A stretch of DNA of 64,000 nt from Octopus vulgaris (Eukaryota). Below, one piece after another: positions 1-64,000 of the stretch. How positions within the stretch are numbered: the stretch's first letter is position 1; each line of letters starts with the position of its first letter. Position numbers and translations under genes: made by a program. The notes beneath the pieces are model-generated. The model ran no database searches. It worked only from the letters and a program-made list of their open reading frames with translations, and was not told the origin of the DNA. Location of the stretch: contig OX597819.1 of the NCBI GenBank assembly GCA_951406725.2, positions 82,274,001 to 82,338,000 on the forward strand, given 5' to 3'.

Positions 1-429
1 ATACAAGCTCATCTACCTTCTATATTATATAGAAACATGAAATTTATAGTAGCTCATGTTTAAATCCTGTATATATATATATATATACATATATACACAT
101 TTTGTGTATGTGTGTGTATACACACATGCATACATACAGACATATAAATGGATGAATGTAAAAGAAGTTTATTAGTTTGGATAAGTTGGCATTAAGTGGT
201 CACTGAAGAATTTAAACATTTAAATGTTTACTTTAGTTCTTATAAACTAATATAATAACTGAAGTGATACAGCTTTGTTTTAGTAATAGGCAATTAATAT
301 TTAATAGACAGATGCAATATGTAGCTGTTTTGTGGAAATCTAGGCAGATAGAGAACAAAGGAAAGCCAGGTCATGGGGCTAAGAGGAAAGCATGTTAACA
401 ATAAAATGAAACAAATATCTTATCTGACA

Positions 430-570
430 GATCAATCTGGTTGGCCCTAATAAGCGCTGATCAAGCAAATGTATAACCAATAGCATTCTAGCTTTGACTT
501 TCCCATCTTTTTCAACTTTAGTGCATCCAGACTTACATTCAGAAGTACATTATCCAATGTGTCCTAAAAT
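430..570 (+). repeat. Old unclassified interspersed repeat; related copies near 17390-17470, 32030-32170, 32820-32950, 38710-38930, 49110-49270, 62895-63040
   Basis: Recurring motifs CTGATCAAGCA..TATGATCAAAGGCATTC..ATGACCATC, CTACATTATCCAATG and GATTTGGCTGCTATT. Confidence 0.5.
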
Positions 571-1152
571 CTCTGTTTACAAATAATTTCAGTAACAGAC
601 TTCATTGATGAAAGTTTTTCTTTTTCTATTTGTTTTCACAGTATTTTTATATTGTTAGATACTTCTGCAAATTCAGATAATTTCAGGAATTATTAAGTGA
701 GCTTTTGGCAGCAAGATAACATATGATGCATCTGAATGCCTTTGATTCCAAAGTAAGAATAGAATATATTTTAAATATCATTATTTTCATAAATTATATT
801 CCTTTACATGGATAATGATAGTAAGCAATCTAATCATTTCTGTCCCAAGTATTTCATTCATTTACAATTTGCTTGATCTTGAGTAAGAACATGTAAAAAA
901 ATTAGTGCTTAAAACTTTGCAGCATATTGGGAGAGATGCTTCTCACTTTATATTAATTATCTGTGCATTGGGCAGTTGACTGTACATTGATTGATTAAAC
1001 TGGAGTGTGAATATTGAAGCAGTGTCTGGGAATTGAAGGTAATCATTTTTGATTTGAACCAAAGGTATTACAAATCATTGTAATGTAATAATTATCTACA
1101 CTGCAAACTTATTTTCTGACCATAACCCGTTATGAAAAAATACTGAAAATAT

Positions 1153-1561
1153 CTCTTTTACTCTTTTACATGTTTCAGTCATTTTGACTGTGGCCATGCT
1201 GGAGCACTGCCTTTAGTCGAGCAAATCGACCCCAGGATTTATTCTTTGTAAGCCTAGTACTTATTCTATTGGTCTCTTTTGCCGAACCGCTAAGTTACCG
1301 GGACATAAACACCAGCATTGGTTGTCAAGTATTGTTGGTGGGGACAAACACAGACACACAATCATTTACACACACACATACATATTTATACATATATACA
1401 ACAAGCTTCTTTCAGTTTCCATCTGCTAAATCTACTCACAAGTCTTTGGTCGGCCCGAGGCTATAGTAGAAACATTTGCCCAAGGTGCCATGCAGTCGGA
1501 CTGAACCCGCAACCATGTGGTTCATAAGCAAGCTACTTACCACACAGCCACTCCTACACCT
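1153..1561 (-). mobile_element. Full-length tRNA-derived SINE, family 1 (octopus-type)
   Basis: Reverse complement of 15053-15487: Pol III A/B-box-like head, internal CA/TA microsatellite, tail GACTGAAACA..AAAAGAGTAAAAGAG. Confidence 0.9.
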
Positions 1562-2779
1562 ATATTCAACTAAAGTGCATAATTCTTTTAGACTTTAAGT
1601 TAGACAACCTCAAAACCGTTATAAGACATAAATACCATATGTGTATGACTTGCAACACCATCACCATCATCATTGTTACTGTTGTCGTCATAATTATCAT
1701 CATCTTCCATGTGAACATGGGTGGGATGGTTCAACAGGATCCACTGAGTTTGTGGACTGCATCAAGCTCTGGCAAGGTTTTCTATGACTGGATGTCCTTC
1801 CTATAATACCATCCATTTTACTAGAAACAGTATTAATGGAGTCACCAAATAACTCACAAGATGGAAAAAGACCCCACAGCTGGTTTTTCTCTGCTTTTTA
1901 TCAGCCTAGATTACCACAAATCAGTACATATTGCATCTGTCTATTAGATATTCATTACCTGTAACCAAAACAAAACTGCATGATTGATTGGGTTTGTACT
2001 AGAAAGGGAAATGGTTTTTATGCCCAGTGCAAAAATATCACCCAATTCACACTGAGCCTGTGGAAAGAACTTCAGAACCTTTGAAAAAAAGTTGATATTT
2101 AAAAGAGTACTGGAGATAACCTCCAGTAAAAAGGTACTTCATATAGAAAGCAGAATTTTCTTTTTTTTTTTTGTGGATCAATAATTGGGAATTCAAGATC
2201 TGCACACAACATCATTGAATAAGCTGAAATATTGTTGTACACTATGCCAACTGTCTGCGATCTTAAACATCCATGTCCTGTTTTAATACAAAGGCTACTC
2301 TATGCAATTAGAAAATTGAATTTTGTAATGGTACTCTACTAGACAACTAATTATTCATTAGTTGCAGATACATTTTCATACTAAACTGAAATAATCAAAT
2401 AGCAGAAACACTAATATAATTATTAGAATTTGTAAGTTTATAGAAAATTTTCATAAAGAGATTCTCTTCACACATTGACAAGAAGCAGTTCAGATTATTT
2501 GTTTGAATTACAAATTTAATTCTGTAATAGTTAAGCAATTAGTTTAGTGAAAGTTGCAAATCTGAATGAGACAATAAATAGCTTTGATTCACCGGGTATG
2601 TAACCTTTCTGTTTATTCTACTTTTACATGATAAAAAGGTAATTGACAAAGTTCCGCATAACACCTAGGGTTGTTTGTTGCAGAAGTTTAGTATCCTCAG
2701 CCCATTATAACATTCAATAAGTTTCTAGAACCTTCACCAGAACTATTTTGGTGCAAAAATTCACAAAACTTACTTTCAA

Positions 2780-3050
2780 GTCTGCCTCAACAGGTCTTGC
2801 CTCAACAGATCTTCGCAAGTAGAGTTTAGTCCAATGAAAGAAAAGTGGGTTACCCCACTGGCATAGGCCACAGGTTATGGTCCCACTTGACTTGCTGGGT
2901 CTTCTCAAGCACAGTATATTTCCAAAGGTCTCAGTCACTAGTCATTGCATCAGTGAGGCCTAATGTTCGAAGGTTGTACTTTACCCACCTCATCCGAGGT
3001 CTTCCTGGGTCTACCTCTTCCACAGGTTCCCTCAACCGCTAGGGTGTGAC
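2780..3050 (-). mobile_element. RTE LINE 3' fragment (ORF end and 3'UTR)
   Basis: Minus-strand CHTLAVEGTCGRGRPRKT, homologous to 20390-20520 and 42950-43040. Confidence 0.8.
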
Positions 3051-3337
3051 AGTTACTCAAATTCATTCCCACTACTTTGTGCGAAAGTACTTTTATATGC
3101 ATGTAGGCATCTTTCAGAAATTCTATTAATAATCTCATTGGTTAACAGAATAGACAGGGATTCCTTGGAGTAGAGTTGGTACCTCCTGGAAATGATACTA
3201 TATGGCTTTGTGTGCCTTACTATGGACCAAGTTATGTTATAATTAATTTTATCTTCCTTAAGTCACCACACAGATGGCCAAAGATGTTGAGTGTCTTTAT
3301 AAATTCTCTTGATTATGCATGTGTATGTGTGTGTGTA

Positions 3338-4167
3338 CAAGGTATTTGGACTAAATTTGACAGTTTGCATAAAAGAAAATAAGACAATATCTCATTCAAA
3401 GATAAAAGTATTTTAAAAAATAAAAAAAATAACTAGATTATGGCTAAGAGGCTGGGAGATAATAGTTTATTCAAAGTAGGAGCCCTCAACTTCCACCATC
3501 ACCTCATGATAGCTCCAGAAACTGGCACATGTGTTCCTCACTGTGTCCCTTGGTTATCAGCTTAGCCTTACTATGGCAAGTAGAGTGGTTAGGTCTTTCT
3601 CAACTGCACCTCATAGATAGTAATCCAGGGGATTACAAATGGAGGAATTAGGAGGCCAGAAACTAGAACTTGTGAAATCAAAAGAATTCTCCAACAGCCA
3701 CTTTTGATTCTTTTTCGAGTTACAAGAAGGAGTCAGATCCTACTGTAACACATGGCCTTCCAGCAACACTCCTCTCCACCCAGGAATTGACCACATTTTC
3801 TCCAACAGCTCCATGTAGCCATCTGCACTGAGCCCTGTTCAACGATTTGGGAATGGGTTCCAGGTTACAGACACAACCAGAATGCTTTTTGTGGCCTCCC
3901 TGATAGCCACAGGTTTGGGGTCTACATTACAGATATTCATATCACATCTTCTAGCCTTTGCAATGTGTACAGAACCTTGAGAAGCAATCATGGTGTTGGC
4001 ATTTTGATAGCTGCCAAATATCATCATCATACAGGTAACTCTTTTCCAGTATTCAGATGACTTCCACTCCTTTATGCTCTCCAATGCCATTGACTGTTCA
4101 CCAACATATCAAGCTGTTCCTAAATAAGGAGATGTAAGATATTGTCAAATTTATCCTGAACACTCTG
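3338..4167 (-). mobile_element. Internally deleted Tc1/mariner-superfamily DNA transposon relic (DD37D/maT-like)
   Basis: Imperfect TIRs CAAGGTATTTGGACTAAATTTGACA and TGTCAAATTTATCCTGAACACTCTG; minus-strand remnant ..QKWLLENSFDFTSSSFWPPNSSICNPLDYY.. resembling WPPxSPDLNPLDY. Confidence 0.7.
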
Positions 4168-6251
4168 TGTATAAATGTGTGTGTGAATGAGAGAGAGAGG
4201 GAGAGGGAGAGAGAGCATTTGTGTGTTTATATATATGTGAATACTTAAGTTCACCATTGTATGAATGACTGTATATGAGTACAGTATAGAGGACTTTAAT
4301 GCATGCATGTGGTAAGGCAAGGGATGTATGGTGTACATCTCCCTCACTAATGAGCAAAGAAATTCTTATACATTGCTGAGTGGTTGAGAATTTTGATTCT
4401 CAACTATGTGACTTTGCATTCAGTCCCATTGCATCATATCTTGCACAAGTATCTTTTATGTAAATTAATTCATAAGGCATTGGTCAGCCTTAAGCATGTG
4501 TGTATTTACATTCTGCACTTCTTATTAAAAGATACTTAGCTACAAATATTGAAGCCTGTTGTTATTCCCCAACAACAAATCATCTTCAGGCTCTATACTT
4601 TTCAAGATATGATGCATTCAACAGTAAAGGTTTCAGCAATTATATATTCATCTAACCCATACTAGCATGGAAAAGAATTTATGCAAAATGAACAAACAGC
4701 TACAATGATGCTTAAATTGTTACCTTGTGTGCTCATTAGGAAGAAATTATTTATCAGATGAAGCAAGTAAATTTATAAATGCTTCTTAAAAATTTCCAAC
4801 TTTTGAATATGTAAAAAATAGATACTAAATATATGTATTAAATACAGTTATCAAATACATAATTATAATACTGTTTATATGTTTAATTTGATGAAAAGTA
4901 GATTTTTCAATGAATCGTGTAGAAAACTTAAACAGAAAAGTTTGTATAGAAATTATTTTCTCATAAAAATTGTGCTTGTGAGAGAATATCCTTCAAATAA
5001 ATATTGGCTCATGTTAAAAAGAATGTAAATTTTTCATTAAAAATGTATAGATTACATGACTTAGATTAAAAAATTATCTCACTGGTTTACACGAAATTTA
5101 TGAATCAAATATAAATCAAAAATGTTTTTTCAATTGCACAGGTATGCTTTCTCCTGATATTTTCTTCTATAAAAATGGATTTTCTTCTGTCAACTGTATA
5201 ATTTAGGTGAAATGAAATTGTAGCCACTGTTTATGCTCTAATCAATTAAAAACAATAATAACAATAATTCAATGGGAAAACAGATTTCAGAAAGTAATAA
5301 ACATTTTCCATATTTTCTTTTTATTTGTTGTTGAATGTTTAATTTAACAAATAGTTAAAAATTTCTCTTCAATCATAATATTGTCACGTCTCGCATTCCA
5401 ATTTTCCAGATGGCTAATTGCTTTTTTTATAAATTGAAATACTATTCCAGGAAATATGAATTTTTTCATCCTTATTTTTTTTAATATATTGAAATAATTT
5501 TTAGACTTTCTTTTACAAAATCATTTTCAAATTTCTCTAGCATTTTAATAAACAGGTTTTCACAAAACAAAACCATTTTCATGGTGTTATTGTTTTATGT
5601 AATCTTTTTATATTTCAATATATTGTATTTTTATTGAATTTTTGTCACATATATCTAATTTAAATCCAATTTCTCGTGTAAGATTTCATCTGGCATCATG
5701 ATTTGTATTCCTTAAATGGCTTTAACTAGTAAAAGAAAATGGCTGAGATAGTAAGCAAATCAAATCTAAAGTGTTGTCATGTGATATATTTTTTTTTTGT
5801 TTAGTAGTTTATTCACTTTTGCTTCAAAGAGTTTACTTGATCAAATTCCAAGTGTGATTTCTGGATTTTTGGTATCTTAACATTTAAAGTGGTACTTGAG
5901 ATTATTTTAAAGTATTGAATCAACGAAGTTGAACAAAAATTTGGAAGACATAATCGATACAATGACAGACTATCAGTGAAGGCTATTGAAAGCTATGCTG
6001 ACACACTAGTGGGAATTATTATCAAATTGTTTCAATTAAAAATTGTCCTGCTTGGTCTTATGCTTCAACAGACTGTAGTTCCTATTGTAATTTTTAAGAA
6101 GCTCCCCTAAGATCAAAAAATTAAAGGAAGAAATAAGAAAATTCTGCTATAGTTCAAATTTTTGTTCGTCTTTATCTTCATCATTATTTCAATATTCATT
6201 TTTCCATGTTTGCATGGATCAGATGACATGTTCATGCATATATATATATGA

Positions 6252-6396
6252 TAGGCTTCTTTCAGTTTTCATCTACCAATTCCACTCACAAGGTTTTAGT
6301 TGGCCTAGGGATATATTAGAAGATACTTGTCCAAGATGCTACACAGTGGGATTGAATCTGCAACCACAATGTTGAGAAGCAAACTTCTTAACCACA
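6252..6396 (-). mobile_element. SINE family 1, 5' half
   Basis: GGCTTCTTTCAGTTT..CCACTCACAAGG..GAAGATACTTGTCCAAG matches the family head. Confidence 0.8.
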
Positions 6397-9020
6397 TATC
6401 TATAAATATTTCTAAAATATTCATTTTATTTCATTAGATTTGAAAATGATTATATGCATTGCATTATGGTTTTTGATTTTGATTTTGATTTTTCCAGTTT
6501 CAGCTAATGAACTGTGGCCATGCTGGGTAGAACAAAAAATATTAGATAATTACACTAATATATTTCTTAAATGCTTGTGAGAAATACTTTTTAAAAAAGC
6601 TGGAATAGAATTGATAGGATACAATTTTATATTAATTACACAGTCGTTTGTTTTAATCATACATTGTAAATAGAATTCAATATGCTGATAAGACCCAGAT
6701 GTATTAACTTAAAAAAACTGTTGCTGTTTTAATATTGATCAGTATAGTAATCTCACTTTAATTGTATTCAAATTCAAATAACAGTCTTTGATATATAATT
6801 AATTGTTTCTTTCACACAAAACACTGAAGATATGTGACATTCATGTTGTTGTTGTTTTTTTTTTAGGGGGAGGGGGGTTATGCTAGAAAAGTAAATGAAA
6901 GGTTTATGATGATTACAATAAAGAAGTGAAACTGACTCATAGACCTTGCCTTTCTTATCACTTGTTCCAAGGTGATTCCTGTATTCTGCAATATAGCTTA
7001 TTTAAATAATCCTTTAGAAAGTGAGCTTTCAAACTTTTATTTTGGATATTTACTAAATAAGTCAACTGCTCTCATTATACTAAAGTTTGTAGAATACTGC
7101 CGCTAAAGAAAAATATCTGTTAATGCTTCTTGAGCTTGAAAATATAGGTTGCATGAGAAGTTTTATATATTGCATGTGAAAAATGTTAAACCATATGATT
7201 ATCAGTAAAGTGCATTCATTAGCAACACAGATCTTTTAAAACTATATTTTCATTAATTTTTTGGCATTTGCTGGATAGTTTTGCTGTTGTTCCTGCTTAG
7301 ATTCTAAGTTTTGGTATTTTATACTACATTACTGGATTAACCTTGTTTCCAAAATGCTAATCTAATCAGACCATTTAGTTTGTCGTAAACAAAGATTAAC
7401 TGAAGCCATTAAGGTATTTTGTAGCTCATTTGCCAAATATTGAATTTCCTTCTGTTAATCTAAAAGCCATTTGCTGTTTAAATTCGTGAAGCATCACAAA
7501 CAATTTAGAAAGATTAACTGCTACTGACATACGCACAAATTACTGTCTACTCACAGTAAACATTTAGGAAGCAAATATTGTCTCCCTGATAATAACTGAA
7601 ATCTTCCTTTCACATTATCTTATTCTTACTCCACTTAACACTTTATGTGCTGTTCCAGAGGGAAAAAGACAGGGATGACAGCTGATGAAGTAACTCTAGA
7701 CAAACAGTATTGCTGGGCCCATTGTCAACTTCAAATTCTATAAAAAAAAGAGAAAAAGAAAAAGCAAGCATAAGTTTCCTCAAAAGAGCTGATATACTGG
7801 TTGCTGATGACACACATTCTCTTTGCTAGGTCATGCATTATGTCAATATCCATAAGTTTCTGTTCATAGTAATGTAATGTCTGATACCCATATTAAGTGA
7901 GTGGTTTGCTTCAGCAGAAGTAGCTTCTATTTCTTATCCATATATAGTGTCATCTTATACAAGGTTATTTATAATGAACTGGATATAGACAGTGGAATTT
8001 CAATAAAAGTTTTCTTTTCTTTTCTAGAATGCACACAGAATTGACTAGTAAATGGTTGGGTAATCTTCGTTGTTAGTTAATTACTAAACACAGAATGTAT
8101 CAAGAAAAGAATCTTGCAAAATCTTTCCTCTTATAATTTAGATAAAAATTTATATTTAAACTTATAATAATTTCTTAACCATTAAAGTTATGGGTTTGTG
8201 TGTGTTCCTTATTACATATACACTTGATTTTTTTTCTCTTCATGTTTATAAAATAAGATCATGGTGGTGTAATGAAGAACCTCACTTGGAATCACATAGT
8301 TCAATCACAATTCATGTTACTTTGGGCAAGTGTTTCTTTCTACCACAGCCCAAAGATTGATCAATGTCATATGAATGTAATTTGGTTGACAAAAATTGTG
8401 AGGAAGTTTGTTTTATTGTTGTTGTTGTGTGTGCATGTTTATGTAAAATGTCAGTGAATTTCAAACAAATACCTTCTGGTATTCAGATATAGTGCTAGAT
8501 CATTTTAAGCCAAAAAATTAAACACCCCCACTCAAAAGAGACCCTTAAAATAAGTAACAAATTAAAAAACAAATAAATCTAATTAAGCAAAAATTTTGAA
8601 AGTGGTGCCCCAGCATAGCCTTAGTTTAATGGTTGAAGCTGATAAGAGAATAAAAGGTAAAAAGCCAAGTTTCTATCAATTTCTTTCTCCTGTAAATTTA
8701 ATCTTAAATCTTATCTTAAGATGAGGAAAAATATTTTAAATGCAAATAGCAATTGTGTCAACACATTACTAATGCAAAAATGCTGTTAAAGTGCTTTTGA
8801 TTGCTTTTTGTTATTGCCTACACTCCACCGCTTGCTTTAATATTGAATTATTTCAGTTTTATTTTTGCTTCAAATCCTGTTGATGTTCAACACATTACAG
8901 TTGCATATCTTATATGGCTACTAATTACAAAAGACTACAAAGTAACATTAGAGTTCACATCCCAAGTATAAAATTCTGCTAGCATTTATGTGTGTGAGAG
9001 TGAATACCTGTGCATGTGTA

Positions 9021-9060
<40 letters not shown>

Positions 9061-9572
9061 AACACATACACTTTTAGAAGTAATTAATGTAATGGATTAA
9101 ACTATTGATAATATGAGTTAGGTACACAGTTTACCTGCATCATAGGCAAAATTGGAATTAGTGTAGAAGTGAACACAAGAGCGCAATTATCTTGTAAAAG
9201 AAGAAAAATTAAGTATTGGATCTATTCTTAGTAAATTATACATCTTAAAGTAATCTACAAGAAATATTTTAGTGACTGGGAAGCATTTTGTCACGTTGAC
9301 TATTGAGTGAATCTTGTGATTTTCTGTGCCATATAATTGGCAAATAAACTATTCATTCCTCCTACACATGCTCACACCTCCTTAATTTCAATGGGCATTT
9401 GTAGGATGAAACCTGTTTTCCTTCTGTCAAGATATGAGGACATTATAAGTGAGAAGTGTCAACTGTCCTAAAGAAATGAGAAATTGTGAAAACAAACTGC
9501 ACATCAACTGAAAAAAGGATGTATTTTCTTAAGATATATGCAAGTGAAAGTCTCGTTTTAATTGTTCAGTTG

Positions 9573-9573
<1 letters not shown>

Positions 9574-9621
<48 letters not shown>
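9574..9621. repeat. (CT)n microsatellite
   Basis: Pure CT run. Confidence 0.95.
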
Positions 9622-9624
<3 letters not shown>

Positions 9625-12600
9625 AATTGTTTTTCTCTATTATTCAGTTGCCTTTCCTTGGGTATGTGTGAGTTGCATAGAATAACAGATTTGCAGTGTT
9701 TATATCATATAAAAGATATGAAAAGACCCTCTGTTTTGTCAGATTACAAATTCTCTCAGCAGATCACAAGCTGGATTTAGTCTTATAAAAGTGAATGAAT
9801 ATAGCAACATGCCTTATATGACATCACCTGCCAAGTAGAGTACTACAATTAGCACTAAAAAGGTCAAGCCATTAGCTTACTTTAAACTTGATATGAATGA
9901 CTTTCATCACAGTTTAAACATAAAACTTGTACCATGAAAGAGGATATCAATGAAAAAGTTATTGTACAATGAAAGATAAGAGAAAAAGAATAATAGAAAG
10001 AAAAATGTATATAAAATAGCATGTTTGTTCTAAGAAACTTACAAAATTTCAAGACAAAGAATCTACTGTTTATTGAGGAAGACAGATTTTACATTCTTCA
10101 CCATCTTTATATAGTAATTTATTACTAGATGTTAGCATATATTTCTAGCTTCTGAACCTTACAACTGAATCAAGAAATTTGAATATCTTTAGAAATGTGT
10201 AATCTCCAGACAGCTTTGACCCTCTCATCCTCAACTATTATGAAATTCTGTAGTCAAACTTAAGCTTTATTCCTGGAAAGGCAAATCTTCAATCCATTCA
10301 TTCAATGAACTCTCTCTATATATGACTAATATAAAAGGTTTTGTTTCATATTTTGTAGGCTCTTCTCTGCTTTCACATAAAAACCATCATATATAGCAAA
10401 ATTCTTCTTCTCCATGTCTCCCTCTAACACTTGCTTACACTCTATGTGAAACATTTATCCTATAGATCATTTTCAATCCTTTGTCCTCATAATACCCTAA
10501 CCTTCAACTGTTTAAGCTCCATATTAACTACATTAATCTCACTTGTACTCTCCAGTTTGTGATCTAAAAGGAGCTGCATTGCTGATTATGAAAAAAAAAA
10601 TCTCTTTTAGATTGGTAAAGGAAAAAATAAATAATCTGAGGAATAATTAATGTGTCATAGATGAACATTTAATTTAGAAGATATATTAATCATCATTTCA
10701 ATATTGTGAATGAATTTGGTAGAAGAAGAATTTAGTTGATTTAGTTTTGTTATCTTTGCATTGCTCAATCATTTGCAAAAGTTTTTATGAAAAAGATACA
10801 CACTTCTTTTTGTTTGATAGACACAATTATTTCTCTCTTTAAAAACAGTAAATGTCATAACTACCTATTTTCTGTTGCTTAAAAGAATCTAGTGCTTAAT
10901 GCATGTTTTACTTAGAAACCAATATGTTTATGTCTTAATCTTATAAAGGCTCATTCATAATAAAGATCAGATAACCAAGATTTAAGAACAAACTTAATCT
11001 ATAAAGTTTGATTCAGATCAATATGCTGATATCTTACAACATCAGATGAGATGAAAACCTGTCATGCACAATATAGTGAACCTCTATCTCTTCCTGTAAT
11101 ATAAATTTTCTCCAAGAGCGTTATTTAAGGTCATTCGATAACATTCATTACATCTGCAGCTTAGTTTCATTTTGACAGCAAGTTATAAGCAAATCGATGT
11201 TTTCTTTCTATAATCCCAACAGGAATCATGTCGCTTTCTTTCAACTGATATGTTTAAAAAAGGCATGAATATTACAACTTTATTTTCTACCTGTTTTCTG
11301 AAAATACTTTGGCTTCATTTCTATACAAAGATATATCCCTATGAGATGCTAGTGAACTGGAAAATAATTAGTCTTATTTATGGGATGTGTCTTTTAAAAT
11401 ATATGACTAAAATATTTGCTTTGCTAACATTTAATAATCTTCTTTTTCCTGTGTATATCTATGTTATTAATGAATCTTGCTATCCAGTTATTCATATCTA
11501 CATTAATAATTATATTTTAGTCAACGTTAAACAATATCCAACAGCATATCAAAAAAAATTGTGTACTAATATGTAAGTAAAAGCTTGTTGAATATATACA
11601 ATATGCTGTTTGGGAAAGAAATAGTTGTTAAAACTTACCATCTGTTAAAAGTTAGGAAATCCAAGAGATCCTTCTTTACAATTAATGACAATAATACTTT
11701 ATTACCATTCTCTCTACTTTATTTTAAAACATATTTTTTTTTTTTTTTTTTTTTTGAGTAGACAAAGGTCTGCACCTCCTATCGATATATATTTTAACCT
11801 ACTACATTACATACACACACACATGCATGCATGCATGCACACACACACTCTCTCTCTCCCTCCTCCTCTCTCTCTCTCTCTCTATAGTTTTGAAATAGCC
11901 TTTCACCTAACTTCTTAATCATAAACCACATTACTGTTATAATGCTATTCTGAAATCCCCAAATCATTAATCTCAATGCTGCACCTAAAAAATATGAAGA
12001 AAATAGGATAGTGATCTCGTGTTAGACACCATACTATATAATCAACTGGTTTTCAATGGTGACATAAAACCCTTTTTGTATACTTTTATTACCGAATAGC
12101 TTTGCTAACTGAAAAATAAAAGGAATGCAATGAATTTTGCTTGTTTCTGATAGTTTCTTTCTTAGGATTTGATTCATGCTTAGATTATCAGCTTTGTAAG
12201 AATAGTCTTTGAACCTCACAAAGGAAAAGGTAAATAATTTTTAACACTGACACAAAGCTATAAATTTGGGCGAGAGAACAGTTGGTAAATCAATGTGTTT
12301 AACTGGTTCTTAGTTTATTGACATACAAAGAGGTAGAAACCGATGTCTGCAGAGTTTGAATTTGGGATTTGAACTTATTACTGCATGGAATTTAATTTAT
12401 TGCTCTACCAGTTCTGTCATCTTGGTGAAATAATATATTTATTCCAGTGCTTTACTCTTTTTGTCATCTCAGTAGGCTTCATTAAATATTATACTATATG
12501 AAAAGAATGATAGTAATGAAAATTTCATTTCCATAAAATGGAAGAAAAACTAATAAAGCTGATACTATTTACCTATCTAACCTACCCAAACTTTAATTGC

Positions 12601-13314
12601 TTAACGATATGACAGATATTATTAGTGTTCATAAAACTTGTCACTTAAAGTGCATTGTTTTAGTAGTAACTTTTTGTGAAATGATAAATATGATTTAATT
12701 GTTGCTATTGCACAGTTAACAAGATATCTAATCTATAGACATTAAAAAAGTTTTATATAAAGTTATAAAAAAGGAATATTTCAAATTAAAGGTCATAATT
12801 TCAATATAGGATAACAAGCAAAATAACTGAACGCAATAAATGTTGTACGAATAAATATTGAATAACAGACTGTAAATATTTTAATATAAAAATATCATGG
12901 TGTATAATATGAAATTCAGACATTTCGAGAAATATTTTTTTTTTTTCTTTTTAGAATAAACAATTGGTAGTCATATCAGAATAAGTAATTTATTATTTTG
13001 CTTGCTATTCAATCATTGTAATGTTTTCCTTTATTCAAACATATTATATGTCTATTTTTAATATATAAATAACATATAAATGGAAAAGAAAGGGAAGATT
13101 TACTTTTGAAGTAGAAGTATTATCATATATTTGTGTAGCTGTAGCATCAGAGACATGGTAAAAATGAACAGAAATGAAATTTAAGTATAGTTCTAGATGT
13201 GGTGATAAATAAGAGCAGTCACTTTTAATACTTTTCTGTCTCTTGTACATTGAATAAGGTGCTAAATGTATTATGACAAACTATCAAGTTTTTTTTTTTA
13301 AGATTTATTATTTA

Positions 13315-13483
13315 TAGGTACAAGTCTGTCTGTGTGATTAAGAAGCTCACTTTGCAGCCATGCTGTTTTGGGTTCAATAACACTGCATGGCTCCTTGGGC
13401 AAGTATCTTTTGCTACAGCCCCAAGCCAACCAATGCCTTATGAGTGAATTTGGTAGACAGAAATTATGTGGAAGCCCATCATG
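13315..13483 (+). mobile_element. SINE family 1 head; its probable tail is at 14245-14385 after nested insertions
   Basis: Degenerate match to 15053-15215, followed by (TA)n. Confidence 0.75.
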
Positions 13484-13491
13484 TGTGTATG

Positions 13492-13526
<35 letters not shown>

Positions 13527-13532
13527 TTCAAT

Positions 13533-13760
13533 TAAAAGCAGCAGAAATATAACAAAACCTGTTACTCAGAGTTTCACGTTCCCGTTTGTCATACAGTTAT
13601 CTTTTTTTTTAAAAAAACTGTCTGATGAACGGGAATGGGAAACTCTGAGTTACAGCTTTTGTTATATTCCTGCTGCTTTTAAATAAAGCATATTACTCTA
13701 CCTCTGGTATTTGAGTATTCTTTTTTCCACCTTGTTTCACATTTATGTGCTTACTCCAGT
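13533..13760. mobile_element. Palindromic PLE-terminus mini-element with two inverted hammerhead motifs, flanked by (TA)n
   Basis: 13533-13598 is inverted relative to 13616-13681; the arms match the PLE terminus at 23920-23995. Confidence 0.75.
13618..13655 (+). ncRNA. Minimal type I hammerhead ribozyme motif, stem II decayed; antisense partner at 13559-13596
   Basis: CTGT-CTGATGA-ACGGGAATGG-GAAAC-TCTGA-GTT-ACAG; the partner reads CTGT-ATGACAA-ACG GGAA CGT-GAAAC-TCTGA-GTA-ACAG. Confidence 0.65.
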
Positions 13761-13839
13761 ATATATATATATGAAGCCCCATACTCTCAAGAAGACTCCA
13801 CAGTAGGAGTGGTGATCCTTCTGGTGGTGTAAAGCACTC

Positions 13840-14156
13840 ATGGCAGTGCCACATAAATGCTCCCATGTGGTACCATGTAAAAACGCCCATACAGCAACAA
13901 GTGAAAGCACCTGTGAGGTACCATGTAAGACCACGTGTGTGGTACCATGTAAGACCACCTGTGTGGTACCATGTAAGAGCACTCATGTAGTGCCAAGTAA
14001 AAGCACCCAGCACACACTGTAAAGTGGTTGGCATTAGGGAGGGCATCCAGCAATAGAAATCATGTCAAATCAGACTGGAGTCTGGTGCAGCTTGCCAGCT
14101 CTGGTCAAACCATCCAATCCATGCCAGCATGGACTACAAACAGTGAATGATGATGG
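13840..14156 (+). mobile_element. RTE LINE 3'UTR fragment with a 24-bp tandem array
   Basis: About 6 x 24-bp units (GTGGTACCATGTAAGACCA-like), then GTGGTTGGCATTAGGGAGGGCATCCAG..CCATGCCAGCATGG..(GAT)n tail. Confidence 0.8.
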
Positions 14157-14244
14157 TGTGTGTGCATGTGTGTGTGTGTGTGCGTGCATGCGTGTTTATG
14201 GTTGACCTGCAGTATTGATTTGTTAAGTTTCCTGCATCTCAGTG

Positions 14245-14385
14245 ATTAAACAAAAGAGACAGATAGAATAAGTACCAGACTTAAAAATTAAATACTGGGG
14301 TCAATTTGTCCAACTAAACCCTTCAAGGTGGTGCTCCAGCATGACAGCAGTCTAATGACTGAAACAAGTTAAAGATAAAAGATAT
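14245..14385 (+). mobile_element. SINE family 1, 3' half
   Basis: AAAAGAGACAGATAGAATAAGTACCAG..GGTGGTGCTCCAGCATG..ATGACTGAAACAAGT. Confidence 0.8.
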
Positions 14386-15052
14386 AAAGAAAATAATGTG
14401 TATCAAAATTGCTCTAAAACAGATATGGAGACATGCATTGCTCTTTGTGACAAATAAATACACATATGCTTCAGTTCTGATTAAAAAAAAAACTTCTAAA
14501 TTTCCTGGTATTTTCTTTCTTACCTCAAACTTATTCTCTTGCAGACCATATGTGGCGCTGGTTGAAAACATTTGAATTAAATAGACAGTTTCTGTTATTC
14601 TTTCTTCATTGTCAGTACAATATAATGCTGCATTTTTTTCTGTAGTATTTGTATCTGTTTTTCTTTTAAAATTTTATAATATAATTTTCTTTTTTAATGT
14701 TCTGTCTATTATACATTTGATAATTGCATTGGTCCTTTAAGCACTCTTTGTGACACTTAACTATGCAGCATATCAATTGAAAAGCACTTATAGAGAAAAC
14801 ATTAGTAATGTTTGAATAGAACAACGATAAATGTCTTAAAATTGAAGAACCAAGAATGAACTGATAATGCAGATTTTTCTAAGAAATATCAGCATGAAAA
14901 ACAGACTTAAAACAGTGGTATAGCTAACTAGAAAATATTTTTTATCACACATGAGGAGAAATAATATAAAGTAGTATTTTTATTTTCAATTATATCTTAT
15001 TTATTTCTATGTTGAAGTAAGCTGGATATTAATCTAATTAAATAGCAATCAT

Positions 15053-15216
15053 AGGCACAGGAGTGGCTGTGTGGTAAGTAGCTTCCTTACCAACTACATG
15101 GTTCCGGGTTCAGTCCCACTGCGTGGCACCTTAGGCAAGTGTCTTCTACTATAGCTTCGGGCCAACCAAAGCCTTGTGAGTAGATTTGGTAGACGGAAAC
15201 TGGAAGAAGCCCATCG

Positions 15217-15268
<52 letters not shown>

Positions 15269-15487
15269 AATGTATTTGTGTGTCTGTGTTTGTACCCCCA
15301 TCATCGCTTGACAACCGATGCTGGTGTGTATAAGTCCCCGTAACTTAGCGGTTCGGCAAAAAGAGATTGATATAATAAGTACTAGGCTTACAAAGAATAA
15401 GTCCTGGGGTCGATTTGCTCGACTAAAGGTGGTGCTCCAGCATGGCCACAGTCAAATGACTGAAACAAGTAAAAGAGTAAAAGAGTA
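15053..15487 (+). mobile_element. Full-length tRNA-derived SINE, family 1
   Basis: Head GGAGTGGCTGTGTGGTAAG..GGGTTCAGTCCC (A/B boxes), central (TA)n(TG)n, tail (AAAAGAGT)n. Confidence 0.92.
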
Positions 15488-16861
15488 TAGGCTGAATATC
15501 CTTTGCATCCACCTTCATAGTTTAGAATGGCCTGTTAAAAGAAAAATGTAAAGTAACATCATACTTAAGCAATCAATGTGTTATTTGCAATGTGGAAATG
15601 TTCCTCGTTGATTGGTTTGAAGCAACCCTGCTTAGGGAGATCAGTTCCATGATGGAAACTGATGGAAGATGATTAACAAATGTACTTTGAAGTGATACAT
15701 AATAATATATAGAAACAGTATATCTCTACATGCATATAAATAGATACATACATATATATACATATAACATTATGAAGGGCATTCAGCCATATCAACCCTG
15801 GCAAAGCAGGTAGCAAAGTGATGCGCAGTCCTCTGGCTTGCCAGCTCCTGTCAAACTGTCCAATTCATGCAAGCATGGAAAATAGACACTAAATGATAAT
15901 GATGATCGGATGGATGAACAGATGGATAGAAAGCGAAAGTGAGAGAGAGAGAATAATTAAATGAGAGATGAGCAGTTGGTTGCTTCTGGCAGCAAAGCAT
16001 TTCTAAAATAGTTACACAGAAGTGAATATAAGTAAGCAGGGAAGCATAAGTTCTAATTTCTAATACTCTAATTTCCCAGATAAGGGAGATTAGAATATAG
16101 TTAATCATTTACAGCTATTTCTGGTGTTTGATGATCTCTAAGTGCAGTATTTTGCATAGAGTATACATATGCATGAAGTAGATTGGGGTTTTGGGGACTA
16201 TATAAAATAACACAAGTTTCAATGATATTATTTTATACTCACTTCTACTTAACTATTTTATAAATATTTTGATGCTATTAGCAACTGCCTGTCCATCTTT
16301 TATTTTATTATACTTTCATTAACTAGACTGGTACATTCTCTATAGCTAATTCTTGTTTAGCTGGATCTTCATTTGATGGCGGAGTTTAAGTTTCAGCACC
16401 AATTCTCTGTATCTGTTACATGCCTTTTTGATGTATTCTTACCCATTAAAGGTTATATATTCATACACACACATACACTCACATATATATAGGAGTAAAT
16501 ATAAGGACAAGCAAGTTAGGCGAGTCAATATAGAAAAAATATTAAATACATTTAATACAAAAAAATGTACAAATAACACATTGATTGCTTAAGTATGGGG
16601 CTTGTTAGTTCAAAATTATGTATGTGCACTACGAAGTGAATTATAAACAGAGAATACCTGTCTGTAATCTATAAATTACATAAATATATACTCACACACA
16701 CATATGCATACCTTCCATTAATTTGACCTATTACACCTTACTTTCTATCATGCAATTTGGGTTAATTGGAGTGAATGGTTTTAATAGGTGAATGCCCTTC
16801 ATAAAGCCATATGTATATATATGCATGTATGCATGCCTGTATATATTTATCTATATACATG

Positions 16862-16908
<47 letters not shown>

Positions 16909-19144
16909 TGTTTCTATATATTATTATGTATCACTTCAGAGTACATTTTAGAGGTTTGTATATGACTAAAAAGTTTGAGCAGTTATTGCAGCAGAAATGG
17001 AGAAAAAGGACACTGATAGTAATTCATTATAGCAGCTTGATACCTTTGCATTTTGTTTGGGCTTAGGTTATTAGTTCAAGACTAGATAGATAATTAGATA
17101 AGTTGGGAGCTTAGTGGTATAATTGTAGCAGAGGTGTGTGTATTCTTTGGTTGTTCAGTTATTTTAATTAATTTGTTTCAGCTGTCACAAAGCACTGTGT
17201 GTAGTTCTTATAATTTTAAAAATGCTGTTTTATGTTTTACAACTTTATAGTGATTAGCAACAAAGATATTAAACGAGTAAGCAGAACTGATATAATTTAT
17301 GGTAGAGCTATTATAGTTACAGCAACTTTTCTTTGCATTTGTTCTCAGTGTTGTTGCTGTTTAATTATGTAGCTGCCAATATCGAACAGACTGATGATTA
17401 TAGGTATTCCTGATATGCCCATAGTGTCTTTATTTTCAGACACAGTGTACCTGAGACCAAATTATTCCAATGAATTTTCTTTATTTTTCTTCAATGTTCC
17501 TCAACCAACCTGAAACCACCCATAGTTCTATGATACAAAGTTTGCATGTTAATTTATGTTCCAGATACCAAGTTAACAAGGGCAAAGTTATTTTATGAAA
17601 TTTTTCAATATTTTAAAAATTAACTGAAACAAAGACAGTGAATTTCAACAGAATAATGGAAACAAAAGGGGTTTCAAATTTGTAGACAGGTAACAAGTGT
17701 TAGTTAGAGATACATGTCTTTCCCTGAGAAATAATGTAATACTTGTGTTGCATTCTCCTTAAGCACTCACCCAATTTTATTTATATTTTTTTTATTAAAT
17801 ACAATTAATAGTTTAAATTACCAACTTAGAAAACTAGTAAGTCCATAAAACATATATCTATTATACATAGATTATAATCGGAAATCTTGTTAAAAAATTT
17901 AACGTTTAGTCATGGTCAATTTATTAAGTATTATATACCAAAGGCAAGGAAAAAACAAAGAAAATCTAATGGAAGAAATAGTAAATGGCAACTAGTAATA
18001 ATATATAGGTTTCATCCATAACTTAAGTTAAGATCTGCTGAAGACAAAAGATATTGAAGAGAACACTTTAAAAAGAATTTCCAGTTATCAAAATTACTGT
18101 AGATGTTTATTCTTCCTTTCAGACAAGTCACTAGCAGATTATGGAGTAAGTGAAACATTTGAAGGAATGGAAATGAGGAAGTTATATAAATGTTTTATTT
18201 TAGAATTCATTTTGGCAGTTTTGACACTTTTATCTGGCTTCTTTACAACGTTTTTGTCTTTTGCTTTTTCTTTCTTTTCATTTATCTTCTTTATCGACAG
18301 AAAACAAAATACTATCAAGGTTTACAGTGTGTGGATATTTGTTTTAAAAGCACTTACTATGTACAATGTTCACAGTGAAAGCTAACATTAAATATTAGTT
18401 TCAGATCAATATGTTGTATCATACTATGTAAGTTGTAATCGAACATTTTACCACAATATATTTCTAAAACATAAGTAGATATTTGAACAATTCTACAGCA
18501 CAACTATATATATATATAGTATGTATGTGTATGTATATGTGTATGTATATATGTATATAAGTGTGTGGATGTGTATGTGTTTGTGTATATTTATATTATG
18601 GTCGTTTTTAATGCAATCATACATTGCTCAAATACATATCATTGAAGTACTGTTTAACAGAGCTTCAGTAATGTATTTGAGTATTGCATCCTTGTTGTTG
18701 CTAACTTTTGCCTGTTTTTCAAGTGAAGGATTTTCATTTCACTAATCATTGAAAGTGCAAAGCTTACATACGATCTTTGATAAAGAATTGTCAATTCTCA
18801 ACAATTGTATCTTGGTACCTTTTCCATTGTATGGAAACATGCCCATGTAAACACACAAATACACACATGCAGACACAAACACACAAACACACAAAGAGTC
18901 ATTGTCATTCCCATCTACCAATTTTCATTCACGAGGCATTGGACAACCCAAGGCAAGATTAGAAGACAACGTTCCCAATGTAATACACACTGGGATAGAA
19001 TATAAAATCACAAGATTGAGGTGAACTTTGTAACTACATAGCTACGCATGAAACAGTAACTACCTCCATTCCTATAGCCAACCTTTGCATATAATATGTG
19101 TGTGTGTATGTATATATATGTGTGTGTGTGTGTATGTATATAGT

Positions 19145-19457
19145 AATATAGGTATATAAAGGTTGAATGTAGATTCATCCTTTAATTTGGAGGTTTTCAA
19201 AAAAGATTTCTAATTTTGATTCTTCATACTTTGCTGGGAGTTTTCAGGTGTAAATTTACAAAGATATGAAAGTAGTACTTGTGTATAATGTATGATGAAT
19301 TTATGGAATAAAGTCCCATAAAACTCATCAATTTAGTTAAAAATGGAGGAGACAGGTTAAAATATATAAGAAGTTTAATTCTTACAGACGATTGTTTCAT
19401 ACAGAAATATAATAATAATGTAAATTCATGATTAAATTAAATTACATTAGATTCATC
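19145..19457 (-). mobile_element. Decayed HHR-bearing PLE-terminus fragment abutting an RTE
   Basis: Minus strand ..GATGA(19457-19453)..TGTAT-GAAAC-AATC-GTC resembles the 56183-56273 HHR; adjacent to a TA/TG microsatellite. Confidence 0.4.
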
Positions 19458-20830
19458 ATAGTTCTCCAGGCAATAACAGAGGAATGCAAGACAGGATGCT
19501 GCTGGGAGCTTCTCTGTGCTGATGACCTTGCTCTAGTAGCTGAGTCACTATCAGAACTAGAGAAGTTTCAAGTGTGGATGCAAGGTCTAGAATCAAAGGG
19601 CTTTAGAGTCAACCTAGCAAAAACCAAAGTCTTAATAAGTAGGAAGGCAGACAAACCACTAATCCCTTCGAGTAGATGGCCCTGCTTGATCTGTAGAAAA
19701 GGTGTAGGTAGAAACTCCATAAGATGCTCCCACTGTCTTTTGCTTTTTCTTTCTTTTCATTTACCTTCTTTATCGACAGAAAACAAAATACTATCAAGGT
19801 TTACAGCATGTGGATATTTGTTTTAAAAGCACTTAAAGCACATAAGTGGTGCAGCAATATTAAAGGAAGGCTAACTGAGAAGACAATTTTTGTGTGTAGC
19901 AAATGCTTAGGAGCAATAGACACTGAAAATGAGCAGAAATTGCTTCTGTCACATTTCAGGGAAAAAAACTAGAAGTAGTTGATAGCTTCTGTTACCTAGG
20001 TGACCAAGTCAGTAGCTGGGGTGGATACTCTGAAAGTGTAACTGCTACAATAAGAATAGCCTGGGCAAAGTTCAGAGAGCTCCTACCTCTGGTGGTGACA
20101 AAGGGCTTCTTGCTCAGAGTAAAAGGTAGACTGTATGATGCATGTGCATGAACAGCCATGCTACATGGCAGTGAAACATGGGTCCCAACTGCTGAGAACA
20201 TGTGCAAGTTTGCAAGGAATGAAGTTAGTATGCTCTGCTGGATGTGTAATGTTAGTGTGCATACACAACAGAGTGTAAGCACCCTGACAGAAAAATTGAA
20301 CTTAAGAAATATCAGATGTGGTGTGCAAGAGAGATGACTGTGCTGGTATGGCCATGTGTTGCAAATGGATGAGAACAGCTGTGTGAAAAAGTGTCACACC
20401 CTAGCAGTAGAGAGGACCTGTGGAAGAGGTGAACATTGGGCCTCATCGAGGCAATGAAAATGACTGAGGCCTTTGGAGATAAGCTGTGCTTGAGAAGACC
20501 CAGCAAGCCAAGTGAGACCATAGCTGGGACCAATTCCAGTGCAGCATAACCAGCCCATTTAAGAGTACCCTTCAATCATTGGGCAATAAACTGTAGTTGT
20601 GAAGACCAGTTGAGTCAAGTGAAGTCATTGTTGTGGCCGATGATACTACTGCCTGATTGGCACCCATGCCAGGGGCACATTAAAAGCACCATTCAAGTGT
20701 GATTGTTGGCAATGCCACCTGACTGGTTCCCATGCCAGTGGCATGTAAACAGCACCACTCAAGCATAGTCAATGCCAGTGCTGGCTGACTGGCCCCATGC
20801 CAGTGGCAGATAAAAAGCACCATTTGAGCA
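19452..20830 (+). mobile_element. 5'-truncated RTE-clade LINE (RT C-terminal half, Cys-rich PHD-like finger, 3'UTR), pseudogenised
   Basis: ELLCADDLAL (YADD motif), VNLAKTKVL, WPCLICRKGVGRNSIRCSHC..HKWCS..FVCSKC, FCYLGD, RIAWAKFRELLP, LHGSETW, WYGHV; stops and frameshifts present. Confidence 0.92.
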
Positions 20831-20839
20831 TCTATTACT

Positions 20840-21210
20840 TTATTCTAACTCATTTTTCACATTATAAAGTATTTATAAATCATTTTTTACTATTTATGTT
20901 TAGAGATGGATAAGTTAGAAATTCATACAGTTTTGAAATATGAATTCTTTCTTGAAAATACAGCATCACAGGCAGCTCAGAATATTATTGGAGCATTTCA
21001 TTCTAATGTCATTACACAGCAGACAGTATCATATTGGTTTGTAAAATTTCATTCTGGTAACTTTGACCTCACAAATGAGCAACATGGTCGACCAGAAACA
21101 AAGGTGGATAATGACGAACTGAAAGCCACTGATAAATAAAACTATTCCTTGTGTCTATGAATTATTCGCAAACTTTTCTTTTCTACAAATTTCATACTTG
21201 ATGGCCTAAT
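20840..21210 (+). mobile_element. Mariner transposase N-terminal (HTH) fragment with internal deletion
   Basis: ORF 20906-21139 ..LKYEF..ASQAAQNI..TVSYWFVKFHSGNFDLTNEQHGRP.. typical of mariner HTH domains. Confidence 0.85.
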
Positions 21211-21309
21211 ATATTAAAGATATGTTAAAAGCCATATAATTCACACATGCAAAAATGTAATCTTTGTTTTAGGGAATCCCTAACTATTCTCCTTAATATT
21301 GAATAGATT

Positions 21310-21990
21310 TTCAGATGCCATCATTCCTTGTAGACATAGGTTCTGTTCGACCCTTAAGCATCTAGTTAACTCTACACAGTAAGATAATAATTCCAATAAA
21401 TATAAATTACAAAATTTGGTTTAGACCATCTTCAACCTACCATCTCTAATATTATTAATAGCTTCTTCTTAATAGTGGTTTACTATCTTTATAAAAGTTG
21501 TCAGAAATGGATCCAACCATAACTCATAATAAATGTAATCATACAAATTGAATCATCCTTGATGACAGAGGCAGTGGTATTGAGTGTAGCTAAGTTCATT
21601 TTTGCACCATTATGACCCCAGAAATGGCCGTCAGATGTGAACCCCTGGATGTTATACTTCTAAATGGATTTATTTTTATATAGCTAGATTTTAAGCAAGT
21701 TACAAAACTTTTGGATTTACAATGTGATATGTTTTAATTCCGTATTTTAATAATGTTTTTAAAAATGTAACGATATATTTCGTACATATGTTTTAATATA
21801 TCTTTAATACCTATATATTTAATGTATTTTCAATATATCTTGAGTATATTCATATATATTTATATTTTTTTAGCACATTATCTGGTGCATATGATTTTAA
21901 AACTGAATATATTTAGATAACTTATCCTTTGTCTCCCTTTAGTACTTCTCTATTTTTCTATAGCTCGCAGTCACACTGAGTGCTTTGATG
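21310..21990 (+). mobile_element. Possible highly decayed Neptune-type PLE 3' end
   Basis: Weak traces only: PCRHRFCST Cys cluster and a ..NGF/L end resembling PxGLN, then an AT-rich tail into (TA)n. Confidence 0.25.
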
Positions 21991-22032
21991 TGATCTATAT
22001 AGAGAGATAATTCTATCTATAAAAAAATATAC

Positions 22033-22083
<51 letters not shown>

Positions 22084-22100
22084 ATACAGACATGTGTACA

Positions 22101-22131
<31 letters not shown>

Positions 22132-23134
22132 CAATGGAGATATATATTACATTAAATTACAGTATGAATTCAAGACAAATACATACATAGAAATTATTAG
22201 TTATAGAACTGTCTGGAAACTCTTGTTTTGTGAAAAAATAAACTGATAAAGACAGAAATAATTAGATTGTTGCTGATGGAATGTTTAGCTGCAATGCCAA
22301 CAACAAGAACAGTAATAATGATGATGCTGAACAAAATTTAGACAATAAAAAAAAATAGGCATTTAGGTACAAGTATGGATGTGTAATTAAGAAGTTGCAT
22401 ATTATTTTGCTAACTTATGATGCCAAGATCAATCCCATTGCATGACTTTTTGGGTGAGTGTTATCTACAATAACTTGTAATTACATGTGTATTAGAAATT
22501 TAGCCAATCGAAAGTGTTTAGAAGTCTGTTGAAATCAACAAATGAAAATTCATAAAAATAAATGTCAGAAAGAAATATGAACTATGGTTGATATGGTCAC
22601 CTAAAAATTCTGAAGACCTTGCTCTAGCCTGGCTTCGATTCAGTGACTCAAAACAGTAAAAGAATAAAGGAATCTAAAACAGCTAATAAAATGGACATTG
22701 GCTTAAAATAGAACAGCAGCAAGCAAACTTTGAGAATTCTACTTTGTGTTAAGAAAATTAGTTGGTAAGCTGGTGAAATAATTATTAATTAGTTCTAAAG
22801 CCACAACCAATTATTTATAATCGAAGCTACTTGAATTCATCATCAGCTGCAGCAATTTTAGCAGCAGCTTCTGCAGCAGTAGTAAACAAATGATACTTAT
22901 ATAATAACATTTATTTAAAGTAAATTTTATTTTGTAGTTTATATCATCAAATATTTAGATAAAGTCGTTTTTCAAATTCAAAAAGTAAGAAGTCTAGACT
23001 TATGGTGAATACATATAAGAATCTACTACGTGTAATTACAAGAATTGAGAGGACTTCACATAAGGAAAACTATCACACAGAGACACACAAACACAGACAG
23101 GCACACTTCATTCACATATATAGATTTATATATG

Positions 23135-23273
23135 TGGCGTTAGGAAGGGCACCCAGTTATAGAAACACTGCCAGTTCAAGATTGGAGCCTGGTGCAGCCA
23201 TCTGATTCACCAGCCCTCAGTCAAAATCGTCCAACCCATGCTAGCATGGAAAGCGGGTGTTAAACGATGATGA

Positions 23274-23277
<4 letters not shown>
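23135..23277 (+). mobile_element. Short RTE 3' tail insertion
   Basis: TGGCGTTAGGAAGGGCA..CCAACCCATGCTAGCATGGAAAGCGG..(GAT)n. Confidence 0.85.
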
Positions 23278-23316
<39 letters not shown>

Positions 23317-23649
23317 TATACATATGTAGGCATGATGATATGAGTATGCATATGCCTATATGTGTTATGTCATCATGTATGAATTTATATATACCATACT
23401 CATTATCATCATCATTTTAACATTCTCTCCATGAATGAGTCACATGAAATTTGTCGAAGTAGATATTCTTCTTGTTGCCAAGCTTCACATTTTACAAACA
23501 ATCAGTTATATTTACGCTTTCTTATCTTTTGAATGTAAACAGCACAATGGCTGCACATGTATTCCTAGAAGATTGCTAATGAATAACATCGCTTATATGA
23601 TATCAACATATGTTTCCTTTTAGCACATAATGTTAAAACAAGAAAATAT

Positions 23650-23682
23650 AAACAGACACATATGCACGTGTACATACATGTA

Positions 23683-23714
<32 letters not shown>

Positions 23715-23741
23715 CATACATATATACATATACATACATAA

Positions 23742-23776
<35 letters not shown>

Positions 23777-23853
23777 CATTATATATATATGTATATATAT
23801 ACATATATGCATATACATACATATATATATATATATACATACATATATATATA

Positions 23854-23918
<65 letters not shown>
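23650..23918. repeat. Long compound (TA)n/(CA)n microsatellite
   Basis: Direct reading of the sequence. Confidence 0.95.
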
Positions 23919-23919
<1 letters not shown>

Positions 23920-23920
<1 letters not shown>

Positions 23921-24640
23921 TTTATTTAAAGCAGCAGAAAATTCAACAAAACCTGTTACTCTGAGTTTCGCATTGCCGTTCATCGGACAGTTTTTGCTAG
24001 AATAGAACCGATATGTCAAATCTATCCAGACTAGTATAAACGCTACACCTTTAAAAATGAACTTGTTTGATTGGTCCTTTACAAAAATTACAATTATTAT
24101 TAAATTTATATGTAGTCTTATCTCTACATGTACAATAAATTATATCATGGTCTTTATTATTATTATTCAAATCATTATTTAATTTATTTTTGTAGAATTT
24201 ATTTAATTTAAATTTATTAAATGAAGAAATAATATTACCAACATTATTAGTAGTTGAATACCCAACTTCAAAATTATTATTAGAAAAATGTTATAATATT
24301 TTTTATTATCCCTAATGAACATTTCAATTATATTTAAAATCTCTTAAATAACATTTGTTTTTACCTGAGCCCCAAAAGGAACGATTAATCATTTTTTATT
24401 CTTATTTTTTTATATTATCATCAAATTTATTATCAACATTAATTGAATTAATTTTTATCTTATTTTTATTTTTTATTCCATTATTAAATGTATGATTTAT
24501 ATTATCAAAATGCCTATTATTATTAAGACCATAGTTACCTAAATAAAACGTATCATCATTCAGATAATTAGGTTTATTATTATAAAAATTATTTATATTA
24601 TAATCCTTTAAATTATAATTATATTTACAAATATTAAAGA
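23920..24640 (-). mobile_element. Decayed Penelope-like element fragment (Hydra-type thumb/linker and HHR terminus) ending in (TA)n
   Basis: Minus-strand remnants VPFGAQVKTNV..GYSTTNNVGNIISSFNK..Asn-rich..YCTCRDK resemble the PLE PPFxxxVKTN..SYS..IIxxHN..CxCR pattern; HHR motif at 23953-23990. Confidence 0.7.
23953..23990 (-). ncRNA. Minimal hammerhead motif (CCGATGA core variant)
   Basis: CTGT-CCGATGA-ACGGCAATGC-GAAAC-TCAGA-GTA-ACAG. Confidence 0.6.
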
Positions 24641-24644
24641 TAAT

Positions 24645-24970
24645 AGGTGCAGGAGTGGATGTGTGGTAAGTAGCTTGCTTACCAACCACATGGTTCCAAG
24701 TTCAGTCCCACTGCGTGGCACCTTGCACAAGTGTCTTCTATCATAGTCTCTGGCCGACCAAAGCCTTGTGAGTGGATTTGGTACATATATATATATATAT
24801 ATATATACAACAGGCTTCTTTCAGTTTCCGCCTACCAAATCCACTCACAAAGCTTTGGTCAGCCCGAGGCTATAGTAGAAGGCACTTGCCCAAGGTGCCA
24901 CACAGTGGGACTGAACCCGGAACCATGTGGTTGGTAAGCAAACTACTTACCACACAGCCACTCCTGTACA
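24645..24970. mobile_element. Two SINE family 1 heads in inverted orientation joined by (TA)n
   Basis: 24645-24783 (+) and about 24810-24968 (-) are reverse complements. Confidence 0.9.
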
Positions 24971-25656
24971 TATTAAATGATTTCAGAATATCCCTATTTG
25001 ATTTGACTTGTATGTTTTACAACTTGTGCATATGTAAGGTGTTGAGAATCACTAGGGCACAAAAACATGACTGGAGAATAGACTGATGAAGACATACAAT
25101 AAATAATTACATGCGAAGAAGGGCAAAGTAAATTTCAAACTACTCATTATAAATAATGAAAGAGCATTGAAAAGTTAACTACAAAACTACAAATAAATAT
25201 GTAGTGAGGGCAAACATTTCTTCTCTTTTATCATTCTTCAGCATCGAGAATAGCTTAGATTTTTTGTATTATTAGTGATTCTAAAAGGAATAAAGGAAAA
25301 TTATTTCAAGAAATCAAAAAAATCTATCTTACAAAATTATTTTAAATATTAAAAGAAAAATTTAATCTATTAGCAGACAAGGTAAGAGCTATGGACACAC
25401 TTCAGTCTTGCTTGATCTCATATGTCACTTAGATGTAATTGGCTAGAGTTACTCTATTATATCATGTTATAAAATTTGTGGTATCATACTGCTGAGTATA
25501 GTTGCAATTCTTTCACCACAGACTCACACCCACACTCGCACATACTCACATGCTACAACTCATTTAAAATATATTCATAAGTATTGTTGGTCTTTTGTTT
25601 TATACTGAAGAATTCTAAAATGTTAGGTCTGTAACAAATAGATTATATAATAAAGA

Positions 25657-26121
25657 CTAGCTATTTTGACCCGTGCTTTGCTCGGGATTTGGTGGTGGTG
25701 TTGTTTTGTGCGTGTTGTCTCCTTTTCCATTTCTTCTTTTGTTTGTCTTCTTTGCCTGGTTCTTTTTATTGCTCTCTTCTTTACTACCCTTTCCAAATCC
25801 CCCAAATTTTTACACCCACAATTAAAGATAACTGCCTCTAGCCCCTGCAGCAACACGAAAAGCCACTATTATTCAAACAGCGCAACCTGTCTATCCCATA
25901 AAACTCAATTTTTTCCGTATTCCTCACAATGGCAACCAAACAGTAGCCCCGAGCGACTTGCAACCCCCTCAAACCATTGCCCACCCCATTTTAACTCCCA
26001 TTGTAAATTTTGGCACCAATCCGACACCATCTACCACCCCTTAAACCGTTCCCATCCCAAAATGAGACAAATAACCAAGAAATCAAACAAGTTTTTCGCA
26101 TTTCAGCTTTATAGATATTGA
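25657..26121 (-). mobile_element. Non-autonomous Helitron-like element
   Basis: Minus strand begins TCAATATCTATAAAGC and ends with hairpin CCCG-AGCAAAGCA-CGGG then CTAG|T. Confidence 0.65.
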
Positions 26122-27394
26122 TGAAATTCTCTTGAAAATTTCATTTATTGATACTCTTTCTAGAAACAAATATAAACTTTATTTAAAGCAGTATTTCAGA
26201 TAGATTCTACCACTTGTAATGCAAATGAGTGCTGTGAATTAGCTTTAGTATGAGATAGCAAATCTATTTCCTTCTGCAATGTTCAATTATTATGAATATA
26301 GCAACTCATATCAGTTTCTACATTCACATGCATAATATTATTATTCATACAACCAGTTGACATGGTTAATAACTTCACATTACAGAAAGAAAAAAGACTC
26401 AGTTATACTTGTATATGCCTCATGTGCAATTATCAGTGCATGTTGGCTTGAAGGTGAATAAATTGTATTCATTCACCAAGAATGTAGCACATATAAAATG
26501 AAAAACCTATGTAACCAATGTTGTATATCTGTGACTTTGAGTAATAATAACAATAATGATAATTCATAATAATAAACAATATGTTTCCTGGTGTCTGTAG
26601 TGTCTCATAAAAATTTTCTTTTAGCTTAGGTTTCCATAGTATCCAAATGTTTCCATTAAATCTTGCACTAGATATTGTAAAACTCTTCCTTGAAGTATAA
26701 CTATATGCAACAGATACATGGAATTATGTATTCTAATAGAGATATAAATTAATGTTTGCAACATATTTGAGCACAAGACCCATTAATTATCTGACCAGAA
26801 CATTACCTCACTCCATCATTTCACCTCTCTCATACTATTCATAGCATGGAATATTTATTGATTTTTTTCCCCCTATTGAATCTTATTTTTGATGATGATG
26901 ATGATAATATATAAACATGTTTATAAATGTTATTTACTTAAAATGTTTACTTGAGTATGTTATTGTCCTGTTTGATCTTTATAAACATTTGAACTATAAT
27001 GCAAATTTATGATGATGAAACCAATGCAATTGGGGCATTATTCCAAAGAAAGTTATTTCCATTACTAGAAATAAGCTCTGTGCAAACCTATTGTGAATGC
27101 TATCAAAGTTAGTCATCTGATTGTTCTATTACCATTTAAACAAGATTTTTATGGGTGACAGTAGAATTGGCCTGTTGTAATCCTATGCTGAATTGGTAAT
27201 TAAGTCCATTCCTCATTGAATATTCATGCTTCTCGAGATGCTGCTTTGCTACTGCTATCTATGGATTTTTACCTCTTTGGAAAATTTATTCACATTTTAT
27301 CATTTTTTTAAAAAGTATATTGTATCAAATGCATTTAAAAAATACGGTCTTGATCTGAAAAATAAAATAAATTATTGTACATTGCATTCTCTTT

Positions 27395-27402
27395 ATATAT
27401 AA

Positions 27403-27477
<75 letters not shown>

Positions 27478-28050
27478 TTGTCTATCTATCTATCTAGCAG
27501 TCTCTTTCTTTCTCGTGTCTATATATGTATATGTGTGTGTGTGTATGAGTATGTGTTTGTGTGTATATGTGTATATATATGTTTATATGTGTGTATATAA
27601 ATGTATATATATGTGTGTGTGTGTGTATATGTATAGATATATACATATCTATCTATATATTTGCATATATATGTATGTGTATGTATATATGTATATATGT
27701 ATGTGTGTATATATATATATGTATATATGTATATATGTATATATATATGTATATATGTATGCATATATGTATATATGTATGTGTATATATATATGTATAT
27801 ATGTATATATGTACGTATATATGTTTATATGTATCTGTATATATATATGTATGTGTATATATATATATGTATGTATATATGTATGTATATATGCATATAT
27901 GTATGTATATATATATGTGTATATGTATATATATGTATGTGTATATATGTGTATATATGTGTGTATATATATATATATGTATGTGTATATATGTATATAT
28001 GTATGCATGTATATATATGTGTATATTTGTCAGTGTATATATGTATGTAT
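27395..28050. repeat. (TATC)n followed by long compound (TA/TG)n low-complexity DNA
   Basis: Direct reading; source of the spurious YI/VY/CM ORFs. Confidence 0.95.
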
Positions 28051-28311
28051 TTTTTTTTATTTTATCTAGTTTCAGCTCACGAGCTGTGGCCATGCTGGGG
28101 CACTGCTGTTCGGTGTTGCTACATGATTTTACTTCACGAATGCTTTTTAGCAATTGACATTTGGTGCATGAGAGAGTTTGATGCAGCTGCCCTCATCTGC
28201 ACCTCCTGCCGTGAAGTTGGTTCATCAGGGACACCTGACAGGAAAGGTCCAGATTTATTTTAAAGACATATGTATATATGTATATATATATGTAAGTAAT
28301 ATATATATACG

Positions 28312-29012
28312 CATCATCATCATCATTATCGGTTTTCCATGCTGGCATGGGTTGGACAGTTTGACTGGGGACTGGCAAGCCAGGAGGCTCCAATCTGATA
28401 TGAGAATGTTTCTATAGCTGGATGCCCTTCCTAATGCCAACTACTCTGAGAGTGTAGTGGGTGCTTTTTACATGCCAACAGCATTGGAGCCAGTCAGGTA
28501 GCACTTGCATGAGCCATGTTCAGATGGTGCTTTTTACGTGCTACCAGCACAGGAACTAGTTGGGGCAGTGGGGCTGGCATCAGCCACGTTTGGATGGTGC
28601 ATTTTAAGTGCCACCAGCACAGGAGCCAATCAGGCAGCATTGGCATTGGCCACGACTACAATTTCCATTTGATTATGATTTGATTTTTGATTTTGATTTT
28701 ACTTGACTCAATAGGTCTCCTCAAGCATGGCGTGTCACCCGATGATTCAAAGGCACTTTTTAAATGGGCTGGTTATTTGACACTGGTGTAGGCTACGGAT
28801 GTCATCTCACTTTACTTGCTGGGCTTTCCTAATCACAGCATATCCCAGAGGTCTTGGTCTTTCATTCTTGCCTCTGTGAAGCCCAATGTTCGAAGGTCAT
28901 GCTTCACTACTTTATCCCATGTCTTTCTGAGCCTCCCTCCCCCTCGGGTTTCTTCCACTGTTAGGGAGCAAAACTTCTGCTCACAGCTCTCCCCATCCAT
29001 ACACAGCACATG
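28312..29012 (-). mobile_element. RTE LINE 3' fragment
   Basis: (CAT)n tail at 28312, CCATGCTGGCATGG hairpin, homologous to 42441-43100. Confidence 0.88.
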
Positions 29013-29479
29013 ATAGATCCATAGATTTTATTATCACTGGATCACACATAGTCCCCAGATGGTAACATTGATTTCAAGGCCTTCCCAGATGAGTAACTGG
29101 TTATTCAAAGACATTTATAGATTGTAAATTTATTCTTTCCAGTTACGTATCAGTATAGTGGTCATTTGCAAACACCAGAGGTGATACTTTCATTTCTCCT
29201 TAGCCCTCATGTCACACAGTTGTTAATGTTTATTTCAGTTGGGTCATGTCCTTCCAATTGCTATAGATCCGTATTGCATCTTATAGCTGTGCCTGTCACC
29301 TGTATGGTGAGGAATCCAACACTGGGAGTGGTAACGACTAGGGTACGGTAGCTGACTGCTTATTGTGATCATTCGTCTTTTGGCTTCCTGTACTTTTGCT
29401 CTCTTTTACAAATCCAGTGAACATACATATATTTCCTATTTCAAAGAAATTCAAACAATAGATATAAGACCCAAGTTAA

Positions 29480-29828
29480 AAAGATTCTCAACATTTCAAC
29501 TTCTCTGGTTGACATTAAGACACTCACCCCCAATAGGGGCCTTAGCTCACACACTTTAGAGCTCCATGACCTCCATTTTTCATGTGCAAAATCCTTTTAA
29601 CAGGTTCTATATGACTGGAATTTTGGAATCTGCACATAAAAATCAGTAGTATGGGATACATGTGTCATCACTAAAATTTTTTTAGGGTGTTTAAAGAGAG
29701 AAATAACCCTCATCTGCAATTTTGATGAAATTCGAATCATAGATATTACAGTTCATTACAGAAAATATAACAGAAAAGTCTAATTCTTCAATTGCATGTA
29801 ACTCGGGCAATGCCGGGTATCTCTGCTT
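29480..29828 (+). mobile_element. Probable Helitron-like element (3' end recognisable, 5' end uncertain)
   Basis: CTCGGGCAATGCCGGG-TATCTCTGCT resembles the 3' hairpin end at 46657-46684. Confidence 0.4.
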
Positions 29829-30514
29829 ATATATGTATATATATATATATGTGTAATGTTACATTTATGCATATATGCATATATATATGTATATCTGTCA
29901 TATTGAGGGTGCAAAAGAGAAACACTGACTAACAGACAAAGAGACATGTGAGTACAAGTGCGTTTGCAATTTGATGAATATTATATCCAAATTCCACTTT
30001 GGAAGTGCAAAACTAAGAAGGAAATCAGCAGATGACACAGATAACCTTTCAGTAATATGTGACATCCATTACAGCAGTTTATAACAATTCTGAGAAATGC
30101 TTCTGTGTAAGATGTTTTATTGGCAATATTTATTCATTATTTTCACATTATATCTACTTAGTTGATTGGATGCTTTCTCCTAACACAAACACAATATCTG
30201 TCCTCTTCATAAAGTCTCTTGTTGATTTTACTATATGAAGTGAGAGAGGTTAATTTTACCTCCTAATAAATGCTGACCACATTATCTCAGACTTCAAATC
30301 AAGTATCCTGTTACAGTTGCACACATTATATAGTAGAAAAGATAATTGAATTTATCTGTTTGCTTTTGCTTAATAATGATTAGGTATGCTGGCTAAAAGA
30401 GAGTACAGTAGATGAGCAAGTTTCGGTTCCGAAGAATTACGAGTATTACTTTATTCCATTGCATGAAATGTGCTGTTCTCTTCACTTCATTTTTACCTGC
30501 AACTACATTTGACT

Positions 30515-30925
30515 CCCTTTATTCTTTTACTTGTTTCAGTAATTAGAGTCAATCATGCTGGGGCATTGCCATGTGGAATTTTTAGTAGACTGAATTGATT
30601 CCAGTTTGTTTTTTTTTTAAAAACCTGGTACTTATTCTATCAATTTCTTTTGCTGAACCACTATGTTATGGGGACATAAACACACAACACCAGTTATCAA
30701 ACAGTGGCAGGGATAAACACAGTCACAATCACACACACACACACATATGTATATGTATGCATACATATAACAAGCTTTATATTCAGTTTCTGTCAACCAA
30801 TCCAATCAGAAGGCTTTGTTTGGCCCAAGGCTAAAGTAGAAAAAAACTTACCCACAATACCACATAGTAGGACTGAATCCAGAACCATGTGGTTGGGAAA
30901 TAAGCTTCATACTATCGCTACATCA
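30515..30925 (-). mobile_element. SINE family 1, diverged full-length copy
   Basis: Colinear with 1153-1561. Confidence 0.85.
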
Positions 30926-31459
30926 TCAATGAGCTAGTGAGTAAAATTGTTTTTTACAGATTCACCCAACCTATTCTAGCAGTTAGCAACAAAAATGAAA
31001 AATAGGAAAAGAAAAATGTAAAAATGTTCAACATTATTTGTGTTCATTAATGCTATTAATGTTCAGAGATGCAGATGGCTAAGCTAATGGGTTATTGAAT
31101 AACTAACTAAGGAGACAGCAATGTATATATGGTTATGTGTTTTGTGTATGACCAATATACTTAACTCTCAGTAGTCCAGTTTACCAATAAAGATCAGTAG
31201 TCCAGTTTTACTGTTGCAATAGTAAAAGTAGTAAAAATGAAGTGTTTTGTTGGTTTATGTATATAGACACATGGTAAACTGATCTGAGAACTTAGGTGTT
31301 AATTGTAAGAAAAAAATACTGATAAAAGATATGATATAGCTGAACAATGAGAAACACGATGTGCAAAAGAATAGTTAAAATATCCTTTTAAATCATGCTT
31401 TTGATCTGTACAACACTACCTATGTAGTAATATTTAAATTCATAATCATTTATTGTAAT

Positions 31460-31640
31460 TGTAAAGCTGTGTGGTCTTGTGGTTAGGGTGCCTGACTTCC
31501 AACCATAATGGTATGGGTTCAATTCTTTGATCAGGTAGAATGTTGTGTCTTTGACTAAAACACTGCATTTCATATTGCTCTAGTCTATTTAGCTGTGAAT
31601 GAGAACAAGCCAATATCTGGCTGGTACAGCTTTCTCTTCC
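31460..31640 (+). mobile_element. Decayed SINE family 2 head
   Basis: TGGTCTTGTGGTTAGGGTG..GGGTTCAATTC..TGTGTCTTTGACTAAAACACT..TTGCTCTAGTC. Confidence 0.6.
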
Positions 31641-32319
31641 TCCAGCTACCATAAGTTGAGGGAGATTATAGAATATTTTATGTTTGATCATGTTTGTATA
31701 GGCACCTGAAACATTTGTTAAAAGAATGCAACATATTACCACTCCATATTCATTGAGGAATCTTGGCTGGTTTTACCTTATTCTTATCATAGTGGCAAAA
31801 ACTTTTTTGTTATTTTTTTCTATACATGTAAAAAAACAAAAATTTGCCCACTACTGGTTAAAGTATGAGAGGATTATACTTTGCTGATGAGATGTAATGA
31901 GACTGAAACATGTATGTAGCTGTTACCATGCCAACAAACAATGATCAGATTTTCTCCTTAATCTAGGAAATTCAATATGATGTGAAACTAATTCACATTT
32001 TTTGATCCTTGTTAATCCACCAATGCTATAATCAAAAGTATTCTAGCCTTGATCATCCTGTATTTTAGCATACCCAACACTACATTAGCCTATATGTTAC
32101 AGGTTTGAAGTGGTTGGATGTGGGTTGAAGATTTAACTGCTATTCTTACTGAGCTTAGTGATTATATAAAAGCTCTCTCATTCGCTTATATTCTACTCTT
32201 TATTTCAATTTTTTGTTTGAAATTGCCAACCATTATCTTTGAATTTCTAATAATTCAAACTAAATTTTTGTTCTCTTTTTCCAACTAAGAGGCAAATTCC
32301 AATCCATTCTGTACAACAC

Positions 32320-32640
32320 CACCTAACTGATTACTATTCTGGCACTCTGTCTGTTATGACGAGGAATATTCCAGATGATCCAATCAACAGAACAGCCTTC
32401 CCGTGAAATTAATGTACAGACATGTGTAGCTTTAACATAGTTCTCAGGGAGATTCAGCATGATACAGAAAGTGACAATGTTGGCCCTTTGAAATATAGGT
32501 ACAACTCATTTTTACCAGCTGAGTGAATTGGAGCAAAGAGAAATAAAGAGTCTTGCTCAAGGACACAAAGTGCCTCTAGGAATTGAACACATGACCTTAC
32601 TATTGTGAGTCAAATACCTAACCACTAAGCCATACACTTG
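32320..32640 (-). mobile_element. tRNA-headed SINE, family 2
   Basis: Minus strand GGCTTAGTGGTTAGGGT..GTTCAATTCC..GTGTCCTTGAGCAAGAC..TTGCTCCAATTCACTCAGCTGG. Confidence 0.8.
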
Positions 32641-32975
32641 ATTACTAAGACTATAATAACACACACAAATAATCAACTTAGGAAGAAGAATGATAAATGG
32701 TGGCATTAGATACAATATAATGGTATTAATATTCTTTACAATTATTGTTTTGTTTGAAATTTTTCATTTTACAATTAAAACTTATATTTCACTTAGTGTT
32801 TTTGTTGTTCTTGTTTATCCCCTGGTCAAGCAAACCTATAATCAAAGGTGTTTCAACCTACGGCCATTTTACATTTTTGTATGTCCAGCACTACCGTTTT
32901 TTGAGTTGAGGAAGATTTGGCTGCTATTTTTAGCCAAATCTAGTGAGCACATAGAGTAGTCATAAAAAAAAATGT

Positions 32976-33258
32976 AAAGTTACCTTCTCAAGTCATACCA
33001 ACTCATAAGAGCTGCTTTCCCAGTTTCATGGCATATATATTCCACACTGGGACGGGACACTGGTCCATCACAGGATTACACATTTTTTGCCAGCCAAGTG
33101 GACTAGAGCAATGTAAAATTAAGTGTTTTCCCCAAGAACACAACTATATTGCCCAGTCCAGGAATTGAAACCACAATGTTACAATCATGAGTCCAACACT
33201 CTAACCACTAAGCCATGCACCTCGATACACCCTAACCACTAAGCCGCATGCCTCCACA
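32976..33258 (-). mobile_element. tRNA-headed SINE (family 2 head, different body) with a duplicated A-box segment
   Basis: Same head as 32320-32640; body GTAATCCTGTGATGGACCAGTGTCCCGTCCC..GAAACTGGG; CTAACCACTAAGCC occurs twice (about 33200 and 33232). Confidence 0.75.
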
Positions 33259-34059
33259 TCAAGTAGTCATGGGAAACTACAACCTGCAGAATTTTCTGAA
33301 TGGTATGTCCAACAAAAATTTACTTTCAATTATTTTGATAGTGTGAGCCTTCTCCAAAAAGGTTGCCCATTTAGAGATTCATAGCCATTTACTTTTCCTT
33401 TCAATGCAGCATTGTGGAGACTTTCATAAAAAAACAATGCTATACATAAACTACATGTTTTTCATTTCAAATGTTTATCATCTAATTATTGGTACTAATT
33501 GGGCACCTTTCATTTCTAACAAAATTAGACAATAATTGAATAAGACAAAAACTAAATAATTAAATGAAAACAAGACCTAGAAAAACAGTCAGCTGTGCAT
33601 TCTATAAGTGATTTAATAATAGTGCTATAATCTGCTTCTGGCCTTTAACAAGGTGCACAGACATAAGGCAATGTTCCAAATTGCAACGGTTTGATAAAGA
33701 AGATAAAAAAAATAAATCAATCTCCTATAAGACTGATCAAAATATGGCTGAAAGTCAGAAAATATAAAGATTGAAAATTGCATTCTTTTATTATTTTTTT
33801 TACTGCCTTTGGTCATTCAAGTGTGACCATGCTGGGATACTGCCATCATATAAAGTAAAAATTTGAAATATTTTCAAAGTATTACTTAAAAGTGTTTTTT
33901 TAAAATTTTTCTGATTTTCTGCATGATTGATAACACAAAAATGTAAATATACACCAACTTTTACAAACACACACACACATGCACATGCATGCATATTCAC
34001 AAACACCGCACACGATCCTCATACACATACAAACACATATGTGCCTTTTATACAGCTGC

Positions 34060-34456
34060 TATCTTGTTTCAGTCACTGGACTGCGACCATTCTAGGGTAC
34101 CACCTTGAAGGATTTAGCTGAACAAATCAACCCCAATATTTACTTTTATAAGTCTGGTACTTATTCTAGTGGTCTCTTTTGCCAAACTGCTAACTTACAG
34201 GAATATAAACAAACCATCATCAGTTGTCAGGTGATGGTGAGGATACAAAGACAAATATAAAGATACACACACTTATATACATACACACATATATGATAGG
34301 CTCCCCTACAATTTCCATGTACCAAATTTACTCAAAATCAATCAATCACTCCAGGGCTATTGTAGAAGACTCTTGCTGAAAGTGTCATGCGGTGGGTTTG
34401 AACTTGTATCACTTGGTTGCAAAGTGAGGTTCATAACCACACAGCCTTGCCTGCAC
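34060..34456 (-). mobile_element. SINE family 1, diverged copy
   Basis: Colinear with 1153-1561. Confidence 0.8.
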
Positions 34457-34851
34457 TTATATGTATACATGCTCTAGACATTATAAAAAAGAATGGAGAA
34501 TTATACATCTTCAGACTTTATTTATTACAGTATTATTCTCATTAAATTCCTATCCAATATGTTTCTGTTGTTCCTTTATGTTGTAAGTATATATATATAT
34601 ATTATTCAAAGAAATTTCAACTCTGTCTGTTTTTTATGTTTTATTTATATTCTTTTTAATATTAATGTAGAATATAGAATATATAGTATAAATAATATAT
34701 ATATGGTAAAATGAAATGAAGTTTTGATTGTCTTATTGAAAAGATGAAATATTGAATATAAAATATTAAGGGACTAGTATACTTTCTTGCATTATAGCAG
34801 TCTTCAAGGTCTCAGTTTGTAACAGGAGTGTTTCAACTGTCTTTCAACTTT

Positions 34852-34887
<36 letters not shown>

Positions 34888-35842
34888 TATAAATTATTTC
34901 TTATGAACTAATTATGAACTCAGTTTCTTAGTTTGAAAATAAGCTACAGAACTCTTTACTAAACTAAGGGATAGGAATAGCTAGCTTATGGGAGATGGTT
35001 ATATGTTAAGAAGTTCACATTGTAACCCTGTGGCTTTATCCTACTAGGTAGCACAATTTGTTTGATAACTTTATGTTGAGAAGTTCCTTATTGGTGGTAG
35101 CTGGAAACTTTGCAGACCGTGGTACATATGTTTATATATAATCATACATAGGTGTGTGTATATCTCTGTCTGTGTAATCTATATAAGTGTGTGTGTGTGA
35201 GTGCATATATGAAGAAGGAAGAAAATTGATTGGTTATGCCACAAAGCACAGTGAAAAGATCAATACCAGGAATATTATTGCAAGAATACATCCAAAATTA
35301 GGTAATACAAGAATGGAGCAGAGAGAACAGCATGATCACAGAATACCAAAAGCACAAGTTTCGCTAGACCAGACAGGTTGTAAAGCTTACTGAGAAAGGT
35401 AGTTATATGCAGTTGCCAAGTGGTATCTAAGAAATTATAAAAGACCTCTATGGAGATGATCTTTGTAGTATCATATCAAGGTGTGGATTGTCATACTCAG
35501 TGCTTTTTAGATACAGTCTTTTACCTCTGAGTTTGACTCCCATTGAGGACAAATTTATTTTTCATTATTCTGAAGTTGAAGTAAGTACCACTCAAACACT
35601 GGTGTCGATGTTGTCAACTATGTTCTTTTCCTAAATTTGAAGCTATGTTTCTATGTAAGAAATCAATATCATCTCAGTACTTAAGGCAGTAGATTAGGAG
35701 AATTGTTAGAGTGTGAAATGGAGTGTCTTACAGCATTTAGTTATGATCCTTTACATCTTGAATTCAAATCTCACCAAGACTGATTTTAACTTTTAATTCT
35801 TTCTGGGTCAATATAATCAGATCTCCACCATATGCACATAGA

Positions 35843-35849
35843 CACACAT

Positions 35850-35927
<78 letters not shown>

Positions 35928-35942
35928 ACACACCCACACACA
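35843..35942. repeat. (CA)n microsatellite
   Basis: Direct reading. Confidence 0.95.
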
Positions 35943-36621
35943 TGGGCATACATACATATGCACACACAAAATTTTGCTTTTGTAGCTATATATAAAATCA
36001 ATATTATGTCATGGTTTAAAAAATTGAAGTGATGGACTTAACAAGAAGTTCAGCCTGAAATATTGAAAATAATTTACTTTAGACACATATTGGAAATAAA
36101 GTTAAATATTGTTAACTTTATATATATAGATCAAGGAAAAGTGCGTACTGTGCCAGGTTCATGTTAAGTAAAATGGACTTTTTGTAACAGAACTAGCTAA
36201 TAATAATATGAATAAACAGAACTGATCATGTCACCATGAAAATACAAGCTTAAAGAAATCTATTTCAATGTACTGCTATGTTGTTTAATGTTCATATGTC
36301 AATAATACTAGTATATAATACCTTTAGTGATTTTTCTTCAGGTAATATTTCAAATAAAATTCTGTGACATATTTTCTACTTTCTAAATAAATACATACTA
36401 TCAAGTTTGATTTCAAAATTCTTACTCTTTGTTTTGTATTTTTTAAGCTAAAACTTTGGTAAAATAAAACTGAAATATTTTAATACAAACATGACTGAAA
36501 TTAAATGTAAAAATAGATATTGTCTGAAAGGTATAAAGTGATTAAAATCTCCAACTAGAATTCACTTGAATTTAAGTGAGAACAACTTTTAAAGTATGTA
36601 AATCTTTTCAATAAAATTCAA

Positions 36622-36850
36622 CCCTTTAGCATTCAGATATACTATGCATTTATTCTATCAAATGTAATATGCATTTATTCACATTGTTATTAAATATTAT
36701 GTACTATCCCTTAGCTTTCAGATTTTGATGATGTAATTTATTCTTGGGAATGATACTAGAGGGTTGGTGTGAAAGGCTGGATCTGGCCAGTTTGAACATA
36801 AAACAGGAAGAATATTTGGGCTAGATACAGCCAGTTTAAATGTTAAAGGA
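36622..36850. mobile_element. piggyBac-like MITE
   Basis: Ends CCCTTTAGCATT and AATGTTAAAGGA, flanked by TCAA and TTAA (TTAA-like TSD). Confidence 0.6.
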
Positions 36851-37959
36851 TTAAGGCATTTCTGTGAAAATTAGAAAATGTTTGTATGATGCAGAGTAGG
36901 TAGATTGACTAAGAAAAATTGTTTTGGGAATTAACTTATCAGACTTTTATTTTTTATATATTTAAAGTATTGATACTTTATTTGAATTTATTGTATTAAA
37001 TTTAATTTTATCAAATTCTGATAAATGTGCTTTTGTCAAGTTGTAATAAATTGGATATATTGTCTTCATATGTCTCTACGATTTTTTGCACATCCCTATA
37101 CCACATGGGTAATATAAGATTATCCATTTATTCTCTTATGCTGTCACTTTTTGCTTTTCATTTATATATGTCAAACTAGCATTTTGATCTCTATGATTAT
37201 TGGAAGTTTTCCTTTAAAGTGTGTTTTGTGCTGGGTTGCTCATATCATTTTACTCTGCATGAAGTCCGGAAGGAAATCTTTGCTGCTATCTTAACTTCAA
37301 TGTTAAGACGGATGTCTTTCTTGTTCAGTATGCTAATTTCTTTGTGTGGTAATTTCTGTATTTAGTGTTACATTGCTGGCATACCTAATCACTGTCAGAA
37401 GCATTTGGTAGTGAACTACACATAAATTTTAGTTACTAGTGACAGCTCTCTAGTGACTAATGACAAAGCATACTAAATATTTTCACAGCTATCTTCATTC
37501 TTCATTTTGATTTTCAAAGTATATAATTCAAAGAAAACCTATGTGCAGTTTTATGTCATGTAAAGTTTAAACAACTTCCTTCAACCGAGACAGCCAAGAT
37601 TAATGATAATGCTGCTCTACAGTGCATTTGCAAACTTGAATAAAACTTAGTGTAATTCTATACTACTATAAAAATTGCTACCACACTTTTTATGGTTATC
37701 ACATTGTTTTTATTAATGAATCTTATGAGTTGTATATATGATGTCAATTAAAAGATAACATATTTGGAGTAATATTTTGTGGGGTTATAGCTATCATCAT
37801 CAAAATAATGCCTACTTTTCTATGCTTGTATGGATCAGAATTTATCAAGGCAGATTTTCTATGGTTAAATGCCCTTCTTGTCACTAAAAAGTACCTGTTT
37901 CCAAGTAAGGTAATAATCACTTCACTGCTACATATGTTTCTACAGTTTATTGGAAATAA

Positions 37960-38111
37960 TGACACTGCCCGTATGACAATGTGACACTCATTTACAACTA
38001 TATTCATAGGCAAGATAAGGAGACACAAACATATACATTCATGCACACACACATATAACAAGCTTCTTTCAGTTTCCATCTACAAAAGCCTTGGGTGATC
38101 TGGAACTATAG
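37960..38111 (-). mobile_element. SINE family 1-related fragment interrupted by a mariner
   Basis: AAGCTTCTTTCAGTTTCCATCTAC..ACTATAGTA. Confidence 0.6.
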
Positions 38112-38113
38112 TA

Positions 38114-38670
38114 TTGGGTTGGCAACTAAGTCCCCACCATTTTTTAAAATCTAAATTTTATAAAAGATTTAATAAAAAAAACAACTAATTAATCAATAAT
38201 GTATTCACCCTTGTTGTTTGCAACCTTTTCCCTACATTCAACAAGATTTTCAATACCTCATTGGTAGAAATCACCCAATTTCGACTCCGAATTGATCCAA
38301 CCAAGCTCTCAATTCTGCATCAGTTTTGAATGAAACTCTGCACATAGCATTTGAAAGAGATCGAAAGAGGTGGAAATCCATTGGTGCTAAATCAGGAGAG
38401 TACAGCGGGTGTGGCAGCACTTCCCAGCCATCCGTTTGAATGGCTTCCTTGGTCATATTAGCGATAGCTGTGTTGAGTCATTCCATCCGATGAACATAGA
38501 GTTCCACGTTGACCGTTTAATTCCGTTCAAGCAATTCATAATGGATAATCCCTTCACAGTCCCACCATATGCACAACATCATTTTACGCAGATGAAGATC
38601 TTGTTTCATGCATGGTGTTGCTTGTTTACAGGGGCTAAGTCCTTAAGGGTGACAAAAATTGTTTCTAGTC
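38114..38670 (-). mobile_element. Mariner (DD34D) transposon 3' portion with TIR
   Basis: TIR TTGGGTTGGCAACTAAGT; GWEVLPHPLYSPDLAPMDFHLFRSLSN and KMMLCIWWDCEGIIHYELL. Confidence 0.92.
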
Positions 38671-39039
38671 AGTAGTTGTTTAGTTTTTTTATAAAACCTG
38701 ATTATGCAGAACTCTGATCAGAGATAACCCAGACATGACCATCTTGTCTTTTTTTTTTTTTTTCAAGGATAATATGTCCTGGACTACATTATACAATATA
38801 TTGCTTTTTTATAAGATGCTATTGTGTATATTGGGTATTATGTATTATTCTGCATTTAAGGGGATGGAGGGGGCGGTTAAAAGAAAATTTGGCTGTTATT
38901 TCTAACAGAGATCAAATAATTACAATAAAGACTCTTTTGTGTTATTAGTACATGTGTGTTCAGGAGTATTGTGGGTATTGAAGAAATTTCAAATGAAGGT
39001 TACTCTGGAAATTATTAATTTAACTGAGAGCTTTCTCAC

Positions 39040-39212
39040 TAGCCACTACACACATTTTTTCTCTCCTTGTTTTCTGTGTCACTTTCTGTAGAAGAGCATA
39101 GGCTCAAAACATAAAAGACTTTTTCTATTCCTGAGCGTTATACTAATACATCTGTTTGTTTTGTACACCACCTGTCTTCGTCTTTTGTTGTTTTTTTTCA
39201 TAAACTCTCCCT
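39040..39212 (+). mobile_element. Mini-element with a decayed minimal HHR (same family as 52612-52797)
   Basis: TTT-CTGTAGA-AGAGC ATAG GCTC-AAAAC-ATA-AAA; the downstream ~95 bp is nearly identical to 52705-52797. Confidence 0.65.
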
Positions 39213-39384
39213 TTAAAGACATGATTGATAGCAGAAACAAACATAGACTTAAAGCATTCTAGGTTGTTAGTATCGATGAAATTTCTCTAGAAGCAGAATC
39301 AGTAGAAATACTATCATGACCAAAATGAGTAAAAGAACAAAAGAAAGAATATATATATATAAATATAACAGCTCCATCTGAGCA

Positions 39385-39800
39385 GGATCACTGCCAGAGC
39401 AGCTGTCTGGCTTCCATGCCGGTGGCATGTAAAAAGCACCATTTGAGCATGATTGTTACCTGTGTTGCCCTACTGGCACTTGTGCCGGTGGCACATGAAC
39501 AAAAAATTCTAGCGAGGTTGTTGCCAGTGCTGCTGGACTGACTCCTGTGCAGGGGGCACGTAAAAAGCATCATTTGAGTGTGGCTGTTGCCAGTACCGCC
39601 AGACTGGCCCTCGTGCCAGTAGCACGTAAATGCACCCACTACACTCTCGGGGTGGTTGGCGTTAGGAAGGGCATCAAGCTGTAGAAACTTTGCCAGATCA
39701 GATTGGAGCCTGGTGCAGCCATCTGGTTCGCCAGTCTTCAGTCAAATCGTCCAACCCATGCTAGCATGGAAAGCGGACATTAAATGATGATGATGATGAT
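39385..39800 (+). mobile_element. RTE LINE 3'UTR fragment with ~60-bp tandem units
   Basis: Repeated GGCACGTAAAAAGCACC-like units, CCATGCTAGCATGG hairpin, (GAT)n tail. Confidence 0.88.
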
Positions 39801-40387
39801 AACTATCTATAGAATCATTGAAACATATTACCATTTCTGAAAACATACAAGACATCTCAGCTTACAAGCAGATGCTGGAGTCATGCTTATTCAATAGCAA
39901 TGGGTTTACTAAACTGATTTATTCTGAATTTTATTTTGCAGTTATTTTGCATCAAACATGCTTTTTCTTTTTTTTTGTTATGTGAAAGACATTATTACTT
40001 TTAAGTTGACAAACATGAATACGATTTCGGGTGTAGTTTTTCTTTTGTATTTAAAAGCAGATACTACTTACATAATAAATTGGCATTATATTCTCTTATG
40101 AGAGCATAGAAGGCTAAGAAGATAGGTAGAGTACAAGACGACCAGCTGAGAGGCTGATAGTTTATATCTTTCCATAGACACAGAGTTATGTTCATGGCTG
40201 AAAAACTTTCAGTCAACATAATTGTAAACTTGTTCCACAGATTAAAAACAACTTGCCTTTCCTTAACTTACATTTCCAAACTGAACATAAAGGACTAATA
40301 AGGAAATATGAGAAATCCTTCACCAAAAAGATCACATGTGAACGTAGTTTTGTTTTCCAAGATATACATATATACTTGTGTGTGTGT

Positions 40388-40688
40388 GCAGGTGTGGATG
40401 TGTGATAAGAAGCTTGCTTCCTAACCACATTGTTCTGGGCTCAAACCCATTGCCTGACATCTACTAAGGGCCTAGGTTGACCTAAGCCTTCTGAGTGGAT
40501 TTGGTTGACAGAAACTGAAAGAAACATGTTGTATATGTGTGTGTGTTTGTACCCCATCACTGCTTAACAACCAGTGTTGTTTTGTTTACAGCCCTGTTAC
40601 TTAGCTGTTTAGCAAAATGGACCAATAGAATAAGTACGAGTTTTAAAAATAAGTAGTAGGGTTAATTTGTTCAACTAAATCCTTCAAC
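40388..40688 (+). mobile_element. SINE family 1, diverged copy
   Basis: Colinear with 15053-15430. Confidence 0.8.
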
Positions 40689-40806
40689 ATATATGTGCAT
40701 GTATTTGTGTAATACGCATACATTAATATATTCATAGATGTGTATGTACACACACACATACACATATATATTCTTTTACACATTTCTGCCCTAAGGCTGT
40801 GGTCAT

Positions 40807-40854
<48 letters not shown>

Positions 40855-41071
40855 CGTATGTATGTATGTATGTATGTATGTATTCATATATATGTCATTA
40901 GGAAGGGCATCCTGTTACAGGTGTTGAATCACTGGTGCATGACATGATCCTACCAAATGGCACAACCCATCCATCAGGAAAGGCAAGCATGTATATATAT
41001 ATATATGTTATATATATATATATATATATACAATATATATGTATATAAATGTATACAATGATGATGATATA

Positions 41072-41624
41072 TCTCTTATATAAAATCTATTCTGTCTGTC
41101 TATGTGTGTGTCTTCTTGGATCTTGGGCTTCCTCCATCTGATTGTGCTCAAATTTGATATGTAGATACTGATGGTATCAGGGCATGTATAAGTCTTGAAA
41201 AAATTACAAAAATCGATTCCAGGTGAGAATGCGATCGATAAAACCATTTTGTCCTGTTTTTCTTCCGTCAACCTGTATATAACTGCACCTTCCATTTTTT
41301 TGTTGTTTTTGTACTGCTTCAAGGCACGTTTCTTTCCTGCCAAGCTTACTGTTTAAACCATGTTTGTGTTCCCCCAGCCTTATCATTACTGGTACTTTAA
41401 ACTCTTCGGTTGCATATTTGTGTGAATAAAATCGTTTTTCTTTGGAATAGAAAAATGTCTATCTTTACTTCTCCTTTTGCTGGTGTCTCAAATTTAGGTT
41501 AAATCAGTGTTTCTTAAAGGAGAGGCCTATGGGACAGTCGGACAAGTTGTTTTGAGAAAATTTGGTTTAAATGTTTGACAACTCAGCACCGTCCATTGGA
41601 CGGTGGGGGGGGCGTTTTGCTCAT
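41072..41624 (+). mobile_element. Non-autonomous Helitron-like element
   Basis: 5' A|TCTCTTATATAAAA followed by CTGT repeats; perfect 3' hairpin CACCGTCCA-T-TGGACGGTG (41587-41605); terminal CTAG degenerate. Confidence 0.55.
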
Positions 41625-41657
41625 ATTTAAATATTTATGTACATGTATGCCCAACCA

Positions 41658-41990
41658 CAGGTATATCTGTGTGATTCAGGAGATCATGGTCTCAAGTTCA
41701 ATCCCACTGCCTGTCATCTTAGGCAAGTGTCTTCTATGATAGTCCCAGCTTAACCAAAGGCTTGCAAATGGATTTGGTAACTGAAACTGAATGTGTCCTA
41801 ATACCTGATCGTGTGTGCATGTGTATGTGTGTGTATGCATGGGCAGGGGTGGGTATGCATGGGTGTGGTGCATGCACATGTTGTCATTTTCTTTCTTGTC
41901 TTAACATCATGTAGTAATTATAAGTGAATGTCATAATGTCATATCTGCTATGTCTTTCATTTCCAATCTTCCAAGAAAACATGTCCAATC
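41658..41990 (+). mobile_element. SINE family 1-related diverged copy
   Basis: AGTTCAATCCCACTG..CTTAGGCAAGTGTCTTCTAT..GGATTTGGTAA. Confidence 0.65.
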
Positions 41991-42440
41991 ATGGCAAATA
42001 CTAAATGCACAGACAGAGAAAGAGTGAGAGAGAGAGAGAGAGAGAGAGATAAAGAGAGCAAGGGAGTAGGATAAAATAATTGTGAGAAATAGAAATAGAA
42101 AGAAAAAGAAAAAAGAAAGAAAAGAAGGCAAGATTATCAGGGCTAATTGAGTTCATAATGTGACAGATGACAAGCTGAAGGGATGATAGATTGTATTTAG
42201 TCATTAATGTAGCACTGTTTCCATAACCAATCTTAATTTAAATAATTACTTATGAACAATACCAATGGCTATGCTCTGCAGGAAAACCAAATTGTAAAGT
42301 TAGTGTTGACATCTTTAATGTTGCAAGTGAAGCAACTTTATTCATTTAAAATTAAACCTATATGTGTGTGTATGTGTACATGTTTATGTGTTTTTGCATG
42401 TACATGTGTCTATAGTGTGTGTGTGTGTGTATGTATGTGT

Positions 42441-43235
42441 ATCATCATCATCGTTTAATGTCCATTTTCCACACTAGCACGGGTTGGACGGTTCGACCGG
42501 GGTCTGGGGAACCAGGGGCTGCACCAGGCTCCACTCTGATCTGGCAATGTTTCTACAGCTGGATGCCCTTCCTAACGCCAACCACTCCGAGAGTGTAGTG
42601 GGTGCTTTTTACGTGCCACCAGCACTGGTGCCAGGGGAGTCTGGCATCGGCCACAATCGGTTGGTGCTTTTAACGTTCCACCAGCATGGAAGCCAGTCGA
42701 GGCGGCGCTGGCATCGGCCACGTTCGGATGGTGTTTTTATGTGCCACCGGCACAGGTATCACAACTACTATTTCCATTGATATTTATTTCGATGTTCATG
42801 TACTTGACTCAATAGGTCTCCTCAAGCACAGCGGGATGTTCTGGAATCCAAAGTACTTTGAATGGGCAAGGGCTATGCGGAACTGGTGTAGGAAGCAGCC
42901 CGGGTCTTTGCAGTCACAGCATATCTCCAGAGATCTCAGTCCTCCACCATTGCCTCTGTGAGGCCCAACGCTCTGAGGTCATGCTTGACTACCTCATCCC
43001 ATGTCTTCCTAGGTCTACCTCTTCCCCTGATACCTTCAACTGTTTGGGAGCGGCACTTCTTCACACATCTCTCCTCATCCATCCGCAGTACATGACCATA
43101 CCATCACAAGCGTCGCTCTTGCACACCACATCTGATGCTTCTTATGTCCAGCATTTCTCTCAGGGTGCTTACCCTCTGTCGTACGCACACACTGACATTA
43201 CACATCCAGCAGATCATGCTAGCTTCATTTCTTTC
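42441..43235 (-). mobile_element. RTE LINE 3' fragment (ORF end, 3'UTR, tail)
   Basis: ERNEASMICWMCNVSV..IRCGVQERRL..WYGHV; (CAT)n tail at 42441. Confidence 0.92.
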
Positions 43236-44046
43236 ACATTTAACGTATAGAATTACGTCTATGATCATCAGCAGAACTGATTCTGAACACATCATAAATA
43301 AACGACCAACTTTACCTGGCGAAGACGAATAGATATCTATTCACTCCGGCGAAGCACATGGAAATGTTTATAAATCATATATTCGGTAAATGGCGGGCTT
43401 TTTCAAACTGCATGTCGGGTAAGAAAAGTATTTCGGAATAAATTTAACAATTAAGGATAACCTCTTAATAAGGAATCTTAACAAGAAATTATCAGGTAGT
43501 TAGCGTGAAAAACCTCATAAGAGAAAAAATTCGAAAATAATTTTTTTCTTTTGAACATATTAATTATATTTTATAGAGGGCATTATTACACATAAATGCC
43601 TCACACTAAGAGGGATAAAGCCCGCCATTTACCGAATATATGATTTATAAACATTTCCATGTGCTTCGCCGGAGTGAATAGATATCTATTCGTCTTCGCC
43701 AGGTAAAGTTGGTCGTTTATTTATGATGTGCTCAGAATCAGTTCTGCTGATGATCATAGACGTAATTCTATACGTTAAATGTGAAATCACGGGTGATACA
43801 GAACTAAATTCATTTTTTTTTAATGTCTTGCTTTGAAAAACTGCATTAGGTATGATTAGTGTAATTTTGGTAGTAATGACATTTGTCCCTCTTAGTGTGA
43901 GGCATTTATGTGTAATAATGCCCTCTATAAAATATAATTAATATGTTCAAAAGAAAAAAATTATTTTTTCTCTTATGATGTTTTTCACGCTAACTACCTG
44001 ATAATTTCTTGTTAAGATTCCTTATTAAGAGGTTATCCTTAATTGT

Positions 44047-44051
<5 letters not shown>
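43232..44051. mobile_element. Retrozyme-like non-coding HHR element with interleaved inverted repeats A B A' x B'
   Basis: A 43232-43401 is the reverse complement of A' 43617-43786; B 43442-43615 is the reverse complement of B' 43886-44051; HHR at 43740-43805; ends in (TA)n. Confidence 0.8.
43740..43805 (+). ncRNA. Type I hammerhead ribozyme motif
   Basis: Stem I AGTTCTG/CAGAACT; core CTGATGA; stem II CAT..ACGTA/TACGT..ATG with a U-U closing pair; GAAA; stem III ATCAC-GG-GTGAT; predicted cleavage after ATA (A43798). Confidence 0.75.
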
Positions 44052-44089
<38 letters not shown>

Positions 44090-44093
44090 GTAT

Positions 44094-44460
44094 GAGCGGC
44101 TGTGTGGTAAGTAGCTTGCTAACCAACCACATGATTCCGGATTCAGTCCCACTGCGTGGCACCTTGGGCAAGTGTCTTCTGCTATAGCCCCGGGCTGACC
44201 AATGCCTTGTGAGTGGATTTGGTAGACGGAAACTGAAAGAAGCCTGTCGTATATATGTATATATATATGTATGTGTGTGTGTGTGTTTGTGTGTCTGTGT
44301 TTGTCTCCCTAGCATTGCTTGACAACCGATGCTGGTGTGTTTACGTCTCCGTCACTTAGCGGTTACTGGGCTTACAAAGAATAAGTCCCGGGGTCGATTT
44401 GCTCGACTAAAGGCGGTGCTCCAGCATGGCCGCAGTCAAATGACTGAAACAAGTAAAAAG
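44094..44460 (+). mobile_element. SINE family 1, young copy with a small internal deletion
   Basis: CpG-retaining match to 15060-15470. Confidence 0.92.
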
Positions 44461-46257
44461 GCAGATTTTATCTGCCTCCCTTTACCAGTTATAGAAATCT
44501 ACAATATAGGATTTCTTCAATTACAATTTACCTAGCATTTTTAAGAGTAGAATGCATCGAGTCATGCCAGGTCCAGTTTTTAAAATTTAAACTCCAATTA
44601 AGCAAAATTTACAGAAAACTCACATTCTGGTGTGTATGTCAAATGCTTTTCTTAATGTGGTTTACACCACACGCACGCAGTGTGCAACGAATAAAGTGAA
44701 AGTAAATCACTGTGTGTGTGTTGACAAGTAGACAATAGAATGCGATAGCGATGTAATATTTGTTTCTGTCTATCACGCTGATAGATACATGAGTAAAATG
44801 TATGGCAAGCTAAGAGATAAGAGTGAGTGAAAATGTTCTTGGAAGAGAGTAAATAGCGACAGAGTGATTTGAGGAAGACTAAACTGAAAGTATTTCTATA
44901 AAACGGATCACTCATGCTATCAACATAATTTCTCCCACTTTCTCTTTGCAAGTGTACCTTAAACCACTACTCAAAAAATAAAAAAACGCAGCAAACAGAA
45001 ACAAATAAATACATAACGATTTACTCCTCACACAATTTCTTCAATTAGAGTTTACCTAAGATTTTTCAAAGTACTCCATTCGGTCATGCCATAACAAATT
45101 TCTTTCAATTTCACCCCCAATTAAGACAAAATTCAAGAAAACTCAATATTTTAACATTTCACTCCGAAAGCATTGATGTACATGTGTGCGTGCGTGAGTG
45201 TGTGTGTGTGTGTGTTTGATGGGTTGTGCGACACAGAAAGTGTGGTGTGTAAGTGAAGTGCTTTTGTTAGTGTGTGTAAAGAGACAGAGAGAGTGAAAGA
45301 CAGAAATAACTGAACTTTTTTTATTCACTTTTTGTAGTGAGTGACTGAGAGAGAAAAGAGAGAGAGAGGTTATGTATGTATATATGTATGTATGGCTTCA
45401 GTGACACACACACACACAAAAACACATACCTACGTACACCTAAAGCACGCACACACACACAAGCGGAGCGTGAACTTCAAAATTTTGGTAGTATTAATTT
45501 GCGAGCGTACTTCTAAGTGCGCGTAATTGAAAGTTTTCACTATGATATCATCACGTGCGAAAAAATTCGAAGGGTTTTGAACAATTGAGATACAGATGTC
45601 ACGCCTGTATTGAAACCATTGCTAAGCTGCCGTAATTGCTTAATTAAGACTTTGTTTAAATTGAAAGGGGCAAATATGTGACGAGGTTGAAAAAAAATAC
45701 CCCAGAAAAAAAATGTACTGCTGGTATTTATATAATTCACTACTATTTTGCTACAATGTCATGAAAAAGAAAAAATTTAGGTATGTACAACATATATTAT
45801 ATATTTTTTCTATTCATTCAACGAAAATAAAAAAAATCGAATTCGCCACCCCCTTTTCCCCGTTCGCGTTTGTGTAAAAAAAATTATTATTTAAGTTTTA
45901 AAAATTATTTACTTTGTTCAAAAAATATTAATATTAATTAATTTTCAAGAATTATTTAATTTTATTCTGTAAAATAGTAATTAATTCATTTATCTGTAAA
46001 TCCGCGAGGTTGTTACTCAGGCACCTCGTAATAGCAGCCAGATTTTTATATTCTAAATAATTTGCAATTTCAAAAAATATATTAATTTTGCGTTATTTAA
46101 TTTGATAAATTCTACGGAATAATTTTGCGCGTTATATACGTTCGCGTTTCTGTAAAAAAAAGTAATTATTTAAGGGCGATCGAGTATCGAGTACCTACGT
46201 CTGGCTCGCATGCGCGAATCCGCGTGTGCGCAACCGGGACCACTCTGCGATACAAGT
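44459..46257. mobile_element. Unclassified CpG-rich element, possibly Helitron/Helentron-like
   Basis: Hairpin AGGCAGAT-TTT-ATCTGCCT at the start; internal degenerate duplications (44560-44622 vs 45084-45145; 45863-45896 vs 46141-46173); GC-rich end ..GCGATACAAGT. Confidence 0.35.
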
Positions 46258-46326
46258 ACCCAATATATACATCCATACATACATGTGTGTGTGTGTCTAT
46301 GTATGTGTATTAATGTGTGTGTGTTA

Positions 46327-46684
46327 TCTCTATATAAAGCTAAAGTTGTCTGTGTGTGCCACGTTTGGTAACCTTCAACTAACACTATCTCCTCCGAGAC
46401 CCTGCGGCGCAAGTTGACCAAAATTGAGAGTATGATAGAAGAAGGGTTGCTCTTCCTTCCGTAGAACATAAAATTCAAATCGGACCATGATAACACCAAA
46501 AATTATTTACATCAAAAAGATGCTTTTTTCTATGAAAATCCCTATTTTTTACGATTTTTTCACTGCTGTGTCGCCACTTTTTGGTGTATTTCGACCAGAA
46601 AAATGTTCACAAAATTTTTACTTTTCAAAATTACAATTCCAGCGGGTCGAAACAAACCCGAGCAACGCCGGGCGATACTGCTAG
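46327..46684 (+). mobile_element. Non-autonomous Helitron
   Basis: A|TC 5' end TCTCTATATAAAGC; 3' hairpin CCCG-AGCAACGC-CGGG (46657-46672); CTAG|T end; no TSD. Confidence 0.8.
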
Positions 46685-46922
46685 TATATATATATGTATA
46701 TGTATGTATGTATATGTATGTATATATATGTATATGTATATGTATATATATATATGTATATGTATGTATGTATATGTATGTATATATATGTATATGTATA
46801 TGTATGTATATATATGTATATGTATATGTATGTATATATATGTATATGTATATGTATGTATATATATGTATATGTGTATATATATGCATATATATATATA
46901 TATACACATGTGTGTGTGTGTG
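46685..46922. repeat. Compound (TA)/(TATG)n microsatellite
   Basis: Direct reading. Confidence 0.95.
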
Positions 46923-47659
46923 TTTTACAGAATGTGTATGTGAATAAGTAATGAATAAATGATTTTGAATAATGTTTCAGAATTCTTAGTTTCTCAGTTA
47001 TTGATTAATATTATTTTTTTCTCTCAATTCTGATAGTCTTGAAAAATAAACACTTGTGAAGCTTTATACCAGAAGTCAAACAGTTTATTAGACAGCAAGT
47101 TGTACTGAACTTATTAAATTTGATCTATGACCTAAATCTAGTTAGAAGTTAAAAACTTATAATGATCTATCATAAAAGAAACCTATCAATCTTCAATATA
47201 GATATACATATATCTGAAAGTAGAAAAAAACACCCTGAAGAAATTAATATTTTAAGTATATATTATATATATATATATATATATCAAGCGTCAAAACAAT
47301 GTTAAAATTGATTCCATCTTGTAAGATTGAATGATAGTAAGTAGAAAACCAATAGAGTACTTTACATCGTTTCTTTACAAATTACAATGCCATCATTTCT
47401 ATTAGTAATAGATAAATATATATAAACACTTTTAAGTACTCATATTATATTGTAAATAATATATTAAGCATAATAATGATGGTTAAATAAATAAATAAAT
47501 ATATAAATAAATTTAAAAATACATGTTTCTCCTCTTCAATCTGTTCATACTTCAATAAAAATATTAGCATTCCTGCTTTTAAGATTTAAAATTAGTTTTC
47601 ATACACACACACATGTCATAGTACTATAGTATCCACCAGACCATCAAATGCTGTTATAC

Positions 47660-47965
47660 ACCACTAGTCACAGTATGCTTCCAGTTCTGTCTTGCACCAT
47701 TTTTTCTATCTTGACCCAAACTGCTTAACTAAATTGTCTTCCCATTATCTTGGTGGCATTCCAAGTTGCTTTTCTGATCTCTGGATACCACTCAGCAACT
47801 GCATGGGTCCACCTCTTTTGACATGTCCAGACCAGCAGATCTTATATTTTCAGTACTCTATGATTACATCATTCACTCTACACTGTTCCTGAATTATCTC
47901 ATTTCAAATGTGTTCTTGTAATGATATTCCAAGCATGGATCATTCTATGGCCCTTTGCATTGTAG
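47660..47965 (-). mobile_element. Old RTE-clade LINE ORF-end fragment, second RTE family
   Basis: Minus strand MQRAIE*SMLGISLQEHI..ICWSGHV..RWTHAVAEWYP. Confidence 0.65.
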
Positions 47966-48009
47966 TTGATCAATGTTCTATCCTTTCATAGTAGCCCAAT
48001 TCTCATTTG

Positions 48010-48550
48010 CATACCATGATCCACTTCATCAAAAGCTTTTGCAAAGTCAAGGTATCTTACGTCCACATATGAGTTGATGAGTAACTGCCTCAAAACCCAG
48101 TTATAGTGCTGTAAGAGCTGGGTCAGGCAGCTCTTACCTGGTCGAAAGCCATGCTGGGTATCACTCAGCAAGTCGTTTTCTTCAAGGAATGTGATTAGTT
48201 TCTCTCTGATTGTCCATTCCATAACTTTGCTGATGTGTGAAGTCAGAGAGATAGGCCTATAATTTTTAGGCATCTGCTCTGCTTCCCCTTTTCTGGATTG
48301 GGCATATTATTGCCTCCTTCAGTTTGCTTGGCAGCCTGCCATTTGCAAGAAGGCTCTGGAAGGGAATCTGTAGTGGTTTCACCAGGGCACACTTGCACGA
48401 TTTAAGGAGGATTGCTGGGAAACCATCAGGACCAGCAGTTGAGTTTGCGTCTACCACATCTATGGCTAGTAGTATATCTTATTCACTAATGTAGATGTAA
48501 TCCATCATAACTGCCTCACTGGTTATAGGTGAGGTGTCAAAGAAATCCAA
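48010..48550 (-). mobile_element. CR1/L2-group LINE reverse-transcriptase fragment, frameshifted
   Basis: AGPDGFPAILLK..NYRPISLTSHISKVME..QHGFRPGKSCLTQLL..YLDFAKAFD. Confidence 0.9.
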
Positions 48551-50571
48551 TTCTTTTTCATGTGACTATGTAATGGTTTGCTTTCTTTGGAGATGTTGAC
48601 AACTTAAAATTGAAATGAAGTAAGGTGTTGGAAAAGAAATACTTCTTTGTTCTTCTCATAATATAATATAAAAACATCAAACTCTAATTCTTTAAACAGA
48701 ACTTCAAAGCATGAATTCTTTAAAACCCTTAATGTAAATGAATGTCACTGATTTAGTTGAATGAAAGCAAATATCTGTATGCAGGTTATCTAAATCTTGT
48801 GAATTTTATTTACATTTCATGTTTTACTCAATTTCTTTATAATTTACTCAATATCTTTCTTTTTATTTTAGTCTTTTCCTTCTTTTAACTTGAGATATAA
48901 AAAAAAAATTAGGGTTGGTTCAGAATACAAAATAATCTTGGAGAACATAGTTGTGCTTTAAAGTCTCTGTTACTATCTCCCTGTTATACTTAATGCATTT
49001 ATTCTTCTTTCCATAGTACGTGAGAGCCAATCAGTCTCATATAATCATTATCAGATCAGAAAATATTTGTTTCTGAACATGAAGTGTCCTTAAAAAGTAT
49101 GGTTTTTATTGTTAATCCCAGGTCAGACTTGATTCAGTATTCCTATCCTCAAAAGCATTACAGCTATGATAGCCTATTCAATATGTTCTTTTTTTCTAAG
49201 ATATTAGTGTAGGATTTGAAGATGGGTCACTTTTTTTTGCTATTGGAATGACTAAACAGAGGCTTCCTGTTGGTTTTGTTCAGTGTGTAGCAGAGCACAT
49301 CTGCTACTACAAAAACAATTTGAATTAAAAATCAACTTCACTCACCTTACTGCCTTTTACCAATCCTCCTGTCCGCTAAAATAATATTAACTTCTACAGT
49401 ATTTGTGTTGAATTACAATTACATTCTGTACACAAAATCAATTGTTCTGCTAAAATCTTTCCATTTTGTAATAGCTTTTCAAAGAATATGAAGCAACTTG
49501 AAAATTAGGTCTAAAACTACCACAATGCATTTTATTCAATATGAAATTTTAAAAGAAAGTGAGATCAGGTGTGTTTTTGAAAATATCTCTCTTAAAAAAA
49601 TGTAATTGTTCAAGATATCATTATTATAATTACTGCTATGTAGTTATATGTGCAACTATCATATCAGAATGGTCAGTTTAAGTGTCTTTTACACAGCAAC
49701 TTTGTTGGCACCTGGGGATATATAATAGGTAAATAATTAATCTCATTAACAATGCATTCCAAAAAAATATATCTGACTCTTTTTAATTCCCACAATAGTT
49801 TTTGTCTGCCATAACTGATAATAATGATTGTCTGAATGACATCTAGTTGTCATTCAAAATTGATTAAGAAATTTAAGTGGTAGCCAATAAGAGACATCAG
49901 TAACCATAGTGATCTTGATATATGTAGTAAAGTAATTGCTAGCACAAATTGTGAATGTGGTAACTTTAATTAATCAAGATTGTATCAAGAAAAGGTAAAT
50001 ATTTACAATGCTTAAATCAGTCCAAACAAAGATAACGGTAACAACTCAAAATCAAATTTTAAAAAAATTGTTTTTTTGGAAATAGATTGATGCATTAAAG
50101 TCTCAGTTAATTAAAATTGGAAATAAGTAATATGGTAAAGGAAAGAATAATCTGATATTTGGCAGACACAATGACAGCTCTAGATATGTTTCAGTTTCAT
50201 TAGGCATTGTCAGCAAAGCATACTCATTCCCTTGTCTGCCAGCTTAATAAAGAGAAAGCAAAGCATGTATACACAGAGTATGTTTACTGGTGCAAAGTCA
50301 GAGAGAAATAATCCAAGGATATTATGTACAGATTTGTTGTAATCAACAACATTCATAAGGATCAGATTTAAAATGGATACCCAGTGGGATTAAACTTAAT
50401 AACTGTAGTAATCTTACACAAAATAATGCCATTGTGTGCATTGATAAAAATTACTAAAAGTTATTGGAAAATTGAAAATTGATGTCTTTGAAAGAGATAA
50501 AAGCCTAACTTGAAAATTCATTACTTCCACTCCCTCTCCAATGTGTTTAATTAGTTTTACGCCATAACAAT

Positions 50572-50665
50572 GCATGTGAAGGTACATAGCTTAGTAGTTA
50601 GGGTATTTAGCTGATCATTGCGAGTTCAAGTCCGGGCAGCACATTATGTCTTTAGGCAAGATACA
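50572..50665 (+). mobile_element. SINE family 2 head fragment
   Basis: GCTTAGTAGTTAGGGTATT..GAGTTCAAGTCC..TGTCTTTAGGCAAGATAC. Confidence 0.6.
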
Positions 50666-50699
50666 ACTATTTCCACCTCTATCTTTTATAAACTAACTG

Positions 50700-51560
50700 A
50701 CTCCCACTTCTGTCTTAATTTCATAATATCATTCTCTACTCACACCACATCTACTGTCTCCTAATTCCTCCAGTGCAGCCACATCTCTAACTATAAGCCT
50801 ACCTTCAAGACTCAGTCTCAGTGTATTATCAGCCACATCACAAGATATGGTTACTCAGAATCAGCAATCTACATGCATCTCTGCAGCAGCAATGTCACTT
50901 ATACTTCTGTCCTGGTATTTTTTATCCTCCCACTATCAACTGTCATCCCTTCCTCACATTGCTTACCATCCTACCATATTGCCTTTTCAGTGTTCCATCC
51001 TGCAGTACTTCCGTCTCTTCCAATCCTGCTCCACTTCTTCCCACCTCTTACCTAAACAACCCATTATCTCCTTCAGAAATGCCTCAACCTACATAACTTG
51101 CAAGTTCATAGTTCTTCCCTGTTTTCCACACTCAACCCAAATCCTATCTCCATCACTGCCACTGTACCTATCTCTTCATCATACTATAATTTCCACAGCA
51201 GGACCTAACAACCCATCCCTCCACCTCACTAAATTGTTCCCCAACAACCCCTCCTTCCACTTCACTAAATAGTTCTTATCAGCTGTATAAAACATCAATT
51301 ATATTGCCAGATACAGGTAGGTGATACTGGTCAGTGACTACGAGATCAATTTAGGCAGCATCTTTTAGGCTACCGCTGAAACAGTGCCAGATCATCTGAG
51401 GTTCACCAGCTTCAACTCTCTAGACCACACTTCTCTGCACCTCAACTTCAGTAGTTTTGTCTTACATAATGGTTTCTAATTATCTCAATTACAATGTGAA
51501 CAACAACTACTCTTCTATCTTGGTACTGCACATCCACATTGTTTTGAATAATTGACACCT
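50700..51560 (+). mobile_element. Decayed Neptune-type Penelope-like element, 3' part
   Basis: Remnants ..YKPT.., VGDTGQ*LRDQFRQHL (GIY-YIG YxGxT..R..H), FNSLDH, EQQLLFYLGTAHPH. Confidence 0.6.
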
Positions 51561-52611
51561 TCTAGTAACATATTCAAACCCACATGCCTACAGCCAAAAT
51601 ATCAATCCCACCACACAGCTTTCTAGCATTCAGCAGTGGTGCACACTTACAGTCATACTTCACAGTGATGCATAAACTGATAGTACATCACACTTTCAAC
51701 AATCTGTTTTTGCCTTCATTCACTTACCCTGCTTCATTGTTTTACCTGTCAATACCTTATTATTTCAACACTTCTAGCAATTAAGTTCAGTTAAAGAACA
51801 TACATTTCCTTCTTTCAAAAGAATATATTTTACTTTGTCTTCCATCAAAGACCCATGTTGGCAATGTCAAAAACATTCCCTCTATTCCTTCCTTACAGCA
51901 TAAAACTAAAACTAAAGTTTTTGGTGCCTTCTGGGCTTTGGATTTTTATTTTCCCATTTATTTCGCTTTGTTTCTGATACTTTCCATGAAATTAACTACT
52001 GAAGTTAACTCTTCTGAAGTTATTGCCTTGTCCTATACATACAGACTTCTTAAATCCAACCTACAGACAATCACTGTAAATATGAGTAACTTTAGCCATA
52101 ACAATGTCTGTGTGAAAATGCTAACTCTGTATCTTTGAAAAAAAAATCTATCAGGTACAACTGAAAACAGAATGATGCCAACTTAACTTAAGTTCCTCCA
52201 GTTTAGAAGAGCCATATATTCCTTTTTTGTTTGAATTTCAGTGGCATTCCTCCAAAACTGTTTTCCCTTTTTGCAAGTGTTTATAAATGTATCAGACTAA
52301 CTATCTCCCACATCTCTAATTAATTTATTGTTGCCAATACATTTTAAGATGATAAGAGGGTTGAGCTTTGATGTTCTCATGAGTAAATTAATAATAGCAG
52401 GTATGCAAAAGATAAGTTAATAACTATGAATGTTTATCCTATACAATTATTCATGTATCAGTTTTAAATTCTGGTTATCTTACCGATATAAAGATGAATT
52501 TTTCTAAACTATATTGGAATGAGAATTAAATAAATAGCAATAAAACTTTCATCCACTCAAGAAACAGTGTGAATATATTCTATATATATATATGTGTACG
52601 TGTGTGTGTGT

Positions 52612-52797
52612 GCTGTGTGTGTATCATTCACTATCTTTTTCCTCTGTCTTCCCTTCCTTGGATTTTTCTATGTTTCTGACGAAGAGCTCCGCTCAAAACG
52701 TAAAAGGCTTTTTCTATTCCTGAGCATTATACTAATACATCTGTTTGTTTTGTACACCACCTGTCTTCATCTTTTGTTTTTTTCATAAACTCTCTCT
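52612..52797 (+). mobile_element. Mini-element with minimal HHR motif (52673-52705) in TA/TG microsatellite
   Basis: TTT-CTGACGA-A-GAGC TCC GCTC-(A)AAAC-GTA-AAA; the GAAA G-to-A change is at a CpG. Confidence 0.65.
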
Positions 52798-52805
52798 ATA
52801 CATAA

Positions 52806-52882
<77 letters not shown>

Positions 52883-52980
52883 TGTATATATATATACACA
52901 AATGTATATATATACACACACATGTATATATATATATATACACATGTATATATATGTACATGTATATGTGTATATGTATA

Positions 52981-53166
52981 TAGTCAATCCAAGCAAGAAA
53001 AAACAACAACACAAGGACATGGTACAAGGACTGTGTTATTGAACGCTCAAGAAACGAAAGGGAAAAAAGAGCATTTCATTTTCAAGCGGAGCTCTTCATC
53101 AGAAATAAAGAAAAAATCCAAACAAGGAAAGATAGAGAAAGAAAATCACCAACGATACACACGTGG

Positions 53167-53168
<2 letters not shown>
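52981..53168 (-). mobile_element. Related mini-element with minimal HHR motif (53074-53105), opposite orientation
   Basis: Minus strand TTT-CTGATGA-A-GAGC TCC GCTT-GAAAA; (TA)n on both sides. Confidence 0.6.
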
Positions 53169-53211
<43 letters not shown>

Positions 53212-53352
53212 GCAATAAAGATTCAAGTCAATTTAAATGAATTTACTTGAATATGGTACCTAACTTAGATGCACCAAAAAACTATACGGTTTTAACAATA
53301 CAGTAATGTGGGGTGATTATAAGCGAGAAAGAAGCAACAAGAATGGATAAGT

Positions 53353-53443
53353 TTTTAGTACAATCGTTTCATACAAGGGCAGGCTTTATTAAAAGTTGCA
53401 AAAATTGCAGCGTATAAACGTGTCCCGTACTCATCAGCTAAAA
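53353..53443 (-). ncRNA. Type I hammerhead ribozyme motif (left arm copy)
   Basis: Reverse complement of 56183-56273 with one substitution in stem II. Confidence 0.78.
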
Positions 53444-53800
53444 TACATGTGAGTTCTCTAGACATCTTAGTGGTTCAGGCTATACTCATAAAGTAATGTA
53501 GATAATTAAGTAACATAAACAGATTTCCAAAGTTCATTAAAGTTCTTTAAAGATGATGTACAGTCTTATCACAGAATTTTAAAAAAGTTTTAATAGCATC
53601 ACAGAGAAGGTGACTTAATCCATAGTGTACATATGAATTTCCAGAGATATGAGGAGGGATTACATACTCACAGATGACAAATTTATCCATGGCCAATCAC
53701 AATGAGGTGGGTCTCAATTCCTGCTTATTAGCATTACAGAGAGGGTGAATTAATCTTTTGTATAGATGCACAATATAGAAATAAAAATAATAATATCAGC

Positions 53801-54706
53801 ATGAATACCAATAGCAATTATTATAATAATACTACCAACAATAAAAACAGCAATAGTAACTATCATAACATGGGTGAAATTAGTAACCACAGAATGACTA
53901 ATAACATTAACATTAATAGTAATAATAACAATACCGATATTAATAGAAGTAATAATGTTAATAATAGAAATAATAGAAATAAGGCTAATGGAGAAAATAA
54001 GGAGAATGAAAATATCAGTGATATCTATAACAACAATATGCAGTCGGATAAAAAGACTAACAATAATAGTAACATTACCAATAATATAAAAAATCATGGT
54101 AGGACTTTAGACCTAAAAGATGAAACAGAAGGATCAATAAATAATAGCAATACTTTAGATATCAGCACCAACTATAAAAATATTAATAACAATAAGGACA
54201 ATTATACTCATGATAATCAAAATAATAGGAACCTAAGACATCTACCCAAGAATAATCCAAAACCTGAAGTTGTTCCTCCTGTGTGTAAGTGTAGAATAAA
54301 ATCAAAATGCCCGGCACCTGGTCTATGCGGGGAAAATAACGTAATCTATAAATGTACCATATCCACGGAGAATAACAAATATTTTTACATTGGATGTACA
54401 ATTAATTTTCTAGCCAGAGTTAGAAATCACATCTCGTCTTTTAAATTACGTCATAAAGCTGGTACCACCACACTTTCAAACAAAATCTGGGAACTCAAAA
54501 ATAATAACAATAATTATAACCTTAATTGGGAAATAGTTAGGAGAGCAATTCCGTATAAAAATAGCAGGGTTGGTTGCCAACTATGCTCCATGGAGACGTA
54601 TGAAATTCTAAAGCATAGAAAACATAGAAACTTATTGAATAACCATATCGAACTAGGTCAAGTTTGTGTCCACGCTAAATTGAAGACTTTAAAATATTTT
54701 AAATGA
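53801..54706 (+). CDS. Asn-rich linker + CxCx5C + GIY-YIG endonuclease (C-terminal part of a PLE polyprotein)
   Basis: CKCRIKSKCPAPGLC..NVIYKC..YFYIGCT..R.RNHISSF..TTLSNKIWELK..NWEI..CQLCSME..LLN; uninterrupted 301-aa ORF; the frame stays open upstream to the arm junction, so the ATG may be internal. Confidence 0.85.
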   Translation: MNTNSNYYNNTTNNKNSNSNYHNMGEISNHRMTNNININSNNNNTDINRSNNVNNRNNRNKANGENKENENISDIYNNNMQSDKKTNNNSNITNNIKNHGRTLDLKDETEGSINNSNTLDISTNYKNINNNKDNYTHDNQNNRNLRHLPKNNPKPEVVPPVCKCRIKSKCPAPGLCGENNVIYKCTISTENNKYFYIGCTINFLARVRNHISSFKLRHKAGTTTLSNKIWELKNNNNNYNLNWEIVRRAIPYKNSRVGCQLCSMETYEILKHRKHRNLLNNHIELGQVCVHAKLKTLKYFK

Positions 54707-55446
54707 TTAGAATATTCGTAACTAGATAGATAGATAGATATAACTTGATTTTTACTAGTATAGCACTGCTTTAAGTAGATAACTAAGAGTTCTCACACTA
54801 CAGTTATCTTTTTCCTTATATCTGCATCAGTTTTTTGAGAACAGGGAAATGAATAGTACTTATACGCTGCTTAATTGAGGCTTTATTTAATTTCAAATTC
54901 ATAATTTTAAATCTTAATTTTAATTTTTTTAATTTTTAATTCTTAACTTAATCTAATTTAAGTAACATAACTTTAATAAAATAAAATGAGTTACTAAAGC
55001 CTCATAATTCTATTTCAAAATTAAATAAGTAAGGCTACACCCTCGATGATAGTATGAATATCTTCATTATCATAGACAATTCCCTAACACCTTGTAAATG
55101 ATCTTCTAAGATTTGACCTGTAGTCCGTCAATGTATGAATAATAACGGCAACTCCTTAAGACAGTAAAACGAATAAATTAAATAAATAAATTTTAATGAC
55201 TTTTTGATAAGATTATACTTAGATTTTCCTAATGTATTTTCTTTTGATTTTAGCCTTGGACCCCTATACCCCTAACCTTGTTATCTCTTTAGATTCTCTT
55301 TAAATTCATAGCTGCTTTCAACGGCGTCACGTTAGCAATAAATTAGCTGTTTTACTGGTCAAGGAATAATATTCTCCTCTAGTTCCTAGATGCCTGCAAA
55401 TTAAAACCAGACTTGCCGTCTACTAATTCTTCTGTATAACTAGAAC

Positions 55447-55655
55447 CCTCTTTTTCTTTTTCTTTTCTCCCTTCTTTCCCTCTTTCTTTTCTTTCTCTTT
55501 TCTCTTTTTTCTTTTTTTTCTTTTTCTTCTTCTTATTCTCTTTTTTCTTTTTCCTTTTCTCTTCTCTTCTAGTCTCCCCCCCCCTTTTTGCTCCCTCCTC
55601 CTTTATTTTCTCTCTTTTCCTCTCTTTCCTTCCCTTTCTGTTCTTTGCCTCTCTA
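55447..55655 (+). repeat. Polypyrimidine tract inside the PLE 3' region
   Basis: About 200 nt, almost exclusively C/T. Confidence 0.9.
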
Positions 55656-55715
55656 GAAAGCCCTTTAGCCTTTAAAAGTTAAATAGCTACAGTCTCTTGA
55701 AAATAGCAGTAATGT

Positions 55716-56040
55716 GATTAATGTGGCAAATACCTAATCATATAGCAAGAATTGATACCTACCTCATTGTGTTCAACCATTGATAAATTTATCGTCTGTG
55801 AATATGAAATTCCTCTTCATTTCTCTGGAAATTTACATCTACACCATGGGAAATTGTGCATCTATACAAAGGATTAATTCACCCTCTCTGTGATGCTAAT
55901 AAACAGGAATTGAGACCCACCTCGTTGTGATTGGCCATGGATAAATTTGTCATCTGTGAGTATGTAATCCCTCCTCATATCTCTGGAAATTCATATGTAC
56001 ACTATGGATTAAGTCACCTTCTCTGTGATGCTATTAAAAC
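55716..56040 (+). repeat. Degenerate 135-158-bp tandem repeat within the PLE 3' region
   Basis: GAATTGA..ACCTC.TTGTG at 55749 and 55907; GGATTAA.TCACC.TCTCTGTGATGCTA at 55871 and 56006. Confidence 0.75.
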
Positions 56041-56182
56041 TTTTTAAAATTCTGTGATAAGACTGTACATCATCTTTAAAGAACTTTAATGAACTTTGGA
56101 AATCTGTTTATGTTACTTAATTATCTACATTACTTCATGAGTATAGCCTGAACCACTAAGATGTCTAGAGAACTCACATGTA

Positions 56183-56273
56183 TTTTAGCTGATGAGTACG
56201 GGACACGTTTATATGCTGCAATTTTTGCAACTTTTAATAAAGCCTGCCCTTGTATGAAACGATTGTACTAAAA
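56183..56273 (+). ncRNA. Type I hammerhead ribozyme motif with extended stem II (right arm)
   Basis: TTTTAG-CTGATGA-GTAC GGG..TTTAT..TGCAA TTT TTGCA..ATAAA..CCC TT GTAT-GAAAC-GATT-GTA-CTAAAA; predicted cleavage after A56267. Confidence 0.8.
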
Positions 56274-56303
56274 ACTTATCCATTCTTGTTGCTTCTTTCT
56301 CGC

Positions 56304-56347
<44 letters not shown>

Positions 56348-56426
56348 ATGTGTGTGTATCTATGTATATATGTATATCTATCTATATATATATATGTATG
56401 TATAAGTATATGTATGTATTTGTATG

Positions 56427-56463
<37 letters not shown>

Positions 56464-56467
<4 letters not shown>

Positions 56468-56509
56468 TCATCGTTTAACGTCCGCTTTCCATGCTAGCAT
56501 AGGTTGGAC
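56464..56509 (-). mobile_element. RTE tail-only insertion (~46 bp) in (TA)n
   Basis: CATCATCGTTTAACGTCCGCTTTCCATGCTAGCATAGGTTGGAC. Confidence 0.8.
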
Positions 56510-56532
56510 ACATATATATATATATATAAAGA

Positions 56533-59500
56533 CAAAATAGAGTGAAAAAAACTACAGAACACTTAGGTTATATGGTTAAAGAATATATTTAAATCATTAT
56601 GTTAGGAAAATGTTATAAAATTTTGTGCAAAGTGACATTGTTTTGGGAGAAAAAACCAGTTTCGTATTTTCTTCTGAAATTTCTTTATCAATATTGTCAT
56701 CTCTTTGCTATGAAGTGAAGTATGAGAGTTCTAGAAAGGGGAAGGTAATTAGGGATTTTTTCCGTATAAGGGAAATAATAAAAAATGTTGGGAATGACTA
56801 GGTTTTATTAATTTAACATGATTTGGTTTAGAAAGAATAGAATGTTAGAAGTGGTTAAGTTTTGCTTTATATTTTTTTTCAAAGAGGTAAGTTTCTTTAT
56901 TTAAAATTGCTAGAAATGGTTAAGTTTTGGCTTATATTTTTCAATGAAGTAGGTTTCCTTATTTAATCTAACTTGTGTTGGTGTTCCAAAGGTACATTGA
57001 TAAAATGGAAAGATTACAAATATTGGTAGCAGTTGCTTTGTGCATTTTTCAATGTGTGCACTAAACAGAATCATTCTGTATTCTGGGAATGCACTTTGCT
57101 GTCAGTGCAGAGTGCATCTGCATCTGAGTGATAATTCCATGGACCCTATGTTAGTTTTAGTAGCAGCCCGAGCATCTTATAACTCTTATAAATCAGGTTT
57201 TCTGAGGCACAAGTAAAGTCAGATTTGATTTTGAATTTTTGTCCTTCTTTCAAAAAGGAATTCTGATCCTTCTAGAAGGCTTGGGCATGTTGCAAAATTT
57301 GGTTGACCCCATTTCTTCTCTTTTGTGTCCATTATTTTAGAAAATGATTTTACCTTTGTGAGGATCTTTTTTAGTGATTTCAGTTTGTGGCTTTTAATGA
57401 TCTTATGTTTGTGTGAAATTTCCTTTTTTCCAAAGAAAAAAATATAAATAACAAACAAAACTGAACAACACACAAATTTTAACCACTTAGTCAACATCAA
57501 CCCACCTCATTATCCTCTGTACACCATAAATATAAATCACCAACCCCCACTAACATTTTTTAACCACCCAAAACTAAACAGTGAACAAGCTGACAACAAA
57601 CACATTTATGAAATAAATTACACCAAATCTAATGATCACCTGTATACCAGGAACAACACACACCAACAACGTCCCAATACCAGGCATAACCATCCCATAA
57701 CAACACAAACCACCACATACCAGGCACTACTACCACATGACCCAAAATTACTGGTCCCCACTGAGCACATGAACAGCACAAAATAATACTAGGTCAAGAA
57801 ACACCCCACATACAAGAAATTCCAAGCAAAAATATACCACATACAGAAATGTTACACACATCACTAACCAAAACACCCACACACACATAACAATCTGAGG
57901 CAACAATACCACCATTCCCCTGGACCAATCCCATACAACCTCAGAAACAGCTCATGCAAACAAAACTACAACCAACATTTTTTAGCCCCCTGCAAAAAAT
58001 AATGAAAGGATCAGCTAAGAATTGAATTGGTTGAATTCATCCTACAAAACAACCACTTCATGTTTGATAATACGTTCTATCGACATAAAACCCATAATTG
58101 CCATGTGGGCACTAAGGCAACCCCGGTCATTGCAAACCTAACAATGGCCTATCTGGAAATAATAATATACCAGGAATCTTTATCTACCTTTGTAAACCCT
58201 TTTTCCTAATACATAAAAGAAAATTTAAAAAGATTCCTAGACAACTGTTTCATCCTCTGGAATGAAAACACAGACAAACTCCTGAAATTCAAAAGACTAT
58301 TAAACAGCATCAACCCAAACATACAATTCACAATGGAATACAACCAAAAGGAGCTCCCATTCTTGGATATGCTAATTAAAAAAATAAACCTAAAAATAGA
58401 AATAGACATATTCTACAAAACCACACATGCCAAACAATATCTATTATCTAATTCATGCCACCCAAGACACACGAAAACAAACATTTTCAACCTTGCAAGA
58501 AGGATATGCACAACATTGTCAGAAAAAATACCAGAAACTTTAGACTGCAAGGACTCAAAAACACCCTGATTGACAGACACTACCCAGTTCAACTCATAGA
58601 GGATGGACTCAGACATGCAACACAAATCAACATAGAAACTTAAGAAAAGTCCAAATTTTACACACATACAAGATCAGTAAAAACCACAAACAAATGAAAC
58701 CACTAAAACATACCCTCACAAAAGCAAAATTATTTTCTAAAATAATGGACACAAAAGTGAAGAAATGTGGTTGACCAAATTGTGCAACATTCCCAAACCT
58801 TCTAGAAGGATCAGAATTCCTTTTCAAAGAGGGACAAAAATTCAAAATCAAATCTGACTTTACTTGTGCCTCAGAAAACCTGATTTATGTTATAAGATGC
58901 TCGGGCTGCCACAATAACTACATGGGATCCATGGGATTATAGCTCAGATGCACTGGACCTACAGCAGAGTGCATTACCAGAATACAGAATGATTTTGTTT
59001 AGTGCACACATTGAGAAATTCACAAAACTGCTACCATAATTTGTAATCTTTCCATTTTATCAATGTGCCTTTGGAACACCAACACAAGTTAGATTAGATA
59101 AGGCAACCTACTTCATTGAAATATATATGCCAAAAACTTAACCATTTCTAGCAATTTTAAATAAGGAAACTTACCTCTTTGAAAATAATATAAAGCAAAA
59201 CTTAACCACTTCTAACATTCTATTCTTTCTAAACCAAATCATGTTAAATTCATAAAACCTAATCATTCCACACATTTTTGATTATCTGCCTTATACCGAA
59301 AAAATCCCTGATTACCTTCCCTTGTCTGGAACTTTCATACTTCACTTCATAGCGAAGAGATGACACAATATTGATAAAGAAATTCGAGAAATTTGAAAAG
59401 AAAATACGAAACTGGTTATTTCTCCAAAAACAATGTCACTTTGCACAAAATTTCATAACATTTTCCTAAAATAACAATTTAAATACATTCTTTGACCATA

Positions 59501-59536
59501 TAACACAAATCTTCTGTAGTTTTTTCACTCTATTTT
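56533..59536 (+). mobile_element. Older Neptune-type Penelope-like element with an inverted 5' copy of its own 3' ~890 bp
   Basis: About 56533-57415 is the diverged reverse complement of about 58660-59536; RT and GIY-YIG remnants at 58020-59145. Confidence 0.88.
58020..59145 (+). pseudogene. PLE reverse transcriptase + GIY-YIG pseudogene
   Basis: FILQNNHFMFD..GTKATPVIANLTMAYLE..RFLDNCF..INPNIQFTME..LPFLD..FYKTT..SCHP..FNLARRI..KCG*PNCAT..FTCASENLIYVIRCSGCHNNYMG; frameshifts and stops. Confidence 0.9.
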
Positions 59537-61151
59537 ATACATCCAATCACATGCTTTCACATCCTAACTCCCTCACCTATATACATCTATATATACACAC
59601 ATGCAGAACCCATTATAACAAAGATTTGCAATTTTCACTTAGTAGCATCTCATACAGCTTTTGTGGCTGTCTGAGCAATAGCTGCACTCTTTCAACAAAT
59701 TTATCTATTAATTACCATTCAGGATTAACCATCTCAAGGTGTAGGGCAAAATTAGAAATATATTCTAACACTGTGTGTATTATTTCCTTGGCCTTGTGAT
59801 GCATTTAGCAATTTTTTTTATTGATTACTAAATATACACTACCAGATAATTTATTCAGAAGCCCAGTTGAAAGAACATGTGTGATTCTGATTGTTCTGAA
59901 CTTGACTATAAAGAAATAAAGCCAACAGGGAAATTGTTTTGTTGTTAGGTTGAAAGGTTCTCTACAAAGACTATGATGATTAAATTGTTTAGAGCAAGAA
60001 TAGAAATAATTTCATTTATAAAAACTTATTTATAAGGTCTATAGTATGTTATGTATAATTAACATTATCTTTTCTATGTAAAGAATCTTAGTGTTTGTCT
60101 CAAAAGGAGAAATTAGCAAATTTTTAAAGAATGGGGTAGGTTATAGCTGATATAATCTTACATATACTTACTCCATTGATTCCTGAAGGATAAAATATAA
60201 ACTCAATATTGACATGATTTGAAAGTGAATGCAGAAATAAAAATATCATAATATAATTTACCCTTTATTTCTGATGTCTTTTCATTTTACAGATTAAATT
60301 ATCTGTATCCACCAAGCAGTGAAATTAAATTATATACCTTTTACTCCCCTTTAAACATTAAAACAATCTATACTTTATAGCATCAAAAAAAAAAAAACAT
60401 AGCCAGGTTAAATGTGATTACTAGGAAAATATCACTGGTGAGCAAATATTCTTTGGTCATTTTTAACCTGACTGTTTTTATTTCTGATGTTGAAAACATA
60501 GAATAATGAAAATTGCTTTTATATTATTTATATATGAAGTAAACATTGTAGATAGACTTTGAAAGTGAGATGGTGTCCGGACTTGAACATTTTTAATCTT
60601 AGGACTGTTGAATCAGAATTAACCTGGTTGAACCACAATATACTACTTATAGTTTGAATAGCATTTTCAATAAAGAAACATTATGTTTAATCTCATACTT
60701 GATATTACTTATAGTTAGCACATAAAATAGGTCTAGTCTATCTTTGAGTTATTTGATTTTTAAACAATTCCATTTTTGTAGGTCTATGTAAATTTACTTG
60801 ACAATTAATTCATTTCTATGATGATGGCTATGGTTTGCTAATAGGCTCAGAATAAGACTTCTTCATGTTTAGAGTTATTTTTTGCATTTGCTGTGTAAAT
60901 AAAAGGCATATTTAACCCATCAAATTTGAATTCAGCAAGTCAAGTTATGTGTTGCTTCACTGAGTCCACTAAATATTACTTATTAATTGATAACATTTAA
61001 AAATTTTTTTGTATATTTCCTTCTTAATTTTCTATTGCTCCATACTGTAAAAGTGTTGATGCTATCTTACCTACTTACTAATGTAGAGTATTATTACTTC
61101 CCTGATTATCTCAGTATTTAATACCTGAGTAACTTAACTGTATTAAATAAG

Positions 61152-61681
61152 AAATTTGACTGAATTCTGGTTTAAGCACCTTATATTTTGGAATTTTCAG
61201 AAAATGTTTTGAAATTTGTGTTCTACACATGAGAATTCATACGATTTGGAAAAACCAATAAAAAAATTTGTGTGATTTAAGGGCGATTTAGCTGTTATTT
61301 TTAGCTTATCTCACAACCACCTGATACCTTCTTTGCTTCATTTTATTTTTTTGTCACTCTGACATGTATTGATGTTTTTCAATATTTTTGTCCTCATAAA
61401 CATTTAATGATGCACTTGAGGGTGGTCCATTGCTGGGATTTAAGCAAAAAATTCACTCTGTCCATATTTTAAACTCTCATTTAAAAAAGGATATTGAGAA
61501 AAGTAGAACTTTTAGGATTCATGAGGGAAAGGGTTACAAAATAAAAGAAAAAATCATTTATAATCGTATGAATTCATGAGTGTAGAACACAAATTCCATA
61601 AATTTTCTGAAAAATTCCCAAAATTAAAAAAGATATATGGGGTTATATGGGGTGCTTAACCCAGAAATCTACCAGAAATTT
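61152..61681. mobile_element. MITE-like element with ~100-120-bp imperfect TIRs
   Basis: TTCTGGTTTAAGCACC..AATTTGTGTTCTACAC..GAATTCATACGATT is inverted at 61562-61681. Confidence 0.7.
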
Positions 61682-64000
61682 TACCATATTAGACATATCC
61701 AGCATTAGCTTTCAATGATTTCATCTCCAACAAGCTATTATTATGAAATAATCCTATTGTCATTTGTATACTTTATTTCTAATTTGTGGTTGAATATAGT
61801 ACAATGAGCAATTTTTTGAGATGCATAATGAGAAACAGCCAATATTTGTAACTATACATTATAATGATTTGTCATTTGACTAGAAAGTAAATCTCATACA
61901 AAGCAAGAAATATAGTGGGTGTGTGAATCACTCAGCTGAATTCATGTTCATTATCTGAGTAATTTCTTTCAGTTTCATTGACAGCTTGACTGATGCAAAC
62001 AGTAAGATGATTTAACTGTAATAGGACACCTGCTGTAGTGATGCTTCTGTGGAAATAATAGCTTCAGAATAAACCTCTTCTATTGCAATTTCTCAAATAA
62101 TTTTTCTTGTCATTTTACTTCAAGAAGTAACCTTACTCACATATCCATAGTATTTAGCCAGACAAATGTTACCAATGTTAATGATTCTTGTTTGCCTTTA
62201 AGTAACAGATTCTATAAAGTCAACTAGATTGTTTTCTGCTAATGCATTTAACTGGTTTTAAATCTAATCTATAAAAATTAAACTTCAAATGCTATGTTCT
62301 CTCTGTTTTTAAGCTTAGACACATTTGCAGTATGTCTCAAAATACATTAAAAACAAGTTTTTAATGTTTACAATCATGAATAACTTTAATGTCCTCATCC
62401 TGTTCAATTTTGCAGTACTCATCTTGAGCTCTGAGTTACAAAAAATATTGAGCCTAAACTAGACAAGTAATCATTCCATTCTTGGTATTGGGTAAGAGTA
62501 GCCCAAAATACAATTGTTGATTTGTACTTCCTAATGTGCAATCATTCATAAACTGCTATTATTAGCCTAAACAATTGCCTGACACATACTTTACCTCACT
62601 ACAATCACATTTAATTATAATTTTGGCAACTTTGCAGTCTGTTATAAATGTATTGGTGTACAATCTATTTGAGTCAATTTAGTGAGTTGTTCACAACCTT
62701 CTATGATAAGTTACATGGAAAAATATTCCCATCAAAGTTCAATATGTTAGGACTAATTAATTCAAAGTCATAATGTGCCTCTGCCAAATGAAATATGTGA
62801 CAATTCCAACATATTTTTTACATTATCTTGAATTAATTTCAACTTTCCAATAGAGTTCAAGTCTTGAAAGATCAATAGTTTATTTTTTTAGCTCCAAGTC
62901 AGCCTTAATTGACCAGACCTATGATCAAAGGCATTCTAATCATAACCATCCCAACATTTTAAAAATAGAATAAAGAATGATTTAACAAACATTTGGCTGC
63001 TATTCCAGACAGGTCTAGTGACAATGCAGAAGCTTTCTCATGAGGCCAACCATCAAAGGTAATTAATATTGCTGTTGTGTCTCTAAAACTCAGGGTATCT
63101 GCTAGTTAAATGGATAGAATTGGGCAAGTGACTTTTGTAGCTAACGATATAGACAATAACAGTACCATTTATTTCATATTTGATATTATTGATATGTGAA
63201 CTGAGACTGAAAGAACTGATGTCCTAAAATTCATCCTTCTGAGTTGCTTCTAACTCTCTTCTTTCTGTGTGGTATTTGCTTTGAATCATTTTTACCTCAG
63301 CTCATTTACTAAAAAGAAAATGGAATTTATTTGACTTACAAAACCATTATGAACCATATCCTCTTACCCTTCACATATATTCTAATTGTTTCAAAAGCAT
63401 GGTGTTCTCTTTGGATATGCAATAAAGTACAGACACTCCAAATGATTTGCTTAGAATGTATAGCCTGCTCAACTTTGGTTCCCAGTAAAAATATTATGAA
63501 CTCTACCAAATGAGAAAACCAGATAGAGAGCATATAACTGAGGTGAGATCTAATAATTAGAGACAATACTTTCCTTTTGGTTGACCATTTGAATGAGAAA
63601 CTTCTTCATTTTCAGTCCACTAAATGGATACTGGCTAAGAAAATTCATTTCATTATTTCTTGCTCCAAAGTATCTTCTAACTTTATAAGCTCACAAACAG
63701 AAATTTGAGTATTAATCATCATTAGCAAATCTGTTATGGCTTCACACATTAGCTACTTCATTTCAGGTAATTTGAGATGTTTATTAATTATCATTGTTGT
63801 TATTATTATTCATTAATATATAATATAATCTACCTCAACTAATTTCGTTTGTCCTTTGCAACCATGCAAAAATGGATGTTAAAACAATGATGATGCTTGC
63901 TTCGTTCTGTCTTTTAAGATATGTGTTACAATGTTACTCGATCTTTAGCTTATCAGCAATCTTTGAGTATAGCAATATAATTAAAAATGAATCCAACAAT

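Follow-up and report, generated by a model that had tools for sequence, protein, structure and literature searches.

The window analysed here, 64,000 nt of Octopus vulgaris DNA, carries what we take, with a probability of about 0.65, to be a damaged copy of a noncoding hammerhead (HHR) retrozyme of about 481 nt, which lies in a (TA)n microsatellite and is likely to have been copied by a PLE from a probably circular RNA. An earlier note on this DNA had interpreted the locus as a non-autonomous retroelement copied by a (TA)n-targeting PLE, and this interpretation is supported by the analysis of the window together with that of the genome (2.8 Gb, 227 contigs). Judged by sequence criteria, the element is a non-LTR retrozyme: the units are arranged in tandem, each with one type I hammerhead, they are noncoding, and their GC content is below 50%.

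The window copy and its family

The inverted repeats, the hammerhead, a 16-nt palindrome and the (TA)n tract all lie where the earlier note had placed them. The features of the locus, with strand, are:

43617..44050, plus strand: direct arm, 0.9 unit, with its 3' end at start site A; full-length matches (87-92%) to many copies
43232..43619, minus strand: inverted arm (B'-y-A') with its 3' part missing; stops at the ribozyme-core GAAA, about 145 nt before site B
43740..43805, plus strand: predicted type I hammerhead; stem I 43740-43746/43799-43805, CTGATGA 43747-43753, GAAA 43783-43786, stem III 43786-43797, predicted cut after A43798
43402..43442, minus strand: y, 41 nt, the natural link from site A to the next unit
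43614..43619, no strand: inversion junction of the two 5' ends; 3-4 nt compatible with both arms
43676..43691, plus strand: hairpin, a perfect palindrome in the window copy only; within the 28-nt stretch hit by LINEs in other copies
43892..43993, plus strand: predicted long-range helix, TAGTGTG (43893-43899) with CACGCTA (43986-43992), enclosing start site B
44051..44093, no strand: (TA)n target microsatellite
42443..43236, minus strand: 5'-truncated LINE remnant, presumably RTE-type, neighbour of the left arm; five bases (43232-43236) common to both

Comparison of the window with itself gave three inverted repeat pairs, 43232-43404/43614-43786 (173 nt, 99% identity), 43534-43619/43882-43967 (99%) and 43438-43530/43963-44055 (98%). 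The two arms differ at 2 of 282 compared columns (0.7%) and by a single 8-nt indel, the 8 nt being found in the left arm only; they are thus almost identical, as had been claimed, and the copy is young within the family. The length of the unit in the window is 434 + 41 + 8 = 483 nt, as previously estimated, with the small correction that y measures 41 nt rather than 40. The direct arm terminates with TTGTTAAA immediately before (TA)n, as do most copies that end at A, and start site B is represented by CCCTCTATA at 43921-43929.

The left arm has no (TA)n end and adjoins the LINE remnant, which we assign to the RTE type on account of its (GAT)n tail and a peptide. The retrozyme arm matches from 43232 onwards and the 39 other copies of the remnant (96-98% identical) match up to 43236; this 5-nt overlap leads us to infer that a microhomology deletion removed the 3' end of the left arm, either during the RTE insertion or later. 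The window copy contains one complete hammerhead motif, and the designation as an 'active' non-LTR retrozyme would apply to the family, not to this copy.

The region is flanked by copies of a very abundant SINE at 44094-44460 and 41697-41779, the right-hand one of which begins immediately after the (TA)n target. To the right of this SINE, at 44511-45145, pieces of an old repeat are duplicated at a spacing of 523-524 nt, and many copies of them are present in public runs. Decayed PLE ORF fragments were detected by tblastn at 50883-51536 (+), 56919-57317 (-) and 58015-59132 (+), and a weak hammerhead-like match lies at 59393-59417.

As the earlier note had predicted, copies are numerous in the genome, both dispersed and in tandem, and their permuted 5' ends lie in (TA)n. 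When the right arm was used as the query, 1,534 candidates were obtained; the 40 that were scored yielded 120 matches, the full-length ones being 87-92% identical. Tandem arrays, located on many chromosomes, were found at 11 loci with at least two cut sites on one strand, at a spacing of 479-485 nt and with up to seven sites, so that the period of natural arrays includes the 483 nt deduced from the window. The order B-y-A recurs in other copies and in arrays and is therefore a natural junction, as had been proposed. It should be noted that A before B on one strand requires merely a tandem template; the circularity of the template would follow from the homogeneity of the arrays (see below). Genome-wide, the exact ribozyme motif of this family has 467 matches and a looser motif for the clan of sister families has 1,241, with 0 matches for the reversed-pattern control in either case. 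In the following, the predicted cut in L031:3873-4353, a natural unit of 481 nt, serves as the origin for unit positions.

The absence of a long ORF that had been noted was corroborated: the longest ATG ORF of the unit encodes 69 aa, the GC content of the unit being 33%, tblastn with PLE proteins found nothing inside retrozyme units, and the unit lacks the RT and GIY-YIG ORF of an autonomous PLE. The layout of arrays and insertions gives no LTR/PBS/PPT arrangement, and fixed 3' ends, variable 5' ends and the presence on many chromosomes indicate dispersal by retrotransposition. Contigs of runs presumed to be RNA cover a dimer in X8 in 28 of 30 bins, neighbouring repeats being covered at least as deeply, and the same contigs include exact pieces of 153 nt and 115 nt that span site A and the cut site.

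Sister retrozyme families (L093-L142) are 70-90% identical and have stem III, the long helix and the two ends in common; one of them has a period of 497 nt. Another observation concerns L129:4539-4638, where two hammerheads are just 99 nt apart with a TA tract between them: one retrozyme copy ended right after its ribozyme, and another copy follows. No account of a cephalopod retrozyme or of paired start sites in retrozymes was found in the literature searched; the family may already have an entry in Repbase or Dfam, and supplements of papers may contain cephalopod repeats.

The ribozyme motif, its predicted fold and a LINE hotspot

The hammerhead has the type I layout that the earlier note described, with the core CUGANGA...GAAA...UH and stems I, II and III, but the 2-nt loop proposed for stem III cannot form, and stem III of the window copy is therefore read as 4 bp plus CGGG; in most copies it is ATCA-CGG-TGAT. 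A type I scanner reported three matches in the window, the described hammerhead and two weak ones (0 matches in each of five base-shuffled windows). The hammerhead model search that had been proposed for the window, carried out as an Rfam scan, was without a hammerhead match at E<=1. In the window and in most copies, stem II has a U-U mismatch at its base, with A-U, G-U and G-C variants elsewhere. Of 83 copies, which come from 40 loci after three duplicate loci had been dropped, 82 match the core pattern; all four bases occur at N7, and stem I switches from G-C to A-U.

A structure of 39 pairs, consisting of the three ribozyme stems, the long helix and two hairpins, was tested with 24 sequences of the family and its sister families. 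In total, 93.8% of the cells pair, compared with 29-42% in slid controls, and 12 of the 39 pairs are altered on both sides (1 in 500 shuffles), a count that is inflated by the relatedness of the sequences. The ribozyme motif is, as far as these comparisons indicate, under selection across families. Independently of this structure, RNAalifold recovered the long helix and the hairpins and, of the ribozyme, part of stem I; it missed stems II and III. Circular folds of four natural units gave z values of -5.3 to -6.6, and the predicted pairing probabilities in these units were 0.89-0.94 for stem I, 0.02-0.37 for stem II and 0.00-0.06 for stem III; the low value for stem III arises because the core is predicted to pair with the stem II/III strand in an alternative helix, and the window copy behaves alike. 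Folding thus argues for a ribozyme that may be weak or assisted. Stem III is longer than in the dimer-requiring amphibian motifs of the available text of PMC7229834. In one sister family, stem III is fully palindromic (ATCACATGTGAT), which makes this family a better dimer candidate than that of the window. The 16-nt palindrome at 43676-43691, in turn, is perfect in the window copy as had been claimed, and it was rejected as a feature of the family: only 2 of 69 matched segments have it, both of them from the window copy, and the others form an imperfect hairpin.

The hairpin region overlaps with a place at which LINEs have landed. A 5.3-kb APE-RT LINE (L216:2457-7742) and a 1.7-kb ORF1-only relative (L215:3253-4949) lie inside units, in the same orientation, at unit positions 367-394 (equivalent to about 43677-43704 of the window), and they are flanked by duplications of 6-19 nt of the unit, which shows that they inserted into it. 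In total, seven LINE-type 3' ends adjoin this hotspot (including those at L332-L336) through at least three different junctions; with 25,398 such 3' ends placed at random, 0.07 junctions would be expected. A LINE that is specific for the retrozyme was rejected, since most copies of the LINE lie elsewhere, often in their own 5' ends; the hotspot was used by 4 of the 30 closest 3' ends. The sole match of an Rfam scan of 20 LINE flanks was one degraded U6 piece. The approximately 25,000 sites with the same 3' end as the LINE (L272-L301) represent mostly a short SINE-like repeat, which is often in tandem at a spacing of 184 nt and, beyond its tail, is followed by sequence similar to the retrozyme hotspot (TTCGTC..GCTACGT).

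Insertion footprints and possible mechanisms of copying

A tally of 77 insertions, 48 inverted and 29 direct, was compiled, from which duplicates, loci cut at fetching (L197-199) and LINE-interrupted loci were left out. (TA)n is present on both flanks of 47 of the 48 inverted and 25 of the 29 direct insertions. The 3' ends fall at two sites, A at about 263-276 nt after the predicted cut and B at about 132-135 nt, with a few at 113-117. One arm ends at A and the other at B in 46 of the 48 inverted insertions, and none has the same end twice. The loci that had been chosen with a query ending at A (n = 40) comprise 23 inverted insertions, 21 of them A/B, the two exceptions being the window copy, through its inverted arm, and L024 (A with position 240). 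Loci chosen with an internal query or a motif (n = 37) comprise 25 inverted insertions, all of them A/B; some of these loci were picked for motifs on both strands, which enriches inversions, not a given pairing. The direct copies of this second set end at B in nine cases and at A in three (one scored 241 via an alignment break). Among the four inverted loci that are interrupted by LINEs, A/B occurs at three and the combination of B with position 173 at the remaining one. Sister families have the same two ends, at about 135 and about 245, and therewith a tail of about 110 nt.

The 5' ends, by comparison, are scattered, and at 24 of 35 inversion junctions (one locus counted twice) there is an overlap of 0-6 nt. 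Five of the 29 direct copies start less than 20 nt from the cut site (p of about 0.006 versus a uniform spread), one of them exactly at it; the other four begin 13-19 nt upstream, which means that the cut site was read through. Arms are up to 3,573 nt long, and 40 of 94 are longer than one unit, namely 22 of the 48 that end at A and 18 of the 46 that end at B. L1-type twin priming was rejected as their origin, because the 5' ends of A arms are not clustered at site B. The A-B interval corresponds to a PLE tail of about 130 nt, three to four times the usual length. The inverted 5' arms, partial tandems, tail at one end and AT-rich target are those of PLE-type insertions, in agreement with the PLE-style inversion that had been suggested for the window.

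The two arms of an insertion resemble each other more than they resemble the rest of the family. In 31 inverted insertions with at least 40 common columns (two had fewer), sister arms differ by 1.3% on average, the median difference from other arms being 4.7%. The distance between sisters is below the median for other arms in all 31 cases, and in 19 of 31 no other arm is closer; rare states are common to both arms in 19. Hybrids with arms of different subfamilies were not seen among these 31. Similarly, 41 array units (one C5 array being counted from two overlapping loci) differ by 0.33% within arrays and by 2.1% between them, and some arrays have private variants in every unit. Some variants are common to non-adjacent units of one array, so that recombination after insertion does occur, and it could also homogenize arrays. 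Most simply, the homogeneity of arms and arrays is explained by a one-unit circle that is read round by two enzymes.

The genome offers potential helpers. Intact young PLE ORFs of 781 aa, with RT and GIY-YIG, are present, and autonomous PLEs also end in (TA)n at two sites, which are 40 nt apart in family F1 and about 30 nt apart in F2; three inverted autonomous copies (L078, L056 and L082) use one end of each. An autonomous PLE with homology to the unit was found neither among the four families F1-F4, in a GIY-YIG family search in which 150 of 6,136 candidates were scored, nor in the flanks of 20 hammerhead loci. A candidate fusion of a PLE with the unit, L116, was rejected as an insertion into the 3' region of an unrelated older PLE, of which 29 other copies do not continue into the unit, and two loci with long gaps between ribozymes held LINEs instead of PLE ORFs. 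F1 (L074-L081) is a young (TA)n-targeting PLE; another ORF, of up to 479 aa and without a Pfam match, lies ahead of its intact 781-aa RT-GIY-YIG ORF and overlaps with it. The end of F1 has a 40-nt tail and, as read by eye, a hammerhead-like motif with a U3-A8 core. F4 (L337-L356) is very abundant, with 59,791 first-look candidates; its copies terminate in (TA)n, and a minimal hammerhead-like motif lies about 110 nt upstream of the terminus.

The following course of events is consistent with these observations. A tandem locus would be transcribed, the ribozyme would cut after A17, probably slowly or assisted by a protein, and a host ligase might close the 481-nt circle. A PLE protein, probably as a dimer, would then bind the folded domain after the ribozyme, as suggested by Frangieh 2024 and the footprints, and would cut both strands in (TA)n. 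Copying would start from the two fixed sites evident in the genomic pattern, A about 265 nt and B about 135 nt after the cut, with different sites being used by the two DNA ends of a two-armed insertion. Both enzymes may travel along the same RNA, for up to 7.4 units, and the joining of the two cDNA ends, usually with an overlap of 0-6 nt, would generate back-to-back arms, whereas survival of a single arm would generate a direct array. In the window copy, the B end and its TA tract would have been lost later in the microhomology join with the RTE remnant. The strict version of this scheme, namely that one circle serves two PLE RTs at fixed sites 130 nt apart, held by the conserved fold, that each RT is primed by one end of a double-strand break in (TA)n and travels round this circle, and that the cDNAs are joined head-to-head, is put forward tentatively and is perhaps somewhat more doubtful than not.

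A rival that we regard as unlikely, yet deserving of serious consideration, retains the element and its PLE helper and replaces the circle by a linear, uncut template of several units, with circles as a by-product or absent and homogenization by later unequal exchange. It would accommodate the inactive predicted fold of the ribozyme, the mosaic variants inside arrays, an array of 7.5 units (L031) that begins exactly at the cut site, and the use of unprocessed RNA by PAc in vitro (PMC11167929). However, array-private variants that occur in all units, the inverted arm included, point to a bottleneck of one unit, the ribozyme is apparently under selection across families, and position-specific variants common to arrays are missing from the 41 units, albeit a small sample. 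That the whole family is the product of local rearrangement or misassembly is refuted by the 77 loci with fixed 3' and variable 5' ends, and we give hardly any credence to local rearrangement, DNA-level satellite amplification or misassembly in general: inverted repeats are indeed hard to assemble and no listed contig bridges the window junctions, but loci of the same architecture, 48 inverted and 29 direct, are spread over many chromosomes, and the arms are not identical.

Very little probability is likewise left for the two remaining rivals, which dispense with a retrozyme moved by a PLE. The copies might be the pLTRs, truncated at the 5' side, of an autonomous PLE that was not found in full-length form, as their footprints equal those of autonomous PLEs and pLTRs are related to retrozymes in Xenopus (bioRxiv 10.64898/2026.07.22.740005); against this, units follow each other head to tail with no ORF between ribozymes, and no examined copy runs into a related PLE ORF, the PLE at L116 being unrelated. 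Equally improbable is mobilization by an APE-type LINE, either the Tx1/L1-like element inside the unit or RTE. LINE 3' ends do adjoin the unit at seven places and the window copy adjoins RTE, yet the duplications around the LINEs mark them as insertions into the unit, which itself has no LINE 3' tail or any poly(A), and two internal start sites with 5' ends scattered away from site B differ from L1-type twin priming. The PLE-copied retrozyme with a probably circular template thus remains the preferred reading.

Relation to known systems

Elements of this kind are already known as non-LTR retrozymes (Cervera and de la Pena 2020, PMC7229834; Li et al. 2026, bioRxiv 10.64898/2026.07.22.740005). 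Like those of metazoans, the present family consists of noncoding, highly self-paired tandem units with type I hammerheads and a GC content of 33%, which occur as monomers to multimers and coexist with PLEs, and the U-U at the base of stem II is also found in axolotl HHR_Amex2 (PMC7229834). The unit of 481 nt is longer than the reported retrozyme circles of 170-400 nt and lies within the consensus lengths of 51-972 given by Li et al. (bioRxiv 10.64898/2026.07.22.740005). Strict (TA)n targeting, inverted arms and two fixed starts are, by contrast, not mentioned for metazoan non-LTR retrozymes in the available texts; the words 'microsatellite' and 'inverted' have 0 occurrences in that of PMC7229834. 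Cleavage and circles have been demonstrated for metazoan retrozymes, including circles in mussel (PMC7229834), whereas for this family both are predictions; eight of nine Xenopus retrozymes are reported to be without cleavage in vitro (bioRxiv 10.64898/2026.07.22.740005).

With endonuclease-positive PLEs (Penelope/Poseidon, Neptune, Naiad), as far as the sources consulted describe them, the family has in common partial tandems, an inverted arm that is truncated at its 5' end, a one-sided tail, targets that are AT-rich or (TA)n and a hammerhead upstream of internal start sites. It differs in having no ORF, no homology to the four PLE families examined, and a tail of about 130 instead of 30-40 nt. 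The published PLE tail is optional or often at one end only (PMC8557442; PMC3846280), compared with a one-sided tail in 46 of 48 inverted insertions here. The anole PLE protein PAc cuts and extends both strands at AT-rich DNA and starts at two internal sites, by which the tail is defined; it is a predicted dimer and can dispense with the ribozyme for insertion (PMC11167929). The non-autonomous Chlamys PLEs (MRC1) are also noncoding, multicopy head-to-tail and moved by PLEs (PMC8557442); the 3' end of MRC1-type elements, however, resembles the autonomous partner and they are described without canonical hammerheads, whereas no similarity to a partner was found here. Tx1 LINEs such as Tx1L in Tx1D and Tx1-Mar in Mariner-N4 (PMC4494074) resemble the LINE described above in that they insert repeatedly at one place in a mobile element; here, the LINE is a putative Tx1, the target is a retrozyme, and a minority of copies is involved (4 of the 30 closest 3' ends).

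In the available literature, the mover of animal retrozymes has been proposed only from co-occurrence and pLTR similarity (PMC7229834; bioRxiv 10.64898/2026.07.22.740005), and the origin of PLE tails and inversions is described as still undefined (PMC8557442). If the rule of two RTs on one circle were true, it would account at once for the PLE tail, the inversion and the tandem arrays, and a ribozyme circle without detectable homology to its helper would hijack a PLE by shape alone, while being itself a landing site for LINEs. A young family with many clean footprints leads to exact predictions: there should be two start sites, each used by one of the DNA ends, and each insertion should derive from a single template. 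Because intact PLE ORFs are present in the same genome, the in vitro PLE assay published for PAc (PMC11167929) is directly applicable. The family is a retrozyme of a known type with unusually clear mechanistic footprints.

Follow-up and report, generated by a model that had tools for sequence, protein, structure and literature searches.

The locus lies within a window of 64 000 nt of Octopus vulgaris DNA (assembly GCA_951406725.2, contig OX597819.1, positions 82,274,001 to 82,338,000 of the forward strand), and all positions given here are those of this window. An open frame of 324 codons from stop to stop (53732..54706, plus strand) is followed by a non-coding spacer of 1146 nt (54707..55852), and the two are framed by inverted arms. 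By self-alignment, the right arm (55853..56303, plus strand) is the sense 3′ end, or pLTR region, of a PLE and stops 36 nt past the predicted cut of a hammerhead ribozyme (HHR), its TATA merging into (TA)n; the left arm (53323..53774, minus strand) is an inverted, 5′-truncated copy of this same 3′ end. Microsatellites detected with TRF lie to either side, (TA)19.5 at 53169..53207 and (TA)n at 56305..56338. Self-comparison places the foldback unit once in the 64 kb window.

A preliminary description made from the sequence alone had counted, by eye, about 6 substitutions and 1 indel between near-identical inverted arms of ~452 bp. The exact count is 6 substitutions, all of them transitions, and 1 indel across a 452-column core, a divergence of 1.3 %; local alignment (53318–53774 with 56308–55853) covers 457 columns with 8 differences. 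On the calibration given in PMC13282606, where a distance of 0.09 equals 25 My, the insertion would be at most ~2 My old, provided that this calibration applies to the host. Long, near-identical inverted arms could also be the terminal inverted repeats of a DNA transposon or foldback element, or reflect an assembly artefact. However, 7 sites and the length of the ends distinguish the two arms, the frame is a PLE-type GIY-YIG ORF with no other long coding frame present, and each arm holds an HHR in PLE geometry; an origin of this kind is scarcely credible.

The ORF is intact over its whole length, as had been described. Its first 14 codons are left-arm sequence and the element-derived part starts from ~53775; the Asn-rich frame, earlier said to be open up to the 53774 junction, in fact continues through it into the left arm. 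The first ATG, at 53801, has an A at −3 and a potential product of 301 residues. An Asn-rich stretch of ~170 residues, 36 % of them Asn (53775..54283), stands at the place of the variable thumb-to-endonuclease linker. It is followed by a CxCx5C linker (54284..54328) consisting of CKCRIKSKC at 54284–54310 and a fourth conserved Cys at 54326, and then by a Hydra-type GIY-YIG endonuclease (54335..54706) of the form VIY...YIG. Conserved R (54416), E (54593) and N (54638) are present, which we take to be the catalytic residues of GIY-YIG enzymes. CxxC is absent between GIY and YIG (VIYKCTISTENNKYFYIG), so that the CCHH motif is missing, and none of 109 parsed sequences has a CxxC there. CxxC precedes the E and CxH follows the N (CQLC..E...N...CVH), a pattern found in 106 of the 150 listed matches.

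Profile searches with the complete ORF returned 0 Pfam families, and the C-terminal 153 residues gave a weak match (E 0.0012) to the GIY-YIG family of Pfam that falls short of the curated cut-off. The structure model of the endonuclease (pLDDT 92.8) has its best alignment with the I-TevI catalytic domain (1ln0_A; Z 10.8, rmsd 2.4, 90 residues aligned); the best Foldseek match had an E of 0.063. Under neutral decay at this divergence the chance that the ORF would still be intact is P 0.30–0.48. Thus its intactness is no sign of selection and is expected at this age.

According to PMC8557442, the Hydra clade of PLEs is marked by a CxCx5C linker, absence of CCHH, CxxC and CxH around the E and N, an HHR, and (TA)n targets. 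All of the endonuclease-side features listed in section 11 of that paper can be recognized in the predicted protein, and the endonuclease is similar by eye to the rows of its Fig. S7. The sense-strand HHR near the 3′ end and the (TA)n target are also alike. Neptune, Nematis, Penelope-Poseidon and Naiad differ in having the CCHH, with its two Cys between GIY and YIG, that is missing from the window. Hydra-1_Obim of O. bimaculoides, as given in PMC8557442, has linker and HHR sequences that differ from those of the window, and the string CRIKSKCP is absent from the supplement text of that paper. The Hydra-clade membership suggested by the preliminary description is borne out by the endonuclease motifs (CxCx5C, no CCHH, CxxC/CxH), and the literature, a set of control loci and a tree of Hydra-like sequences, treated below, agree with it.

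A strict scan for type I HHRs found exactly two in the 64 kb, one per arm, while 30 simulated control windows had none; the intact HHR core that had been claimed for each arm is therefore recovered, and cleavage is predicted for both. The left HHR (53353..53443, minus strand) has a core starting at 53437 and a predicted cut after 53359, while the right one (56183..56273, plus strand) has its core at 56189, GAAA at 56256 and a predicted cut after 56267. Both are of minimal type and comprise stem I TTTTAG/CTAAAA, the core CTGATGA, stem II, GAAA, a stem III of 2–3 bp and a GUA cleavage site. Rfam reported 0 hammerheads at the gathering threshold over the window and none at E≤10 over 52500–60000, where its 53 matches are chiefly microsatellite-driven miRNA; unconstrained folding likewise gave no hammerhead structure (z −0.26). 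Metazoan PLE ribozymes are described in PMC4209133 as having a short stem III and as probably acting as dimers, monomers of minimal PLE HHRs showing poor cleavage. The silence of Rfam and the failure of free folding would be compatible with such a short stem III.

Trimming of transcripts from either strand by an HHR, as the preliminary description had proposed, is doubtful. RNA reading through both arms is predicted to form a 452-bp duplex at −796 kcal/mol versus about −10 for the HHR fold, and the monomers of such ribozymes cleave poorly. Double trimming by both HHRs is unlikely because the duplex outcompetes the HHR fold and because HHR cleavage was dispensable for in vitro insertion of PAc, the Poseidon of Anolis carolinensis, in the experiments reported in PMC11167929.

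The (TA)n that had been noted on both sides does adjoin the right arm, at 56305, whereas the left tract lies 115 nt outside the left arm. The intervening 53208..53322 (minus strand) extends the left copy beyond the shared arm, contains a hairpin at 53221–53252, has no counterpart at the right end and matches nothing else in the window apart from its own hairpin. It is probably the element's long 3′ terminus (‘tail’), reaching +151 from the HHR cut, and insertion into (TA)n holds on the left side if this stretch belongs to the element; it is possible that it is host flank. The outer ends therefore lie 36 nt (right) and 151 nt (left) past the HHR cut. In Files S1 and S2 of PMC8557442, Hydra families end 30–48 nt past the cut in 10 of 24 cases, 88–153 nt past it in 11, and elsewhere in 3, so the ends in the window, measured from the predicted cuts, match both groups of published termini.

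Similar ends occur in the control set, which consists of 13 Hydra-type loci fetched by RT patterns and so gives no measure of how frequent RT-less copies are. TATA lies 31–49 nt past the cut in 7 of 10 of these loci; two copies end at TATA in (TA)n (L004, L008) and two run on to ~+105 to +118 (L005, L011), the extra stretch beyond TATA in L005 repeating the 5′ start of the element. In the window element the right end sits at +38, on such a TATA. This TATA recurs in the left copy, where GTATTG comes after it, an arrangement also seen in L003 and, with GCATTG, in L002 and L007. TATA in a GTATTG-type context, noticed post hoc, is found at 1 of the 879 isolated TATAs in the window. The wider pattern TATA-N15-17-GYATTG is not significant (2 matches versus 2.78 expected; 2 of 13 loci) and its better conserved GAGCRC part is missing from the window element; only its placement after the HHR counts, and this is suggestive.

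The spacer is atypical of Hydra elements. The ~1.6-kb non-coding 3′ region of the preliminary description is obtained when the right arm is counted, but between the arms it measures the 1146 nt given above. It holds a pyrimidine tract (55440–55660) and the first unit of an imperfect tandem duplication (55746–55903/55904–56038). A K/R/E-rich antisense frame at 55379–55678 was considered as a gene and rejected, being the complement of the pyrimidine tract. From the stop codon to the HHR the distance is 1486 nt, versus 97–197 nt in nine control loci, and the endonuclease and 3′ region alone come to ~2.5 kb; whole Hydra-clade elements tend to be shorter than 3 kb (PMC8557442), a shortness that the element described here does not share. 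Loop II of the HHR, at 44 nt, is also atypically long compared with the 3–10 nt found in File S2 of that paper. These features, including the pyrimidine tract and internal duplication within the 1.49-kb gap, would suit a chimera in which the HHR arms come from a short family of their own, pLTR-based or retrozyme-like, that captured, or came to adjoin, a Hydra endonuclease fragment together with host-derived spacer; pLTR-mediated capture and host-derived spacers are both described in PMC3846280. However, no further HHR core occurs between the stop and the right arm even when one mismatch is allowed, the HHR–TATA–(TA)n geometry is that of Hydra elements, and the HHR lies on the sense strand of the ORF. 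A chimera is thus very unlikely. Non-LTR retrozymes, as presented in 10.64898/2026.07.22.740005, are also HHR-bearing non-autonomous PLE derivatives, but theirs are non-coding direct tandems with a type I HHR per unit, whereas the HHRs in the window are inverted with an ORF between them.

Closer parallels for the spacer and the Asn-rich stretch, both atypical of the Hydra clade, are found in rotifers. PMC3846280 reports that Adineta Penelope elements contain Asn-rich inserts that keep the reading frame and run to several hundred residues; the one in Adineta vaga Pen2a lies between RT and endonuclease and resembles the Asn-rich stretch found here. Adineta vaga Pen1 has a spacer of 0.9–1.5 kb before its 3′ pLTR, like the present element. 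Additionally, 5′-truncated copies of Pen1 and Pen2a with inverted pLTRs and a tail on one arm are described there, as seen here. The rotifer copies differ in their 31-nt tail and palindromic junctions, whereas the present element has a Hydra-type endonuclease, a 115-nt extension and no palindrome at its junction.

A phmmer search gave 3502 relatives, of which the best 150 were listed. The closest match, at 75 %, is P0001, a gene model of Octopus sinensis that lacks RT; it is the only close one among the best 150 of 3502, and it has part of the Asn-rich stretch in common with the window. Its C-terminus diverges after WEIVR, and its Met aligns near window residue 82 rather than with any Met of the window ORF (24, 47, 55, 103). 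Among the matches listed, the best that bears an RT has ~41 % identity. No RT-fused close relative was recovered from the protein searches, in which eukaryotic transposon ORFs are probably under-represented; longer proteins sought with the endonuclease alone numbered 0 of 310 candidates, and an endonuclease scan of bacterial and archaeal genomes yielded 179 pattern matches and no relative.

RT is nonetheless the rule among relatives at large. YRDD, an RT motif, occurs in 53 of 54 relatives of 397 or more residues and the thumb-side motif in 54 of 54. Within the best 150 of 3502, an HMM of the thumb-side motif, trained on 24 of the 150 matches that it scored, detects it in 28 of 30 matches whose sequence extends 100 or more residues upstream of the linker and in 15 of 15 that extend at least 150. 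Judged by these motifs, RT is normally present in relatives long enough to show it. The element itself contains no RT, as had been stated: 61 RT-bearing relatives align to it solely from 54116 onward. RWK and DKT motifs would be expected in the same ORF of a Hydra-clade PLE, and the copy is classed here as a truncated fragment and not as an autonomous member. Distances from the thumb motif to CxC (n=102) are 5–14 residues in 41 of 48 and 5–15 in 54 of 54; at the thumb-to-endonuclease position, the longest linker has 119 residues (P0011), and that of P0103, 83 residues long when counted from the thumb motif, is Asn-rich (50 % Asn). The ~170-residue stretch in the window exceeds every one of the 102.

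A quick tree was built from 66 Hydra-like rows, namely 61 that bear RT, 4 chosen others and the window ORF, and contained no outgroup from Neptune, Poseidon or Naiad; in it the window ORF and P0001 group together (SH-aLRT 95) on a long branch (0.8) and join the RT-bearing P0004 and the thumb-bearing P0119 (88). A FastTree of 62 Hydra-like rows, likewise without other-clade outgroup, agrees with this grouping.

The foldback architecture is not unusual among PLEs. An inverted 5′-truncated copy at the 5′ end is often seen in PLE insertions, and the Hydra family Penelope-13_HM, as described in PMC8557442, has in common with the window both such a copy and a second HHR, one on each strand. Immediately downstream of the element, at 56534–59536, lies an older unit of the same foldback form, whose arms (903 columns, 75 substitutions, 34 gap columns) enclose decayed RT and endonuclease frames. 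Among the 13 control loci, an inverted 3′ copy is joined head to head in three (L001, L004, L006), the position of the joint varying between them; both strands carry HHRs in L004 and L006, and the inverted copy in L006 comprises 758 identical nt. L010 contains an inverted internal part, while L008 and L011 contain short truncated copies with the endonuclease alone, each having an HHR and (TA)n of its own.

The locus is therefore best read, and probably so, as a single insertion of a 5′-truncated Hydra-clade PLE carrying a head-to-head inverted 3′ fragment, with a new nuclease-only element less favoured. The preliminary description had considered a truncated PLE with an inverted pLTR the simplest reading, and the evidence from motifs, tree, literature and control loci supports it. 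Counting against truncation are the lack of an RT-fused close relative, the lack of RT in P0001 as well, the length of the Asn stretch, the 1486-nt gap between stop and HHR, and the A at −3 of ATG 53801.

A rival reading is a multicopy, RT-less, non-autonomous family, in which the foldback would be copied whole by the RT of a helper PLE acting in trans via the pLTR ends; if expressed, an Asn-endonuclease protein may start at ATG 53801. Both known members (the present element and P0001) lack RT and have the Asn stretch in common, their joint branch is long, and spacer and linker are atypical. Moreover, pLTRs are reported in PMC3846280 to be sufficient in cis for mobilization in trans, and stand-alone GIY-YIG ORFs are known in Terminons (PMC6431247). 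The Terminon endonucleases described there likewise lack a fused RT, but they keep the CCHH and reside inside giant RT-bearing elements. Against a family of this sort, the frame crosses the junction without a stop and a separate 5′ leader is lacking, the Met and C-terminus of P0001 do not correspond to the window ORF, the intact ORF is explicable without selection, read-through RNA would hide both HHRs in the 452-bp duplex, and only one copy occurs within the 64-kb window. Such a family is rather unlikely. For the self-propagating endonuclease-only family that had been put forward as the alternative, there is no positive support beyond the absence of RT in both known members. It is unlikely that an octopus Hydra PLE lineage has lost its RT and propagates as a fixed foldback, expressing only a (TA)n-nicking endonuclease with an Asn tail and relying on RT supplied in trans. 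A search of largely open-access literature found no endonuclease-only Penelope. An RT-less family, if true, would mean that PLE partners divide the labour between them, an arrangement not found in print, and an expressed helper endonuclease, if true, would make this a non-autonomous PLE with coding capacity, contributing the integration half of the reaction.

For a truncated PLE, we infer the following route. A full-length master element (RT, thumb, Asn-rich linker, CxCx5C, GIY-YIG, long 3′ spacer and HHR) would have supplied the protein, whose endonuclease would nick the (TA)n tract. Target-primed reverse transcription would then start from the element's own TATA, 36–38 nt past the HHR, and the first cDNA would stall in the Asn-rich linker at 53775, with loss of all RT sequence. 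A second priming on the opposite strand, from the longer terminus (+151), would stall after ~570 nt, and both products would be joined head to head. Two target-priming events are proposed because of the biochemistry of PAc, for which PMC11167929 describes AT-rich nicking, extension on both strands and two internal RT start sites. PAc offers a mechanistic model for the nicking, the extension of both strands and the tail; however, it belongs to another clade, has a tail of 30–40 nt, and head-to-head joining is not demonstrated for it in that report. The published self-priming route is not evident, since the 53774 junction has no palindrome (longest 3 bp); no microhomology is visible on its ORF side. 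If the 115-nt extension is element-derived, it cannot have come from fold-back copying of the first cDNA.

As a truncated copy of a known kind of PLE the insertion is ordinary, and it was probably dead on arrival. It does point to an octopus Hydra family that is unmatched in the supplement of Craig et al. (PMC8557442), which Repbase or Dfam may contain, and to a combination of Asn-rich linker and long spacer that was otherwise found described only for rotifer Penelope. The host gene model P0001 is recognized as a fragment of a PLE, although its annotation is ‘myelin gene regulatory factor-like A’. Finally, ends of unequal length (+36 and +151) are easier to explain by two independent primings than by fold-back copying of the cDNA, a point relevant to how head-to-head inversions of PLEs arise.

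The 3′ region of the foldback element at window positions 53208–56303, read as a 5′-truncated Hydra-clade Penelope-like element (PLE), contains an imperfect tandem duplication at 55746–56038, with units of 158 and 135 nt that are about 81 % identical. The left arm of the element is truncated inside the first of these units. Directly to the left of the element lies an older inverted pair of short repeats (52574–53206), which face each other across a TA tract and each carry a CTGA(C/T)GA core and a small stem II.

A neighbouring PLE at 56534–59536 has the same foldback architecture and is older. Its inverted arms (56534–57421 and 58653–59536) are 88 % identical, and decayed RT frames are present at 58006–58569. 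The endonuclease (EN) has two Cys residues between GIY and YIG and, by eye, appears Neptune-like; a Pfam search with this EN gave no relevant match.

Further repeats and PLE remnants are scattered through the window. Nested inverted segments occupy 43232–44055 (43232–43404/43614–43786, 98.8 %; 43438–43619/43882–44055, 94 %) and are possibly a non-coding PLE derivative; they include CTGATGA...GAAA motifs at 43271 (−) and 43747 (+), neither of which passed a strict hammerhead ribozyme (HHR) scan. Two decayed Hydra-type remnants are also present. One, at 3071–3340 (−), is an EN C-terminus; the other, at about 23950–24380 (−), starts with a thumb-side motif, after which come an Asn/Lys-rich linker, a CxC and a stretch resembling a degenerate HHR. 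Self-palindromic segments at 24641–24975 and 13521–13693 are akin to a repeat present many times in the window.

The 13 Hydra-type comparison loci (L001–L013) come from the GTDB set, where they lie on contigs assigned to bacterial genomes or MAGs and are probably contamination from host animals. In 7 of 10 Hydra-type loci (L002, L003, L005, L006, L007, L009 and L011) an xTxGAGC(A/G)C motif is conserved 54–74 nt past the HHR cut, and in L002 it is present repeatedly; the motif could perhaps be a promoter or an RT-binding signal. P0001, the Octopus sinensis gene model closest to the element's EN, is annotated as ‘myelin gene regulatory factor-like A’. Because P0001 is a fragment of a Hydra PLE, corresponding to the linker-EN part, this name is likely wrong.
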